A stretch of DNA of 64,000 nucleotides from the NCBI GenBank assembly GCA_907165135.1, contig OU015566.1:11718001-11782000 (forward strand), written 5' to 3'. The notes under the pieces were generated by a model that saw only the letters and a program-made list of their open reading frames with translations, was not told where the DNA came from and made no database searches. The translations under genes were made by a program, and so were the position numbers. This document shows, one piece after another, positions 1-64,000 of this stretch. The number at the start of each line of letters is the position of its first letter. The first letter of the stretch is position 1. This DNA is from Oikopleura dioica. Taxonomy: Eukaryota > Animalia > Chordata.

Positions 1-212
1 CACGTTTAAAATTTGAGTGCTTCATTTCCGGACATAACGTGTTGATATTTTTGGGCAATCCAATATAATCCTCCTTCGAATTCTATTAAATCATGAAATA
101 TAATCGCAGATGATCATAGCGCCCTCCATCAATCCTTCAGTGCTCTATTGAAGAAAGGGTGAGTTAAAATTTTCATCCGAACTTTTCCGAAGAGAAATTC
201 ATTTTTTCAACG

Positions 213-1319
213 ATGAGAATTCTCCTTTTGCTTTTTCTGATCGGTAAAGAAAATAATATTTTTGTCGACAATCATAATTTTTAAGCTCTTGGGCAAAAAA
301 TGGACAAGGAAACAAAGCTCCAAAAGAAAGAAGAGAGGAAACGCCTAAAGAAAGAACTCAAAGAAAAGGTTGAACAGCGATAAATCTTTGTGCAAACAGT
401 TTTTTCAGGAAAAATTAGCGAAGAAGGCGAAGAAAAAAGGACCCAAGTTCCAGGTCAATCTAAAGTCTGCTGATAGCATACCAACCCCAGTGGAAGAAGA
501 ACAGGCTATTGATGAAGCCGAAAGCAGGCTCAACTACACAGAATTTGTCAAGCAATATTCTAAAGCTGTCACGGATCTGGGGATGCGAGAAACGATGACG
601 AATTATTTGATAAATGAGGGCTCGGAAAGAAATATGCTCTGGTCCCTACGAAACAAGGTTTTTCTCTATACTTGCTTTCAGCTGTCTTTACTTTTTAGTT
701 TGAGCTTCAAAATCAAGCAAAAAGCTTTCTTCTGGGAAAACGCATTCCCGTTCCTTTTGCTCAGGGAAAAATTGACGTAAGCAATTGTTAATTTTCAACT
801 TCAAAATTTCACTTTTCCAGCGATTTCCAACCGACCCAACGATGAGCTGCTTCCAGTGCGATGAAAAGGACACCGATGCTTGTTGGAGAAAAGGTAAGGA
901 GCAAATCTGCCACGGCGCAAATCACGTGTGCCAGATCGAGGTAAGAAAGCGCTTCGGCAGAACGGAGCGCATCAGCATGGGATGCAAGCAGCTCAAAGCT
1001 TGCCAGGACAACAAGTTTCAAAATTTCAACCAGAAGCCGGACACGCCAACGAAAGATATTGGGCTGATTATTGACTATCAGTGTAATCCGATTGACTATG
1101 GAAGTGAAAGTACTTGCAGGTAAAAGTTTCTCCGATAGTCAAAAAAGAATAGCTGATAAATCATAAGCTATACTTGCTACACTCTTTCTTAGCCTTCAGA
1201 AAAGTTCTCAAGAGTTCTATTCATAATTCAGACAATGCTGCACGACGAAAAACTGTAATCGTTACTACAATTGGGACAGTTTCCTGACGATGTACGATTG
1301 GGACACGACTCTTCCTTGA
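213..1319 (+). CDS. Secreted Ly6/uPAR (three-finger)-like protein with Lys-rich N-terminal extension; multi-exon
   Basis: ATG at 213 gives a signal peptide (MRILLLLFLI..). Exons include ORFs 370..780 and 785..1123 (CFQCDEK..C..QIC..CQIEVR..MGCKQLKAC). The last exon reads QCCTTKNCN..TLP-stop (TGA 1317-1319), the CC-x4-CN end of LU domains. Confidence 0.7.
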
Positions 1320-1509
1320 TTCCAAAAATCGCTCTTCCAAAATCTTCTGTACAAAGCTTGATAGATTATTTCTGTAAAATAAAATAGCGCTGAAAATTAT
1401 GACAATCATCATGAACTTTATTTTGGTGTTGTCCTGGGGCTGAGATTTACAGTATAGTTTCAAGTCAAGGCACGTGCAAAATTAAATGCTCGGGAGTTGT
1501 AAATAACAG

Positions 1510-2277
1510 TCAGTATTGCTGCGGCGCGACCGATGATTTTACGAAGCGGTTCCTTTTCCAAAACGGCCGCAAGAGGCGAAAATTATTCGAATCATAGCGC
1601 AAACCTAACAAATTAGAACAAAATTTTCTTGTCCAAATTTTACCTTTAGTATCGACGATCGGCCCGTGATCGAAAATCGAGGGAACATTAGGCGGAATAA
1701 CTGTTTCACTTGTATCAATACTCGGCCTGTCGAAACAGAAGACCATCACGGGAAATTCGTTTTGTGGCAAATTTTCTGACACCGTAATAATATGATGGTC
1801 TGAGCTTCTTCTAGCAGTTTTGTAGGCTTCGGAGTCTTGATTTTCAGGAATATAAGCTTTTGTAGGGCGAATTGGTATTGGACTTGAATTATGAGGAGTT
1901 ATGGGCGTTCGAGGAACATCGAGACTAGAAGACTACGATAAATATCCTTTTCATTACAAAAAAAACGGTACCTGAGAGCACCAAAACTATCCACTGATTC
2001 TGATCTAGTCGATAATGCTAGCTCATTTCTGGAATCTTGCTGCGACTCCTGACTCGCATTATTGCACTCGTAAAAGGCCAGTACGGAACCGAGAACTCCA
2101 ACAGTAACACCCGTCGGGATCACCAGTCCAATATTAAATGCTAGAAAGTTCAACTAACAGCGGCCTGTTGAACGGTTACTCACATGAAAAATACACAAAT
2201 AAAACAGTAACAAAGCCTAAAGGGACCATAATAACTCCTGCTAGCACCAAATAAATCGAAATCTCCGCACGTGGCAT
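1510..2277 (-). CDS. Small putative membrane protein of unknown function; multi-exon
   Basis: MPRAEISIYLVLAGVIMVPLGFVTVLFVYFS ends at a GT donor and is followed by hydrophobic ORF 1899..2153 and ORF 1510..1782. No recognisable family. Confidence 0.35.
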
Positions 2278-2339
2278 GCCATTCTCTTACATACAAGTGT
2301 CTCTAAAAATGTTTCTCAAATATCATGCAAAGAGTCATT

Positions 2340-5014
2340 TAAAGTCACTGTCGGTCGGGTTAACAGTAGGAGGAAGTAGCCGAGAGAAAGAAAGTTAGGA
2401 GCAAGAAATGAGTTCTGAAAGATTAATTTCTGTCGGGAGGAAGAGATCCAGCGCGCTACTTGCACAAACAAAGGGCGATGAATTTTTAAAACTTTTCCCG
2501 CCGCCAGAAGGATTTCAGACTTCAGGGGAAGTTATTATTGCAGTGTTTTGATAGTCTGATAGTTCTGTTTTAGTTAATAATGATGCGTCGCGAGCCAGTT
2601 CAAAGATAAACATATCCTTTCGAGTGAGGATGAGCGAAGTTTATTTACAGGAAAAAATAAGCAGCAGCGGAAAACACATGTGAAATTTTGAATCTGACAT
2701 GTAATAAAAAAAAAGCAAAAATGTCCTTCGTCGATTAGATGCTCATAGATCCTCTTAAGCTGGAGCAGTTGCGTCGCTGTGGCAAAAGTACGTAGAAGAT
2801 GAAAATCCACAAACCCTTTTTACGCGTTATTAATACTCAGTTTCTACCATCATGAGATGATGAAGAAAATATATGAAAATGCGTTCCTGAAGGCCGTTGA
2901 CGATGACAAAAGTATAGGTCACAATCAACTGGTACAGTGATTCTCCTTCGTTGTCTAAAATTAATGTTTTAGTAAGATTTCACTTTTGAAAAAATTACCT
3001 TCATCAGCTCGGTACATGAAGGGGGCAAGAAAGTAGGAAATTCCGAAGAGCACTACTAGCCCAGAAGCAACTCTTGTTTGGTCCTAAAAAGAAGAATTGA
3101 AGGTGCTTCAAATATGCGAGCACATACTCGAATGCGCAAAGCTCGGCGAAGTCGATCGGTATCACTTCTCTTGAGACCTCCTCCAGTTCGCCGAATTTGA
3201 ATGATTGTTGACATCACTTTTCCAAAGATGTACACGTTCTTAGTAATTGTAAGCTCGACAGATTGAGAGCAGACTTACCAAGATGAAAAAGCAAGCAAAG
3301 GGAATAACCCAGACGATATAAACCAGGGCCTGGTCGATCCAACAAAACTTGTGCTCGTCGATTCCTAGAGGAACGAAAATTTCAACTCCATTGAAGGACG
3401 AAATCAAAGTCACAGCGACCACGAAAAGAGGTGTTCCCCAGCCGAGAAGGATCAGGAAATTCATGAAGTACTGGGGATAATCTAGAACTCCTTCAGCTAC
3501 CCGAGTGATGCTGAAGTAATGATCGATTGCCTGACTGTACAATCGGTTTCAGATTAGTTTACGGTGAATTTTTCTACTTGAATTTTTCTAAAACCGTTCC
3601 AAGACATCCAGCAGAGACTCGCCAATTGGGCAAACAGGACCATCGTGACAAGAACCTTTCCATAACCAGTGCACATGTGCTCTTCCGATGCCGTGAAGAT
3701 AGTCACATGATCGAAAATGCTCATCGTCATAATCGCTGTCATTTTCATAATGAGCGCGATTGAAAGATGCGTGATCAAGATAGGCTGCTTCGATCGACGT
3801 GACCAAATGCTCGGCGAGCCTCGTTGACCCCGTATTTTCATGATCATCGCGTAAATAACGACAAGGAGGGCGACGATTGAAGCTCCGCAGACAATGTTGC
3901 TTGTCATTTCAAGCCCTTTGGAGTCCACTCGACCAGCACCAGGGTACATATACTAAATTTCAAAGATAGGAAAGGTTTTGGAAGTTAGCTTACGTGGACC
4001 GTGGCGAAATTCGTCAAATGATCAGTCGTACAAGTAACATGAGAGCCATTCTTCGAGACCAGGGAAACTCCTTTGGTGTCCCACTCCTCTCGTTCCCTAT
4101 TCCAGAAGACGCATTTTGTCTTTCCGCCGCGATCTCCACCGGTTCTTTCAAGCTGTGGGAAGACCATATTGATATCGCCCTCTCTGATGTTTTTGCTCAT
4201 GTGCTCTGGGAGATTCACAGAGAGAACAGGCGAGGTCACTTCGATAGAAGTGGATGCTTTCATTTTCGGAGGAGCTTGATAAGAAACTGCAAAGATCCCG
4301 CCGTCAAAATTGTCTCCAAAGGAAAAATTGATTCCCACCGCGTTTTTGGGCTCTTTGTCGCACTCCTTTTTCTCATAGCAATCGAATGAGCTCGTTAAAA
4401 AAGAGCCATTGCTCGCCATAATGCAGAAGTTGGAAGGATCGCCAAAAGAAAGGCAATTGGCAACTTCTGCCTCACTGACCCGTTCTATGGGGAGGATGTC
4501 TTTGATTTCCTTAGTGTCGTAGACATCGGAGTCGTAATCAGCTCCGACCATCAGTTCAGCATGAGCCGGAGTTGTCGTCGACGTAGTTCGGGTAGTTGTT
4601 GTTGTCGTCGACGTAGTAGAGGTAGTAGTCGTTGTTGAGCAATTAGGGTGGCTCACGTTCCACTCGCAGCAGACCCAGTCGGGAAACAGATACGCATCAT
4701 TGCACTTTCTGAAGACAAATGTTGATGCGTTCGTCCCCATTTCGCTCTCGGTTGAATTCACTAGAATGCATTCAATGACCAGAAAAATATAAAAAAATCT
4801 GACCGAGGGAAGAAGTTTCTATCCTTTGAGTGGTTTCACTAATGACTGGATCTGGTGTTACTGTAATACTTTCAGTAGTCACAAAAGTATCATTTAGTTG
4901 CGCAAAAGATATTACTGTTGTATAATCGGATAAGTTTGATTGTGCTGTGGTCGTCTCTGTTTCGTTGAACCAAAAACTTCCATTATTATAGAAAAAAGGG
5001 GCTCGATCCGTCAT
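2340..5014 (-). CDS. Adhesion (class B2) GPCR with Thr-rich stalk, GAIN/GPS motif and 7TM
   Basis: GPS motif CVFWNREREEWDTKGVSLVSKNGSHVTCTTDHLTNFA in ORF 3985..4761. TM exons at 3554..3949 and 3240..3542, a TM6-like stretch near 3030-3080, and TM7-like YTFVIVNGLQ near 2880-2930. The 3' end is approximate. Confidence 0.85.
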
Positions 5015-5119
5015 TTTCTTTTATCTTGTTCAATGTTTTTAGATTTAAAGTTTTCGCGCCAAGAACTTATGGGTGAATAAATAAGAAAATTTGTTTATAA
5101 AAAAATGTTCAAGTTGTTT

Positions 5120-5957
5120 TCACTTACGGTACACTTCAAAAGGCCTGACTACTTGACGATATTGAAGAGAGAACTTCGGGTGTTGAATGTAGCTGATGGT
5201 CTTGAAATCGCTGGGATCTGGAATGCTGAGTATCGCTGTCTTGTTCTTGTCAGTCGATTTGAATTCTATGTTTTTGATTTTGAACTCAAACGAAGGAATC
5301 TTCGCAGCTCCGACCGACGTTTTTCCGCGCAACACAAAAGAATCTGTGACGTTTTCGAAATGTGCATATTCCGATCGAACGGCGGAAAGGAGCTCCGTGA
5401 AATCGGCCCAGACGTTTAGTTTTCGAATCCCTTCAAGACTGAAATAAAATTTGAAAAAAGTATAATCGAGTGCTCGCTCAACTCAAGATGCCATGGCGTT
5501 TTCCTTTTTCCAGTGCCGTTGAAGCTTTCTCTTTTTGGTTCCTCGACGCCCTCGTAGAAAACTTCAAGCAAGATCTTCGGAGCTTTTTTCGTCTTGTCAA
5601 ATCTGGAAGTAAAAGTTGATTGATAAATCTCATTATTTATATCTCTCGCGGTGAAAACTTATTTCTTTGTTTCTGATAGTAAAATCGATAGTCATAAAAA
5701 TAAATATTTCATTTGCAACTTACGGCAACTCCTCGATAAAAGGAGACTTTTCCGTTGAGTAGTCGAATTTTCCAATAGCTCGCCATCCCTGATCTTGACG
5801 TTTCTTGGAAGGAGGGGTAAGATTTGAAGGAGGAGGTCCTCCTGGAGGGGGAGGAGGATTCGGGCCCATTTTCAAGAAAAATTAAAGAAATCTGCACTCT
5901 CTGTCCGTGTTTTTGTGAGAAATGAGAACTGTCATATTTCGATGAAATAGTTTCCAC
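5120..5957 (-). CDS. Hypothetical protein; multi-exon
   Basis: Protein-like open frames bounded by AG acceptors (FDKTKKAPKILLEVFYEG..; LEGIRKLNVWADF..RPFEVYRK-stop). No recognised domain. Confidence 0.35.
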
Positions 5958-6273
5958 GCGTTATCAGTGACGCGATTCTCCTGCGAATGGGTGAATTGAT
6001 AAAAGGAGAAAACCGAGGAGCGCAGCGAAAAAAGACATTCATAAATTCGATAACCAAATGAACTTTTCAATCTGTAACAAAATACCTTTTGGGCAATTTA
6101 TAGAGTTATCTAAAAGTTCAACGCTGGAAGATTTTTAAAGCATCTTTCAGAAAATCAGCGCTAATCCAACACCACCGCAATGACTTGTCCCCTTCACGCT
6201 CGATTTCGGAACATCTTCTTCTCATCATTCCCTGATTCAATAATCACTTTCGGCCAGTCTTTGATTCCGAATT

Positions 6274-9200
6274 ATGAAGCTGATATTTTTCCATTTTCTG
6301 AGCTTGAGTTTTTCGACGATCTTGAACGAAGGAATTTGCGAGAAATCGAAGCTATTGAGAACAGATGGGGAGAGAAAAGGAAAGGATTTGGCGGAGAACT
6401 GGAAGTTTATTGTTCGACTGGAAATATTTGGCGCGTCTGGGGGAGTAAAAACGCCAAGCAAGGGTTAGAAAATTATTTTTTTCATTGAAATATTCATGAA
6501 AATATGTTTTGGGACTCTTTTGACCCTTGAAAGTCACTGTGCTGGTGCAATCATCGACAAGAACTGGATCCTCACGACTGCCAAGTGCATCCGAAATGCT
6601 CAATTCGCAAAGATTTTCTACCCACGGAGAATGGACAATCGCATCACTTCGGACAAGTTCTTTCTCACTTCAGGTGAGTTTCACATCGTGCCAGATTATT
6701 CAGAGAAAAATCCAAAAATTCACGATCTTGGGATGATCAGAATCGATGGCGGCTTTGAGAACTCTGACGATATTGAAAGCATTTGTCTGACAGACAGAAT
6801 TCCAAAGCGAAGGGAAAATTGCTTTGTCGCAGGAATGGAATTTCAAATTTTGAATGAAACAATTTTTTTTATAAAAAAGAGGAATGATTTTTATTTAGCG
6901 TTTTCTTCCTCAGGCGAGGAATACAGTATCAAAGTTTGTATCAAACATCGTATGCGGGTAAGATCCAGTTTCGAGCATTCCAAGCACCTGCGTGAAAATC
7001 AACGCGCTGGGGAAGCATTGACGACAAGTCGAAGAAACCAACACTCCGTTGCCTAAATTCATCAGTGCTGTTTTTAAAGAACGGTAGCTTACGGTCTCTC
7101 TGCCCATTTTTCTTGCACTGGGTCTTGTTGTGCTTTGCTTCGATCTTGCAGGATCGCTTCTGCTTGCACTGGCTGTGGATCTGCACCTGTCCGTTGTTGC
7201 GTCTTTCGGTGAATTCGCAGATCTGATACTTACCGCACTGCTTGATCGCTCCTTTTAGATGGGTCAAGATATTTTTCAACTTAGCAAAAAAGGAAGGGCT
7301 TAAAAGAGCTCTTTCTAGCGCGAATAATATTTCGACCTAAGTCCTGTTGTCTGGCATTTGAGGTAGACATCTTCTGGTGCTCCTTGCTCGTCGCAAATGA
7401 TGCAGCTTCTAGGGTCATCGATGTTGACCAGGTTTTCCCAAGAGTATTGCTGAGCAAAAACAGCGGGGATGAAAAAATTTGAAAATTTCATTTTTGCTTT
7501 CTTAGTTTCTAGTCGAGTGAATTTGTGAAACGAACAATGCGCGCGTTCCTTTTATGTGTGCCCTATTTACATTTATGCATATTAACGTGCGCACTAGAAA
7601 TAATTAGCGTTGTCTTATTTATTCGATTATCCCCTTTCGTTAGCCAGTAGAAATTCAGCTACACGTATACTGACGAGTAGACATAGTTCGTCAAGCTAAT
7701 CCTGTCAACTTCGTAATCCATAAGCGTATGTAACATACCGTATGTTACATACGGTATGTCGCAAAAAAATCATGAAGGAAATTTCTTCAAGATGGCATTA
7801 GAATTGTTGATAGTCCGGAACTCGACTTGACTCAAGTTCAGAAAACTTTGTTTTTTTTTGAATATTTCATTGCAAACAAATGACCAAGTTGAATGTAGGT
7901 TCCTAAAATTCTCGTTATTTTTTCTTAGAAAATAATTAAATTAGGGCTCCTCTTACGCTATAAATTTTAAGTTGTAATCTACAAAATCATCAGTATCCTA
8001 AAAAAAGGATGCAATCTAAGCCTTAGATTCTTAGGTAGAGCCTCTACCGTAGAGGAAAAAACTGCTGCTTCCAAATCGAAAAGATATGTCTCCATCAATG
8101 GCTCTGACGATCGTATTTTCGACGAGAATGATGGAAAATCCCAATACAGGCCAGATCAAGACCCTTATCAGCTTGAAATATGGCCAAAATTTCAGCGTCT
8201 AAAACTCATCTCTATAATTTTATGACCCAGGAAATCTAGCATCAACTGAATTGAATTAAAAATTTCTAAAATTTGAAGGATTTTTTTATCTTCTGCTGAT
8301 AAGATCGACAACACTTTTAAATGATGGAGTAATTCGTATTTTCTTCTTCTTTAAACAATAGCTAATTGCATATGTACGTGCGTAACGTGGGCTCTCGAAA
8401 TGATAATCCTGCTGCTACAAAGAACTTCCGCTCATTATCCAAAGTGTATTAATGAAGCTAAGCTTCCATTGAACAAACGTTTCCCTAAACGTGGAAGACT
8501 TATAAAAACTAATTGCTATCCATGTCATTTTGTATTAAATTCCTAAAAAGGCTGGGGAACTGCTCGAGGAAAGAAGCCAAAAAGCCTCCTTCGCGAAGCT
8601 CAAGTTTCAATCATGGACCTGCGCGCTTGTGGTCGACCAGGAAAGGGCTTTTTTAGTGACAGTCATTTATTTACAGGGAATTAACGTTTTTCAATCTTAT
8701 TCAGTAATCGAAAGTTTGAACCCATCCCCATTGGGGATCCGAGATCGCCGTCCTCTTGGAAACCTCTGGAGAAATAGTTGTTCAAGTAGTTGAAATTGCT
8801 CCGGCCGGAACCTAACCAGCTGGCGGAGGAAGGAGCTGCAAGAAAAATAATAGCTAAAAATCGCATTTTTGAATTCTGGGAGGTTGATTATCTGCCTCCG
8901 TGTTATACTGTATAACTCTTCTATATAACTTATACAAGCGCTTCTTATTATACCTGCACTCGGCGCAAAATGCATAATTGATCTCGATCATAGAAAGAGG
9001 AGTATCTTGTATTAGAATAACTTGTGATCAGTGTTGGAAGGATTAATATTGGATTTTCTCTTGAGTTTTCCAAGAGTAATTCGAATACCAAATGAACCGG
9101 CTAATACTGAACTTTCGTAAATAACATTAAAAAAAAGAGGAAGACTATCTAAGCCTTTGTAAAGATACTTACGGTCCCTATTTCGACGATTACTTCTCCC

Positions 9201-9565
9201 TTTGCGCTGGACTCTGGTCGGCACCGGAAGGCAAATGTCTGGGAGATTTCGGAGGGCCACTGGTTTGCTATGATGGGGAACGGAATCTGCATTTGTCAGG
9301 ACTAGTTAGCTGGGGATTGAGCTGCGAAACAGTCGACAAGCCTGGGGTTTACACGAGAGTGTCCAGATATATTTCCTGGATCAAAGATACAATTGAAGAA
9401 TACAGAACATTGGAGAAAGAGGAGATCGAAAATCGAGTGAAGATAATGCAAGCTGAAAGCCGCCTCCTCTCCAACTTTTTTAATGCATTTGAGTTACCGA
9501 CAACTACTGTACTTTCGACAACAGTAACAACAACCTCGCAGACTGCAACTCTTCAGTCGGGATAA
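6274..9565 (+). CDS. Trypsin-family (S1A) serine protease homolog, predicted catalytically inactive, with a ~2.2-kb central intron
   Basis: N-terminal half: signal-like 6274.., then HCAGAIIDKNWILTTAKC and HDLGMIRI (6496-6830). C-terminal half: CKDTYG..SLCAG..CLGDFGGPLVC..LSGLVSWGLSC..KPGVYTRVS (9150-9565). Joining the two halves into one gene is inference. Confidence 0.7.
6910..7491 (-). CDS. Secreted Ly6/three-finger-like protein, paralog of the 213..1319 gene, nested antisense in the protease-homolog intron
   Basis: ATG at 7491 gives MKFSNFFIPAVFAQQ, then RSCIICDEQ..KCQTTG|AIKQCGKYQICEF..QCKQKRSC..STCRQC. Cysteine spacing parallels gene 213..1319. Confidence 0.7.
8681..8866 (-). CDS. Putative small secreted peptide precursor (or first exon of a larger gene)
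   Basis: 61-aa ORF with a clear signal peptide (MRFLAIIFLAAPSSA), basic sites (GR, R) and a terminal KR. Confidence 0.4.
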   Translation of the reverse strand: MRFLAIIFLAAPSSASWLGSGRSNFNYLNNYFSRGFQEDGDLGSPMGMGSNFRLLNKIEKR

Positions 9566-9718
9566 AAGAAGGAGCATATAAGAAGCGGAGATAATAAATG
9601 CATAATGCAAATGCAAAACATTTTTGCTTTGAAAACTAACTTATTTAAGAAAAGATGGTCCATATTTTTCGCTCATCATTACTGATGAATATCCATTTTC
9701 TTTTGAGTACTAACAACT

Positions 9719-10531
9719 GGCTGGGGGGACAAAAGTCTAGCACCGCCCGAGGGCCAGGATACCACACTCGCTACTAGCCAAAATATGGGGGCGCAACGGA
9801 GCGCGCCCGCTGAAATGAAAAGCACTTCCTTAGGAGATTGAAGAATTTCTAAAGGTGAAAGCTTATCTGAAGATAAATTTCAAAGGAATTTAAACCAAAA
9901 GAGTTGATACAAATAATGAATAATTACTTTTTATTATTCTTTATTTACTTAACGAAATCATTATAAATTATATTAGTATAAATTATTACAGTCTATAATT
10001 TAAAGTCTATAAATCAAGTTTGTTCACAAAAATTCACAGAGCAAAAAGAATAATGACTGGATGATTTTTTATCTTCAGTATTAATCTTTATTAATTCAAT
10101 GATCCTCTAATACGAGCAGAAAGTATTAAATCTAATTGCCCCTTACCACGGGGCTTCGCCCCTTAGGTCCTAAAATGCCGGGGTCTAGTCTAGGGTTACT
10201 TAGGGTTACCTTCGGTAACCCTAACTAACCCTAGCCTATCCCCCTCGGGTGAAACTGTTCTGTCATTTTGCGCGGTGCCCCCTAACCCTAACATTTAAAT
10301 TAAGTCAATCATTAATTAAAGCCAATCATAATTTTAATAAATTCATTTAGTTGCAAAGTCCATGAGAGTGTAGGTAGTTGAGAGAGAAAAGAGAAGGGAT
10401 TTTGAATTGCCAACTCAGAATTGGGCAGCTCTCCAGCGAGAGTCTTGCTCGCGAGCGCTACTCAGCGAGGGCCTGTATCGCGGTGTGGTAGCTCGGCCAG
10501 GAGTTGGTGCTAGACTTTTGTCCCGATTCCC
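9719..10531. mobile_element. Non-autonomous Mutator (MULE)-like MITE, 813 bp
   Basis: Perfect 19-bp inverted match GGGACAAAAGTCTAGCACC (9726-9744 / 10506-10524), lying 7 nt inside each end, with partial similarity further in. 9-bp direct repeat CTAACAACT at 9710-9718 and 10532-10540. Both ends start GG; the interior is AT-rich. Confidence 0.8.
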
Positions 10532-10591
10532 CTAACAACTTCGTCTTCGCATCCCCGACCTTCTTTTATCCCGAAGCAGGCACTGGACACA

Positions 10592-11559
10592 TTGAGTACA
10601 AGTTCGATTGAAAGTGAATTTGGAACCAATGGATCAATCTACGATAACTCTGATAATGACGAAGATATCTTCAATTTTTTAAGCCGTGGAAAGAAAAAGA
10701 ATATTAACAGCATTAGCGCCTTAGAAACGCCCTGTGGCAGAGTCGATGAAAAATTCAATGTGAGTTTTAGGAATTCTCAATAATCGTTGACCATGAAGCC
10801 ATTAATATTATTGCTTTAATCGAGCAGTCGATAACTACCCAATTTTTCAATTTCATACTGTTATTTATATTATAGATCGGCGAAGAAGTTCAAGTAGATT
10901 GTCAAAATAGAAGATGCGCTTTCTCGTGTTTGGATTCTAGTTTGCGTCCAACGTTGAAACAAGCCTTTTGCAAAAACACACGCAAAACAAGGTGGTCGCC
11001 AAATAAAAGAAAACAACCGGTCAGATGTGTGGAAAAGTCAAAGAGCACTTTGTGCGGAGATCTTTACAGGACAAGGTTCGGAAATGAACAAACAAATAGC
11101 ATACTTATAATTTTATAAATGCAAGGCTAAGTTCAAGAACCTCTAAAAAGTGTCTTCAATATTTCAGCTGAAATAGAAGCCAACTGCCGAGGAAAAAACT
11201 GTAGATTTTCATGTCCCGCAGGTCAAGAGCCCTCTCATCCGAAAGGCATCGCATGCAAACGTCCCCGTGTGGAGAAATGGTCTGAGCCACACGACACGAG
11301 AATCGAGTGCGTTCAATCTGACCCCAACTTTAATGACTTCACGGAGCAATGTGGACGCCTGAGAGATCATCCAAAATCCAACTGGGTCACCAATGCTCCA
11401 AATTTAAATGTTGTCTGCGAAAGGAAGAAAAAGCGAATGCAGCGATGCAGATTGAGCTGCTCGAATGGAAAGAATCTCAGCGGAGCTTCGACGATTGCTT
11501 GCTTCAGAAATTCAACAGGAATCTTTTTGGAATCTTACGAAGAGCGAAAATGTCTGTAG
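10592..11559 (+). CDS. Cysteine-rich repeat protein (three sushi/CCP-like modules), probably extracellular
   Basis: Repeated module CG..V.C..C.(F/L)SC..C..W..CV across exons (e.g. VDCQNRRCAFSC, ANCRGKNCRFSC, VVCE..RCRLSC). The 5' end is unresolved. Confidence 0.55.
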
Positions 11560-11645
11560 AAGAATTTAGGCAAACAACTGTAAATAAAATAATAGTGCGG
11601 CATGTTTAAAATACTCTGGGCAGTAAAAATGTCGTTTTTGCTTCT

Positions 11646-13749
11646 TTAGACCCGGCCAAGAAGTGAGCTTTCTTTCGTTTCGTCCTTTGTTACCACGAGA
11701 TTTCTCTCACCATCGCATACTCGCAGAAAAGACTTCAATCCACGAGAGTCGGCGTAAGCGATGATGAACTTTATCGCTACTTTTGACGTGTAATGATTAG
11801 AGAACAGGTGCCCCGTTCTGTCAGGAGCTCTGACGAGGTCGTCGATGAAGTTCTTGTAGTAGGTCTAGAAATTTTTAAAAAGCAGACTTATTGGTTTCAT
11901 CTTACATAACTACCGCCTGGTGGTAGATTATCAGGCGCTCCCATAGCGTCCTCTTGGTGCAGTTCTTCAATGCTTTTCGCCAAGTTATACTTCTTTGCAT
12001 TGATTTGAGTGACCTTGAATTTTTCATCCCCTTTCGCTCCGGCCTGGTCAGCTGGCGCCAGAACAGACTCATCCTCTTCGTCCAGAAATTCGTCCAGTCC
12101 TGCTTGTTGTTTCAGCCAATTCTCTTTTCTTTTGTTTATCTTGTCGTTCATTCGTTTCATCACCACTTTGTCTTCTGTCTTGATGAAGTCTAAAATAAAT
12201 TTTGAGCTCGTAATTAACTGACTAAAAAGGAATTTACTTTTGTACGGAAGGTCCTCGTCGTGCAGGTCATCTTGGAACGATTCGTACATTCTTTACGGGA
12301 ATAAGATAAAAAGTAAGAAAGGATAGATCAAACCTTCGAGCATCGTCAAACGAGTTGAAAATGTCGCGCGAGTAGAGCTCCATCAAATTGCGTCTCGTCC
12401 TTGTCAATCTGCTGTAGAATGACTTCAAAAATTCGTTGAATCTTTTTTGGTCCTCATCTTCATCTCTCAGAAAAATTTCTTTCAGTTCTTCGAAGTGCAG
12501 CATACATCGTTCGCCATGCTCGATTCCTTTTTTGTAAAGAATTGGCTTCGCTTTTCGCCAGGAAAGGCAGGCATCCGTGTGCAGGTTGATCATCATCTTT
12601 CTCATCTAAAAATTGGTAAGGATGATGATTGAGGAGCTCTTCTCACCTCAATTTCTTCGTCCAGATTTTTCAAACACGCGCGTTCCAAGATGTCCACCGC
12701 CAAGTTGAGAAGTTCACCACTTCGCTCCGCTCCATGATAATTCCCAATGTTTAAGCCGGTCTTTTTGTATGTTTCTTCGCCAGTACTTCTGTTGACCTTT
12801 CTTTTGACTTCCGATGCCTATAAAAATAGAAAATTATTTATCAAAGCCTTTGATTCGAAGCTCCTACCTTTTCGAACATTTGCTTTGCCTGGCTTCTGAG
12901 CATAATGCAAGTAGCTAGAATTGTTCGAAGCGGAATTTTCGCTCTATCCTTCATCGGCATTTTTCGAAATCGATCCTCGATCTCGAAGGTGATAAATTTA
13001 ATGTAAACTTGGAAGACAATAACCGCATTGCCAGGAATTCGTGGAAGTATCCCCCATTTTCCGTACGCCCACTGCGGCTGGCAAATTACAAAGTGCTGTG
13101 ATCCTTGAGTCATAAGCAGAAGAGCTTCTTCTAGGCCTGGGAGAAGGCTTCCGTCGCCGATCTGTACGAGTTCCGAATATCCTTGAGAACAAAATTAAAG
13201 CAAAATGTTTTCAAACCGCATTTTACCTTTTTCTGGATTATCCCCTCGATCGTAACTGTAATCGACAGGCCTCGCTAAGAGATCATCACCGATCCACATC
13301 GCATAATTGAGACTCACTAAGAATGAGGTTTGAAAGCAGGAGTTGAGAATAATCGCTAGAATGGTACCTAATGGATTGTAGGGCAAGTCTCCATATTCTC
13401 CCCAAAGTTCTCGCATTCTCTCTCGCTCCGCTGCTAGTGCACTGCCTACCGTCATTCCGAACCCTTTCTCGTTTACTGATTCCTTCGTTATTCGCACCCC
13501 ACCATTTGTACCTAAATTTGGCACAATGAAATCAACAAAGACTCACTCCTGCAAACCTGGAACTTCCTCCGTGATTGAAATAAGATGTTCCATTCTTTCT
13601 TTCGAATTCGCGCCAGGAAAGTCACGTGGGAAAAGAAGACGATCAAAACGGTGCTTCTTCGCAATCTCTTCTTGAAAATTCTCGTTGTAGTTGTCATCAT
13701 CGCTGTCTAATTCGTAAATAGAAACTCCCTCCATCGATAAGTTCTCCAT
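11646..13749 (-). CDS. FKBP6: FKBP-type PPIase/TPR co-chaperone, FKBP6/shutdown-like
   Basis: LLPGLEEALLLMTQGSQHFVICQPQWAYGKWGILPRIPGNAVIVFQV, followed by EDRFRKMPMKDRAKIPLRTILATCIMLRSQAKQMF, which resembles the FKBP6 FKBP-to-TPR junction. Helical C-terminal exons; stop at 11646. Confidence 0.7.
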
Positions 13750-14115
13750 TCCAGCGATTTCTCTTTTTGTAAGAAAAAATATTATCGATCGACGATCGTG
13801 TGAAATTTGAAGAATGAGTTTCGTAGTCTGACCAATCAGAGTCTCTTTTCCGAAATCCGAAGTAAGCCTACTCGTTTCATTTTCCCTTTTCAGGGTGGGA
13901 AAAATTACGAAACAAACTAAACGGCCAAAATCTTTTTTCAAGAAAAAAATATTATCAGTCAGGCCATCTTTCTAAAACCGTCTATCTATATTTGCCAACC
14001 CCCGCCAAGATCGATCGTAACCAACCGTGAATCTTTTTCTAGGGGCGCCACCTAGTTTTTCGAGATAGATAAAAGCGAGGCAATGGAGTGATTTCCAAAA
14101 CAAAAAAGAAAGACA

Positions 14116-14508
14116 ATGTGCAAGTTGAAGGAAAATTGCAACTTTTGTGAACCCAAAGACGTTGGTCTGACTTCCCTCAGGGGCCAGAAGCTCTGTCCAG
14201 AGTATCTTTCACGACTCTACAAGAAATTTCCCACACTTCCTCAAGACCGCATCCTCAACCCAGAAAATTTGAGCGAGACTCTCAAGAGCTTAGCCGAGAA
14301 GAACGAAGAAGAACTGGTCGATATCAACCGACGAACTGAAGAGGTCAATTCAATCCTGCTTCGACTCAACAGCAAAATAATGGAACTGAAGATTATCAAG
14401 GAGGAGAGCCTCAAGGAGCAGTCTGCCCTCTGGTTTCTGGCTGATTCGATCATCAAGACAGAAGAAGCGGATCTCCAAAAGAAGAACTTATCAAAGAAAA
14501 ACCCGTAA
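14116..14508 (+). CDS. Small coiled-coil protein with N-terminal Cys cluster
   Basis: Intact 130-aa ORF with C..C..C..C N-terminus and a heptad-rich C-terminus. Confidence 0.5.
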   Translation: MCKLKENCNFCEPKDVGLTSLRGQKLCPEYLSRLYKKFPTLPQDRILNPENLSETLKSLAEKNEEELVDINRRTEEVNSILLRLNSKIMELKIIKEESLKEQSALWFLADSIIKTEEADLQKKNLSKKNP

Positions 14509-14689
14509 ATACACTTGTATGTGCTCTTCCCAAATTAAAGCTTAAAAATAAATTAATCACTAAAAACAGTATCCGCCGGAGTTTGTTACGCAAGAAGGAC
14601 AAAAGTTATTCCTGTGAAAATTGCATATGCTTTCGTTTTACTTAATTTCAGTCGCACTCAATGACCTCACTTATTCTGAGAGAGGACAA

Positions 14690-15848
14690 ATGAAGTCACT
14701 TAGCATTCTACCACTCGCAGTCCTAGCAGGAAAATGCCAAGAAAAGTGCAATTCCGACTTAGAGGTCTGCCTCGTTGACTGCATAACCCAATCGCCCGAG
14801 GATGTTCGCTGCCCAGGAGATTGTGCAAGAGCTGAAAGTGACTGTCTTTTCAGATGCCAGGACAGTAATTATGGCCTCTTCGCAGCTAGCGTAAGTTTTT
14901 GTTTCTAAGCGTTTCCTCAGTTCATTTGTAGAAAAACTACATGGAAGTCAACTTCGGAACAGATGTTGCTGAATATTCTTTCGACTTCGACTTTGCTGGG
15001 GTAAGAATAATTCACTAAGAAAGAACTAGAAGTTTTATTAGCACGACTTCGAAACTGCTTGCTCAGTTGAATTCGAGGGCGACTATTACATCATCGGCGG
15101 TATCAAAAACATCCAGCGAGTTTCTAAGGTATCATGGGAGTAGCAACCGTGTCCCATTCTTTTAATTTTCAGGTTTCGAACTGCGGACTGAGCCAGGTCG
15201 ATTTTATGTATCAAGCGTTCTACGGCCATCGTTGCACGAACTGGAATGGGGCTATCCATATCTGCGGATCGGAAGTTGACGCTGGCGCTTGTTGGAAATA
15301 TGTTCCAGGTTAACTTTTTCAATCATGACTCTGGAACTACCAATGTTTTAGGCCGTAGCCAGAATACCATCGCTAGAAGTCAATATGGCCACAGCGAGGG
15401 TGGGCTAGTCGTCTATGACAATTATCTTCTCCGAATCGCCGGTTACACTCAAAAAGTTGAAGCTTACGGCGAAGGCGACTCTTTCTGGTCCGATTTCAAC
15501 GCTGATTTGCCGTACGTCTTGAGTCAATTTGCAGCCCTTGTCGTAGACGATTCCATCTTCCTCTTTGGAGGATACTCCGGCGCCTCATACAGCCAAGTCG
15601 ACACAATTCTGCGCTTCGACAACAACTCAAGAAGCTGGGACCAAATTGGTCAGATGGAGTACAGCCGAAGGAATTTCGCAATCGTCCAGGAAGAAAATTT
15701 TGTTTACATTGCTGGAGGAGAAGAATTCAACCTGCCATTTGAGGTCTTTGATACAGAGACTTTCGAAACAAGTACTTTGGAAAGCATGTCGCAGAACTTC
15801 TACTACGCACAAATCATACCCGAAGAATTTTTGAACTGTCGAAGTTAG
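14690..15848 (+). CDS. Secreted protein with Cys-rich N-terminal module and kelch-like beta-propeller
   Basis: Signal MKSLSILPLAVLA; CQEKC..CLVDC..CPGDC..CLFRC module; kelch-type GG/W blades (IFLFGGY..ILRFD..W; VYIAGG) in ORF 15246..15848. Confidence 0.75.
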
Positions 15849-15878
15849 AATAAAATGAATGAGAATGTATTTAAATGA

Positions 15879-18800
15879 TCAAGTGGCAGGAAGAAGTTGG
15901 TCGATCATGAGTTCAAGCTTGTTGAATTTAGCGTCGTTATCTTCAACATGAGATGCAAGGGCCTACAAGTTTGCTATTTTCTATGAGATTTAGATTTACC
16001 GTTATTCGTCGATTTATACTCTGCATGAGGGCATCAACAGATGGTGTTTCGTCGAGACACTGTTTGTGCAGCTCTGTAACGGCCTTTTTCGTCACTTTTC
16101 CACTCGAAGTGTCCATATTGAACGCATCCTAGGAAAGCTATACCACTTTTACTTTCAACTTTCGTACCTTAGACATCGTATCTTCCTGAGTTTTGATAGT
16201 CGAGTTTAGGTACTCAATATGAATAAGCTCTGAAATTAGGTGGTAAATAATTAGTGAAGACGAGACCGCGAACCTGCTCTGTATTTATTCGGCATTTGAT
16301 AGACGGCTTCGAGGGTTTGCTTCACTTGATTTGACATTTTTTTGAATATCGCATCTTAATTTTATGAAGACCAAAATACTGATTGACAGAGTACTTGCTG
16401 AAATGAGCTTGATATCTTCGATCGCCAACGCAGCAATCAAATTGACAACAACCAACGGCATCACAATAATAAAAGAAGTGAAGATAATTATCAACGTATT
16501 TTGCGCAATGTCATCAAATGCTATAAACAAGGATGAAAATCAACAAAGAGCAATCGTACTTACATTTGCAATGATCTGTTTCTTCAGTCGCTTCTGGTCC
16601 CAACGCACTACACGGCGTCCCAAATAAATTCTCCCAAGCAAATTTTTCAACAAAAATCAAGCACGTGCTCAAATATGACTAAAAATTTTCAGATATTTCG
16701 GGGAAAAAATGAGTTTTCTTACATTGAAAAAAGTAGCGAAGCTGTCTCGATCCTGAAACATGATCACCATCAAAATCGCAGTCGCAAAAATGGACATGAA
16801 ACATAGAATCGAAAAGCTCGTGAATGTTTTCATGATTTGATTGAACATAATCACAAAGTATCCGATTCCAGGCATTTTCTGCATCTTTACGAGGAGCATC
16901 ATCCACGAAAGCCAAATTGCACAGATTCCGCAAACCCACTGCCACTGCAGAGGAGCACTACTTTCTTCGGGGTTCAAATTGATCGCAAATAGAAAGGTCA
17001 AAACAAACATGAGCATTTCTGCAAGATTGCTAGCCTTTTTCAAGAAATCGAGTCGCTGGTAGCTGATTCGTAAGAACATCACTACAAGCTTGAAAATACT
17101 ATAAATAATGAGGATCCAATCGAGCGCGCTTCGAATATTTCGCAATGAATGACAGTAGTTCATGTCATCTGGCATTTGCGACAAATGGATAGTATCGTAT
17201 TTAGCCGTTGGTAGAAGATTTCCATCATCATCTCGAGGCAAGTAATAATCGATTATCCCAACAAGGTCGATTCCATATTCATGACAGGCAATAGTTCTAT
17301 TTTGGCTGATCACATATGGTGGAGGAATCAAAAGGGCAAAGGCATTCAATAAACCAAGGTACAGCAAGTAGCCAAAAATGCTGAAGTAAAAGTAGTAAAA
17401 GCCTCCACTCTTCCACGTCTCCTGAGTCAAGGCGATCACAACTGGGTGGACAAGCAGGTCTGTCCGCTGGTGCTTGACCATCTTGAAACGGGCTCATGTA
17501 TCCCGTAATGTCGTTTGTTTTAACATTTTTCCTAAACGAATACAATCGTAGGATTTTACGATTTCCGTAACCGAAAAAGCTTATTTAAATTAACTGAGCA
17601 TTAAATATCAAGATACGAGCTGAAAGAATTGAGTTGACAAAATAAACTGTCGTCAGCGTCTATTGATCGATTCCCACGGCTGAAAAAGAGACGGATTCTA
17701 GAGCGTATCCAACTCAAAACTTGTAAGAGAAATGCCCTTAGCTAGCTGTGAATTGACTTCACTCTGCCCAAAAATGTGCAAAATCATTTGGAAAGGTAGT
17801 TTTTAGGGTTCGCAATCAAATAATTTCAAAATTTAAAATTGCTCTAAAAATAACCGTTTTCAGGATTCCCCCCTTTTCAATCATCAAGATTTCATTTCTG
17901 AAATCAGAATTTAAAAATCTTCAGTAGAACTCGAGATATGGCCCCGGAAAAAAGAACGAATTTCATCGGCGCGGGCTGCGCGCTGCGCTGTATGGGTGGC
18001 GCCCGAGTGCTGAAGCAAAGCGCCGAGTCAAACTCTGGCCCAAATCAATTTCACTTGTTCTTTTTCATTTTTTTATGATAATAAAATTAATAATTTAATA
18101 ACTTTAATTAAAAAATATTAGATAAATTAATAAAATATTTAATAATAACTTAACAAATAAAGTTAATAATAAAAATTAAAAAAAAAATAAATATAAATTA
18201 TATAAATACTCATAATTTAAATAAATTATAAAAAAAAAGCATAAATAAACAGAACTCACTCACTTTAGGAGTGTCACATTGATAAAAATAATTTTCTTGA
18301 AATCGCTTTCACGAAGAGGTACCCCGCTGTGTTTGCTTTACGATGGACGCCAGAATTTCATGCTTTGTAACATCATGTCAAACCACGTGCTCGGTCATGT
18401 GACTGGATGTCAGCTAATAACATGCGCAGCTTCATCTCAATATTGGGGATTTTCTTGAATATGTCGTCACAACTGGGTACCCTGCTGTGAATGGCTTATC
18501 ATCGTCGCCAGAATTTCACCTTCTGTCACATGATTTCGAAGCACATAATTAGTCATGTGACCAGATATCAGCTCAAAACATGCGCAGCTTCATCTCGATA
18601 TGGGGGATTTTCTTGAATATGTCGTCACGACTTGGTACCCTGCTGTGAATGGCTTATCATCGTCGCCAGAATTTCTCCTTCTATCACATGATGTCGAAGC
18701 ACACAATTAGTCATGTGACCAGATATCAGCTCAAAACATGTGCAGCTTCATCTCGATATGGGGGATTTTCTTGAAGATGTCGTCACGACTTGGTACCCTG

Positions 18801-21800
18801 CTGTGAATGGCTTATCCTCGTCGCCAGAGTTTCTCCTTTTGTCACATGATGTCGAAGCACACAATTAGTCATGTGACCAGATATCAGGTCAAAACATGTG
18901 CAGCTTCATCTCGATATGGGGGATTTTCTTGAAGATGTCGTCACGACTTGGTACCCTGCTGTGAATGGCTTATCATCGTCGCCAGAATTTCTCCTTCTGG
19001 CACATGATGTCGAATACCCACTAAGTCATGTGACCAGATATCAGCTCAAAACATGTGCAGCTTCATCTCGATATGGGGGATTTTCTTGAAGATGTCGTCA
19101 CGACTTGGTACCCTGCTGTGAATGGCTTATCCTCGTCGCCAGAGTTTCTCCTTTTGTCACATGATGTCGAAGCACACAATTAGTCATGTGACCAGATATC
19201 AGGTCAAAACATGTGCAGCTTCATCTCGATATGGGGGATTTTCTTGAAGATGTCGTCACGACTTGGTACCCTGCTGTGAATGGCTTTTCATCGTCGCCAG
19301 AATTTCTCCTTCTATCACATGATGTCGAAGCACACAATTAGTCATGTGACCAGATATCAGGTCAAAACATGTGCAGCTTCATCTCGATATGGGGGATTTT
19401 CTTGAAGATGTCGTCACGACTTGGTACCCTGCTGTGAATGGCTTATCATCGTCGCCAGAATTTCTCCTTCTGGCACATGATGTCGAATACCCACTAAGTC
19501 ATGTGACCAGATATCAGCTCAAAACATGTGCAGCTTCATCTCGATATGGGGGATTTTCTTGAAGATGTCGTCACGACTTGGTACCCTGCTGTGAATGGCT
19601 TATCCTCGTCGCCAGAGTTTCTCCTTTTGTCACATGATGTCGAAGCACACAATTAGTCATGTGACCAGATATCAGGTCAAAACATGTGCAGCTTCATCTC
19701 GATATGGGGGATTTTCTTGAAGATGTCGTCACGACTTGGTACCCTGCTGTGAATGGCTTATCATCGTCGCCAGAATTTCTCCTTCTGGCACATGATGTCG
19801 AATACCCACTAAGTCATGTGACCAGATATCAGCTCAAAACATGTGCAGCTTCATCTCGATATGGGGGATTTTCTTGAAGATGTCGTCACGACTTGGTACC
19901 CTGCTGTGAATGGCTTATCCTCGTCGCCAGAGTTTCTCCTTTTGTCACATGATGTCGAAGCACACAATTAGTCATGTGACCAGATATCAGGTCAAAACAT
20001 GTGCAGCTTCATCTCGATATGGGGGATTTTCTTGAAGATGTCGTCACGACTTGGTACCCTGCTGTGAATGGCTTATCCTCGTCGCCAGAGTTTCTCCTTT
20101 TGTCACATGATGTCAAAGCACACAATTTGTCATGTGGCCGGAAATCAGCTCAATACATGCGCAGCTTCCCCTCCACACTACTGATTTTCTTGAAGATGTC
20201 GTCATAACCGAGTTACCCCCGGATTCACCTCAACACTGACGATTTTCTCAAATATGTCGTCCTTAATGGTATCACCGATGAGAATGCCTTATAATCGACG
20301 CCCGAATTTTTCCGTTTGTCACACGAATATCGAGGAAATGTTTAGTTTTTTGACCAGATATCTTTTCTATACATGCGCAGCTTCACATTGATACTGATGA
20401 TTTTCTTTCTATGATCAACCTACCGCGCATCTTCATCATCATCAACCTCGGCGTCGTCCAACATTTCGCCGTCTAAGCGCGTTTAGATCAAATTCGAACT
20501 CATATTCACTCACCGAGATCGCCTCTGAAATCGTCCAGCTCCGGAATAGCTCGATAATCATTCTCCATTCCATCGCCGAAGAGTTCTTGTAGCGGCTCTC
20601 CAGCGCCAGATGAGTCGTTGTCAATCGCAGGCGACGAATCGCTGAATTAATGATTAATAGCTCCTTAATGATTTTCTTACTTTAGCCATTCATCTTTAGA
20701 CTCGTGCAGGTATGGGCCGTCATTGCTCAACTCCTCGAGACAATAAACAGTTTCCTTACGGATTCTCTCCGGATTTCGCAATTTTCTTGTTATGTTCGAT
20801 GTTGCTAAAGAATTGTTATTTACAAAAGCAAGAGTTTTTCGGATTACCATTTTTCGGAAAACAAAAAACTCTTATCAAACGAACAGACCCCCGGAAAATA
20901 CATGAGCGGAGCTAAATTTTTTAATACGAAATGATAAGAAATTAGAAATTACATTAGATGTGAGTAGACCATGTAGGTGACGGCTACGATCTTGCGGGTC
21001 TTGCAGTTGGAGCGATTTTTCGTCGAGAAACTCGAGAAAGTCGGATTTGATCGTTTTTTCAATTGCCGTAAGGGGCTTCCTGATACGGTTCTTACACTTT
21101 TCATTTCGTTTGATAAAATCAAAGCGATTGAACTATGAATTTTATTGAAAAAATGCAGCAAAAGATAAAATTTACCGAGGAAACATTTATCGGAAAAACA
21201 AGTTCACGATCGAATAGCGGCCCAACGAACTCGTCGGCGAAAGAGAAAACGATATTCACAATAGCCATGACTCTAAAATCTTAAAAATAAGGTCTTGAAC
21301 AAATTTTAAGGTAAAAAACGAAAAAAAAACACCAAAAAATCAATTTTTTAAAGAAAGTCCGATATTTTCACCGATAAACCGGTTAATACCGGTCATTATA
21401 TGTGGAGAAGAAAGAGGAGAAGCTACGGTTTCTAACAATATAAAAAAATAAAAATTTGGGCAGGGATTCGGGCTAAAACCGATAAATGTCCGGAAAACCG
21501 GCTTTTTCGGCGGCGTAAATATAAGCAGTCGGAAAAGGAAGAAAAATGACGTCGATTGATGTGCTGCAAGTCATAGTTTCTCTATTATTTTCTCTTTTTG
21601 GCAGCAATTCGCCTTTTTTCGTCTCGACGAGACTAAAAAGGTTGCACGTGCATGATGAGTCATACAGTACCAAAAATTTCAAAATTTTCAAAATAACGCA
21701 AAATTCAATTTATGGGCATCATTCGATAGGAAATCAAATTCTCTACAATTTTTATAATAGTAAAAGAAGATTCAACCCCTTTTTCAATGCAAAAAGGGAT

Positions 21801-24800
21801 GATTTGTCTCTTATCAGTAAAATTTCAACCTTTAAAAATTTTTCATTGTCCACATTTTTTCATTATTTTCTTTATAGATTTATACTAAGAATGTTAAGAC
21901 TCATTCATTTTTGACAAAAACAGCTAATACCTCATCAAGGTTTTCGAGATATTCGAGGTTGTCAATGTTGAACTTTTGGTGTTTCAAGCTATGATCTTGG
22001 CAATATAATAATTAATTAAAGGCTGAAGCTGCGCACGAATAGAGGCGAAATTCGGTCACATGATAGAACACATGTTCCAGAATCATGTGACAAAAGAAAA
22101 ATATCTGGCATCGACAATAAGGCTTCCACAGCAGGGTACCCAGTTGGGACAACATATTCAAGAAAATCGTCAGTATCAAGGTGAAGCTGCGCATCAATTG
22201 ACCTGATATCAACTCACATGACTCAACAGGTGTTCTCGAATCATGTGACAAAAGGAAAAGTTCTGGCATCGCTGATAACGCATTCACAGCGGAGTACTTA
22301 GTTAGGACAACGTATTCAAGTACTTCGTATGACATGTTTATGTCCGACAATATTGCTTTCTCCACAATTTTTCGACAATTTGTTATCAGATATGAATTTA
22401 TTATGCTCTTGTCTTTGTTTAAAAGATGTAAACAGCAAATACCTCATCAAAAGTTACAAGAAATTTAAAGTTGACTATGCTTAACTTATGGAACAACGGT
22501 TGAGACAATGTATTGAAGAAAATTGTCAGTATCACGGTGAAGCTGCGCATCAATTGACCTGATATCAAGTCACATGACTCAACACATGTTTTGCAATCAT
22601 GTGACAAAAAGAAAAGTTCTGGCATCGCTGATAAGGCATTCACAGCGGGGTACCCAGTAAGGACAACGTATTCGAGAAAATCGACAGTATCAAGGTGAAG
22701 CTGCGCATCAATTGACCTGATATTAAGTCACATGTCTCAACACGTGCTCCTGAATTATGTGACAAAAGAAAAATATCTGGCATCGACAATAAGGCTTCCA
22801 CAGCAGGGTAACCAGTTGGGCCCACGTATTCAAGAAAATCGTCAGTATCAAGGTGAAGCTGCGCATCAATTGACCTGATATCAAGTCACATGACTCAACA
22901 CATGTTTTGCAATCATGTGACAAAAGGAAAAGTTCTGGCATCGCTGATAAGGCATTCACAGCGGGGTACCCAGTCTGGCCAACGTATTCAAGAAAATTGT
23001 CAGTATCAAAGTGAAGCTGCGCATGTATTGACCTGATATCCGGTCACATGACTCAACACGTGTTCTGCAATCATGTGACAAAAGGAAAAGTTCTGGCATC
23101 GCTGATTAGGCATTCACAGCGGGGTACCCAGTTGGGACAACGTATTCAAGAAAATCGTCAATATCAAGGTGAAGCTGCGCATGTTTTGATCTGATACCTA
23201 GTCACATGTTTCAACACATGTTCTGCAATCATGTGACAAAAGGAAAAGTTCTGGCATCGCTGATAAGGCATTCACAGCGGAGTACCCAGTTGGAACAACG
23301 TATTCAAGAAAATCGTCAGTATCAAGGTGAAGCTGCGCATCAATTGACCTGATATCAAGTCACATGACTCAACAGGTGTTCTCAAATCATGTGACAAAAG
23401 GAACAGTTCCGGCATCTATGATAAAGCATTCACAGCGGGGTACCCAGCTGGGACAACGTATTCAAGAAAATTGTCAGTTTCAAGGGGAAGCTGCGCATAA
23501 ATTGAGCTGATATTAAGTCACATGACTCAACACATGTTTTGCAATCATGTGACAAAAAGAAAAGTTCTGGCATCGCTGATAAGGCATTCACAGCGGGGTA
23601 CCCAGTAAGGACAACGTGTTCGAGAAAATCGACAGTATCAAGGTGAAGCTGCGCATCAATTGACCTGATATTAAGTCACATGTCTCAACACGTGCTCCTG
23701 AATTATGTGACAAAAGAAAAATATCTGGCATCGACAATAAGGCTTCCACAGCAGGGAACCCAGTTGGGCCCACGTATTCAAGAAAATCGTCAGTATCAAG
23801 GTGAAGCTGCGCATCAATTGACCTGATATCCAGTCACATGACTCAACAGGTGTTATCGAATCATGTGACAAAAGGAAAAATTCTGGCATCGATGATCAGG
23901 CATTCACAGCGGGGTACTTAGTTAGGACAACGTATTCAAGTACATCGTATGACATGTTTATGTCCGACAATATTGCTTTCTCCACAATTTTTCGACAATT
24001 TGTTATCAGATATGAATTTATTATGCTCTTGTCTTTGTTTTAAAGATGTAAACAGCAAATACCTCATCAAAAATTACAAGAAATTTAAAGTTGACTATGC
24101 TTAACTTATGGAACAACGGTTGAGACAATGTATTGAAGAAAATTGTCAGTATCACGGTGAAGCTGCGCATCAATTGACCTGATATCAAGTCACATGACTC
24201 AACACATGTTTTGCAATCATGTGACAAAAGGAAAAGTTCTGGCATCGCTGATTAGGCATTCACAGCGGGGTACCCAGTCTGGCCAACGTATTCAAGAAAA
24301 TTGTCAGTATCAAAGTGAAGCTGCGCATGTATTGACCTGATATCCCGTCACATGACTCAACACGTGTTCTGCAATCATGTGACAAAAGGAAAAGTTCTGG
24401 CATCGCTGATTAGGCATTCACAGCGGGGTACCCAGTTGGGACAACGTATTCAAGAAAATCGTCAATATCAAGGTGAAGCTGCGCATGTTTTGATCTGATA
24501 CCTAGTCACATGTTTCAACACATGTTCTGCAATCATGTGACAAAAGGAAAAGTTCTGGCATCGCTGATAAGGCATTCACAGCGGGGTACCCAGTCTGGCC
24601 AACGTATTCAAGAAAATTGTCAGTATCAAAGTGAAGCTGCGCATGTATTGACCTGATATCCCGTCACATGACTCAACACGTGTTCTGCAATCATGTGACA
24701 AAAGGAAAAGTTCTGGCATCGCTGATTAGGCATTCACAGCGGGGTACCCAGTTGGGACAACGTATTCAAGAAAATCGTCAATATCAAGGTGAAGCTGCGC

Positions 24801-27800
24801 ATGTTTTGATCTGATACCTAGTCACATGTTTCAACACATGTTCTGCAATCATGTGACAAAAGGAAAAGTTCTGGCATCGCTGATAAGGCATTCACAGCGG
24901 AGTACCCAGTTGGAACAACGTATTCAAGAAAATCGTCAGTATCAAGGTGAAGCTGCGCATCAATTGACCTGATATCAAGTCACATGACTCAACAGGTGTT
25001 CTCAAATCATGTGACAAAAGGAACAGTTCCGGCATCTATGATAAAGCATTCACAGCGGGGTACCCAGCTGGGACAACGTATTCAAGAAAATTGTCAGTTT
25101 CAAGGGGAAGCTGCGCATAAATTGAGCTGATCTTCGGTCACATGACTTGACATGTGATCCGAAATTATATTATAATGGGAGAAATTATGGCTTTGATGAT
25201 AAGGCATTCTCAGCGGGGTACCCAGCTGTTACTACTTAATCAAGAAAATTATCGATAACAAAGTCAAGTCTTATGTGTCTTATGTGTCGTGCTCACATCC
25301 TTTTATATGAATAAATACATAGTGTGATATTTTTGAAAAGAGAGAAATAGTTCTTATTATTATTGGTTTATATATGCATGTATCGTGATTTTTTCTGCTG
25401 ATTCGACAAATTTTTTAATGATAAGTATTATGTCATCATTAAATTTTCCATTGTTTGATATTTTTATAGCCGTTTGTTTTATTATTATTCTGTTTGTACA
25501 GATAAGAAATCTTCTTTGTTCAGCATATTTCATATTTTGAATTTCGCGCACTTTTTTTTTTCTAAACAATAATTTTTTAATTTCCAAGTACGATCCACCA
25601 ACCATTCCAAATCGCTTGAATTTTTGACAGGAGGGTTATTTTGCCTGTATAAATGTATGGTCGAGGTTGCGAAATCGTAGAACACCTGTGAGCAGAGATA
25701 TTGATTATTTTCCGGAATTTCTAGCTCATAATTTGTTTGTTTGTTTATTTTTCTCATTTTTTTTCGATTTTTTAGATTCCCTTATACCGATTTACTATAC
25801 TAAAATTCAATTTTATTGTTATTCAAGATGGTCAAAATTATTTGATTGCGAACCCTAGTAGTTTTACGATGAAACAATTCGCCAAAAACACAGTATTCAG
25901 AGGTTGTTGACATGGGTGACTGTGCGAATCTAACGCAATTTCAAATCAACGAATATGAAGAAAGATGGGATTCAGGCGGTTGTCATGAAATGGTACAATA
26001 GCATCATAAATTTATCTGTTATTATATTATCAATTTTAGTACTTATGCAACAACTCTCAAATCGTCAGGGCATCAGTGATATTTTTCCTTTTGTTCATTT
26101 TACTGTGTAAATAAATGAGAGTCTGGTTACGAGACTGTCAATTTGACAGTGTCGAATATAAAAGCTCTAAAATCTCGTTGTTACGTTAATTCATTGTCAC
26201 TCTTTTACGACTCTTTAATCGACTCGCCTTAGAGTCTAAGACGGCTTAATTGAATAAAGAAAGAAAAACTTGCAGAGATATAACTTGAAAATGGTCTGTA
26301 CAAATCCAATGGCATGTCCCAAAATGTGCAAAATTTTGACAAAAGGTATTATATACGCAAATAATATATAGACTAAGAGCATAGTAAGTATAGTAAATGT
26401 GTTTTAGAGATCGAAGATCTTGGGGGATGTGGCGCATTGACGCCAGAGCAATCGAATACTTACGCAACTAAATGGAAAATTGGTGGTTGCAAGGAATTGG
26501 TATTTGAGATTGATAAATGCTTATTTTATGGTTTTTTAGAGCTTTTGTAGTGGTTCGGAAATCGTTGGTATTTCAGTTTTGTTGTGTCTTATTCTATTTT
26601 TTCTGTATAAATAAAAGTCATGAGCCCTTGTCAAAATGAGCGGATTATTCGTATATAAGACTTTTGAGTTCTCGCTGTACGGCCTGACTGTAATGACAAT
26701 CTCCGAGGTATAATTCGGCTGAAGAATAACATCCATCAAGCTCGCCGAGTTATTTTCCGCATTTTTTCTTACTCCCGCGTTGAACCATTTCAAAATTCGG
26801 TAGTCGTCGCTGATCCAGGACACTTTGCATTGAATCTCGAGCTCTTTGACATCCAGATCTTGGCGAGCACATTTGGCAAATTCGACGCCTCGGACTTTCA
26901 TGCAGCGATTGAGTACCATTAACGCTTCGTCTGGCATCACTTCGATAAGTTTTCGGAAAGGAGTTGTAAATGGCTTTGGCGAGATTTTCGACCGATTATT
27001 TTTCTTGATTCAAAAAGCAGAAAAAACTCGATCCTTTGATGGAATTGCCGTTCTGACCGCATTGCAAAGTACCGATTCCCAGTGATCTGTTTGAATAAGC
27101 AGCTGAACAATATCAGGCTGTTGACCATCAATTGCATAGTCTAGGCAATTTCTTCCGTTGTCGTCTCGCTGATTGATAGACTCGTACCATTTCAGGATAA
27201 ATTTGACCACTGGAACTTGACCTCCTCTACAAGCGTGCATCAAAAGAGTGACTTTGTGCGCATCAGGTTTCTGAATAATCTGCTTGAATTCCGTTTCTCC
27301 CGCGTGTTTCTCGATGTATTGGACGAACCGGAACCAGAAATCTACGGCTTCGTCTTTTCTGTCTTTGACTGTCACGTTTCTCAGGAGTGCGAAAAGAAGG
27401 GTTCTCCCATTTTCCTTCAGCGTAAATTTGAAATCAAGTTCTTTGAGTCGCCAATGATAGTTTTTCAGCACATCGGTCGCAAAGTACCACATGATTCGCC
27501 AAAGAACAGCCTCCATTTGTAACGATTTATCCTGCACTTGGACATGTTTGATGATGTCTTTGAAAAGTTCCAAGTCTGTGTTGCGCCCACGAGCGTGAAT
27601 GAAGAATTCTAGTGTGTTCATCATCGCAAATCGCTCATCCTTGATTTCAACTCTTCGGACAAGATTAGATTTCGCAAGCATGGTTCGGATGAGAGTCTTT
27701 ACTTTGAAACTATTTTTGAAGTGTTCTTCGATCGGCCCGATTTTATTCTCGAATCGGATCTGAAAAATGATCATTAGTAATGATTCAATACAGTCTGACA

Positions 27801-28283
27801 AACACATGATTTTTTACCTCATGACTGTTGATAAGATAAAGAATTGGGGTCCAACCATCTTGGTCTTGAACATCAAATCCAAATTTTTCTCCGAGAGCAA
27901 GAAGAACCTCATCCAGATTGAGATTAACGATGCAGAAATGAAATAAAGTCATCGCTTGACGATTTTGAGAAGGAAGAGACACCAAATGAAGCTGTTTTAT
28001 TGTTGGAATAACTTGAAAATAACTTGAATCCAAAATAAGATGGTACAAAATGCTAACCTTGTGTCATTGTTTGAATTTGAAGCCGCGTTACAACTCCGTT
28101 TTCAGTTCTCATTACTTCTTTCAGCATAAGCCAGAAAGCATACTCGTTCGGATACATTTTCTCCATCTCTTTTAGTGAAAGAACCGGCCGATAGCCAGGA
28201 CGTATTCCATCGTAGACATTTTGCCTCGGTCGATTTCCAACGGAATGCGCTCCGAGATAACCAGGAGCAGAAGACCCGCTCAT
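15879..28283 (-). CDS. TRPA-like ankyrin-repeat cation channel with a ~9.2-kb intron (approx. 17482-26661)
   Basis: Ankyrin repeats (TLLMHACRGGQ..GRNCLDYAIDGQQ) in 27010..27807. Linker TPFRKLIEVMPDEALMVLNRCM resembles TRPA1. MVKHQRTDLLVHP..TWKSGG pre-S1 and S1-S5 lie in 16669..17481, S6 (MPLVVVNLIAALA) in 16285..16530, then a C-terminal coil. Confidence 0.85.
18270..20405 (+). repeat. Tandem satellite array 1, ~157-158-bp monomer, ~13 copies, partly dimeric (315-bp period)
   Basis: The same small ORF recurs at 18898, 19371, 19686 and 20001 (spacings 473, 315, 315). Monomers carry GGTACCC(T/C)GCTGTGAATG and inverted GTCACATGA/TCATGTGAC. Confidence 0.95.
20424..20641 (-). pseudogene. MCM2: Captured MCM2 N-terminal (histone-binding domain) fragment; two exons, 41-bp intron
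   Basis: Spliced translation [59 protein letters not shown] matches the MCM2 motif [22 protein letters not shown]. Exons 20514-20641 and 20424-20472; GT-AG intron 20473-20513. No MCM ATPase exons follow. Confidence 0.85.
22020..25260 (-). repeat. Tandem satellite array 2: same ~158-bp family, inverted orientation, diverged subfamily, with a ~1.62-kb higher-order duplication
   Basis: The reverse complement aligns with array 1 monomers (GTCATGTGAC..GCGCAGCTTCAC..ATTTTCTTGAA..GGTACCCCGCTGTGAATG). A ~200-bp non-monomer insert occurs twice (~22320-22510 and ~23940-24130). Confidence 0.95.
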
Positions 28284-28599
28284 TTTTGGGCCTTTGAAAT
28301 CTCTCTGTTCACGATTTAGGGAATTTGCTTGAATAGAAGTGATGGGTGCAGTTTCAGTTTTATAGAGTGCAAATGTTGCGCGCGAACAAATACTTTGTTG
28401 TATCCTGTTATCAGTTGTCTTAATTAAAATGATGAGGATTTTCAATTAAATTTTTATTAATCGATGAGTTTTTCAACGATTCAAATTCAGGAGATGCGCG
28501 TTCCTCGACTGAATAATTCAATCAGATAAACAACACCAAACTCTTGAAGCTGAAATGATAGAAGGTCCCGCTAGTTGGAAAAAGAGATAAATAGACAAA

Positions 28600-31500
28600 A
28601 TGTTCAGATGGTTCAGAAAAAGTAAATCCACAGGTGATTTTCTACTAGTTGTCGTGATTTGATTGATATTATAGGGGACACAAGCTCAGAATACAGTACT
28701 TCGGCCTGCACAAGTTACTCGGCCGAACAATCTGAAGAGGAAAGTGATGAGGAAGAAGAAGACCTGGAAGAACAAGCTGAAGGTATCATAGAATCACATT
28801 CAAGTATCAATTATTTTTTTTGAGAGAGTGAAAGTGATGCTGATACAGTTGTTGAAGATGAATCAGGTGTCAGCTCTCTCGAGGAAGAAGATAGTGCCGA
28901 AGAATCTGAACTTGATTCTGTTGAAATTGTTTCAGAGAAACAGCCAGTTTATAGACAAAATACCGTTGTCAGAGCTCCTTTTTCGGCGATCCAGGTAAGA
29001 AAAAATGAGTAAAGTTTTCAACAATATAACTGCCCAGGAAGATGAAGAAGAGTCAGAAGAGGAAGAAGAAGATGAGGAGTCAACGATTCAAGACATTGAA
29101 GATCACAATCAGCTGATGCTTACTGAGGAGGAAGATTCGAGTGGTACGCGTTTGAATATTTACAAATTTTGAATTATTGATCAGAGGCTCTTGAATCCAG
29201 TGCTTTGGACGAGGAAGAAGAAATCGAAGAATCGGTTGAGATTTCGCAGAGCACAGAAGTACTTTCAGAGAGTCAGACAGAAGAAGAAAGTACAGAAATC
29301 ACAGAGGAAGAGAGCGAGGAAGAAGAGTCGGAAGAAGAAGAAGAGGAGAGAGAGGAAGAAGGAACTACAGTAGAAACAGTAGGGAATAATATGACCACGA
29401 CGGCAGATTTAACAGAAGATGATATCCTTTCGATCACAGAAGAAGATTCAGACATATCAGCGACTACGAAGTCCAAATCATCTAAAAAATCCAGGAAGTC
29501 CCTCAAACTCATCGAGAGAATATCCAGTAGCATGTCCTTGTCCTCAATTTCCTCCGCCGGAATGAGCAAATCTTCCTCACAAAAATCATTGAAGTCAAAA
29601 TTGAAACAAAAAGTATCCGATTCCTGCCAAATCGAGCCAACAAATCCCTCTTTAAAAAGTGAGCATGTTCATCTTCAGCGAGAAACACTATTTGGACTGC
29701 CCAGAGATCACACTGGAGATGCGCTTATTGATGCAGCTACTCAAGGAGCACAGGTATTTCGAATGCCGTATTCTTCAGAATTTTTATTGCTTTTAGCTTT
29801 CTAGCTGATATTAACATCTGAAGTTTAGACAACAACAAAAGTGTCCAACCGAATTCAACAGCTTCTTCAAACACTCTCCAAGCCAAGAAAAAAGCCTCTT
29901 ACTGAATTCTACACTGGTAGCGCAAACGCAACAGCACTTACCGGTGTTCCTCGCGCGACAGGTCAAGTTGGCCACATTCTTGTCGGAAAGCATCTTCCTC
30001 AGCCTGATGACGATTTTCTTGAGCTATTTCTACAGCATGTTTACGAGAGACCAAAAGAGCCAGCTTTTACTTCTTGGAATAGCAAAGGAAAACTCAAAAC
30101 TTGGACCTGGTCGAAGCTCCATGCGAAAGCACTTTCAGCAGCTCACGAGCTCACTGCACGAGTAGAACTCGAAGCAGGGGATACAGTAGCGTTGATGATC
30201 CCAAATGCATCTCCGTTTTTCTTCTTGGCATCATTCATGGGATGTTTACTCGCCGAAATCACCCCAATCTCGATTGAAATGCCCATTACGAATTCAAAAG
30301 AAGGAATGACTGCGCGTTTCGGCCATCTTCTCCGTTCGGCGAATATCACCGTCGTCATAACTACCCCATTTTACGCCAAGGCGTTAAGAAAACGCGATAA
30401 TATTTTGACAAATTGGCCTCATGTCGAATTTGAAAGCTTGCATCTGAAAAATGCGCCCGCGAAATTTGAGTTTACTCCGATCGATCAAAGAACTCAATCG
30501 TCTCGTTTTATGGAGTACAATGTTCAAGGTGGGCAGATTCATGCGATTGTTCGCCCTTCAAAAATGATTGTTCATACTGCCAAGCGGATACAAGATCGGC
30601 TTGGACTTGATTCCTTCGATGTTGTCAGCTGCTTGAGCGATTTCAAGCGACAATCCGGACTCATGTTCGCTGTGCTGACACCAGTGGTAGTGGGATGTCA
30701 CTGTCTGATTTTCCCGTTTACAGTTTGCAAACAGAAGCCTGAGCTTTGGATTGAAACTATTGGCGCAATCTCCGCGACAGTCATTATTGGAAGCTCCAAA
30801 GAATTCGGATGGGGCTCTATGGCCAGATTGAAGGATAAATACGCTACAAAGAAGTCGCCTCTTCCAGATCTAAGCAGTGTCAAATCAACAATCGTCACTG
30901 ATGGTGCTACACCACTCGCTATTACCTATGCCGTTCGAGTTGTATCGGAGATGAGCTCGATTGACCTGTCCCTGTCATCCATGAAGCCACTTGTTTGGTC
31001 CGATCTTGTTGGTGTCGTATGTCTACGAGACAGGGCAGATGATCTTGCTTCTGTCGCGCTGAATCGAGAGTTCTTGACTTTTGGCGTTGTTCGCGAATCA
31101 AAAGGCGATGGAGATCCAATTCATGCTTACTACAACGGTTCCATCGTTCCCGGACTGAGAATGGCTGTTGTTCCTGCCACAAACCATCCTTATGACATGG
31201 TCCAAAACGGCGACTCAAACAAAACCGAGACATTCAAGCCAGTTCGAATGGACGAGCTTGGCGAAATCATCATCAGCGGCTTCGGCCTTGATCATCAAAC
31301 TCTACACAATTTGAATATCGTCGGCGATCGAATTTTCAAATGCAGACTCGATGTTTCCGGAAATAAAAACTACACAAAAGAAGAAAAAACTGAAACTTGG
31401 TCGCGCTATTGGGTGAGAACTGGCATTCTCGGGGCGATGGTCAGATCTGAGGATATTTGCACCCTTGGTAGGATCAAAGATCGACTCGAGATTAGTGGAA

Positions 31501-33933
31501 GATTTCATAACTCGCTTGATATGAGCGTCTCGATTCTCCAAGCAGCGCCGTTTCCTCATGAAAGTCGAGTGATAGTTTTCGATATTCCGGTAATGAGTCG
31601 AAGACGAATTGCAGTTGTGGCTGAGCAGCCACCAGATGTCTGTGACGATGTCGTCTACGGTTGGATGAACGATGTCATGTCTGCAATCAACTCAAAGCAT
31701 CATGAATCTGTCTTTACCATCTGCACCATTCCTGCGGGCGTAATTCCTCGAAAACCAGCCGGCGGTGTTGATATCTTCGAAGTAAGACGGCGACTCTTAA
31801 CCGGAAATCTACATCCACTTCATATTCTCTGCTGCCCTCACGCTGCTATTCATAATCTTCCTCGAGCAAGAGAGAAGATTCTTGGAATGGGGCCGAATTC
31901 GATTATGCAAGGCTTTGTTGTAGCAGGATCGCAGCCAGCAGAAATCACTACTGATCCGATTCCCGAGGAAATTTTCATGTTCGAGAAGCCTATTCATCAG
32001 CTTCTTTTGGAAATCGCCGAGTTACCATCAGTAAAAGAAAACGTTATTATGCTCAACAATCCTCAAGACGTTGGAGGACAACCATCTCGACTGACATTTG
32101 CTCAACTTTCTCTCGAAGCGAGAAAATTCGCTGGGAGACTTTTGGCTGCTGGAATCAAGGCAGAAGATCGAGTGATAGTTTGTCTCAAGTCTACGATGTT
32201 TCCCATTGGCATGTATGCTTGCTTGCTTGTTGGCTGCGTTCCGATTCCGATAAGGCCGCCTTCTGAAAATTCAATTTCTACTGTAGCCCTTGTTTGCAGA
32301 GAATCAAAAGCGAAAATTGCCATCACCTCTACTTCTATGGTGCGTTTTCTAAGGAAGTCACTCCATATTCAAGTTTTTCCAATCGACGATGTCGACGAAA
32401 GCACCGAAAGCATCGCTCCCATCGAAACTTTCGCTCAATTTTTCAAGGGCCCTGAAAATCTGTGCTATGCAGATTATACTGTTTCCGCTTCTGGATACTT
32501 GTATGGAAGGCCAGTGACTTTTAAAGAAATTGCATTTCAATGCGCTCAATTGAAAGCGCAGCTGGATCTTCAGTCTTTAGCTACGGTTCTGTGTGTTTTA
32601 GAACCTTACAATGGATTGGGGCTAATTTTATCCGTGTTTCTGCCTGTTTATTGTGGAGTAGAGGTATCTCTACGAATTTGATGTCGTTTCATTTTTCCTA
32701 GGTTTTTCATATTCTACCATCTTGGTCAGAATGGCGAGTTGATGCTCTCATGGCACTGATGACAAAGCATGAATACATATTTCTACAATCTACTGTCGCA
32801 GAAAGTATCATCGAGAGCAATAGTTGCCAGGATGCAAGAAAAGCATTCGACATGCGTGCTGTGCAGCAGCTATCGATTGTCCACCAGTCGAAGGCAGATT
32901 TTGGGCTGATAGATGGAGTAAGAGAGACACTGTCGCGATATGATCTCAGGAATGGTTTAATCAAAATCATAGATGAGAATTAAATTTGCAGATCTTTTAA
33001 ACCATCTTTGAGCGGAATAAAAGTAGCTCCGATTCATGTTTCCAACTTGACGCCAATTCTAGCACTGCCAATGCCAACGGTAGAATTTAAAATCTTCATG
33101 CGAAACTGAAGTTTTTTAGAAACCACAATTGACTATTCGCTATTTGGATAAGAAAGAACTCCGCAATGATAGAATTCAATTTACCGCAAAGGGTGCTCCA
33201 TTTTCGACGGCGATTTTATGTGCTGGTCCTGTTGCTCCTGAAAGTAAAGCTATCATTGTGAATATATCAACTGGTGGCCAAGCAGGAATGAATCAAATCG
33301 GCGAGCTTTGGGTCAGTAAACGATCTATTCTCATTTTTTAATATTTTCTCAAGATCTCCAAAAACAATCGCACAAGAAATTACGAAACAGTGGTTGGGGC
33401 CGGGGCCAATTTTATAGCTGAAAATGAAAGTCTTCATGCAACGGTTAAAACTGGCTGTTCAAAAACGCTTTTCATCCGGACCGGCCTGCTTGGTTTCATC
33501 ATGTCCCCTCAAGGACCCGATTTACCTCCAGAACTCTTCATAACTGGTAGAATTGCTGATCAAATTGTCATAAGAGGGATGAGTTTCGCGCCAGAAGATA
33601 TCGAAAACTGCGTCAAAAGAGCGCATAGAGCCATAAGTTCTTGCGCAGCATTTTCTATTGCTGGTTTATTGGCTGTTGCAATCGAGCTTCCAGGGCCAGA
33701 AGGGATAGCTCTTGATTTGGTAAGAAGGCGAAAGATGCAAGAATAATTTATTTCAGTCCCTGCTTGTTACAATGCGACTACTCAATGAGCTCGAGATTCC
33801 GCTTGGAATTTTTGTCGTTTTGGATCCAGGAACTATCCCTACAGACTCAGCAGGGGGAAAACAAAGAAAACTACTTTGCGATCTTTTTGTCGAGAATGCT
33901 CTCGACCCTATATTTGTTGCTTACAATATGTGA
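28600..33933 (+). CDS. DIP2: Disco-interacting protein 2 homolog (tandem adenylate-forming domains) with long acidic N-terminus
   Basis: VSNRIQQLLQTLSKPRKKPLTEFY resembles the DIP2 motif VSAKIQQL..LKRPKRPPL. Long exon 29841..32681. C-terminus LDPIFVAYNM-stop resembles LDPIYVAYNM. Confidence 0.92.
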
Positions 33934-34100
33934 TTAATAAAATTCATTCATTTTTTTGCATTAGTATACAGAATCGGTTTTTATTTACCGTTTATTTTAG
34001 TATATGAAATCATTCGATATGCAGTATCGATTATTTATCGGATTATAAAGCTGTTTATTGAGAAAAAGAACAGAAAATAAAGAATGTTAACTAATCACAT

Positions 34101-34782
34101 TCAATAAGGCTGCGTAATGACTGGAGACTGAGTGGGAACGATGATGGTGGTGGGGTGAGTTTGTCGCTCGTGCTGAACCATGGCGCAGACGGTGCAGCAG
34201 ATTACTGCGAGAAGATCCCTAAAAATACTTAGGCAATATAAATTTCTTCTTTCTTACATCAAAGTATCTCTTTGTAGTCCATATTTGCTTTGAATTTCTT
34301 TTCGTTGTTCGTAGACGAGCGAAACCGCGATCTTAAAACAGTTGTAGCAAAGTAACTTACCAGAATCACAGTTAACAACAAAATTTACTAACGTATCCTC
34401 CAATGCATGTTACACATTGAATATAGTAGGCGAGATGCGGAACTGACGAGCAAAGAAGCTCTGGAAGCCACGACGACCAAATTCCATTCCAGGTTCCTAA
34501 GATTTCGCCCAAGCAGAATAACGCGGTACGTGAGCCAGCTTTGGACCTGTCGAGTGAAGTTTGAGTCGAATGAAAAGTCAAGCAGGGGACGAAAATGGTC
34601 TTGATACAGAGTCCAAGATCACAATAAAAAAGCGGCGATGAAAATTGAGTGCTCTGGATAATTGTCGGCTTTTCGATGTTCAGATTTTATAGCTTTCCAT
34701 ATTTTTAAAGCTTCAAGAAACATTCCTGGGAAGGTGCCATCCCACTTGGCTGAGAAATTACAGGTTCAGTGGTTTCACTCAT
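34101..34782 (-). CDS. PLAC8/cornifelin-family Cys-rich membrane protein, paralog A
   Basis: MSETTEPVISQPS..; YEQRKEIQSKYGL; DLLAVICCTVCAMVQHER. Confidence 0.75.
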
Positions 34783-34800
34783 CGCATAAATTTTCAAAAT

Positions 34801-34885
34801 ATATTATAATTATTATATATATATTATTATATATATATATATTATATATATATATATTAATAATATATATATTATAATATAATTA
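34801..34885. repeat. (TA)n-rich low-complexity tract
   Basis: Nearly pure A/T alternating sequence between the PLAC8 paralogs. Confidence 0.9.
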
Positions 34886-35087
34886 TCACAATTCCAAGAA
34901 AAAATCAAATCAGCAAATGGTATTCTAGAGACTTTTTCATTTAAATTTCGATTTCCCGCACAAATTAAGTAAAGCGTAGCTTGATAGTTTTTTTTTGATA
35001 ATTGTAAACAAATAAAGAATTTATTATTAAAATAAAGATAACATACAATAATATTTTTTCGAGCTCTTTCGGTGAGTTCTCCAAGAT

Positions 35088-35796
35088 TCAGTTCATTTGT
35101 GGAGAGGCTTGGTCAATCTGTTGTAAAGGAATCGGCTGAGTGACTACAGCCGACTGATTTGGAACAATGATGAATCGAGGATGAGTCTGAAGTTCGTGCT
35201 GGACCATAACGCAGATTTGACAGAACCAGATGGCAAGAAAATCGCTGGAAACCATCAAGTTGAACGTTTCTAATTGATGACAAAACTTACATCAAAGAAT
35301 CGCTGCGAATCCCATATTTATTTTGTATTTGCTTTCGTTGTTGGTAGATCAAGACTTTTTCGATCTTAAAAATGTTTGAATGCAACGTTGAATGCAATGG
35401 TACTAACAAGCATATCAACTGTTCCTACACATTGCAGAATCGGTGCAAAAATGATAGATTTTGTGATGATTGTGCCAGCAAAAATCGCAATCATACTGAT
35501 TTCTGCACAGGAGTAGAATGCTGTCAATGGCCTCGCTTTTGACTCGTCCAAAACTTCTTGGGTTGAGTAAAAAGTCAGGAATGAGCAAAAATATGTTTTG
35601 ATGCAAAGTCCAACATCGCAGTGGAAAAGTGAGTGACTGAAATCAGGCCTTTGGATCAATATCGGCTTTTGGCTCTCAAAAGGTGCAAATTTTTAATTTT
35701 CAAACTTCGAAAAGTAAAAATTAAGAACTGACCCTGGGTAATTACAGGTGCCATCGCACTAGGCTCTGACACAATGGGCTCGTTGTGTTCACTCAT
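35088..35796 (-). CDS. PLAC8/cornifelin-family protein, paralog B (tandem duplicate)
   Basis: MSEHNEPIVSEPS..; HCDVGLCIKTYFC; YQQRKQIQNKYGI; DFLAIWFCQICVMVQHEL. Same exon layout as paralog A. Confidence 0.75.
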
Positions 35797-35891
35797 CTCC
35801 GAAGCTCAGAAAATTCAACTAATGGCAAGTCGAAAATGCCTTCTCTAAACCAAAATTCACGGATGATTCTAGAGATAGGCTAAAGAAGATT

Positions 35892-36160
35892 TTTTTGCGA
35901 AATTAGCATTGAGAGCGAAGCTTGCCTGGCAGCAGCATTTCGAGTACGGCTGATTCCATGTAAAAGCGCGATCCATGTAAAAACTAAAGCATGTAAAAAT
36001 CGATTCCATGTAAAAACATTCTTTTACATGGATTGCATCTTTACATGGTTTCAACCGGACAAAAAAAGCTGAATTCATGTAAAAGTAATTTTTCTGAAAA
36101 AATAAATGAAACCATGTAAAATTTGTGAAAAAGATGGAATTCATGTAAATTTATTTTTTT
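35892..36160. repeat. 51-bp segment (inverted copy at 47342-47392) followed by a CATGTAAAA-motif cluster with orientation switches
   Basis: About nine CATGTAAA/TTTACATG motifs. The first 51 bp are the exact reverse complement of 47342-47392. Confidence 0.8.
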
Positions 36161-36654
36161 CAGCGGATCATCTGACTCAACCCTCAAGTTATTCGAAGTT
36201 TCGACAAGAAAGGTATGTTTCTTATGTCTTTTCTGTAACTTTTACTTCTTATTTAGTTATAAGAAGATCTTCCTGGTCCTTCAGAAGCCTCAAAGAAATT
36301 CGACTGGTTAGAAATCAAGCTACGCAATTATTAAGACAAATTCTCTTTCGTTTTTTCTGTATCTATGATCAAAATCCTTTGCTTTGTTCTTAATAAAATG
36401 TAAAAATTAACAAAAGACAATTCTTAAATTGAAGCGGAGAGTGTGGGTTACGATCCCACTAGACCGCTTTAACAAAGCTAAAGAAGTCTAATCCAAGACG
36501 CTCTCGAGTCATAACGCTTCTTCATAAAAGAAGTTGAATCAATTGTTAATTAGATTTGCAGGGAATTTTAAACAACTTTGATCATTGACCCAAAAAAACT
36601 AGAAATCATCTCTGAAATTATGGCTTCTTTTGAAAAAGAATCAGACTAGTACCT

Positions 36655-37045
36655 GTCGTCGTTGATTTTCAATAGTGTCTCGATGCTTGTCGAATGTCTT
36701 TTCAAGCTCTTCAAGCTGTTTCATCTTGAGCTACATTTTCTTCACTTGGAAATCAACAAGGACTGCAACCAGATATCTGATTTTTCTTTCTTCTTGTGAT
36801 GCAAGATGTTTTGCTTTTACAGCGGCAGAAGAAAGAGCTTCTGCGGTGGCCTTTTCGAGTTCCTCGTCGGTCATGTCTGGGTTTTCTTTCTTGGTCGGAG
36901 AAGAGCCTTTGCCTGAAACTTGATTAAAACGATCAGTTACCGCAGCGATGAGCACATTTTGGTTTCCTTTATTGTCCCTGTTCGTAATCGGCTTGTCTTC
37001 CTTGATTTTCTTCTTTGTAAAACGTCGTTGAGTTGATCTGGACCT
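36655..37045 (-). pseudogene. SMARCC: SMARCC (BAF155/170, SWI3) C-terminal coiled-coil fragment with premature stop
   Basis: [50 protein letters not shown] resembles [50 protein letters not shown]. In-frame TAG at 36731-36733. No SWIRM or SANT exons nearby. Confidence 0.85.
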
Positions 37046-37871
37046 AAATGCATAAATTATGATAAGTACTTCACAGCTTCTAGAATCGGGAGGTTGAAGT
37101 TTTGATTTTACGGTTATAACTCACTCCTAAGTTACTGGAGTCTAAAGAGATGACGAAAACTCCGGGCGAGAAGAACAAAAAGGTTGTTGAGAAAGCGAAA
37201 AAACGTGCGAAGAGAAAGCGCGATGATTTGGAAAAGATCTTTCCAGTATCTGAGCCCTTGAGCCCGCTCGAAATCGATGACATGAAGGATATGTCATCAT
37301 ATTCTAATCCGGAGGAAAAGTTCAATTAACTGACATTATCTGATAATTATTTTTCAATTTTTGTCAATTTGATTAAACTTTGAAAGCTTGTTGGCATCCA
37401 GCCTCATTCAAACTTTGGCAACATCTCATTTTACGTTCTCATACTCGGAGGCATTTTCCGGTTCTATCCGAGGAACCCGACAGACAAGGGGTCAAAGAAT
37501 ATGAACAGAATTTTTTTTTTCAGAAGATGTTGTCATCAGACCCTCAACGAACCCTTTAATTGAAGCTAAGAATCTAAGCTACAAGAAAAGATGAATTAAA
37601 AGCCTACTTTTAAGATTTTCATTGATTATTTTGATAGAAAACCAATCAGTACCCGAAAAATAGCCATTTTTATCGAATATTCGCTCTAAAATTTTTTCGC
37701 CTGACTTTAAGGGTATGGTTACAGTAGTTTTTTACGGTGAAAACGTCAAGATAGCTACAGGTTACCCAAACTCTACCTAGGTACCCTTAAGACCCCTGTA
37801 CAGACTTCAAGCGGTTTAAAACCCGCCCGGGAACGCGTCATTACGATGAGGATCATCTGTACCGATGGCGA

Positions 37872-40800
37872 TTGAATTGCAAGTGCCATCGAGGGGTTGC
37901 TGAGAAAAAAAAGGACAAGGAGAAAGGATGTGAAGATGAAAATTCTGCGGAAAAGTTTCCTATTTGCTCATGTTCGATACAAATGTACGGGTACTGTTTG
38001 GATCCCTACAACGAAGATTACTACGACCTTGATAACTGGAAACTCTTGCCGATCAAGAAGCCGCATATAAATGAAAATTACTGTCAAGTGAAGTATACTG
38101 ATATGTGGAACAAGTGGATAGGCACGAGATTATAAATAACAAATTTACCTGATGATCTTGAGGAGAAACCAGTTGACGGTAGTGGTTAATTTGATCTTCT
38201 ATCGCGCTCTAAAAATTTTCATGAGACAATTCTTAATTTTGATTCTTCAAGTAAAAATTAAAACCGTGTTATATGAGTTTGCGGGGATGTGTTTTTTATA
38301 CTGTCCTGTTTCCTGTTTTGCAGATGGTCTCAAAAAGAAATTCCTCTTCCTGTATATGACTATTAGTTATAAAAATTATTTAAATCTCTTAAAAAGCCAC
38401 GCGGATGGCAGATAACGTGACGGGCTCGACGCGGCTCAACATGAAACAATTTAAAGCTGTCATTGGAAAGAATTTTTCAACTGAAATGGATGCTGATCTT
38501 TTTAACGAAAAACGCACGACTAGAATACGACAAAACGCACAGTATCACCTTCATAAATCGATCGTTACCGATGATGAGAGCGTTGTTTGCCAAGCCTACA
38601 GAATGCAAAATTTGAGAGTTTGGTGGTGCGACCCCGTAATGGAAAAATATAGTGGCTCAGTTATGGTTCAGAAAATTGATCTACCTGTTGAAAAGTACTG
38701 TTAGTGGATAACGTTGAGCTTATGAATGTAGTCCAATCCAGAGTTGGTTAAAAAGTATACTTCATATGAGCTTCAGTGATGAAGGAATTCCGAGCCATTT
38801 CGTACTTCAATGCGCTTCAAGAATGAAGGGCGCTCTGCAGAATTTTGTAGCGCAGGGGGAAGTGCACTTTTTCCAGCTCTGGTCCAACCCCTAAAATATA
38901 TTTCTCTGAACTTATAAAAGACAATTTTTATAGGCGCAACACTGTATTTACAACTGAGTACTATTATCGACAATTGTCGCGTGCAACAACGATTTATATC
39001 GGTACCAAATAATCCCTATTGCACTCTGTAGCTTCTATATTAAGATGGCATTTTTTCGATAGCGAATAAATGTGGCGATGTCATGCAGTTGATAGTAATA
39101 TCAGAAGCCGTCAAGCATGGAGAAAATATTTTCAGAGGATTTGGCGTACCGCGTTATTATATTTTGGTTCCGAGTAAATCAAGCGATTGCTACGAACAAA
39201 TTTGGCGAGAGCTAAAGAAGAACACAAATGGAATGCCAAACTTACAGTGCATAGTTACGTAAGTACCTTTGAGATCGTTGGAGAATGAAAGGAAGCGGAC
39301 AGAATTGCGGTCGTGTGCTGGGCGAGAAGGTAGTCGGTAGTTGAACTTTCGCGTGAATCTATTCCCTTCGCAGGAGATCTGCTTCCAGAACTAGCTGCAG
39401 ATAAAATGCTGGTATGATGTTATCAACGCGTGGCTTCGCCATGTCACCTGAAATTCATCCTAAATTTCAAGTGAAAGTGTCTCTCGATTCGCTGAAATTT
39501 TCATAGAAATTGAAGGTTCTCTTCCATGATTTCAGAAATTGAAGAGCTTTCTGGTCTCGGCAGCCTGGATAGAAAACCTGGGTCAGGGACCCTGACTCAG
39601 GGTCTCAGATAATTTTAAATGAAAAGCCGCATAGCGGCTTTTTTAAGAAACGAAGCCGCATCGCGGCTTCGCCAAAATGGAATAATAGGTTGAAAATGAA
39701 TAACCGCTAAAATAAGTTTTTTTGCAAAGCCGCTTTGCGGGTTCGTTTTAAAAAAAGCCGCTACTTAAGATCTTTCGGACCCTGGCTCAGGATTTCTACA
39801 CAGGTTGCGAAGCGCAGTTCTACCTTTGTCGAAAAGAAACGGGTGCCAGGGACAAGATGGTTTCTGCCAGGCGGCGACCAAGTTGTCTAAAACGAAATAA
39901 GGGAGAACGAAGGGACCTGAAAAGCTACCGAGGATTTTGTAGATGACGCTGTTGCGAAAGAGCACATCGGGAAAGAGGACGGCCATGCGCTGTCTGTACT
40001 TCCAGAGCTCCCACTTGACGATCGCTTAGGATCGTCGCCGTCAGCTCCAGCCCGATCGGCGTGAACGTTTGAAGAAAGAATTCCCCAATGTAACCCATCA
40101 CAAATGTGGCTTTCATCAGTACCAGTCGTTTCGACGCGCAATCGGAAGATACGGCCTGCTCAGGACGTATGATCATCGATTTGACGACGATGAAGAAGCT
40201 GGCATGAAATCAAGGAAGAAAAAATCGAAAAAGTCGAAAAAATCAGATACTGGTGGAGTGTGTTCTGAGCTTAAAAAGCTCCTCTACGCAGCGCAATATT
40301 TTCCCTTGGGAACTGAGCGTATCAGAGTCGCCTATATCGACCTAATTCAGCAGCAGATTGATGGATTGAAACTCAAGGGTCAAGCTGCTGATTGGGATTC
40401 CTTCATGCGCTACTTGTTGCAAACATATTTCGCCACTGATGCTACATTCCCACCAGATTCATGGGCAGATATTTCAGCGCGGAGAATACGAAATGGCGCA
40501 GGAATGTTTAGATAAGCTCATTTGAGAACAAATTTGAAATCTTACCTTTGTAACGTTTTGTTTCCAGCTTTTTGTTGTCGCGCGCTGATGCGTTTTTCAT
40601 ACTTGTGATAGACCAATTCGATGAAGCTATCGCACCTAAAGCAGAAATCAATTCGATTGTCAGTTAATATAATTGTATGTTGAGTAATATAAGCCCTTAT
40701 TCTTGCATATAAACTAGAAAAGTTGATCAAACGAATAATATTTCCGAATCCGGAAATGCGAGCTTGCTACGGGGCGTCGAGCGAAGGCCTGATTTCGGTG

Positions 40801-41115
40801 GGCTTTGCAGTATCATTTACAACCATGGCAAACAAGCTCTATCCGATGAAATGGACTACGTGAATCATGGAAAATTGCCGCTCATGACATTGAAACGAAC
40901 TGGGTTGAAGTGGCTGGTTCAAGTTGAAGCTGTCCGTGAATTCGATAAAGGAACCGATAGGCGTTCCATAACTGACCCGATAAATATTTGCGACAATGAA
41001 TTAAAGAAGAAAATTGTTAAATGCGCATCAAAACTGTATGGCGCCGCGAATCGAGTAAAATCAATTCTCATGGAAAAAGACAAGCTCGACGCTTTTATTG
41101 CCAACCTTGACCGGG
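37872..41115 (+). mobile_element. Mutator/MULE-family DDE transposase gene (spliced, possibly interrupted)
   Basis: DGIFS..QLIVI..VPRYYILVPSKSSDCYEQIW (D at 39044), FPNVTHHKCGFH (CxxH, 40105-40116) and TNNISESGNASL (E at 40746) are MULE signature motifs. The second Asp was not resolved, and 39260-40060 contains repeats. Confidence 0.85.
39620..39770. repeat. Cluster of AAGCCGC-n3/4-GCGGCTT mini-palindromes (MITE-like insertion in the transposase gene)
   Basis: AAAAGCCGCATAGCGGCTTTT, GAAGCCGCATCGCGGCTTC and related copies. The same motif occurs at 43758 and 43919. Confidence 0.65.
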
Positions 41116-41206
41116 TAATTACCTTGAAAATAGAAGAATCGTTTCCTTTGAAATTTCATCTGCAAATCCAGTTGCTCGTTGACGTTGTAACTAAAAGAAA
41201 TTTTAG

Positions 41207-42320
41207 TCCGATAAAGTGGTTATGTCCTTTTTGGATTCTTTGGATCTGGATCTTGATGGACGAGCCCCTGAACCCATGCCAAAAAAAATTGTTGAAATCA
41301 AGGAAGAAAATATCGAAAACGCTGAATCGGAGAAGAAAGAAGACGATTTCGGTGAGAAAGTCGACTACGATGCAGGGGAAAGCGGATCAAAAATGGATAA
41401 AAAACTAATTGATTTGGAGGAAGCCGCTGATCCTGTCATCATCGTTGACGATGTTCAAGAAGAACGATTTGTGCATCTCGACGAAGCTTATTTTAATAAC
41501 GAAGACATCCAAGAGCTAAAAAAAGGAGAAACTTTCAAATTGCCGTTGAATGCAGATGACTGTCGATCGATGCTTATTGAACTGTCAACGCTTCATGAAG
41601 AACAATTACTGATTACCTATGATCGCGAAGAAATCAGACGTAAACATCTGAATGGTTTAATTGAAGGAAAAATTAAAAACTATTTGGCATATTTAGATTC
41701 CTCGAGTTCTGAGGATCATTTTGATATATATCAGTACTCCTATAAATTTTAATTCAAAAAAAAGAGGATGGGCTAGTGGACAGCCATAACATCGATTTGT
41801 TCTTTGGCTTGCTCGAAAGATATGCCAAGCAGAATAACGTTGAAGTCAAGTTTTACAACCATCTTTTCTGGTCAATTGCTATCAAGGAGATGGATTTACA
41901 GCATTTTCATCCAATCGATTTGCCAAAAAAAGCAGTTTTTCCGATGTTCGTTGATACAAAATGTAAAACAGGTCATTGGATGTTAGGAGCGGAACTCAAA
42001 AAAATTTGTTAGAAAACTCTCTCATAATGATGCTTACTTCAAGTTTCTAAAAACTAAAAATGATTTCCATGAAAGCATGTATCACAAAAGATGAAAAATG
42101 CATCGACTTTTTCTGCTCAACGAATTCAAGGAGACCCTCTATCCCGCAATTTTTCTATGGTTGGCTCGAAAAGGGTGGAATGGTCCAATCTGAATGGAAG
42201 CATAGATACAACAAAGTTGACGCACAAAAACCGAATTGTTGCGGGGTTAATGTTTCATTTTTGGGAGTCATTGTTGGTCTTTTGGGCAGGGAACACTGTT
42301 TAAACAAGGAAGAGATTTAA
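41207..42320 (+). CDS. Ulp1/SENP-like (C48) cysteine protease region with acidic linker, element-encoded
   Basis: LVDSHNIDLFFGLL..FYNHLFW..AVFP..GHWML (His at 41974)..IDFFCS..W..QKPNCCGV (nucleophile Cys). An in-frame GT-AG splice 41115->41207 links the linker to the transposase frame. Confidence 0.75.
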
Positions 42321-42940
42321 ATGTTTTCATTTACCTGGTTTATTTTTGAAGAACCGTTGAATTTGATTCGATAGACGACCATGAAAAGCTAAAAAATAAT
42401 TAATCTCTGATAAGCTCAATTATTCAGCAATCACTTTGCGAGGAAATCTTGTGGCCTGCATATTGAAAAAGAATCTTCAAATTTTCAGTTAAATCTTGTG
42501 CACTCTTCAGATTCACTTTTATCAACTCAGCGCTAGTTCCTGGCGCTTCACTTTTTATTCTTTTTATTTTAATCTTGAAGCCGCAAGCAGCTTTTCGATT
42601 TTCAAAAATTTTTGACAAATAAATTTTGATTTACTTGACTTACAAATTGACTAGAACTGGTAGATGATTGTAACGGCAAGAAGAATACCTTGATTGCTTG
42701 TGAATGAGAATTCTTGTGTTGTTGATATCTTACCGGTTCCGGATCCAATAGCACCAAGACCATCGGCCATGACTGAGAGAGCATCAATGCACATTTCTCC
42801 GAACCAAGCGGCAGTGGGGATGTATCTGAAAGCAGTAGTTAGAGGTTAATTCCTGTGGGAGGGACTCATTTAGAAGTATTATCGGTACCGCCGAATCATT
42901 TTAGGCCTTTGAAAGCTGCTCGCTCTCAAGTGAGCCGCTC

Positions 42941-43181
42941 AGAGCCGTTACAAAATTACCGGGGCAAACTTACTATTGCTCTAGCGCATAGGGGTTACAT
43001 TGACGTAGCCCAAGACATCTTTATACGGATCGATGGAGAATCTCAAGCTCTATGCCTGTATCATCTCAGATTTTCGAGATCTCAAAAATTTTCGGATTTA
43101 TGGCGATTTTTCATTTTTCAAAGGGCTACGTGTCCCTAATTCAGCCAATCACATTTGCCCCGGTAAATTTGTAACGTCTCT
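42941..43181. mobile_element. MITE, ~240 bp
   Basis: 28-bp TIRs AGAGCCGTTACAAAATTACCGGGGCAAA (42941-42968 / 43154-43181, 2 mismatches). Internal inverted ACGTAGCCC/GGGCTACGT. Possible 8-bp TSD TGAG(C/T)CGC lying 2 nt outside each end. Confidence 0.7.
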
Positions 43182-43757
43182 CATGAGTCGCGAAATTATT
43201 TAACTCTGAATGGAGCTCAAAATCCTCGTTGATTTCAGCTCGCTTTGTCTTTTTACCTTGGAAGTAGATGACGATGAGGAAAACAAGGACGGTAGCAAGG
43301 AGATTCAACAAGTGTGGCAAGTTCTATCGGTAGAAAGATTCGTTGAGCGCCTGGACATTGTCCTGCTTGGTCGCCAAAAGATGGAAGGGAGCAACGACAA
43401 CGCCTTCGAATTCAGTTCCTCGGCTGAGGTTGACGGTGGTGGGAGAAAAGGCCTTCCAGACGATGGTTTCGTAGATGTTGGTGGCGATGAAGAGGGAGAT
43501 ACCGGAGCCCAAACCGTAGCCTCTTGCGAGGAGCTTGTCGAGGAGTAGAACGATCATTCCGGCGACGAAGAGTTGGATGACGATCAAGCAGCAGATTCCA
43601 GTGCGTTTTTGAGCAGAGTCACCGTACATTGTTGTCAAAACGTTGACGACAGCCTTGCCGAGGGTCATGATCATTCCGAAGAGTTTCTTGGCGCCGGAGA
43701 AAAGAGCTCTGAAATTTAATTGTTGAAGCGATTTTCAATAAATAAGAAATTGCGCGA

Positions 43758-43936
43758 GAAGCCGCTTGCGGCTTCGAGTACCTTCAAAATAAAGCTTCGC
43801 AAAGCATGGCACTTTGTTTCTGAACTCAAAAAGCTGTGTGGAAACCTGAGTCGGGGTCCTGAAAAAGCCTAAGACAAAAGAGCCGTATTTTGCGCGGCTA
43901 ACATTTTCTATTTGACTCGAAGCCGCAAGCGGCTTC
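43758..43936. mobile_element. MITE-like element, 179 bp, in a Sec61 pseudogene intron
   Basis: Perfect 22-bp inverted repeat GAAGCCGCTTGCGGCTTCGAGT (43758-43779 / 43915-43936); each arm is itself a hairpin. No TSD identified. Confidence 0.65.
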
Positions 43937-44837
43937 TTGATTTCAAAGGGAAAGTATTTGTAAGCTTACCGTTTTTTGCTTGTGTCTCCAACTTCGATAA
44001 TTTTAGCTCCAGCGGGCAGCTGCGTTACCAAACCAGAAGTGACGATGGGAGAAATACCAAGTTCCATGAGAGTACAGTTCGATCACATCGATCTCGCCAA
44101 CACATTTACGAACCTTAATGACCACTTTGGTGACCCATTTGCATGGGTCCCATGATTCAAATTATTTTTAAAAATAGTTAAGATAAAAGAAAATAAATTT
44201 TTTGCTCGATTTTCACACAGGAAACAAAACAGGACTGGTCTGTATGGCTGGAAATAGAGTCAGATCTGCCGAAAAATACTGGGCTGTAACAAATAACAGA
44301 TTCAGAATCAAAATTCAAAATTATGAAAAAAAGGAAGGAATTTTATCAATTTGTCTTTTTCTTCTTTTTCTTCAATTTCTTCTCGATTTCCGCTCTTTCA
44401 TCAAGTGTGAGAGAATTTCGTTGAATCTGTCCATTTCTGAGTCCGACATCTGAAAAAAATAAACAATTAAGCGTTGCTTATGAGAAGGGAAACGCCAATA
44501 AAAATAAATTGTCAGTCAAAAAAGCTCTGGTATGTTTTTTCTATGAGGATGAAATTATTCTCTATTTCATGATTCTTCGCTTTTTCGAAATAAAATGAGT
44601 AACGCTCGCGAGAGTCGGGCGCGCCCACTCACGCGCGGGCGCGGCAAATTCAAAATAAATCGATGAAAAATGTCAAGAATGATCGTAGAAAGTCAGTTTT
44701 AAGGAGGGAATTGGTAATTTAACAAAAAGAAAAATTTGAGAAAAAAAAATTTTTGGCTCGGAGGGGGGTGAAAAATTCTATCAATCTGAGGCTCAATTTA
44801 ATCGTTCAATTATTTTTTTTTGGAAAAAAATCTCGAA

Positions 44838-44985
44838 ACCATGTAAAAATCAACAAAATGACTGATATCATGTAAAAACGCAAAGCATGTAAACAAAAAT
44901 ATTTGCATGCTTTGCATTTTTACATGCTTTCAATTGTTTTTCAATATTTACATGAATTCATTTTTACATGATTTACAGCAATCCC
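44838..44985. repeat. Second CATGTAAAA-motif cluster, abutting the SL/5S palindrome
   Basis: Three forward and four reverse CATG(T/C)AAA motifs; same family as 35943-36160. Confidence 0.75.
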
Positions 44986-45125
44986 CAGCATTTCGGCTGA
45001 GAAAATGCGCCCTCTATTTGCAGTAGACTATTGGCAATAGTCTATTGCGCGCTTTTCTGAAAAAATGCCGTAAATAGGAGCGTGCAGCGACAAAACGGCC
45101 TCGAAATCAAGCATCCGTATCCTTT

Positions 45126-45218
45126 ACTCATCCCATTTTTGAGTCCGATTTCGATTGTCTAACAGGTAGGAATCGTCTCCATGCCCACTCCTCCCTCCTC
45201 CTCTCGCCTCTTACAAAC
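45126..45218 (+). ncRNA. Spliced-leader (SL) RNA gene
   Basis: 45126-45165 = ACTCATCCCATTTTTGAGTCCGATTTCGATTGTCTAACAG, the 40-nt O. dioica SL exon, followed directly by a GT donor. The 3' end is estimated. Confidence 0.93.
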
Positions 45219-45450
45219 CCGGAGTCCAACTAACATTTATCAGGCAGTTCGTGCGTTCTCTTGATTGAAAGTTCACTAATCTGGAGCTTAACTATCGTCT
45301 TAAGATCTATAGATAGCATATGCGAAAGATCTTCGTTCATTCCTTTCTTACCTGACTTATGGAAATCGTATAGATACGGTATTAACCTGCAATAAAAATA
45401 ATCCTGATTAAAAAATTTGCTATATAACCTGGCTAGAACCAGCCACCTTC

Positions 45451-45570
45451 GCTTAGCGTCATACCGCGTAGAATAAACCAGTTCTCGTCCGATCACTGAA
45501 GTCAAACTACGACGGGCGGGGTTAGTACTTACATGGGTGACCGGTTGGGAATACCTCGTGCGCTAAGCAT
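45451..45570 (+). rRNA. 5S rRNA
   Basis: 120 nt with complementary ends (GCTTAGCG..CGCTAAGC) and conserved CATACC, TCTCGTCCGATC, GAAG, GGTTAGTACT, TGGGAATAC motifs. Upstream TATATAA at 45421; T-run terminator. Confidence 0.95.
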
Positions 45571-45804
45571 TTTGACTTTTTTGCAAACGAGAAGTATCTT
45601 TTTCCCTGCAGGTACACTTTTGCATTAAAAATAACACAAAACAATTGTTGAAAATCAATTCAACAGTCATTGAAAAAGTTTGCGCTCAGCAAGCATTGAG
45701 CGCTGAGTCTGGCTGGCGGGCGGCGTGGCATTTGGGAAAAAGCGCCCTCCACCGCGCGCTTTTCTGAAAAGAGGCCGAAAATAGGAGCGTGCAGCGACAA
45801 AACG

Positions 45805-45897
45805 TCCGATCAAATTTTTGAGTCCGATTTCGATTGTCTAACAGGTAAGAATCGTCTCCATGCCTTCTCTCTCCTATCCCTCTCGCCTCTCACACAC
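45805..45897 (+). ncRNA. Variant or degenerate SL RNA copy
   Basis: The last 31 nt of the leader and the GT donor are conserved. The first 9 nt are TCCGATCAA instead of ACTCATCCC, and the 28-bp promoter-proximal spacer is missing. Confidence 0.6.
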
Positions 45898-46439
45898 AAG
45901 TAAAATGACTCAAAAGCCGCGCTTTTTTCGAGGATAAGGAAGTTTTTTTTTATGGTTCCTGGATTTAATTACCCCACTTCCAACTTTTTACACCTGGAAC
46001 ATCATACAGATTTGGAATCAGCAGAAAAAATCTAGAACTCTGACCCTTTTAGGTTTCCAAAAATCACTTCCGGTTGGGATTCTAGAGCCGGAAGTTGGCG
46101 AAATTTATGAGAATGGCATGCATGTGATCTATCAAATCGAAGCTTATTTAGCTTCGATTTAATTCCTCTTTCAAGTGACTGGAAATGTTCTAAGCTTCGA
46201 TTTGATAGATCACATGCATGCCATTCTCATAAATTTCGCCAACTTCCGGCTCTAGAATCCCAACCGGAAGTGATTTTTGGAAACCTAAAAGGGTCAGAGT
46301 TCTAGATTTTTTCTGCTGATTCCAAATCTGTATGATGTTCCAGGTGTAAAAAGTTGGAAGTGGGGTAATTAAATCAAGGAACCATAAAAAAAAACTTCCT
46401 TATCCTCGAAAAAAGCGCGGCTTTTGAGTCATTTTACTT

Positions 46440-46532
46440 GTGTGTGAGAGGCGAGAGGGATAGGAGAGAGAAGGCATGGAGACGATTCTTACCTGTTAGA
46501 CAATCGAAATCGGACTCAAAAATTTGATCGGA
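46440..46532 (-). ncRNA. Variant or degenerate SL RNA copy (mirror arm)
   Basis: Reverse complement of 45805-45897. Confidence 0.6.
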
Positions 46533-46766
46533 CGTTTTGTCGCTGCACGCTCCTATTTTCGGCCTCTTTTCAGAAAAGCGCGCGGTGGAGGGCGCTTTTT
46601 CCCAAATGCCACGCCGCCCGCCAGCCAGACTCAGCGCTCAATGCTTGCTGAGCGCAAACTTTTTCAATGACTGTTGAATTGATTTTCAACAATTGTTTTG
46701 TGTTATTTTTAATGCAAAAGTGTACCTGCAGGGAAAAAGATACTTCTCGTTTGCAAAAAAGTCAAA

Positions 46767-46886
46767 ATGCTTAGCGCACGAGGTATTCCCAACCGGTCAC
46801 CCATGTAAGTACTAACCCCGCCCGTCGTAGTTTGACTTCAGTGATCGGACGAGAACTGGTTTATTCTACGCGGTATGACGCTAAGC
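46767..46886 (-). rRNA. 5S rRNA (mirror arm)
   Basis: Reverse complement of 45451-45570. Confidence 0.95.
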
Positions 46887-47118
46887 GAAGGTGGCTGGTT
46901 CTAGCCAGGTTATATAGCAAATTTTTTAATCAGGATTATTTTTATTGCAGGTTAATACCGTATCTATACGATTTCCATAAGTCAGGTAAGAAAGGAATGA
47001 ACGAAGATCTTTCGCATATGCTATCTATAGATCTTAAGACGATAGTTAAGCTCCAGATTAGTGAACTTTCAATCAAGAGAACGCACGAACTGCCTGATAA
47101 ATGTTAGTTGGACTCCGG

Positions 47119-47211
47119 GTTTGTAAGAGGCGAGAGGAGGAGGGAGGAGTGGGCATGGAGACGATTCCTACCTGTTAGACAATCGAAATCGGACTCAAAA
47201 ATGGGATGAGT
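47119..47211 (-). ncRNA. Spliced-leader (SL) RNA gene (mirror arm)
   Basis: The leader at 47172-47211 is the reverse complement of 45126-45165. Confidence 0.93.
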
Positions 47212-47587
47212 AAAGGATACGGATGCTTGATTTCGAGGCCGTTTTGTCGCTGCACGCTCCTATTTACGGCATTTTTTCAGAAAAGCGCGCAATAGACTAT
47301 TGCCAATAGTCTACTGCAAATAGAGGGCGCATTTTCTCAGCCGAAATGCTGCTGCCAGGCAAGCTTCGCTCTCAATGCTAATTTCGCAAAAATCGTGATT
47401 CTTTCGATTACTGATAGTAGTTAACGAGTTATCTCATGTGAAAATCTTCTTCTTACATTATGTACTAATAAAATGAGCAACAAAACAGATCTGATGGTAA
47501 AAATCGCTACGCATCAGGCTCGTTGTGAGTTCCTGTTAAAATTTATTCGTGAACTGTGGCAGTGGAAAAGTGAACAAAATAATTTAT

Positions 47588-50018
47588 CTAATTGGCAACA
47601 AATCGGGCGATATGTCGTCTGAAGGTAACAAAGTTCGCTAGCATGATGATGACCAAGAAGGTGAAGTACGTCTTGAACGCGAACTGCCACCATCCAGTGA
47701 GCAAGGCGAAAGCGAGAGTGATCGAGAGCCAAATGAGGACGCTCATTCGGGCCAGAAGTCTCATTTTCAGTCTTGGGTGGACGTATGCTTCGGAAATAGG
47801 GTCGAAGTGGGAAAAGATAAAGAAAAACACAGGCATTAAGAAGCCTGGAAGTTTCTCTTGAATCGTGTCCCATTTTTCGCTCTAAGAAAACCTGTTTTAA
47901 TCATGGAGAATAGTCTCTTTACCTGTGAAGAAAGGTGCGAGAGTTTGACAAGAGGGGATACGAGCGGGTAAAATTCGTCCATTCGAACTGGATCTTCAAA
48001 GTCTGGGTCGGACCAGTGCGCGATGTCGAGTTGATATTTGCCAGTCATCACCTAATCGAAATAAAAAGGGATCTCGTCAGAAAGAATTTAAACCTGCTGT
48101 CGTCCTAAGTCGGTCAATGTCGCATTGAAGCCTGGTAGCTTGATGTGATCCGGGATAGACTGGTTTTTCACTTGTCTTTGCGCGCTCAAAGCTTCCAACT
48201 CGTGGCTCATGCCGTGCGTTTTGGCCAGATTGATCGCAGAAATTTGGAGTGTGTCGACGATTCGCTCGATTTGACGGTGCTCTTGTGTCACTCCTTCGGG
48301 GCCGAAGAATGTCGCTTCCATCCAGTTTTGCTTGTTTCCCGTCTGAACGTTTGTTTATTCATTGATTCATAAAAGTAACTATTTACCATTAGCTTGTCCA
48401 TCATGTCTCGATTCGCCACGTGAATGGTTCTGATCAACTCTTGTGCGAGTCGATCATTTTCTTCCAGTTCAGTTTCTTGGTTCAATCGACGGGAGGCAAA
48501 AGATGTCTCGTGCTCTTTTGTTTCGTTGATCATTTGTAAAAGACTTTCTTGCGCGAAAATCCAAGCTATTCGGTGAAGTCCCTAAGGGAAAATTAACTAG
48601 TGGAGATGAAGAATGGATAAATTTACTCTTGCATTTGTAGAGCGCTTGATATCGAGTCGAAGGAATCGTCTGTACGCGTCATTAAGATTCTTGGTGTAGC
48701 AATCAATGTTTCGTTTCACAAAGGGTGCCCACTCTTCGCAAGTTTCGGGGTCAAGCCTTTTCGATTCTGACTTGTATCTCCAGGGCTGAATGTAAGACAG
48801 CCAGGCTTCATAAACAATCCGGAAAGTGTTATCCAGCGGCCACAATTCGAAACAGATTCGGAAAATGCGCGGAAGAGATGGTTCCATGTAGTGTGTCAAG
48901 ATTTCGTTGGAAATCTTCGCTTGAACTGTTGGCTTTTCATTTTGCTTGGCAAAGTCGGTGAAAGAAATTTCGTTGGAGGAATTGTTCTTGAGCAGACTGC
49001 CGCCGCAGCTGTGTATGTGTTTGATCATCGTGCGGAGGGCGCGAATTTGGTCTTGATTTGGGCAGATTTTGTCTTGGACGTCGAGGAGCTTTTCGCTCAT
49101 GATCAGGATGAAGGTTTCTGAGCGCCAGGTTTGACCGGGATGGGGACGCTCAATCAGGGAAGTCTGAAAAGGGAGGTCATTGATACTTTTTGAAGACAAT
49201 GAGAAGAACTTACGCTTGAAGATGCAAGTGGTCGTTTTAGGACAGAGCTTGTCCTGTGAGGAGTTCTTGGCGATGGAAGAGTTGGCGCTCCAATAAGGGA
49301 TTGTTTCTCAATGGGGAGGATCCCATCAACGGGGATAAAGTACTCAAGATAACTGGCAAAGAGACTGAAACGCCTGTAAGAAATCGGGCGTATGATTAAA
49401 ACTTACTGATGGATAACATGATCATCCGGCGTGTAAGAGTCGAAGGTAACATTCGAATGCTTCTTTGTAGTGATTTTGTGGACAATCAAGTTATCAACAA
49501 TAAACGCGGCAAAACGGTAGAAAAAGTACTCGAAAGCAGTGACGCTGATTTCATTGCCTTCCACTTCTTTGGTCCTGTTTTTGCACAAAAACTGAAGTAA
49601 TTCTTTAAATAAAGCCGGGGAGATAATTCTACTTTTTTGGGAAGTGAGTAGCGCAGGAAGGGATCTGACTGTAGCTTGTTGATATTTTCGAAAAGAGATC
49701 CGTTTGGCCGCATAAATTTCATAATCGCCGCAAATTCTTTTTCCTTCTTCTACAATTCGGGTTAATACAAAAATTGGAATCGGAAAATCAGATCTTACTG
49801 ATGTTATGTCGAACAATCCGAATTTCTCGGTCGAGAAAAGTTTTTCGATCAGTTCTGCGTACTCATTGTGAATTCCTTTGTACGAGTATTTATCCAGGAT
49901 CGCCGAGGTTTCCTCTTATAAAGGTTTTAATGAGTGAAACATGGATTGTTACTTTACCTAATCGCTCAATGAGCTCTTTCGCCTTTTCGGCTTTTTGCAA
50001 TTTCTCTTTCAAACTCAT
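47588..50018 (-). CDS. SMPD4: Sphingomyelin phosphodiesterase 4 (neutral sphingomyelinase-3) homolog
   Basis: AFEYFFYRFAAF, VYEAWLSYIQPWRY and DPDFEDPVRMDEF..LV motifs, plus C-terminal TM segments. Confidence 0.85.
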
Positions 50019-50371
50019 CTTCAAATAATTTTTTGAAATTAAATGATTGCGAATAAATATTTATTTTAAATATAATATTGTTTTATAGCGGAACTAGGGG
50101 ATAGGTAAATAGTGCGTATCGATAGTAATAAAAGTGAGTGTCATACACAGTGAGCTGTATATCGAGAGGTAAATGAAGCTTTGAGTACAGAATTAATTCC
50201 AGTCTCGGAATCAGAACAAAAAAAACCAAAACAGAAGCGCAAAGCGGTCTAATTAAAACGCTATTTAGAAAAACTTTTCTGAACTTTCACGATAAAAGTA
50301 ACGAAGCAACACACAAACAAACGGAAAAAAGTAAAACAGACTTTGTTTTTTTTTCTTTCAAACAAGGGATT

Positions 50372-52336
50372 TTATTGTCGGTCAACAAGAAGCTCAATTC
50401 TATGCCAAGAGTTGTTCAGCAATCCTCGAATGTTCCAGAGAGCATCAATCTTTTCGGGCTGGGTGTTGCAATTGGAATCGATCGCTCGGATGCAAATTTC
50501 AATCTTATCCTCCTTTATGTCTTCGGGAATTTCTAGCTCGTAGTTCCAGAGAGTCCAGGCAAAACTAAAACATAGTTGAAAAGTGAGCCAAGGAAGAGAC
50601 CTCACCTTCTCTGAGTATAAGGGTCATTTTCATTGTAAATATCTGTTTGCGTCCAGGTTTGACCACCATCGACAGAAATGTCAACTCGTGTGATTCCATT
50701 CCCGGCACCAGAGTACGCATATCCTTCTTTGAATCGGGTGAATCTGAGAAAACGAAGATACTGTTTGAATTTTGGTGCATTGTTGAAAAACTGATTCGCC
50801 AAACGATATCAATTGATTCACCCTAAGTAAAGTAACGGTTTCTCCAGGTTCAACTCTTGTCCCTGTGGACGGCTCAAGAATAGCCGAAGTAACCGGCAAG
50901 TACTGAACAGAAGGCGCCTTCTCCCAAGGAATCGTTTTTACATTCGTGATATTAGGGCCGAATAGTTTGTAATCTCGTCTTTGTGTTGGACTTTCACTTT
51001 CTTCCGTAGAGACGCTAATTTTTGAGAGCCATTTGATGTTTCTAGCGCCAACTGTGCCAGGGACAATCAGTCTGAGCGGGAAGCCGTGATCCCTTGGGAT
51101 CTCTTCCCCATTCATTTCAAAAGCGACCATGACGGATGCTGAGCGATCAAAAGCGCGTTCTAGTGGAATAGATGCACCAGTGCCGACTCCATCCGGGCCA
51201 GCATCGAGTCCTTCGACGCTCAAATGGACGAGGCCCTTCGCTCTACATTCTTTATAACTTATTCCGCAGTGCTCTAGGATATCGGCGAGGAGAACTCCCT
51301 TCCATCTGGCTGTTGAGATTGCACATTGATCCCAAGATAAACCCTTATTGAAAATATGAATTTAACTTCATTCCTGGATTTATTTAAAATCTTACGTTGA
51401 CTTTTTTATCTTTGACTTTCGCATTGAACTCTGCTCGACGATTTCCAGCGCACATTAAGGTGATGGGGATTTCAACAACTTCGAATTTATCTTTGAGCGC
51501 ATCGATTGTTAGTGGAATCGTTTTTCCACTTGGGAGGGCGATATCAAGAGTGAAGGTTGAAATCTAATGCGATAAATAGTTGGAGAAAAAAAGAAAAGGA
51601 CAAACATCGACTTGGGGAACTGGAAGACGATTTCGGATAAAATGAAGCTCGTTTGGCGTGATGAAAGACCTGAGAAGAAGACTTGGAGGTGGCTCTCCGT
51701 TGAATGGCGTGGGGTTGTTGATTTTCATGGCAGGGTGACGCTCAGGCTCATTGCTTAAAAGAATTAATGCGACTAAAATTTCTTTAAAAATACCTATATG
51801 CAGAGTTTTTATCAGAATTGTTAGTAGACGACTTTTTGACAGATTTTGGATCGAGTTTTCCAATATAATATCGCGCTAGAATTTCTTGAACGTGATCGGC
51901 GCTATGTTGCTGATAGAGACCCCAAAAGGGTGCTAGATCTTTTCCGGCGGCGAGGAGGAGGTTTTTAGCGCCGCCGGGGTGAGATTGCGCGAATTCAGTG
52001 ACGTCGTAAACTTTCCCTTTGTAAGAGACCCAGAGACTTTCTAGCGAGTTGTGTTGGCTGACCTCATCGGCCGTGAATACTTTTTCATCCTTTGCTGAAA
52101 TATCTTTAGCATGGGTTAATCATTTTAGGCAGCTTACATAATGCTTGGGTTTTGCTTCTTTCATGCAGAAAATAAAATGAGGCTAGTCCAGCTGAAAGGC
52201 TGGTCCATTTGAACAATCGGAAGTTTTTGAACTCATCGTTATTTGAGCTCTCTGAGGAAGGTTGAACTTGTCGAAGCACGTGACTACTGCTAGAAGATCG
52301 TCTGCTCAAACTTCGAATGAGACTACTTTTTCTCAT
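50372..52336 (-). CDS. SUOX: Sulfite oxidase (transit peptide, cytochrome b5, Moco and dimerisation domains)
   Basis: b5 motif KVYDVTEF..HPGG; FITPNELHFIRNRLPVP; CAGNRR; AFEMNGEEIPRDHGFPLRLIVPG.VGARNIKWL; WNIRGLLNNSWHR. Confidence 0.95.
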
Positions 52337-52371
52337 TCTAAATAGATTCAATTCGTGAGTGGGATTGATTT

Positions 52372-53899
52372 TTAACTCCTCTGCACAAGCTGTGCGAGAA
52401 ATTCTTCTTCCATTGGGTGTAATTTTCCAGTTACGACAAAACAGTGAAGAGGTTCGCCGAGATCAACTTTGGCGAGTTCTTCTAGCGTTCCTGATGCCAT
52501 CTTTTGATCCTTAGCTCCAACACGAGCAATCGCCACGCACTGGGTTTCTCTTGTAACTTCGCCTTCTGCTCCGGTATTTCTCTAAAAATAAAAACGCTGA
52601 AGATACGACTGTCTCTTTGAAATAACAACTTGGGCTTGTTATGGGCTTTAAAGTTCATTCTCCGTCAAGTTTACTGTTTTTCATGGTCAGAAAATGACGA
52701 CAATTGGCCAGTTAAAGATTTTAAATCGAGTAAATATCAAACTCTATTCCCAAGATTGTCGAGTAGATGCGGCTATTGTTGCAATACTTACTCTTTCGAT
52801 AATTTCCAACAACTGTTTCGCAGCCTCATGAGTCCTCATGTATCTAGGAGGTTCGAAGATCTTGTTTCCTTTCATTAAATTTTCAATCGTTTGTTCCTTG
52901 ACTTTTATATCCAGCAAGCTGACGAAGGGTACAAATATAATTCAAGATAAAAAGGTTATTATGAAATAGAAGACAACTTTTCTACCCTAACAGAGAGTGT
53001 GATATTCAAGTTTTCGATTTCTGACGATTTTGTCGTAGTAGCTATCTGGTTGCTTATATGGTTCTGACTTTGTTCACTTGAAAATTATAGAATTTTCTGG
53101 AAAGAGGTCTGTTAGTTTTAGGAACGGGTCAATCTCTTTCACTGATAATCAAACATACATGCTATTCTCGGTCGATAATTATTCCAAATATGGCAAACCT
53201 CGTTTGGAAAATGCCTTCCAAAAAATAGAATGACTTTCAAACGAGTTGCATAACAACAATCATAAAAAATTGTCAAATATCTACAGAACCTAGCCATGAG
53301 TCATCCCAAAAGCAGAACGAAACCGTTTCTCCAAAATTATACAGTTGTAGGCCGCAGCAACCAACAGCCGTCATAATCGACGCATTATGCAAAACTTCGT
53401 AAGGAATTTCTTTCTCTAAAAATACCGATTGAGGTAGTCTGCTAGGCCCGGCAGAAGCATAAGTATGGCGCGATAAGGTCATCAGGGACCAGGCTGATCT
53501 GGAAGTGAAATAAAGTGCCCACCTTTGCATCGTAAAACGAGATCAGAGTGCGTCGTCGCGGCAAAAACGTCGCCGACAACGAGGAAACAGACATCTTCGT
53601 TGTTAGCGTTTTCGAGCATGATGTCGCTTTCCTGCTCGACCATGGCTCGATCAGCCAGGATAACTTCTCTTTCTAGCGTTTTTTATTTACGTCCATTTGT
53701 ATCAGACACAATTTTATACCAGAGAACAAAACGAGCACGCTTTCCTTCCATAAGTCTTCTCAATCTCATCCTTGCTGGCCATCAAAATCGCCGTGTACAT
53801 TTCCAAATACACCCTCTTCGCTCCCTGTACCAAACGGAGTCCTCTAACAGAAATATCCTCTGGGTGAGAGAGACCCAACCCAATAAAATAAAACACCAT
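52372..53899 (-). CDS. DPH5: Diphthine methyl ester synthase
   Basis: [24 protein letters not shown]; [30 protein letters not shown]; [23 protein letters not shown]. Confidence 0.95.
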
Positions 53900-53974
53900 T
53901 CTAGCAAGAAAAAATATGTAAACATGAGTTAGAAACGAGAATGAAAACTATCATTAGAAAAATAGAAATTCGCT

Positions 53975-55905
53975 TTACAAAAATAAACATCAAGTTGATA
54001 AAAACAGGTTCAAATAAGGTGGAATTTCGCTCTGAGCTCACGGAGAAAGTCGGCATTTCTTTTCTCTTCTTGATTTAGTTCGGCAGAGAGGGTAGACTTT
54101 AAATACGCAGTTTGCAGATCGCCACGCTCTTTTGCCAAAAGCGCTAAAAATAAAATAATGTTTCCATTATTAACTCGGCTTTATTACGAGGTTATTTACA
54201 AACTCATAAAATAAAACGAAAAAGAACCGTTTTTACATCATAAGAACTACGTAACCAGCGATCATCTTTCTTACCTGAATTCCACTGAGCTTCCCAAGTC
54301 GAATCAATATCATTCGACTGCGCTAAAAGATTCGCCGCGTGCGATTTATTATCCGCGAGTGAAGCCAAAACGGATAAATTGTTCAGCGAGTAACCACCGT
54401 TTCCATAAACAGATGAAATTTTATAGGCTCGTTCTGCTAGAGGAAAATCGCCGATAGAGATTGCCGCTGTTCCGATATTGTACCAAACAAGTTCGAAATC
54501 TTCGTCATTTATCGCCGCATCGAGAGCTTTTGAGAAACTTCTGAATCCAAGATCAACTTGGCCTGAAAAGAAAAGGTGATGATTTAGAATTTCGATCGGG
54601 GCTTACCGATGCTCACTGAAGCTAGGGCAAGATTGTTGTACAGTGATGCGCAGGGTGGTCCGATTTGAAGAGCTTTCGTGTATAAAGAAAAGCTTCGAAT
54701 GATGTCATCTTTGTAAAAACAGGAAGCAGCTTACATAAGGTTCAAAAAATATCAATAAAAGCCAAACGAATTGTTGATATCGACCCTTCCTAAGACACAG
54801 AGAGCCTCTTGGTTGACCGGATCGTGGGTCAGAATTTCTCGATAAATCTCGTCCCCTCTTTCGTGATTTTGTCTCGCTTGTTCTAGTCGCGCTTGAGAGC
54901 CCAAAATACCCAGACTACCTTCGCATCGTTCAAGTCCTTTCTTATGATGACAAACTTATTGCCCTAATTGCCTAATTGGCCGCTGAGCATGTTATTACCA
55001 CCATTGCCTGTTTTTAACGCTTCACAAGCCGCTGTCGGCTGGTCGAGTTTTCTGTAGACTGAGGAGAGAAGCAGTGCTCCAGCTGGATCAATTGTTTTTG
55101 AAACGTAAGATTTTGCATGTTCCTCTGCTTTTCTCGACATTCCCAGGCGGAGATAACTGACGCCCTGGGCATACGACCAATAATGTTCGTCCGGATGCTC
55201 TTGAGCCGCAGCTTCAGCGAGAGACAGCGCAGTTCTATAATCTGCCAAGACATTCGTTATGTATTCGAAAAGTATTTTGGCGTTAGATGAATCTTTCGCG
55301 ATTTGAGGAAGATTGAGTCGGGAAGTTTTGATGTAAGGTCCGTCCATCGGATCCAGCGAGGCGGTTTGAATGCTTCGCCCGAAGTTGGTGAGTGGACGGA
55401 GCGAGGCAGTGGCGATTCGAGCTGTTTTCAACCCTTCTGCGGTCGTCAGCTTTCCAGTTCCAGGACGCGTTGATGTTCCTGGACGAGCGTAGCCAGTCAT
55501 TGGACCAGCACCAGTCTGAGGCCGAACTGAAGCGCTGTTTGCATTATATCCGCCTTTTTCATTCGCCTTTTTCGCTGTTTTCAATGATGTTCCTGGCCGT
55601 GCAGTTTTTTGCATCACTTGCTCGCCAAAGATTTCTTCGCTTACTGTAGATTCGCCGAGATCTTCGTCGATTATTTTCGCGTCTTCGGTCAACGCTGCTA
55701 CTTTTATTCTCCACAAAGGATGGCCAATGTCTTCGGAGCTTACTCGCTCGTCGCAAATCTTTCCACATTCCTCATAATTGCCGATTTTGAAGTTTGCCCA
55801 AGCTCTGAAGACTGGATTCAAGCTCTGTTCGACCTCTTCCGCCGTCTTTCCAGTCATAGCAGGCCTCGGTTGAGCCTTCAGCGGTGGCAATTCTGTGGCA
55901 GACAT
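53975..55905 (-). CDS. TTC8: Tetratricopeptide repeat protein 8 / BBS8
   Basis: ARPGTSLK, RPQT..GPMTGYARPGT, KTARIAT..RPLT..GR and GPYIKTSRLNL motifs, then TPR exons. The 3' end is approximate. Confidence 0.9.
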
Positions 55906-56481
55906 AACGAAATCCTCGTCGATAAAAATTTCAAGAGGAACTGCTTGCCTATTTCAATTATTTAATTCCTGCTTCTTAAAAAATACGCATTGGAGATGGT
56001 GAATAGGAGATTTTATTGAACTCGTGAAAATCAGTATTTACAATTTGTTAAATTAATAAATATGAACTGAAAGAACATAAGTGAACTAAGATGAAGTGAT
56101 AATTATTAATTATAAAAATCATTAAATGAAATTATGGAAGAACTAAAATGAAAAATTGAAAAAGAAACGAAAGAAAGTATTTTTCGTACAAAATAATAAT
56201 AAAGCGGTGTGGACAATTCTGGCCTGCGAAAATCAAAAAGGAGCTGAAGGCAAGAATGCAAATAATGATAGATAGATATTTTGGATTATATAAACAGATG
56301 GAATTGAAGCAATCAGTGTCTGATCAAATAGTTGAAATAAATAGCTCGTATAAAGACGTGTAGGTAAAACGGGGTGATTATGAATAAGCAGCTGTATTTC
56401 TTTTCTTTTTGAGAGCAGATAGTTTTATAGGATTTTTCGGAGATAAGGAATAAAATGATGAAAACGCGCTTTTACGCATCT

Positions 56482-57751
56482 TCAGCGGCTAAATGAAGTG
56501 CAGAGGACTCCGGCGACACAAGTTAAACTACCAATAAGTGCGAGAAGAAGACTTCGCTATAAAAAGGCTCGGAAACTGCGGGCTAAGGTTTGAGTATTTA
56601 GATAGGTATTCAATTTTTGACCGAGCCTTATCACTGACTTCTTTGAAGAAATATATTCCAACGACACAACCTAAGACAGAAGGAGCTGTCGCTAGAATCG
56701 GAAATGTAAAAGCTTCACCGAGAACTGAGTTCGCATAGAGCCAGCAGAGGAATGCCACGGCCCAGGTTGTTCCAGTTATCATTGCTGGAATCACTGCCGA
56801 CGGGAATAAATCTGGTTTACCCTAACATGAACAGAATTAGTTCTTCCTCTCAAAAGGAGAAATCTTACTTTTCGATAAACAGAGTAAACGATGAACATCG
56901 AAAGCTGTGCGATAAGAACTCCGGAGAAGTGCGACAAAACTCCGTCCATGTGAGATGTAATCAATTCTTGCTCGACGGCAAGAGTGATTGGCAAGAAATT
57001 CATTCCGTAAAAAGCACCAGATAAAACAGCAAAGAAAACACCGAGCCATTTTTGACAAGTTGGAGAAAGCTAAAACTGGCTTTGAATATCAGAGAAATTC
57101 GCACTATTTTTAACCTCATCGATCCAATCTGGATCATCCAGGTCTTTTCTCACTAGCGGGGCTTGAACTTGCTCCTCGTCGATAAGCACTGAGTCCCCTC
57201 TTTTCATTGTCGCCTTGATACCGTGAGTCTGGCTATTTTTTCCCGAAGAGTTGATTGCGAAAAAGATGAAGAGTGATGAAACCGTCAGACAAATGCCAAC
57301 ATAATTCAGCCAGACAATAGAAGGAGTTTGCGTCTTTGATCCAAAGAGGCCAAATCTCGCTACTGCCCACCCGAAAACACAGTTTGTCGATGCCCAAATA
57401 ATCTGCCCAACTCCGAGGCCGATCATTTTGATGATTGGCACTTTGGCTGCGTTTCCAGCCGCCCAAAGAATACCACCAATCATCGGAACCGGGGAAATTA
57501 TAGAACTGTCTTGGATCTTTTGGGGATTTAGAGCCCTTTTTCTAACTACAGAATGAAGCGATTGTTTAATTAAGTTCATCCCGTTTCATAGAATAAATAA
57601 GGCCGACAAACCAAATGTACGATGTGACGATAAGCTGAAAGAAAATCCCATCACCAGTTGGCACCTTCTTTACAGTAAGAAAGTTCGTACCAAAAATAAC
57701 TGTAGATATTACTATCGCGGTCCAGGCGAGTGTCGATTCCGAAAAACTCAT
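56482..57751 (-). CDS. TMEM144: Transmembrane protein 144 (DMT-family transporter-like)
   Basis: FGTNFLTVKKVPTGDGIFFQ; PMIGGILWAAGN..VPIIKMIGLGVG.IIW; MIPAMITGTTWAVAF. Confidence 0.9.
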
Positions 57752-57903
57752 CTCTAAAAAGAAGATTCTTCCACTTTTTTAGAAAAAGTTATAATCAAAA
57801 TAAAAATAAAGAAATTTTAAAAAAGAAAAATAGCATGTAAAGCACAGTGGAAACAATCAGGAATGGAAAAGAGTAAAAATCGGAATGTTGAGAAAAATTT
57901 TTT

Positions 57904-60900
57904 TTACAGCTGATTGAGCACTTGACGTTGAATTTTCTTAGCAAAGACTTTTGTCTTGATCTGATTCTCGACCTTTTTGCGGTTTGTTTTTTCGTTCTCT
58001 CGCTTTTCACGCACTTCGGGCAGCTTGTTGTAGCGCTCGGTCGTCTCTTTTCGAGCTTCCTGAATGGAGTGAATTAATATTCAGACGGTCCGTCTTTTTC
58101 ATATGACTCCTCCTTGATTTCGACGACGAAAATACCTATTGAACTCTTTTTGTACTTACTCTGAGGTTAATCTGCCTTTTCTCTTGAAGGAAAAACTTGT
58201 CTGCGAGAGGGTGGATCTTCGCAGCCCGCTGTTTGTCTGTGCAAGTTCCGACGCCGAAGATCTTTCGTCGCTGGTCGTCGAGCTCCTAAAAATCCGAAAA
58301 ATTGCTGATTACGGTAAAAAAGTGTATATTGGTCAAGTTCTGCTATTGAAATATTATGACGCCCCTTTTTAACGAGCCAATATTTGCGTCCAGAAATGAC
58401 CCTCAACTTTGGTCAAGTTACGAAATGATTGACGAAAACCCGAAGCAAAGGGTTCCTTACCTTCTCGATGAATCTCTGCTCTTTTCGTAATTTAACATGT
58501 CGTACGCGAGCGCGCGATCTTATTTGGGCGTTCGACAACAACCTTTTCTCGTATAAAACCGGTCTCAGTCAAAATAGCGATGATCTAATGATAGGCATCT
58601 CTTTTGCATGAAAGATGTTATGTAACATGTCTTGTGCCTCGAGATATTATTGATCTTCAAATTATCTGTCTATTTTTTTGCAAAACGCGTTCCTTGAGAT
58701 AAACTCTTGTTTATGAATCAAAACAGCTTCTTGAAGCGATGCGCGCTGCCATGCATTTTCGGCGAGGCGCTTGGTCGAGTCTAGCGCGTTGCGATCGATT
58801 GGCACTTTTCTTCCTGTGTAGACGGGACAGTACCTTAAATATTTGTACAGAGCTGTTTTCAGGTCATAGTCATTTACCAGGCACTTGATTTCTTGACTGG
58901 GTCCTCTCTCGTTTGAGTTCCAGAGCTGGCTTTTCCGTTTCGTTCTGGCGACTCGCCCTAAAATAAATAAGAATGGCTAGAAAGGGGAGGGTCGAAAACT
59001 TACGTTGCAGAGTCTCTTGTGCAAGTCCTTCATTGATCTGATTATTTCATTTTCATCAACTTGTCCACAGAAAGAGACCATTTCTCCATCCTCTGGTTCT
59101 GGCGCCTTCTTCTCCGTCAGCGCAGCTTTGCAGATCCTCACTTCGTCCACGATTTTTTCTTTAATTTTGAAATCTTCAATTTCAGCTTCGATGTCTTCAA
59201 CTCTTGGTCGAGGAGGTAGGCTTCTCAGCGAGGCGTTCTCGGAGAAGATCTCTCTTGGAGTCAATTTCGGTGATTCTTGGAAAATGCGACGCCAGTTTTC
59301 TTTTTCTTCAGTTTTCTGGACTCTTGGTCGCTCGAACATTGTGGTCTCTTGGGGCTCTTCTCGGATTGCGGGTTTGATTTTAGCTATTTCTGCTTGAATC
59401 GTTGTCCGGATATTCGTTTCCAGAGAGGAAAGGATTTTCTCTGTCATTCTCTCCTCATTGATTTCAGATCCTCCTTGTTGATTTTGTCGATCAAGTTTTC
59501 TCTCAGCACTCGGTGATGGAGCAAGTTGCTGGTTTGGTCTTCCCACTTCGCTGAAAAGAGAAGCAGAGGAAGAGGAAGAAGCGTTTCGCCTTCTCGATGT
59601 GCCCTTCTTCAGCAGAGCAATAAATTGAAGCTTTTTATCTTTCGGGAGTGCTTTGAACTCTCTCATGCTCTTCGGATACCACTCTAAGATTGACGATGCT
59701 TGGCTCAACGCCGACTTGTCGAGAACTCTGACAGAATCATGAGGCGTTGGCTCGTCACGGATGAAAATGGATTCAGTAGCTGGTTGATTTGTGGTTTCGA
59801 GTTTGAGTGGAGAAACTTTGATCCGAGTTGATTGTGGAGCATTGATGGTGCTGGAATTGACAGAAATAGAAGATTCTAGCGGTCTTAGATCGGCATGCTC
59901 CTTTTCTTTCTTGTAAAAAGCTGAAAGCTCGTTGGAGTCCCTCTCAGCAGTTCCAAATGCTTCTTGAGGAAATGCCGGCGGATACTTGTCTTCAGAACGC
60001 ATTTGACTTGTTACCGTGGCTTGAGAATCATCAACGATTTCCGAGTTTCTGAGCGCTTTCTGCTCCATTTCCAGCTCTCGCCTAATCGATTCCTCCTTTC
60101 TTTCGAAATCATTGACGGGCACAGCTGGAGTTTCTTCAGTCATTTCAAGAAGAGTTTCACGAATTTCACCTTCTTCAAGGGTCGAGTCAAAGTCTTTTTC
60201 CTCTGTCAGAGTTTCGTTTAGTTTTGGCTTTGCAAGAGCAGGAGAGCTTTTCATCGAATCGGGGGATTTCGAGTTTGGCATAAATGAGCCAAATCGCTCG
60301 TCTTTAGATGGGTTAAATTTCATTTCTCCGAATTATAATTTATAAGAAAAAATTTCATCTTTCGTTATGCAAGCAAACCCAAACTGAAGTGAGATCTTCC
60401 ATCGACCTTGGGGACGAATTAACTTCGCTATTAGCATTCGCGATTCCCGAAGTTGCCAATTTAGGCAACTGCGCAACAGGATCCAAATCAAGACTCTTCT
60501 CTTCGAGCGAGTTGTCAATCTGCTGTAGCAATTTTCGAACACGATTGCTCAGCTCATCCGCAGAGCTCGACGCACGTGAGGTATTTTTCGATTTTTCTAA
60601 TTCGCTGGATTTGTCAGTCACGCGACTGTGAGACAAATGTTCACGACGAAGTTGTCCAGATGTGACGCTTTTTTCTTGTCTTCGATCGGTAGAGGCGGTT
60701 TTACCCGACTCTGATTCAGTGTTTTTCCAGCCAGAGATAAGGGAATGGTCTGGAGTTGAAGATTTATGACTGCCCATTGGGGAGAAGTAGATTCCATCAA
60801 CGAAACGCTGCTCGGAAAGGCCAGACTTTCCAGTTGTGTTGACCGAGTGAAGGGTCTTGGAGCGCGTTTGCAGAGAACCGCCAGAGGAGGAGCTCATATC

Positions 60901-61856
60901 ACTCATCATCTTTTTCTGCTGGTCTTCGGTCATGTATTGCCTGAGAGGATTCCTCAAGGGATCAATTAAAAAATATGCTTACTTGACAAATTTCCAAATT
61001 GAGCTTCGCTGAAATCTATCCACTTCAGTCGCGTATTTCGATGAGGTTGTCGAAGAAACTGATTTGACTTCGATTGAGTCGGCGGCCGAAATTCCCAAAT
61101 GAGTTGGCGTCAATTGAGACTTCAACGCAGACTGAACACGAGCGCTGATTGAGTCCGCCCGACTTGAAGCTTTTGAAGAGTTTGACGATCTTGTATTATC
61201 ACTATCGAGTTCCCGGATTTTTAGCTTTGTAGATTGCTCCGATTGAGGGTCGTTTCGATCGAAAAGGACTTCGACTTGGGAAGTTTGAGGGGATGTGGCT
61301 TGGGAGACGATATTTATGTCAGTTTCTTTTGAAGCTGCAGTTTGGTCAATAACTTGGATGTTGCTGCCTTTGGATTCTTGCGAGCAATTCGCTTTTGCTT
61401 GCTCGGAGTTTGGTCTCTTAAATTTGCGCATGAAAATAGGGTGGAGGGGTGACGAGAACCTGTGGAAGTTGATGAAAATCTCCGTCGGTAGAATCATCTT
61501 CAAGGTTGTCAAGAGTTTCCACTGGCAAGGCTGAAAATTTTATCAACAATAAATGATTTCGTAAATGCATTCTTACATGGACTTTTCTCTTTCGATGTTT
61601 CATTTTTCTCTGACGGTTTCTCTAGCGATGGGGCTTCAGCTGAATCATTCTCGGCCACTCCACTCTGCTCGATCATGTCAAGAGTTTCTTGCGCTGCGAT
61701 TTGAGTTTGAACCGCTCTAATTTCCCGAACCAGGGAATTGTCAGATCGATGGGTACTTTGCTGCGATTTTTCATTCGTCTGCTCAAGTAGCTCATCTTGT
61801 ACTTCTTCGTTTGTCTCGTCCGGTAACGGACCTGAGGGGAGACTCGTGTCCGACAT
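57904..61856 (-). CDS. Large low-complexity protein with C-terminal ALMS motif (ALMS1/CEP295-like)
   Basis: SLQEAVLIHKQEFISR and TERYNKLPEVREKRENEK..KVFAKKIQRQVLNQL-stop match the ALMS motif. Long Ser/Glu-rich exons (58977..60323, 60355..60957, 60979..61512, 61509..61856). Confidence 0.75.
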
Positions 61857-62037
61857 TCTGAAAGAAAATTATTTATAACTTGAATTGATGCGAATTTATT
61901 TTCGTTTTACAGAAAATTTTAGAGAAATCGGAATGTATCGATTCAATCAGCAAGGCGTTTTTGAGAGGTTTTTACAGAGAGATTAATTTACAGAAAATTT
62001 GATTAGGTATTAGTGATTTAGGAGTGTACATGAATAG

Positions 62038-64000
62038 TTAGCGGTTCGGAGATTGAGTCCATTCTTCAGGTGGTGGTTGAAGAGAGTCGATTCTTTTGAA
62101 TTGAGTGGGTATTCTGATCTCTTGAAAGTCGATCAGTTGGATCTTTAGTCGCAATTGCAGAAGATGATCCACATCAGCCTGTAAGAATTCTTGTAAGATC
62201 AGCAGAGAGGATCGCTACTTACAGTGAACGACTCGGAAGGCGCAAAATTGACAGAGAGGAGTGATTTCAACCCATCTACCCATGTGTTTCTCGTAGAACT
62301 ACTGTCAGCAAGAAGAGTCATTGTTTGAGACTCGCCTTCCGCGACTTTATGTTCAATTGCGAAAAGCTAGAAAAGCTTCAATCACGTGAGAAAAGTGAAA
62401 AAATAATACCAGTGAGTAGTCAATCATTTTGCGTTTGTGCTTTCCGGTTTTTTCAACGACAGGTTTTGCTTCTACTCCTTGATAAACTCTGATCATGTTT
62501 CGAATTTGAACATGCTTCGCGCTTGAGCTAGAAAAGGCGCCTTCAAAAGTGGACGATTTCGAATCCACTGAAATGTGTCTTCTGCTTTTGTCCAGTCTCA
62601 TGTAGACAAATGACTTTTTCTGATTCGCGTCCGTAAATCGACAAGTTTTCTCCATCAACATAAGGCGATTTTCTTCCACGACTTTTGTCACTTCTTTTCT
62701 GAGATGCTCCTTTACTAAGAGTACGCTTTGATGGTTTTCGAGATCAGCATCGTCTTTGAAAATGTGCTGTGCTTCGACGAGCGAGTTGTAGTTGTTCTGA
62801 GCGAGGTTCTTCTTGAATTGCTGGAGTGTGCTGGTATTTTGCGTGAGGGAATTTTTGACTTGTTCTTTCAGAACATTGACGACTGAAGAAGAATTAAACG
62901 AGGACAGTTGAAATAGAGCAAACCTTTCTTGAAGTCTGCCATAACAGCATTAGCATCTCGCCACGTCGCCCAAAACGACATAAAAGTTGCTGAGAAAATC
63001 TCCTCGAAAGTGTCCGAAGAAATTCCAAAAACGAGCTCGTGGAATTCTGATGAGATTGTTTGAGAGCCCTTGAAGTCCAAAGAATCGACAAGAATTGAAA
63101 CGACTTCATTTGCAGCGGGAACGATGGGAAACATTCCCTTGTGCCGGGTAGCATTGTTTGTGATGATTGTAAGGCAGTCGTCCCTTCAAACGAAGCAGAG
63201 TTGAAAGATCGAAAACTGTCAATAATCAGTACCTGTGTTTTCTAGAGAAGAACTCGATGCATTTCAACGGTAGTATTCCAACAGGCGTTTGAAAATCGGT
63301 CAAAGGATGATTCGAAGAATTTCCCGAAATGACAGTTTCCCAACTCTCTTTTTCCAAATTTTTGACGACCTTGGAAATGACCTGCTGCTGCTGTGTCGAC
63401 TGTGGATCGCCACGGGTGGTGATGTCTTTTTCGTATTTGAGCTTGAGATAGATTCGTTGGAAGGTTCCCACCGCGCTTTCTTCCTTCAAACGGCCGAGTT
63501 TGATCAATGAGTTGAAGATTCTTTGTTTTAACTTGTTGAGAAGAGCATTGTCGATTTGCTCGTTGTCTCTTTCAATCAGGATTCGAAATTCAAGGTACCT
63601 ATTGCTTGAATTCCAGCTGGCCTCAATTAAAGTGTAAAGGCCTTAACAGATGGTTACCAGATTGAAATTCTCTATAAAATACCTCGAGTAGAACTGAATC
63701 ATCAAAAATTACGAAAATGAAACGAAATCTTTGACAAAGATCAATAAAATGAAACATAGTTTTGTAATATTATTTGGAAGATCGATGTTACTGCCCACGG
63801 TAAAGCAAAAAGGTAAAGATAAATATTTTCGAACCCTCCCTTGACATGAATAAAACACTATTGACCAACATCAACGAAGCCAGTTGAATATTTTCTTCCT
63901 TGTCGCTTATTCTCGTATGCAAAATCGGCGAGTCATTTAGCAGCTTAAAAATTTGTGCTCTGACTGCAGGAACTTCTTGTAATCCGCGATCGAGAAGATT
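62038..64000 (-). CDS. ELMO: Engulfment and cell motility protein (5' part outside the window)
   Basis: ELMO-domain stretch FEEIFSATFMSFWATWRDANAVMADFKK..V.KEQV, a PH-like exon (62353..62691), and C-terminus LLQLRLKIQLIDFQEIRIP..PPPEE. Confidence 0.85.

Follow-up and report, generated by a model that had tools for sequence, protein, structure and literature searches.

In the Okinawan lineage of Oikopleura dioica, one intron of a TRPA1-like gene contains an 8,054-bp element, a transposon that is bounded by terminal inverted repeats (TIRs) and a target-site duplication (TSD) and carries no transposase gene. It probably belongs to the hAT superfamily as a non-autonomous member, its interior being foldback-like and a fragment of MCM2 being carried as a passenger. 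The window, the whole 64-kb stretch of DNA that was analysed, provides the coordinates used throughout. The original prediction had described perfect 23-bp TIRs with an 8-bp TSD, an AT-rich block within each end, two opposed arrays of a ~158-bp satellite that begin in a common register, a central segment encoding an MCM2 N-terminal motif and no transposase, and this structure was confirmed throughout.

The TIR, TAGGGTTCGCAATCAAATAATTT, was present at 17804-17826 on the plus strand and at 25835-25857 on the minus strand, with 23 of 23 positions identical. When three mismatches were allowed, these two sites were the sole matches in the 64-kb window and none were expected by chance. Reading of the flanks and the window scan both placed copies of the TSD, GTAGTTTT, on the two sides of the element, at 17796-17803 and 25858-25865, and the duplication is exactly 8 bp because the adjoining base differs on either side. 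The whole window was also searched for paired YARNG ends that have a TIR of 9 bp or more and are flanked by a perfect 8-bp TSD, and one pair emerged, that of the element at 17804-25857. The hallmarks of hAT elements are an 8-bp TSD and short TIRs, about 10-25 bp in length, that begin with YARNG. The assignment to this superfamily was made because the ends fit the pattern, with an 8-bp TSD, a short TIR and a TAGGG start that agrees with YARNG. The superfamily also has a weak target consensus, nTnnnnAn, and in the one site available for comparison the T at position 2 of the TSD fits the consensus but position 7 is T rather than A.

An autonomous hAT transposase consists of a BED finger, a DDE core and a hAT dimerisation domain. 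The longest ORF within the element was 122 aa, and a Pfam scan of seven pieces of the element revealed no transposase domain; the HBD exon described below was the only piece with a family match (MCM2_N, below the cut-off), while four other central pieces, a 46-aa ORF in the left subterminal region and an 81-aa ORF in the right subterminal region matched no Pfam family. Exact look-ups of three ORFs of the element gave no match. Neither a second copy nor an autonomous partner with these TIRs was found in the collections searched, which barely contain this lineage. The sole match of a TIR 20-mer to the JGI metagenome contigs was dismissed as a chance occurrence, as it lies within an unrelated sequence that has the look of coding DNA and lacks a second end.

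The host exon downstream of the insertion (16672-17481, minus strand) encodes a TRPA1-like transmembrane part (PDB TRPA1, E = 1.2e-7), and the upstream host exons, which occupy 26539-27807 on the minus strand, include one at 26539-26940 and an ankyrin-repeat exon at 27013-27807 (Ank_2, E = 2e-10). A contig from a related Oikopleura lineage is collinear across the host gene, including both sets of exons. The flanking exons are 8,975 bp apart in the window but ~540 bp apart in the related lineage, and the element was for this reason considered to be an insertion. No similarity of the related contig to any part of the element was found. The original prediction had suggested looking for an empty allele. 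The related lineage has a short intron free of element sequence, but its divergence is too great for an alignment across the exact site of insertion, and the comparison consists of the length difference and the missing element sequence only.

Between the TIRs and the repeat arms there are 460-580 bp of unrelated sequence. The left subterminal unique region (17827-18287, plus strand) contains a GC-rich island at ~17935-18050 and an AT-rich block at ~18060-18240, and it is unrelated to the unique, AT-rich region at the right end (25253-25834, minus strand). The GC content inside the two ends was 0.29 (17800-18199) and 0.285 (25400-25799). The subterminal regions were considered as a diverged long TIR, but their local alignment score was no better than that of shuffles. 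The GC-rich island was likewise rejected as a small RNA gene, having no Rfam match, no tRNA and no excess folding energy.

The arms are two arrays of one repeat family with a period of 158 bp, arranged in opposite orientations. The left array (18288-20240, plus strand) has 13 monomers and the right array (22011-25252, minus strand), inverted with respect to the left, has ~20. No further arrays of this family were present within the 64-kb window. Within the window the 13-mer ATAATTTTCTTGA has exactly two copies, one on the plus strand (18288-18300) and one on the minus strand (25240-25252). They form the outer edge of each array, so that both arrays are in the same register. The left array is organised as a three-monomer higher-order repeat, the copies of which are 100% identical, and its greatest divergence is in the outermost monomer. 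It is followed by a degenerate monomer and a ~20-bp stub of the next (20241-20419, plus strand), the stub adjoining the 3' end of the MCM2-like exon. The right array is composed of three super-units (22011-22319, 22320-23948 and 23949-25252), the second and third of which each open with a 110-175-bp copy of the edge of the centre, and its monomers R02-R07 are 99-100% identical to R12-R17.

Monomer identities were 92-100% within the left arm, 81-100% within the right arm and 65-80% between the arms. The occurrence of 100% identical higher-order copies within arms, as opposed to 77% identity between the two arm consensuses, shows that each arm grows and homogenises separately, by unequal exchange or segmental duplication. 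A profile of the satellite ORF, prepared from nine translations, had no match among 5.8 billion proteins, and the conserved block of the monomer had none among viral contigs. Of the earlier reading of the whole as a hAT foldback element, the hAT-fitting ends and the inverted arrays stand, but the arms, 65-80% alike and set off from the TIRs, do not make a clean foldback; FB-like elements have long terminal inverted repeats, composed largely of tandem repeats, that can fold back.

The middle segment between the arms is a unique sequence of 1.6 kb (20420-22010). On its minus strand, an exon at 20514-20641 encodes DSSPAIDNDSSGAGEPLQELFGDGMENDYRAIPELDDFRGDL, which corresponds to the initial half of the histone-binding domain (HBD) of MCM2. 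Conceptual splicing joins this exon across a 39-nt GT..AG intron (20642-20680, minus strand) to an upstream exon or ORF, MVIRK...DEWL (20681-20850, minus strand), which is in frame with it, and across a 41-nt GT..AG intron within the HBD (20473-20513, minus strand) to the last coding exon (20420-20472, minus strand), which continues the acidic part of the domain, ends in DGEMLDDAEVDDDEDAR and has its TAG stop codon at 20422-20420. Both introns are canonical and the frame is kept across them; the median intron of this genome is 49 bp (PMC8008620). Two further candidate exons on the same strand (20970-21268), 21268-21176 and 21132-20970, would be separated by a 43-nt GT..AG intron and, together with the downstream exons, would give a conceptual 186-aa product. 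The remainder of the segment, upstream of the candidate gene (21269-22010), is unique, although its right edge, ~21860-22000, recurs in diverged form in the right arm.

Outside the HBD exon, the candidate gene has no recognizable relatives in the databases searched. The upstream exon at 20681-20850 had none in Pfam, PDB or sequence databases and a search with the 57-aa upstream ORF gave no candidates, the putative exons at 20970-21268 had none in Pfam or PDB, and the exon at 20420-20472 alone had no significant match in PDB. RSL24D1 was considered as the source of the upstream candidate exons and discarded, there being no PDB or Pfam match to RSL24D1 or Rlp24.

The HBD of MCM2, human residues about 61-130, chaperones H3-H4. 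The MCM2 motif GDGMENDYRAIPELDDF is encoded by the pair of exons in the centre, on the minus strand, and the HBD exon (20641-20514, minus strand) matched the MCM2 HBD chains of PDB 5bnv and 4uuz with E = 4e-6 to 8e-6, the best match being 5bnv (E = 4.3e-6). The match to the Pfam family MCM2_N had an E value of 0.002 and a score of 18.8 bits, under the 23.6-bit cut-off. As in the MCM2 chains, there is a core, GDGME-DYRAIPELD, that includes the equivalent of Y81 and is followed by an acidic stretch, and 14 of 17 core residues are identical to those of the human protein. Unlike MCM2, the fragment has F in place of the Y90-equivalent, lacks the MCM helicase body and corresponds to the first half of the HBD only; residues 18-42 of the query aligned with 8-32 of the 70-residue HBD chain. 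The reading frame stops ~17 residues past the intron, with the stop codon ~20 bp from the shortened monomer. A complete HBD, with both the H3- and the H4-contacting halves, was not found in the segment. The domain claimed earlier is consequently an MCM2-type motif that represents half of an HBD in a frame that ends early. A HMMER search of 1.8 billion representatives with the 46-aa HBD sequence returned only three low-complexity repeat proteins, which were spurious.

Both the exons of the HBD and the splice sites have remained intact, while the arms and the duplicated pieces of the centre edge are 23-32% diverged, a difference that fits either recent capture or selection on the gene. The MCM2 piece resembles a gene fragment that was copied as DNA, because the two canonical introns of 39 and 41 nt have been retained, and it is most likely a passenger copy acquired by transduplication rather than a working part of the element. 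We propose that the 23-bp TAGGG... ends would be bound by a hAT transposase whose gene lies at another genomic locus; this enzyme would excise the element and paste it at an 8-bp staggered cut, generating the GTAGTTTT duplication. The middle segment would carry an intron-containing DNA copy of the 5' part of a gene, ending in the first half of the HBD, where the copy would have been cut off at the junction with the repeat array. The fragment may be transcribed, and its chimeric product would be a short acidic protein of 116 or 186 aa.

The original prediction knew of no described element with this architecture. However, the general design, a foldback-like build, appears to be that of Drosophila FB and Tetris, non-autonomous elements in which a unique flanking domain is followed by inverted 150-220-bp tandem repeats and a variable middle domain, with TSDs of 8-10 bp and a repeat number that is altered by local duplication (Dias et al. 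2014, PMC4079207). The element is similarly non-autonomous, with inverted tandem-repeat arms, an 8-bp TSD and a 1.6-kb segment in the place of the variable middle domain. In Tetris and FB, which are assigned to Mutator, the entire arm including the flanking domain is inverted-repeated, whereas here the 23-bp tips alone match; the unrelated 460-580-bp subterminal regions, arms that are ~77% alike, hAT-fitting ends and a spliced coding fragment are further differences. The 8-bp TSD, short YARNG TIR, lack of a transposase and dependence on a transposase in trans are shared with non-autonomous hAT elements and hAT MITEs, such as the Ds-type deletion derivatives, but at 8 kb the element greatly exceeds a MITE in size, and its interior consists of arrays and an unrelated gene fragment instead of a deleted transposase gene. 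Pack-MULEs and the Helitrons, CACTA and hAT elements that carry gene fragments likewise have an intron-bearing fragment between their ends and a possible chimeric frame; here, in contrast, the cargo is situated where two inverted satellite arrays meet, and a single copy is known.

The central gene could alternatively be functional cargo, encoding an acidic protein of 116-186 aa whose MCM2-type motif binds H3-H4 and which would serve either as a decoy against parental histone recycling, leading to weaker silencing, or as an aid to chromatinisation of the arms. The frame is open over three to five exons, the intervening introns are short and canonical, the HBD core, including the Y81-equivalent, is very well conserved compared with the 23-32% divergence of other parts of the element, and loss of MCM2 histone binding is known to derepress repeats in mouse ES cells (PMC10484787). 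We nevertheless consider this explanation unlikely, since one half of the HBD is missing, the frame stops at the border with the array, the upstream exons had no homologue in any search and recent capture explains the intactness equally well. That a transposon family expresses an MCM2-derived mini H3-H4 binder, as a decoy against the replication-coupled inheritance of silent chromatin or as a histone loader for the arms, is very improbable. No support emerged for the earlier suggestion that histones might be packaged, recycled or positioned by the element on its own DNA; 158 bp is an ordinary length for a satellite monomer.

Another superfamily with a TSD of ~8 bp (Mutator/Foldback, P or Merlin) and its transposase might move the element, as most described foldbacks are assigned to Mutator, with TSDs of 8-10 bp (PMC4079207), and a MULE-type element is found in the same window. 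The TAGGG ends fit YARNG, the TSD is exactly 8 bp and the MULE-like element of the window has quite different TIRs of ~52 bp, which make such an origin distinctly doubtful. There is also a very slight chance that the ends are genuine but that the interior is in part an assembly artefact produced by collapsed or misjoined arrays, as inverted arrays with 100% identical higher-order copies are difficult to assemble. However, the 8-kb structure is well under the typical long-read length of the genome project, in which 99% of the Nanopore reads were <42.8 kb (PMC8008620) and many were therefore tens of kb long. Moreover, the arms have specific diagnostic variants and ordered junctions, and a single contiguous insertion is favoured by the agreement of TIR and TSD between the two ends.

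As a probable non-autonomous hAT transposon, the element provides a clear-cut and seemingly young case of a large DNA transposon of this kind in a very compact chordate genome, one that ranks among the most compact of any animal, and it has enlarged a host intron from <1 kb to 9 kb. The satellite-type arrays, born and homogenised inside a mobile element, bear on the origins of tandem repeats; no centromeric satellite has been identified in this genome (PMC8008620). For the MCM2 fragment to be of consequence, it would have to be expressed and to bind histones. Since repeats are derepressed in mouse cells when the histone binding of MCM2 is lost (PMC10484787), a transposon-borne decoy, if true, would constitute a new anti-silencing strategy.

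The terminal inverted repeat (TIR), the 23-mer TAGGGTTCGCAATCAAATAATTT, was found on the plus strand at 17804-17826 and on the minus strand at 25835-25857, and the 8-bp target-site duplication (TSD) GTAGTTTT lay directly outside both copies (17796-17803 and 25858-25865). No third match to the 23-mer with up to three mismatches occurred in the 64 kb, and none would be expected by chance. When the entire window was scanned for YARNG-type pairs whose TIRs reach 9 bp or more and whose flanks show an 8-bp direct repeat without mismatch, these ends were the sole pair returned, bounding an element of 8,054 bp. The GC content fell to 0.29 immediately internal to both ends. The perfect TIRs, the TSD and the AT-rich block inside each end all agree with the original prediction. 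The subterminal regions (left, 460 bp; right, 580 bp) were unrelated to one another past the 23-bp tips, and no part of the element was repeated outside it within the 64-kb window. The inverted repeats that bound a MULE-like element in the window are perfect, about 52 bp long (TTTTTGCGAAATTAGCATTGAGAGCG...; ~35893-35945 and 47343-47395) and unrelated to these 23-bp TIRs. Two inverted 5S rRNA genes, 45451-45569 (+) and 46768-46886 (-), were also detected (Rfam, 97 bits each), an arrangement that matches the SL/5S inverted-repeat cassettes known from Oikopleura (PMC8008620).

The host gene lies on the minus strand, and the exons on either side of the element code for ankyrin repeats and for a TRPA1-like transmembrane segment (PDB TRPA1, E = 1.2e-7). 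The interrupted intron (17497-26472) is 8,975 bp long, compared with a genome median of 49 bp (PMC8008620). A protein search with the downstream host exon yielded L002, an 8.3-kb marine metagenome contig with 85% amino-acid and 71-84% nucleotide identity to the window, the source of which is a related Oikopleura lineage. L002 was collinear with the window across several exons and the adjacent Kelch-type gene; since this Kelch/beta-propeller neighbour is both collinear and conserved (L002 4525-4998; window ~15250-15850), the order of genes surrounding the insertion is ancestral. The gap between the flanking exons is about 540 bp in L002 as opposed to 8,975 bp in the window, or 913 bp when the element is subtracted. 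No part of the element had similarity to L002 and it is absent from the relative, although the two introns were too diverged at the insertion point for the comparison to resolve the exact empty site. The host intron has two copies of the motif TTTTGCACATTTTNGGG, one to the left and one to the right of the element (17767-17783 and 26317-26333, both on the minus strand), each embedded in about 35 bp of similar sequence; the left copy begins directly at the TSD. The orthologous intron in L002 has a single copy (2426-2442, plus strand), the remaining intron being unalignable. A locally duplicated, conserved regulatory element of the intron is one possible reading of this motif.

Tandem Repeats Finder and the repeat tool identified a left array with a 158-bp period and right arrays of the same repeat family in reversed orientation, as had been proposed. 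There were just two occurrences of the 13-mer ATAATTTTCTTGA in the window, one at each array's outer edge and on opposite strands, which upheld the claim that both arrays begin in the same monomer register. Monomers were delimited by cutting the arrays at a conserved anchor and were then compared. The left arm (18290-20240) had 13 monomers in a three-monomer higher-order pattern, with several copies 100% identical. The right arm had about 20 monomers in three super-units, the second and third of which each open with a 110-175-bp piece (22320-22498 and 23949-24123) that repeats, in diverged form, the right edge of the middle segment. Right-arm monomers R02-R07 were 99-100% identical to R12-R17, whereas monomers of the left and right arms shared only 65-80% identity (77% between the arm consensuses), so each arm is undergoing expansion and homogenisation independently. 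The most diverged monomer in either arm was the outermost one. The latest duplications are much younger than the inverted arrangement of the arms. Conservation within the monomer was blocky. A 9-bp dyad, GTCACATGA-N19-TCATGTGAC, was exact in 16 monomers at sites spanning 18525-25015 and was retained in either arm although the arms differ by 23%; it is a candidate protein-binding or cruciform site. The centre of the right-arm dyad often has an E-box-like core, CACGTG or CACATG. We infer that the symmetric arrays could offer an oligomeric hAT transposase multiple subterminal sites to bind.

The arms are separated by a unique stretch of about 1.6 kb (20420-22010). An exon on its minus strand (20641-20514), encoding ...GEPLQELFGDGMENDYRAIPELDDFRGDL, matched structures of the MCM2 histone-binding domain (HBD). 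The crystallised domain gave E = 4.3e-6 (5bnv) and 8e-6 (4uuz), full-length MCM2 chains matched more weakly and the Pfam MCM2_N match (E = 0.002) was under the family cut-off. Fourteen of the 17 HBD core residues were the same as in human MCM2; the tyrosine equivalent to Y81 was retained, and the Y90 equivalent was phenylalanine. The predicted MCM2 motif was present, but it extends over no more than the first half of the HBD, a domain of 70 residues. Downstream on the same strand are a 41-nt intron (GTGAGT...TTAG) and a last short acidic exon, DGEMLDDAEVDDDEDAR, with its stop codon at 20422-20420; a truncated monomer lies about 20 bp past the stop, so the MCM2 homology ends at the start of the repeat array. 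Upstream, a 39-nt GT..AG intron joins the HBD exon in frame to a minus-strand ORF (20850-20681), giving a conceptual acidic product of 116 aa, or 186 aa with two candidate exons added (43-nt and 165-nt introns). Among the proposed exons, only the HBD exon had homology support, and no relatives of the upstream exons were found in Pfam, PDB or the databases searched. The cargo intron lengths are compatible with the 49-bp genome median (PMC8008620). The candidate exons share the strand of the TRPA1-like gene, so exonisation into its transcripts is possible.

The longest ORF in the element was 122 aa and, as anticipated, there was no transposase. Together with the exact 8-bp TSD and the short TAGGG (YARNG) TIR, this fits a non-autonomous hAT mobilised in trans. 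The element resembles foldbacks such as Tetris in having a unique flanking domain, inverted tandem repeats and a variable middle domain. The repeats of Tetris are 220 bp long, its TSDs are 8-10 bp and it lacks an ORF; an independent origin of the foldback structure in different transposon lineages is possible (PMC4079207). Searches for additional copies, for the satellite elsewhere and for the parent MCM2 gene gave no matches or spurious ones in collections with very sparse coverage of this lineage, and the negative outcome is therefore no evidence for a single copy.

The retention of introns points to the MCM2 piece being a DNA-level copy and not a retrocopy, and the break in homology at the array junction is typical of a captured fragment. 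Its exons and splice sites are intact, as against 23-32% divergence in other parts of the element, which sits badly with a simple neutral cargo and means either that the capture postdated the divergence of the arms or that the gene has been under selection. In mouse ES cells without MCM2 histone binding, H3K9me3 is lost and repeats are derepressed (PMC10484787), and a transposon-borne histone-binding decoy is therefore conceivable, though unlikely. No support was found for a joint action of the HBD and the 158-bp arms on histones.

The original observation was confirmed, and its interpretation in part. The element combines known kinds, a non-autonomous hAT, a foldback-type build and a gene-fragment cargo, and it would be of greater importance if expression and histone binding were demonstrated for the small HBD protein.

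Follow-up and report, generated by a model that had tools for sequence, protein, structure and literature searches.

A candidate hAT-type transposon of Oikopleura dioica with an intron-containing piece of MCM2 at the 3' end of a putative six-exon gene

The 64-kb window analyzed here (the whole stretch of 64,000 nucleotides from contig OU015566.1 of Oikopleura dioica assembly GCA_907165135.1) contains a short piece of MCM2 next to satellite DNA, which raises the question of how this piece came to lie there and whether it still belongs to a gene. The N-terminal histone-binding domain of MCM2 corresponds to human residues 61-130 (PDB 5bnv, 4uuz; PMC4330383). Richet et al. defined in 2015 the anchor regions for H3-H4, of which region 1 is G69-Y81 and region 2 is E86-A96 (PMC4330383), and Y81A/Y90A in MCM2 abolishes histone binding (PMC8221569). 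The piece in the window derives from this part of MCM2, by which parental H3-H4 is retained at replication forks. The original prediction, made from the letters alone, had recognized here an MCM2 histone-binding-domain exon pair, possibly within a chimeric spliced open reading frame (ORF). The features of the locus are as follows, with coordinates in the window and with the strand where one applies.

17796-17803: left 8-bp target-site duplication (TSD), GTAGTTTT; identical octamer at both element ends
17804-17826, plus strand: left terminal inverted repeat (TIR), 23 bp, starts TAGGG; perfect inverted match to 25835-25857
18274-20407: left arm, 158-bp satellite (clean at 18394-20204 and with degenerate monomers up to 20407; TRF period 158, 93%)
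20420-20422, minus strand: TAG stop codon of the 213-codon ORF, overlapping a putative GT donor (from the sequence)
20423-20472, minus strand: exon 6 (…DGEMLDDAEVDDDEDAR)
20424-20586, minus strand: MCM2-derived segment (3' end of MCM2 exon 1, intron 1 and 5' end of exon 2; blastn)
20473-20513, minus strand: intron 5, 41 nt, GTGAGT…TTAG, copy of MCM2 intron 1 (comparison with loci L007 and L001)
20514-20641, minus strand: exon 5, first 55 nt lacking MCM2 homology, last 73 nt from MCM2 exon 1 (ELFGDGMENDYRAIPELDDFRGDL)
20642-20680, minus strand: intron 4, 39 nt, GTAAGA…TTCAG
20681-20804, minus strand: exon 4, no Pfam family
20805-20847, minus strand: intron 3, 43 nt, GTAATC…TTTAG
20848-20911, minus strand: exon 3
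20912-20952, minus strand: intron 2, 41 nt
20953-21132, minus strand: exon 2, basic, 60 codons; Pfam, Atlas and JGI metagenomes gave no relative
21133-21175, minus strand: intron 1, 43 nt
21176-21268, minus strand: exon 1 with ATG 21268
21269-22018: unique upstream part of the core, no gene recognized; no second copy in the window, no Rfam family
22019-25268: right arm, 158-bp satellite in opposite orientation
25835-25857, minus strand: right TIR
25858-25865: right 8-bp TSD, GTAGTTTT

The MCM2-derived segment comprises 163 bp: exon 1 contributes 73 nt and exon 2 49 nt, with intron 1 (41 nt) between them. In blastn it shares 86.1% identity with the Okinawa MCM2 locus (L007, 6184-6349) over 166 aligned columns (E 4e-51) and 86% identity with MCM2 of the sister lineage (L001; E 1e-44). 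The intron at 20513-20473 is equal to MCM2 intron 1 of both loci in position and phase and 73-80% identical to it. The genuine MCM2 gene is located on chr2 of GCA_907165135.1, complete and including exon 1, intron 1 and exon 2 of its own. Because the parent intron came along and the homology is to the genuine locus, the captured piece is a DNA-level copy of O. dioica MCM2, and thus a case of transduplication and not of retroposition. DNA-level capture of a gene fragment with its 41-bp intron kept was also the earlier reading, and alignment to the genuine locus, proposed there as a check, bore it out.

No further MCM2 sequence occurs in the 64-kb window, and no significant MCM2 homology extends past either end of the segment, local alignments of upstream exon 5 and intron 4 and of the downstream satellite border scoring no higher than shuffles. 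In the parent gene the intron-2 donor lies 88 nt beyond the position of the GT at 20423/20422. A MAFFT pairing of TAGGTTGATCAT with this parent donor, which implies an 88-nt deletion, was discarded as unsupported, as local alignment there is no better than shuffles.

The 59-aa peptide obtained by splicing 20641-20514 to 20472-20423 matches three chains of the human MCM2 histone-binding domain (5bnv, 4uuz and 5c3i) with E ~1e-6, the alignment covering human residues 68-104. Its match to Pfam MCM2_N (PF12619), the search suggested with the original prediction, covers profile positions 18-63 of 151, a domain fragment, with an E-value of 6e-4 and a score of 20.6 bits that stays below the gathering cut-off of 23.6. 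The product of the segment aligns approximately with human MCM2 residues 66-104 and includes two of the three H3-H4 anchor regions. Region 1 is present as GDGMENDY (human 74-81), with the Tyr of DYRAIPELD equivalent to Y81; region 2 is present with Phe at the position of Y90, and the alignment to the human chains agrees in both respects with the earlier reading of DYRAIPELDDF. The Phe is a derived state, since the Okinawa parent MCM2 has Tyr there, and it may be tolerated because Y90 docks in an apolar cavity (PMC4330383). Region 3, a helix given as A107-R118 or, more widely, as V102-R121 of human MCM2, is absent: homology stops at ...DDDEDA(R) and a stop codon follows, whereas the parent MCM2 runs on with ARAEQDLNRRDRREGRG. 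The histone-binding module was thus kept, as originally proposed, with regard to regions 1 and 2 but not to the region 3 helix. Over the 41 encoded residues the replacement of Tyr by Phe and one missing Glu are the only differences from the Okinawa parent.

The segment lies within an element of 8.05 kb (17804-25857), whose two satellite arms enclose a unique core of 1.6 kb. The 23-bp TIR has two matches in the window, with none expected by chance. The left and right arms are only about 75% complementary and represent two diverged subfamilies of the 158-bp satellite. No transposase-sized ORF was found inside the element. On the basis of its 8-bp TSD and short TIRs, the element is classified as a non-autonomous DNA transposon of the hAT type. 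The terminal motif of hAT elements is YARNG, which the terminal TAGGG fits. With a host-gene fragment (20424-20586) within the TIRs and an intact parent on chr2, the element has the structure of a Pack-type transduplicate. Minus-strand ORFs flank it, with ankyrin-repeat ORFs at 26536-28445 on one side and, on the other, a TRPA1-like ORF with transmembrane character at 16669-17481.

Within the core an ORF of 213 codons in six exons can be read on the minus strand from ATG 21268 to the TAG at 20422-20420. Its five introns are all GT-AG and 39-43 nt long, and the ten splice dinucleotides, the start and the stop are intact. The ATG, the introns at 21175-21133 and 20952-20912 and the 91-codon frame that they open had been described correctly. 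The link from there to the MCM2 exons, previously regarded as ambiguous, has a clean solution in two further GT-AG introns (20847-20805, 43 nt, and 20680-20642, 39 nt), so that the chimeric spliced ORF considered possible is found as one continuous frame. The last 41 codons are MCM2-derived and are fused in frame to about 172 codons without MCM2 homology. Under a strict splice rule (GTRA...YAG, introns of 38-46 nt) the best spliced ORF of the locus has 213 aa, whereas 1000 dinucleotide shuffles gave at most 162 aa and 422 reversed-sequence windows at most 112 aa. The intact spliced ORF exceeds chance.

Codon usage in the non-MCM2 part gives a positive in-frame score and strongly negative scores in the other two frames; the codon bias of exons 1-4 is weak, with +0.06 per codon versus +0.17 to +0.39 in known genes. 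No canonical AATAAA is present within about 170 nt past the stop codon. Searches for relatives of the non-MCM2 exons, comprising Pfam with exons 1-4 singly, the ESM Atlas with exon 2 and JGI metagenomes with exon 2 and the exon-4 ORF, yielded none, and neither the six unspliced core ORFs nor the ten long ORFs of the window had an exact match in the searched collection. A HMMER comparison of the 42-aa exon 5 with 1.84 billion representative proteins returned no MCM2 and just four repeat proteins, whose scores were sums over several stretches; as the query is too short for a library of this size, the result shows only that no representative has a near-identical exon. Since no protein in this library contains exon 5, the ORF is probably unannotated.

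In a three-taxon comparison the branch leading to the fragment carries 8 substitutions, of which 4 are synonymous, 1 is a replacement and 3 fall in the intron, together with the deletion of one whole codon as the sole indel. The corresponding counts are 5 synonymous, 0 replacement and 7 intron changes on the Okinawa MCM2 branch and 6, 3 and 4 on the sister-lineage branch. A Bergen-type MCM2 mRNA (L006) was rejected as an outgroup; its synonymous sites are saturated, and therefore it cannot polarize the changes. Neutral Monte Carlo simulation, based on 41 codons and 8 substitutions and assuming that the parent is the Okinawa lineage's own MCM2, gives a probability of 0.011 for one amino acid change or fewer, and of 0.007 if the absence of a stop and an intact GT..AG are also required. 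The substitution pattern thus argues against an inert relic (p ~0.01), only if the parent is indeed the MCM2 of the Okinawa lineage. On this assumption the MCM2 piece seems to be kept by selection, and we infer an old capture, of about the age of the split between the Okinawa and the sister lineage, which differ by 9% at the MCM2 locus. To the reading that a hAT-type transposon bears a six-exon, 213-codon gene with a captured MCM2 tail, old and kept as a putative translated gene, we give an even chance.

The assumption on the parent is what separates this reading from a less probable one, in which the MCM2 piece was captured recently in a third lineage or a divergent haplotype of the O. dioica complex, reached Okinawa by introgression or horizontal transfer and is inert. 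What appears as the fragment branch would then mostly reflect purifying selection on the donor's genuine MCM2, the frame would be intact only through youth, and the fusion would be in frame by a chance of one in three. The counts on the fragment branch (4/1/3) do resemble those of the genuine MCM2 branches, and the branches meet at approximately one point. The TIRs and the TSD of the insertion are perfect, and metagenomes have already yielded one sister lineage. In a comparison with a 1751-nt stretch, three bulk runs and one single-cell run contained no RNA reads on the ORF at 90% identity or higher, in runs whose lineage was not controlled as Okinawa, and none of the indexed RNA runs contains the stretch. 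This account nevertheless requires an additional, unobserved donor lineage and a transfer event, and the states of the fragment, which include GCT at Ala codon 13, GTT at Val 35, GCG at Ala 41 and three intron states, are not seen in any of the nine MCM2 sequences sampled across two lineages; the fragment shows at least 20 differences in 166 columns from each of them (the reference, four wild Okinawa-type contigs and four sister-lineage contigs). A working MCM2 is also unlikely to have changed from Tyr to Phe at the highly conserved Y90, which would place at least this change after the capture. Taken as a whole, we regard a recent capture in another lineage as possible, with a probability of roughly one in four.

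It is improbable that the mini-exons are parts of a longer or different transcript, either spliced into a TRPA1-like host gene with the element in its intron in the same orientation, or continued from the GT at 20423 to a distant exon past the satellite. The flanking ankyrin-repeat and TRPA1-like ORFs, on the minus strand at either side of the element, would suit such a host gene, and the GT stands exactly where the MCM2 homology ends; it had been taken originally for a donor running directly into satellite. This GT at 20423/20422 is not the MCM2 intron-2 donor, however, and the frame ends there with no more splicing because the GT overlaps the in-frame TAG. The ORF moreover has its own ATG, preceded four codons upstream by an in-frame stop, and a dynamic-programming search of 20200-22100 found no frame with short introns that is longer than 213 codons.

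Most gene pieces captured by transposons are relics, but an old, neutrally decaying copy of the Okinawa lineage's own MCM2 is disfavored and appears very improbable: with a neutral-site divergence of ~0.10 per site on the fragment branch, the MCM2 piece should have gained about ten replacement changes but shows one, and of the approximately ten disabling hits estimated for the 639-nt coding sequence and its splice sites none is seen. Inverted chimeras can occur in nanopore assemblies, but an assembly artefact (foldback chimera), as well as a genuine MCM2 5' end with a satellite-filled intron, is refuted by the complete MCM2 on chr2, the limitation of homology to 163 bp, the low complementarity of the arms, which is unlike that of a read chimera, and the clean TIR and TSD.

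Under the preferred reading, of an old capture kept as a gene, a hAT-type element acquired the 163-bp genomic exon-intron-exon piece of MCM2 at the DNA level, and the sequence would have been kept as a translated gene. The N-terminal part of the predicted 213-aa product is basic (pI 9.2) and contains two K/R clusters, which could serve as nuclear localization signals; the tail is acidic and, through anchor regions 1 and 2, may contact the face of H3-H4 that binds DNA. This tail is a direct homolog of the two regions in the MCM2 histone-binding domain, from which the ORF differs in the absence of region 3 and the MCM core, in the Phe for Y90 and in the attachment of an unrelated basic N-terminal part. 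As anchor 3 and the MCM core are missing, the product would be expected to act as a soluble H3-H4 binder or a competitor of MCM2 and not as a replisome-coupled chaperone. The original prediction envisaged, in the case of expression, a stand-alone H3-H4 chaperone or a dominant-negative peptide. A more speculative proposal, which we consider unlikely, is a transposon-encoded histone decoy. With the first two H3-H4 anchors of MCM2, such a protein would vie with the replisome for parental histones, so that silent chromatin marks would be copied less effectively at replication, to the benefit of the transposon family; alternatively, the predicted protein might tether the nucleosome-length satellite arms of the element to evicted H3-H4.

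DNA transposons that capture pieces of host genes are well known from plants and fungi but have rarely been documented in animals, and captured pieces with signs of selection are rarer still. The Foldback (FB) elements of Drosophila consist of long inverted arms of tandem sub-repeats and a unique middle able to hold foreign DNA. The layout of arms and middle is alike in the present element, whereas its termini and 8-bp TSD are hAT-like and its arms are two diverged, ~75% complementary satellite subfamilies. In rice Pack-MULEs and in Turmoil-1 of C. elegans, a host fragment with its intron was likewise copied as DNA into a TIR-bounded non-autonomous element to give a chimeric ORF, with the parent remaining intact (PMC2572040); the element described here differs in its hAT-type carrier with 8-bp TSD, its chordate host and the synonymous-biased substitutions of the captured part. 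At the time of that report transduplication of protein-coding genes was stated to be unknown in animals (PMC2572040). Chromatin gene sequence in a hAT element is also known from Dothideomycetes, in which hAT transposons captured the coding sequence of histone H3 and are present in tens to hundreds of copies, mostly inactivated by RIP (PMC6710886); here, in contrast, the 3' end of a spliced ORF consists of a 163-bp exon-intron-exon piece with a histone chaperone motif.

If expressed, the ORF would provide a natural minimal histone-binding domain of MCM2 with two anchors and free of the helicase, and with it a ready way to ask which anchors are sufficient to bind histones; in that case it could represent a replisome chaperone motif re-used by a transposon or its host. 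If not expressed, it would still be a clean and datable instance of a hAT element, in a chordate whose genome is extremely compact, capturing exons along with their intron. A T-rich tract followed by AG, 4 nt upstream of ATG 21268, may represent a trans-splice acceptor.

The MCM2-derived fragment is found at 20586-20424 on the minus strand, within the core of a transposon. A word search with the spliced 59-aa peptide yielded an 87-aa open frame, the first exon of a genuine MCM2 gene with tiny introns that lies on four metagenome contigs, L001-L004 (Logan SRR23998815 and SRR23998797; ENA ERZ27264819 and ERZ23499026). By cluster look-up the MCM2 of these contigs groups with CAG5111782.1, the MCM2 of O. 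dioica OKI2018_I69 chr2; a second cluster is linked in this way to the Bergen proteins CBY22837.1 and CBY36125.1. The RSL24D1-MCM2 locus of L001-L004 is O. dioica-type and shares 90.8% identity with the Okinawa reference across 3.5 kb and about 80% with the Bergen type; the contigs may represent a separate sister lineage of Okinawa within the species complex.

The Okinawa reference MCM2 is located on OU015567.1 of GCA_907165135.1 (locus L007, 6001-9059). Alignment to this genuine locus, proposed as a check in the original prediction, pairs window 20586-20424 with L007 6184-6349 at 20 mismatches and one 3-nt gap over 166 columns (E 4e-51), and the alignment to L001 is equally good. In the wild Okinawa-type contigs 21 (L008, L010 and L011) or 23 (L009) of these columns differ from the fragment; L008, the wild contig with full comparison, is 97% identical to L007. 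The aligned block begins 73 nt before the end of MCM2 exon 1, takes in the entire 41-nt intron 1 and ends 49 nt into exon 2; the intron copy has the position and phase that it has in genuine MCM2. No homology was detected past either fragment end, where local alignments score no better than shuffles, and neither 17500-26000 nor the whole window holds further matches to the MCM2 locus, save an unrelated 63-nt hairpin motif. Judged by this exon-intron-exon block and the absence of homology outside it, the fragment is a 163-bp copy made at the DNA level; a retrocopy and an MCM2 5' end were both rejected on the same grounds. The original observation stands, and its reading as a DNA-level capture into a chimeric spliced frame is right: the intron-bearing copy lies within a single 213-codon frame (the ORF), whose 3' part is as follows.

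20641-20514 and 20472-20423, minus strand: histone-binding-domain (HBD) exons, encoding ...ELFGDGMENDYRAIPELDDFRGDL and DGEMLDDAEVDDDEDAR
20513-20473, minus strand: 41-nt intron between the HBD exons, GTGAGT...TTAG

The ORF runs on the minus strand from the ATG at 21268 through six exons and five GT-AG introns of 39-43 nt. This start and the first two introns were already given correctly in the original prediction and are incorporated in the model. The link to the HBD exons, then regarded as ambiguous, is supplied by two canonical introns at 20847-20805 (43 nt) and 20680-20642 (39 nt), and the GT taken for a donor running into satellite at the end of the HBD exon is overlapped by an in-frame TAG (20422-20420), which closes the frame. 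Under a strict rule (introns GTRA...YAG, 38-46 nt), dynamic programming returns exactly this model as the longest frame from ATG to stop, and no longer frame appears when the search is widened to 20200-22100. The strict-rule maximum is 162 aa in dinucleotide shuffles (n=1000) and 112 aa in reversed window sequence (n=422 windows); under a loose GT..AG rule 213 aa is attained in 9 of 1000 shuffles. The searches made recognised no relatives of exons 1-4 or of the initial 55 nt of exon 5. In frame, the codon score of this part is positive but weak at +0.06 per codon; known genes here score +0.17 to +0.39 and the other two frames -0.3. Residues 1-154 are basic (pI 9.2, two K/R clusters) and the last 59 strongly acidic.

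Pfam MCM2_N, the profile suggested for confirming the identity, matches the spliced 59-aa peptide at E 6e-4, but with 20.6 bits against a cut-off of 23.6 bits and over no more than profile positions 18-63 of 151. The peptide also matches human MCM2 histone-binding-domain chains from crystal structures (5bnv, 4uuz, 5c3i; E about 1e-6), gap-free as far as human residue 90 and in the register read originally, with Tyr at Y81 and Phe at Y90. Human MCM2 has three histone anchor regions: G69-Y81; E86-A96, with Y90 at its centre docked in an apolar pocket of H3; and V102-R121, including the A107-R118 helix (Richet et al. 2015, PMC4330383). The standard histone-binding-dead MCM2 is the Y81A/Y90A double mutant (PMC8221569). 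The claim that the histone-binding module was kept is only two-thirds right: regions 1 and 2 are carried by the fragment, whereas region 3, ARAEQDLNRRDRREGRGMDHLMYDDEDDD, with which the parent gene continues past the fragment's end, is missing.

A near-star tree joins the fragment (F) with the MCM2 of the Okinawa reference (O) and that of the sister lineage (L).

Substitutions on the three branches
F: 8 substitutions; 4 synonymous, 1 replacement (Tyr to Phe), 3 intron
O: 12 substitutions; 5 synonymous, 0 replacement, 7 intron
L: 13 substitutions; 6 synonymous, 3 replacement, 4 intron

One whole codon is deleted in F as well, and at one additional site all three differ. Between F and O, divergence is 27% at intron sites and about 30% at synonymous sites; over 41 residues the proteins differ by one amino acid and one missing residue. 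Random placement of 8 substitutions on the inferred ancestral sequence changed no more than one amino acid in 1.1% of trials, and in 0.7% when an intact GT..AG and no stop were additionally demanded. The 639 coding bases and ten splice dinucleotides contain no disabling hit, against a rough expectation of about ten that presumes the whole ORF to be as old as the MCM2 piece. A working gene has about an even chance and is favoured by this pattern of substitutions and by the intact six-exon frame. The main alternative, which we consider less likely, is that the element captured the piece recently, in a sister lineage or divergent haplotype outside the sample, and reached the Okinawa genome from there; the synonymous bias would then stem from selection on the donor's MCM2, and the ORF would owe its intact state to youth alone. 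The F branch does resemble exactly a third genuine MCM2 lineage, but its states occur in none of the nine sampled MCM2 sequences, and a working MCM2 is unlikely to have Phe at the Y90 position. An old relic decaying neutrally is unlikely, given the few replacements and the lack of disabling hits. The split of Okinawa from the other named lineages is dated to about 25 Mya (PMC11067885); the divergence of O and L would be a fraction as old, and so would the capture.

The ORF is carried by an element that, including its duplications, spans 17796-25865.

20408-22018: unique core holding the ORF, 1.6 kb, between two satellite arrays
17804-17826 and 25835-25857: terminal inverted repeats, perfect over 23 bp, beginning with TAGGG

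The arrays consist of a 158-bp satellite in opposite orientation, about 75% complementary, and both flanks show an identical 8-bp duplication, GTAGTTTT. Neither a transposase-sized ORF nor an Rfam family was found inside the element. The perfect repeats, the 8-bp duplication and the missing transposase-sized ORF are the signature of a non-autonomous hAT-type element. Transduplication is already known: in fungi, hAT elements have captured histone H3 (PMC6710886), and there is one case in C. elegans (PMC2572040); the kind of event is alike, and new here is a chordate host with an unusual cargo. On one side of the element lies a TRPA1-like transmembrane ORF (16669-17481, minus strand), which matches human TRPA1 residues ~778-900 at E 1e-7, and on the other ankyrin-repeat ORFs (26536-28445, minus strand). 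The element is probably inserted in an intron of a gene for a TRPA-like channel, with the chimeric ORF in the same orientation.

No indexed RNA run was found to contain the ORF stretch, and no ORF reads of at least 90% identity were obtained from one single-cell run or from any of three oligo-dT bulk runs, each sampled over about 1.5-1.8 Gb, all four with species label only and without positive control. Three partial reads from two runs (90-95%) fall on the T-rich stretch 21312-21488 upstream of the ATG and are most likely explained by low complexity or repeats rather than by expression. Since exon 5 occurs in no protein among 1.84 billion representatives, the ORF has probably escaped annotation. 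No AATAAA is present within about 170 nt of the stop.

A DIP2-like gene exon of 946 codons with an AMP-binding domain occupies 29841-32681 on the plus strand; a word search within the length range gave no Okinawa-annotated protein for it. CBY37952.1, the ortholog from Bergen, bears the name DMAP1-binding domain protein; the identity of the ORF at 29841-32678 to a contig of the Bergen-type cluster is only 78% (DNA) and 91% (protein). Upstream of MCM2 on OKI2018_I69 chr2, a TTAA-flanked insertion of 3.04 kb (L007 2708-5746) interrupts a 45-nt intron of RSL24D1; its inverted ends are long and GC-rich, and it carries an antisense gene of 637 aa. Missing from wild Okinawa-type L008 and sister-lineage L001, it looks young and polymorphic. 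The 63-nt motif, common to window 39578-39640 (a candidate MULE region) and L007 9335-9395 (the MCM2-RPB2 spacer, chr2), contains two short palindromes, GACCCTGA.TCAGGGTC and AAGCCGC.TAGCGGCTT, and may be a small dispersed hairpin element.

Follow-up and report, generated by a model that had tools for sequence, protein, structure and literature searches.

A probable Mutator transposon with host-gene fragments in one arm of a 5S/SL palindrome of Oikopleura dioica

Mutator (MULE) transposons that carry Ulp1 include KI-MULE/Kaonashi of Arabidopsis and CUMULE of melon, in which a C48/Ulp1-like domain lies downstream of the transposase and is co-oriented with it. The hallmark of MULEs is a target-site duplication (TSD) of 8-11 bp, and a survey of these elements found nearly none in chordates (PMC6446971). 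Pack-MULEs in rice and further plants (Jiang et al. 2004 in PMC6446971) have MULE ends and a TSD around multiple unlinked gene fragments, with introns kept and intact parents elsewhere; they form a large family, and the classical ones contain no transposase. In O. dioica, inverted 5S/SL pairs are a known feature of the genome, with 22 of 27 copies so paired (PMC8008620). The literature that we searched yielded no description of MULEs in this species.

We analysed a 64,000-nt stretch of an Okinawa-type O. dioica assembly (the window; contig OU015566.1, positions 11,718,001 to 11,782,000), and genome-wide searches covered the 64.3-Mb genome. We conclude, at a probability of about 85%, that a Mutator (MULE) transposon at 35942/3-44985 inserted into the left arm of a 5S/SL palindrome that already existed. 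The SL and 5S genes lie outside this element, which neither carries nor mobilises them. Coordinates are collected in Table 1.

Table 1. Features of the interrupted palindrome and of the inserted element, in window positions.
Feature	Position	Strand	Remarks
Displaced outer 51 nt of left palindrome arm	35892-35942	.	Target DNA, not TIR; its final 9-10 nt form TSD copy 1
TSD copy 1	35933-35941/2		Within last nt of the displaced 51-mer
MULE-type DNA transposon	35943-44985	+	9,043 bp; direct repeat on each side; other arm is the empty site
Left terminal/subterminal region	35943-36172	+	9 CATGTAAA motifs
SMARCC fragment	36630-36921	-	Part of one exon, premature stop; Pfam SWIRM-assoc_1 E 1.5e-10
Foreign fragment	37513-37720	.	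92% identical to C1:8661677 and C5:6238773
Transposase exon, first part of MULE catalytic core	39044-39259	+	Begins DGIF, ends IVT
Unrelated repeat DNA, 0.8 kb	39260-40071	.	Occupies the place of the relatives' conserved S-D-W-E segment
Transposase exons	40072-41405	+	KCGFH motif, then TNNISESGN region, then C-terminal part
Probable Ulp1 (C48)-like protease domain, two exons	41746-42317	+	GHW, NCCGV motifs
SEC61A fragment	42653-44075	-	Three blocks, intron sequence kept, both ends truncated; Pfam SecY
Nested MITE-like repeat within SEC61A fragment	42937-43183	.	28-nt TIRs
Right terminal/subterminal region	44816-44985	-	6 CATGTAAA motifs; imperfect inverted repeat of left end
TSD copy 2	44986-44995	.	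Also first 10 nt of the remaining left arm
Left palindrome arm, remainder	44996-46146	+	Presumed SL exon 45126-45165; 5S rRNA 45451-45569; variant SL exon ~45805-45844
Right palindrome arm, intact, 1202 nt	46191-47392	-	Paralogous empty site

The insertion target is one of the inverted 5S/SL loci already described in this species (Ganot et al. 2004; PMC8008620): two 5S rRNA genes are inverted, SL RNA genes lie adjacent, and each arm contains a 5S gene together with one SL gene and a further SL-like gene. It differs from the other such loci in that a transposon interrupts one arm. The palindrome, which the first-pass annotation of this DNA had noticed, corresponds to the inverted-repeat pair 44986-46146 / 46191-47351 with a 44-nt spacer; its arms are 99.9% identical, and each is 1202 nt long, not 1161 nt. 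The 5S rRNA genes of both arms, the right one at 46768-46886 (-), match the Rfam 5S model with 97 bits. The 40-nt segment at 45126-45165 is presumably the SL exon, as it agrees with the published SL. Similar inverted 5S/SL pairs occur on contigs C1, C2, C4 and C5, and the outermost ~390 nt of the arm, including its terminal 51 nt, is specific to this locus except for the SL gene.

The locus is a clean, internally controlled transposon insertion, as the second arm serves as the empty site. The 9,043-bp insert splits the left arm 51 nt inward of its outer end, and the displaced 51-mer (35892-35942) is the exact reverse complement of 47342-47392, a repeat that had been recognised in the first reading of the sequence. 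Joining 35892-35942 to 44996-46146 yields 1202 nt that match the reverse complement of 46191-47392 at all but one position (45961/46376). The 51-mer is the outer tip of the left palindrome arm, severed from the rest of the arm by the insertion, and since it belongs to a split arm, the RNA genes are the insertion target and not cargo. A perfect direct repeat of 9-10 bp, CAGCATTTC(G), borders the insert at 35933-35942 and 44986-44995; if G35942 is counted with the element, the element is 9,044 bp long and the TSD 9 bp. The repeat follows from a 10-nt overlap of the two inverted-repeat pairs on the right arm, and the chance of a 10-nt direct repeat is ~4^-10. Its length is within the MULE range of 8-11 bp (typically 9), and the target is seen in single copy in the other arm.

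We propose that a cut-and-paste Mutator (MULE) transposon entered the outer left arm of the existing palindrome, where staggered cleavage of the target would have duplicated the 9-10 bp; the displaced 51 nt of host arm would then mimic the terminal inverted repeat (TIR) of a bigger unit. As the arms undergo gene conversion, the perfection of the 51-mer gives no strict date for this event. One SL RNA gene lies 140 bp downstream of the insertion point, and the arms are otherwise identical, so a comparison of the two arms could reveal effects on SL/5S expression or palindrome stability.

The ends of the insert are imperfect inverted repeats of ~115 bp that are ~68% identical (81 of 120 positions). 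Their end-to-end inverted-repeat score of 76 is ~10 sd above that of shuffled sequences (mean 17.8, sd 5.9, max 41). The CATGTAAA clusters previously placed inward of both 51-mers proved real: 15 of the 16 matches in the window fall within 35957-36149 and 44840-44970, the expectation window-wide is 2.65, and none of 100 shuffles reached 16. The first motif lies at nt 16 from either tip, and the order of the motifs is mirrored. In length and internal repetition these ends resemble MULE TIRs, which often reach at least 100 bp and contain transposase-binding repeats; the motifs may represent transposase-binding sites.

Genome-wide, the doubled CATGTAAA motif occurs only at the element ends, at C3:2254320-377 and at C3:1880455. 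The left end has a 92% identical copy at C3:2254167-2254391 (230 bp aligned), in which similarity begins at the identical base and the outer flank shows no relation to the 51-mer. Transposition is documented by a paralogous empty site and by this further left-end copy, which shares the boundary. A right subterminal piece matches C3:2229047-2229122 with its orientation preserved. The genome search found no other copy of the right end, whose exact tip is placed by the TSD and symmetry alone, and no second full-length copy of the element, which is essentially single-copy; the evidence for mobility therefore consists of one insertion and one extra end copy.

The MULE transposase with Ulp1 seen in the first-pass annotation is supported through paralogs, and for Ulp1 also through a protein atlas, but not by a direct Pfam match: neither the element's own exons, searched unjoined, nor the locus gave a match at the Pfam MULE or Peptidase_C48 threshold. 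The family assignment accordingly runs through a chain of homology. The exon at 39044-39259 is 36-37% identical to C3:1606091-1606300 (E 1.1e-10 genome-wide), whose ORF matches Pfam Transposase_mut with 22.6 bits (cut-off 21) and MULE with 25 bits; across the exon homologs in the genome, MULE scores are 25-26 bits (cut-off 27.6). The exons at 40072-41405, which belong to the public gene model P0001 and have a putative catalytic E in the TNNISESGN region, match paralogs elsewhere in the genome at E values of 1e-9 to 1e-26, in places that also give Pfam MULE matches. Four equally scoring transposase paralogs, on C1, C4 (two) and C5, are ~33-47% identical to the element in amino acid sequence. 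The ends of these MULEs differ, the CATGTAAA arrays being unique to the family of the palindrome element, and the palindrome-inserted copy is older and decayed. Its catalytic core is interrupted at the S-D-W-E position of its relatives, as seen from an alignment gap and a splice-join test; within the interruption, 39272-39467 is 90% identical to C1:12275911, and 39478-40068, part of a dispersed repeat, shares 82% identity with C2:520697. A break at this position suggests that the copy is probably no longer autonomous.

A Ulp1-like domain is probably fused to the MULE transposase or located downstream of it. Although the region gave no Pfam match, residues 214-314 of P0001 resemble Peptidase_C48 clusters in the protein atlas (features 0.91, structure TM 0.63), and BLASTP relates the region (4e-5) to a paralog ORF whose own C48 match is weak. 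Support for the C-terminal half is at the motif level, its Cys motif aligning without significance with the paralog catalytic-Cys motif NNCG. The C3 relatives have clear Peptidase_C48 matches in an ORF shared with the transposase C-terminus. The position of the putative domain 3' of the transposase and its orientation are as in KI-MULE/Kaonashi and CUMULE, from which the O. dioica element differs in that its C48 assignment relies on paralogs and the atlas, with motif-level similarity for the catalytic Cys half. With maize MuDR and Aedes Muta1 it shares a TSD of 9-10 bp, TIRs of ~115 bp with repeated subterminal motifs, a putative DDE transposase homologous (through paralogs) to Pfam MULE/Transposase_mut, and insertion near the 5' side of a gene. 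Unlike these, it has TIRs that are ~68% identical, many short transposase exons that score below Pfam thresholds, and a chordate host.

The first-pass annotation had interpreted 35892-47392 as one 11.5-kb composite MULE with perfect 51-bp TIRs and a captured SL/5S cassette that it could disperse. The perfect inverted pairing of the 51-mers, the CATGTAAA clusters inward of both, and the long TIRs with internal repeats that MULEs can possess (PMC6446971) all fit such a unit, yet we consider it highly improbable. No TSD surrounds the 51-mers, whose flanks read AAGAAGATT and TCGTGATTC; it was outside them that the earlier reading had looked for a 9-bp duplication, so that, correct about those positions, it missed the one at the true ends. 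The 51-mer is continuous with the right arm and, rejoined to the left arm, restores it. It has no copies beyond these two in the whole genome and does not recur at the ends of other copies, and the left-end copy on C3 halts precisely at the inner boundary, without it. A composite would also require that a perfect outer TIR of 51 nt precede an inner TIR of ~68% identity. The other 5S/SL copies in the genome show no similarity to the right-end flank of the element or to the CATGTAAA clusters, and the element ends match the genome only on C3. What survives is a Mutator-type element with host-gene fragments, not an 11.5-kb unit bounded by the 51-mers; the attractive idea that Oikopleura has its trans-splicing and 5S genes spread by a transposon is wrong. 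The alternative that the 51-mer is standard upstream sequence of 5S/SL repeats, apart from MULE ends, was partly right: it forms the upstream flank of a single 5S/SL locus and is absent from the C3 end copy, but it is unique rather than standard.

A different origin of the insert would be a non-transposon patchwork of 9 kb, assembled from copies of genomic fragments when microhomology- or template-switch-mediated repair closed a break in the arm, with the 10-bp repeat as a by-product. The mosaic interior, drawn from at least six loci, the fragility of palindromes and the essentially single-copy state of the element are compatible with this. We nevertheless regard it as unlikely, given that the ends are significant inverted repeats with mirrored motif arrays equidistant from the tips, that one of them recurs on C3 with an identical boundary, that transposase homologs lie inside the insert, and that the clean 9-10-bp duplication matches the MULE TSD length. 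There is likewise very little probability that the palindrome or its junctions are assembly artefacts, a nanopore fold-back or a mis-join. Chimeric fold-back reads can mimic 99.9% identical arms with a short 44-nt spacer, but inverted 5S/SL pairs are documented for the species and the assembly (22 of 27 copies; PMC8008620) and were found here on four contigs, and an artefact would not yield a precise TSD or interrupt a single arm 51 nt short of its end.

Within the inserted Mutator transposon, the SMARCC fragment with a stop and the broken Sec61-alpha copy with introns had both been identified correctly, as the SWIRM-assoc_1 and SecY matches confirm; the latter has also lost ~670 bp internally. 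The intact genes that were to be sought elsewhere are present on C1 (SWIRM, SWIRM-assoc_1/2/3 domains) and C5 (Plug, SecY domains). The SMARCC fragment is 88% identical to C1:13646633-13646924 (Ka/Ks 0.23, Ks 0.36), and the SEC61A fragment is 86-91% identical to C5:4110162-4111688 (Ka/Ks 0.41, Ks 0.19). The captured pieces are DNA-level copies with introns kept, and they derive from SMARCC, SEC61A and three or more further loci. Such multi-locus fragments make the element Pack-MULE-like. It shares with the plant elements the MULE ends and TSD around several unlinked gene fragments, the retained introns and the intact parents, and it differs from the classical form in keeping transposase (39044-41405) and Ulp1-like exons, possibly broken, and in being present once, not as a member of a large family.

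With this element, a chordate genome gains a distinct low-copy Mutator family that bears host-gene cargo. A wider reading, which we offer as tentative and rather doubtful, is that Pack-MULE-type capture and transport of host fragments operates in a chordate, with the family kept on the male-specific C3 (probably a Y-specific region), from which copies mobilised in trans would reach autosomal or pseudoautosomal sites, favouring open Pol III/SL RNA promoters. On this reading, the perfect 51-mer beside cargo 9-14% diverged from its parents suggests that the cargo was carried into the site and not acquired later. At least three foreign fragments besides SEC61A and SMARCC are present, together with small nested repeats, among them the MITE-like repeat, which has at least 15 copies in the genome at 85-92% identity.

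The inverted-repeat search of the window returned a near-perfect palindrome (44986-46146 and 46191-47351, with a 44-nt spacer), as well as the perfect 51-nt inverted repeat (35892-35942 and 47342-47392) that the first-pass annotation had rightly described as exact. The two pairs of repeats overlap by 10 nt on the right arm (47342-47351). The right arm is intact: its reverse complement runs without a break from the 51-mer to the arm's inner part. On the left side, unrelated sequence follows the 51-mer, and 9 kb further on, at 44986, the arm restarts with those same 10 nt. When 35892-35942 is fused to 44996-46146, the resulting 1202 nt differ from the reverse complement of 46191-47392 at one position; therefore, the palindrome arms are 1202 nt long. 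A 9,043-bp insert (35943-44985) breaks the left arm, leaving 51 nt on its outer side, and the right arm supplies an internal empty site for this insertion. The sole mismatch between the arms (45961 versus 46376) could serve to mark them individually.

A perfect direct duplication, CAGCATTTCG, flanks the insert, and in that reading the target site duplication (TSD) is 10 bp. The chance of a 10-nt match at exactly that position is about one in a million. Alternatively, the duplication is 9 bp (CAGCATTTC), with G35942 forming part of the insert. A copy of the left end on contig C3 is compatible with this shorter duplication, because the similarity there likewise starts GAGTACGG. The earlier failure to find a 9-bp duplication holds for the 51-mers, which no duplication flanks, but not for the 35943-44985 insert, which is flanked by one of 9-10 bp. 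This length falls within the range of 8-11 bp that defines the MULE superfamily (PMC6446971).

The ends of the insert have features of their own. The window contains 16 copies of the motif CATGTAAA, where 2.65 would be expected, and all but one of them belong to two clusters (35957-36149 and 44840-44970), inward of both 51-mers as originally noted. Reading inward, the first copy stands at nt 16 from the tip at both ends, and each array begins with three or four motifs that point the same way, after which two or three point the opposite way. Aligned as inverted repeats, the ends share 81 identities in their first 120 nt, with a score of 76 (shuffled sequences: mean 17.8, sd 5.9, maximum 41). 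In the genome searched (64.28 Mb, 19 contigs; the window lies on C4), paired motifs 7-10 nt apart are found at four places only: both element ends, C3:2254320-2254377 and C3:1880455. The left-end 230 bp have a 92% copy at C3:2254167-2254391; the similarity starts at the same boundary, and the flank beyond it bears no relation to the 51-mer. The right subterminal region has a 75-nt match at C3:2229047-2229122. These two matches have the same relative orientation and hint at a bloated sibling element of about 25 kb at C3:2229047-2254391. A search reaching about 8-9 kb from the C3 end copy found neither a transposase nor a partner end. Apart from those on C3, the element's ends have no matches elsewhere in the genome.

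It had been proposed that the 51-mers bound a single 11.5-kb element that captured the SL/5S genes and could disperse them. The exact pairing of the 51-mers and the motif clusters inward of both agree with such a composite. However, mapping the 51-mer genome-wide gives two copies only, both at the palindrome locus, and it does not recur at the ends of other elements. The 51-mer is instead the outer end of a palindrome arm, split off by the 35943-44985 insert, and the element does not include the SL/5S genes. Neither the element's right-end flank nor the CATGTAAA clusters resemble any of the other genomic 5S/SL copies. Capture and dispersal of the SL/5S genes by a transposon are not supported. 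We propose that a MULE inserted by cut-and-paste into the left palindrome arm, at a point 140 bp upstream of that arm's outer SL RNA gene. Its host-gene cargo was copied at the DNA level, in the manner of Pack-MULEs. The cargo has diverged from its parents by 9-14%, but the displaced 51-mer and its partner have remained identical. For this reason we infer that the capture preceded the insertion and that the fragments were carried in, provided that the 51-nt island escapes gene conversion between the arms.

Among the features by which a MULE is recognized, the element shows a TSD, TIRs and evidence of insertion; a transposase of the MULE type is suggested indirectly, through the Pfam matches of its relatives. 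The element is Pack-MULE-like, but a strict Pack-MULE is devoid of transposase, whereas this one has transposase exons. A survey of MULEs reported almost none in chordates (PMC6446971), and the literature searched yielded no description of MULEs in O. dioica. The element's family is a separate, low-copy and older one, and its distinguishing feature is the landing site.

The exons of the element were searched singly, and Pfam was run on start-to-stop and stop-to-stop ORF pieces. The proposed MULE transposase with Ulp1 is sustained indirectly: the element's ORF pieces have no Pfam MULE or Peptidase_C48 match of their own, but they are homologous to in-genome relatives that do match Pfam. Whole-genome scans with PF10551 and PF02902 likewise gave matches elsewhere and none at the element locus. 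The MULE identity of the transposase is thus suggested indirectly, by a homology chain through these relatives (see the table). Their matched ORFs score 22.6 bits with Transposase_mut (cut-off 21) and 25-26 bits with MULE (E about 1e-5). The alignment with the relatives contains a DG.F start and a C.FH motif; the exon that follows has TNN.SES.N, which we take to be the kind of motif bearing the catalytic Glu in the MULE superfamily. With the 231-aa transposase piece as query, HMMER found a single match among 1.84 billion representatives, P0001, the 314-aa public gene model of the same locus, which itself has no Pfam match.

Between "IVT" (39259) and "KKEFPNV" (40072), the relatives have about 10 residues starting S-D-W-E. 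At this position the element has 812 nt, composed mainly of a dispersed repeat and a segment 90% identical to C1:12275911. Across 39260-40071, the consensus donor (GTAAGT at 39259) allows no in-frame GT-AG join. A weaker GT at 39254, used with an AG at 40050, gives an in-frame join that would supply an Asp. We lean towards the transposase of this copy being broken.

Another MULE family has four copies in the genome (C1:16972300-16975926, C4:7644534-7646340, C4:9117288-9119090 and C5:12173221-12175029), which score identically with the same queries and are therefore near-identical. Contig C3 contains many of the relatives of the element's transposase and the MULE-plus-Peptidase_C48 ORFs, for example at C3:1036000-1044500 (L057), C3:1603000-1612500 (L059) and C3:2847000-2855500 (L058), and appears to be a reservoir for MULE/Ulp1 elements.

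The element probably carries a Ulp1-like domain. The protein-atlas clusters nearest to P0001 residues 200-314 are Peptidase_C48 (0.91, 0.88, 0.88), and the atlas model of residues 214-314 matches a Ulp1 cluster at TM 0.63. Within the closest paralog ORF, the segment that has a weak C48 match aligns to this C-terminal stretch of P0001 (BLASTP 4e-5). In more distant C3 relatives, clear C48 matches (30-33 bits) share an ORF with the transposase C-terminus. In the second half (42051-42317), NCCGV aligns with the paralogs' catalytic-Cys motif (NNCG), without significance; this piece gave no useful genome paralog, no atlas match and no significant profile match.

The captured gene fragments were recovered much as first described. 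The SMARCC fragment matches Pfam SWIRM-assoc_1 and has a stop where its parent continues; the Sec61-alpha copy matches Pfam SecY, keeps intron sequence and is truncated. Searching for the parents located both as intact multi-domain genes (C1 and C5, respectively). The SEC61A blocks are colinear with C5:4110162-4111688, intron sequence included, with about 670 bp of the parent absent and truncation at both ends. The gap in this fragment contains a 247-bp MITE-like repeat (42937-43183) with 28-nt TIRs (93% complementary), of which at least 15 copies (85-92% identity) occur on C1, C3, C4, C5 and C7. Ka/Ks against the parent is 0.41 for SEC61A (Ks 0.19) and 0.23 for SMARCC (Ks 0.36), values that are the expectation for one neutral and one constrained lineage. 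The flanking PLAC8-like and SMPD4-like genes are also as initially named.

Positions of flanking genes, transposase exons and captured fragments in the window
Feature	Position	Strand	Match
PLAC8-like flanking gene	35366-35659	minus	
Further fragment	36157-36278		80% to C2:9390887
SMARCC fragment	36630-36921		88% identical to C1:13646633-13646924; stop where parent reads through
Further fragment	37513-37720		92% to two loci
Transposase exon	39044-39259		C3:1606091-1606300, E 1.1e-10, 37% identity
Further fragment	39272-39467		90% to C1:12275911
Transposase exon	40030-40512		C3:1608856-1609104, E 1.6e-9
Further fragment	40532-40627		90%
Transposase exon	40713-41405		4-copy family on C1, C4, C5 (E about 1e-26, 39% identity); C3:1609376-1609792 (E 2e-18)
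SEC61A block 1	42653-42831	minus	91% identical to C5 parent
SEC61A block 2	43211-43726	minus	89% identical to C5 parent
SEC61A block 3	43965-44075	minus	86% identical to C5 parent
SMPD4-like flanking gene	48597-49199	minus	

Several other repeats lie within the element. A dispersed repeat of about 100 bp sits among the transposase exons (38776-38886; at least 10 copies, 87-90% identity, on several contigs). The segment 39575-39808 belongs to a palindromic dispersed family, matched on both strands at many loci, with clusters at C2:519-523 kb, C2:680-684 kb and C2:749-750 kb. The SEC61A fragment has, in its enlarged intron, two perfectly inverted 23-nt repeats separated by 135 nt (43757-43937), which may be another small nested element; a 40-nt segment at 42562-42601 is related to it.

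Each palindrome arm contains a 5S rRNA gene (Rfam, 97 bits) and a 40-nt exon followed by GT, the left-arm copy of which (45126-45165) corresponds to the Oikopleura dioica spliced leader. A second SL-like gene is present in each arm (45805-45897 and its mirror 46440-46532), 85% identical to the first, with the same splice-donor context and a different start to the exon (first ~12 nt). Each SL copy is preceded by its own version of a 54-nt upstream block (45047-45100 versus 45754-45807, 93% identical). The genome search found inverted 5S/SL pairs on C1, C2, C4 and C5 and no 5S/SL match on the 2.9-Mb contig C3. In the Okinawa assembly, 22 of the 27 5S/SL copies are in inverted pairs, and copies occur on all chromosomal scaffolds but the Y-specific region (PMC8008620). 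Since C3 has none, it is probably the Y-specific region. Outside the palindrome, an AT-rich palindromic microsatellite (34808-34893) lies between the PLAC8-like exons.
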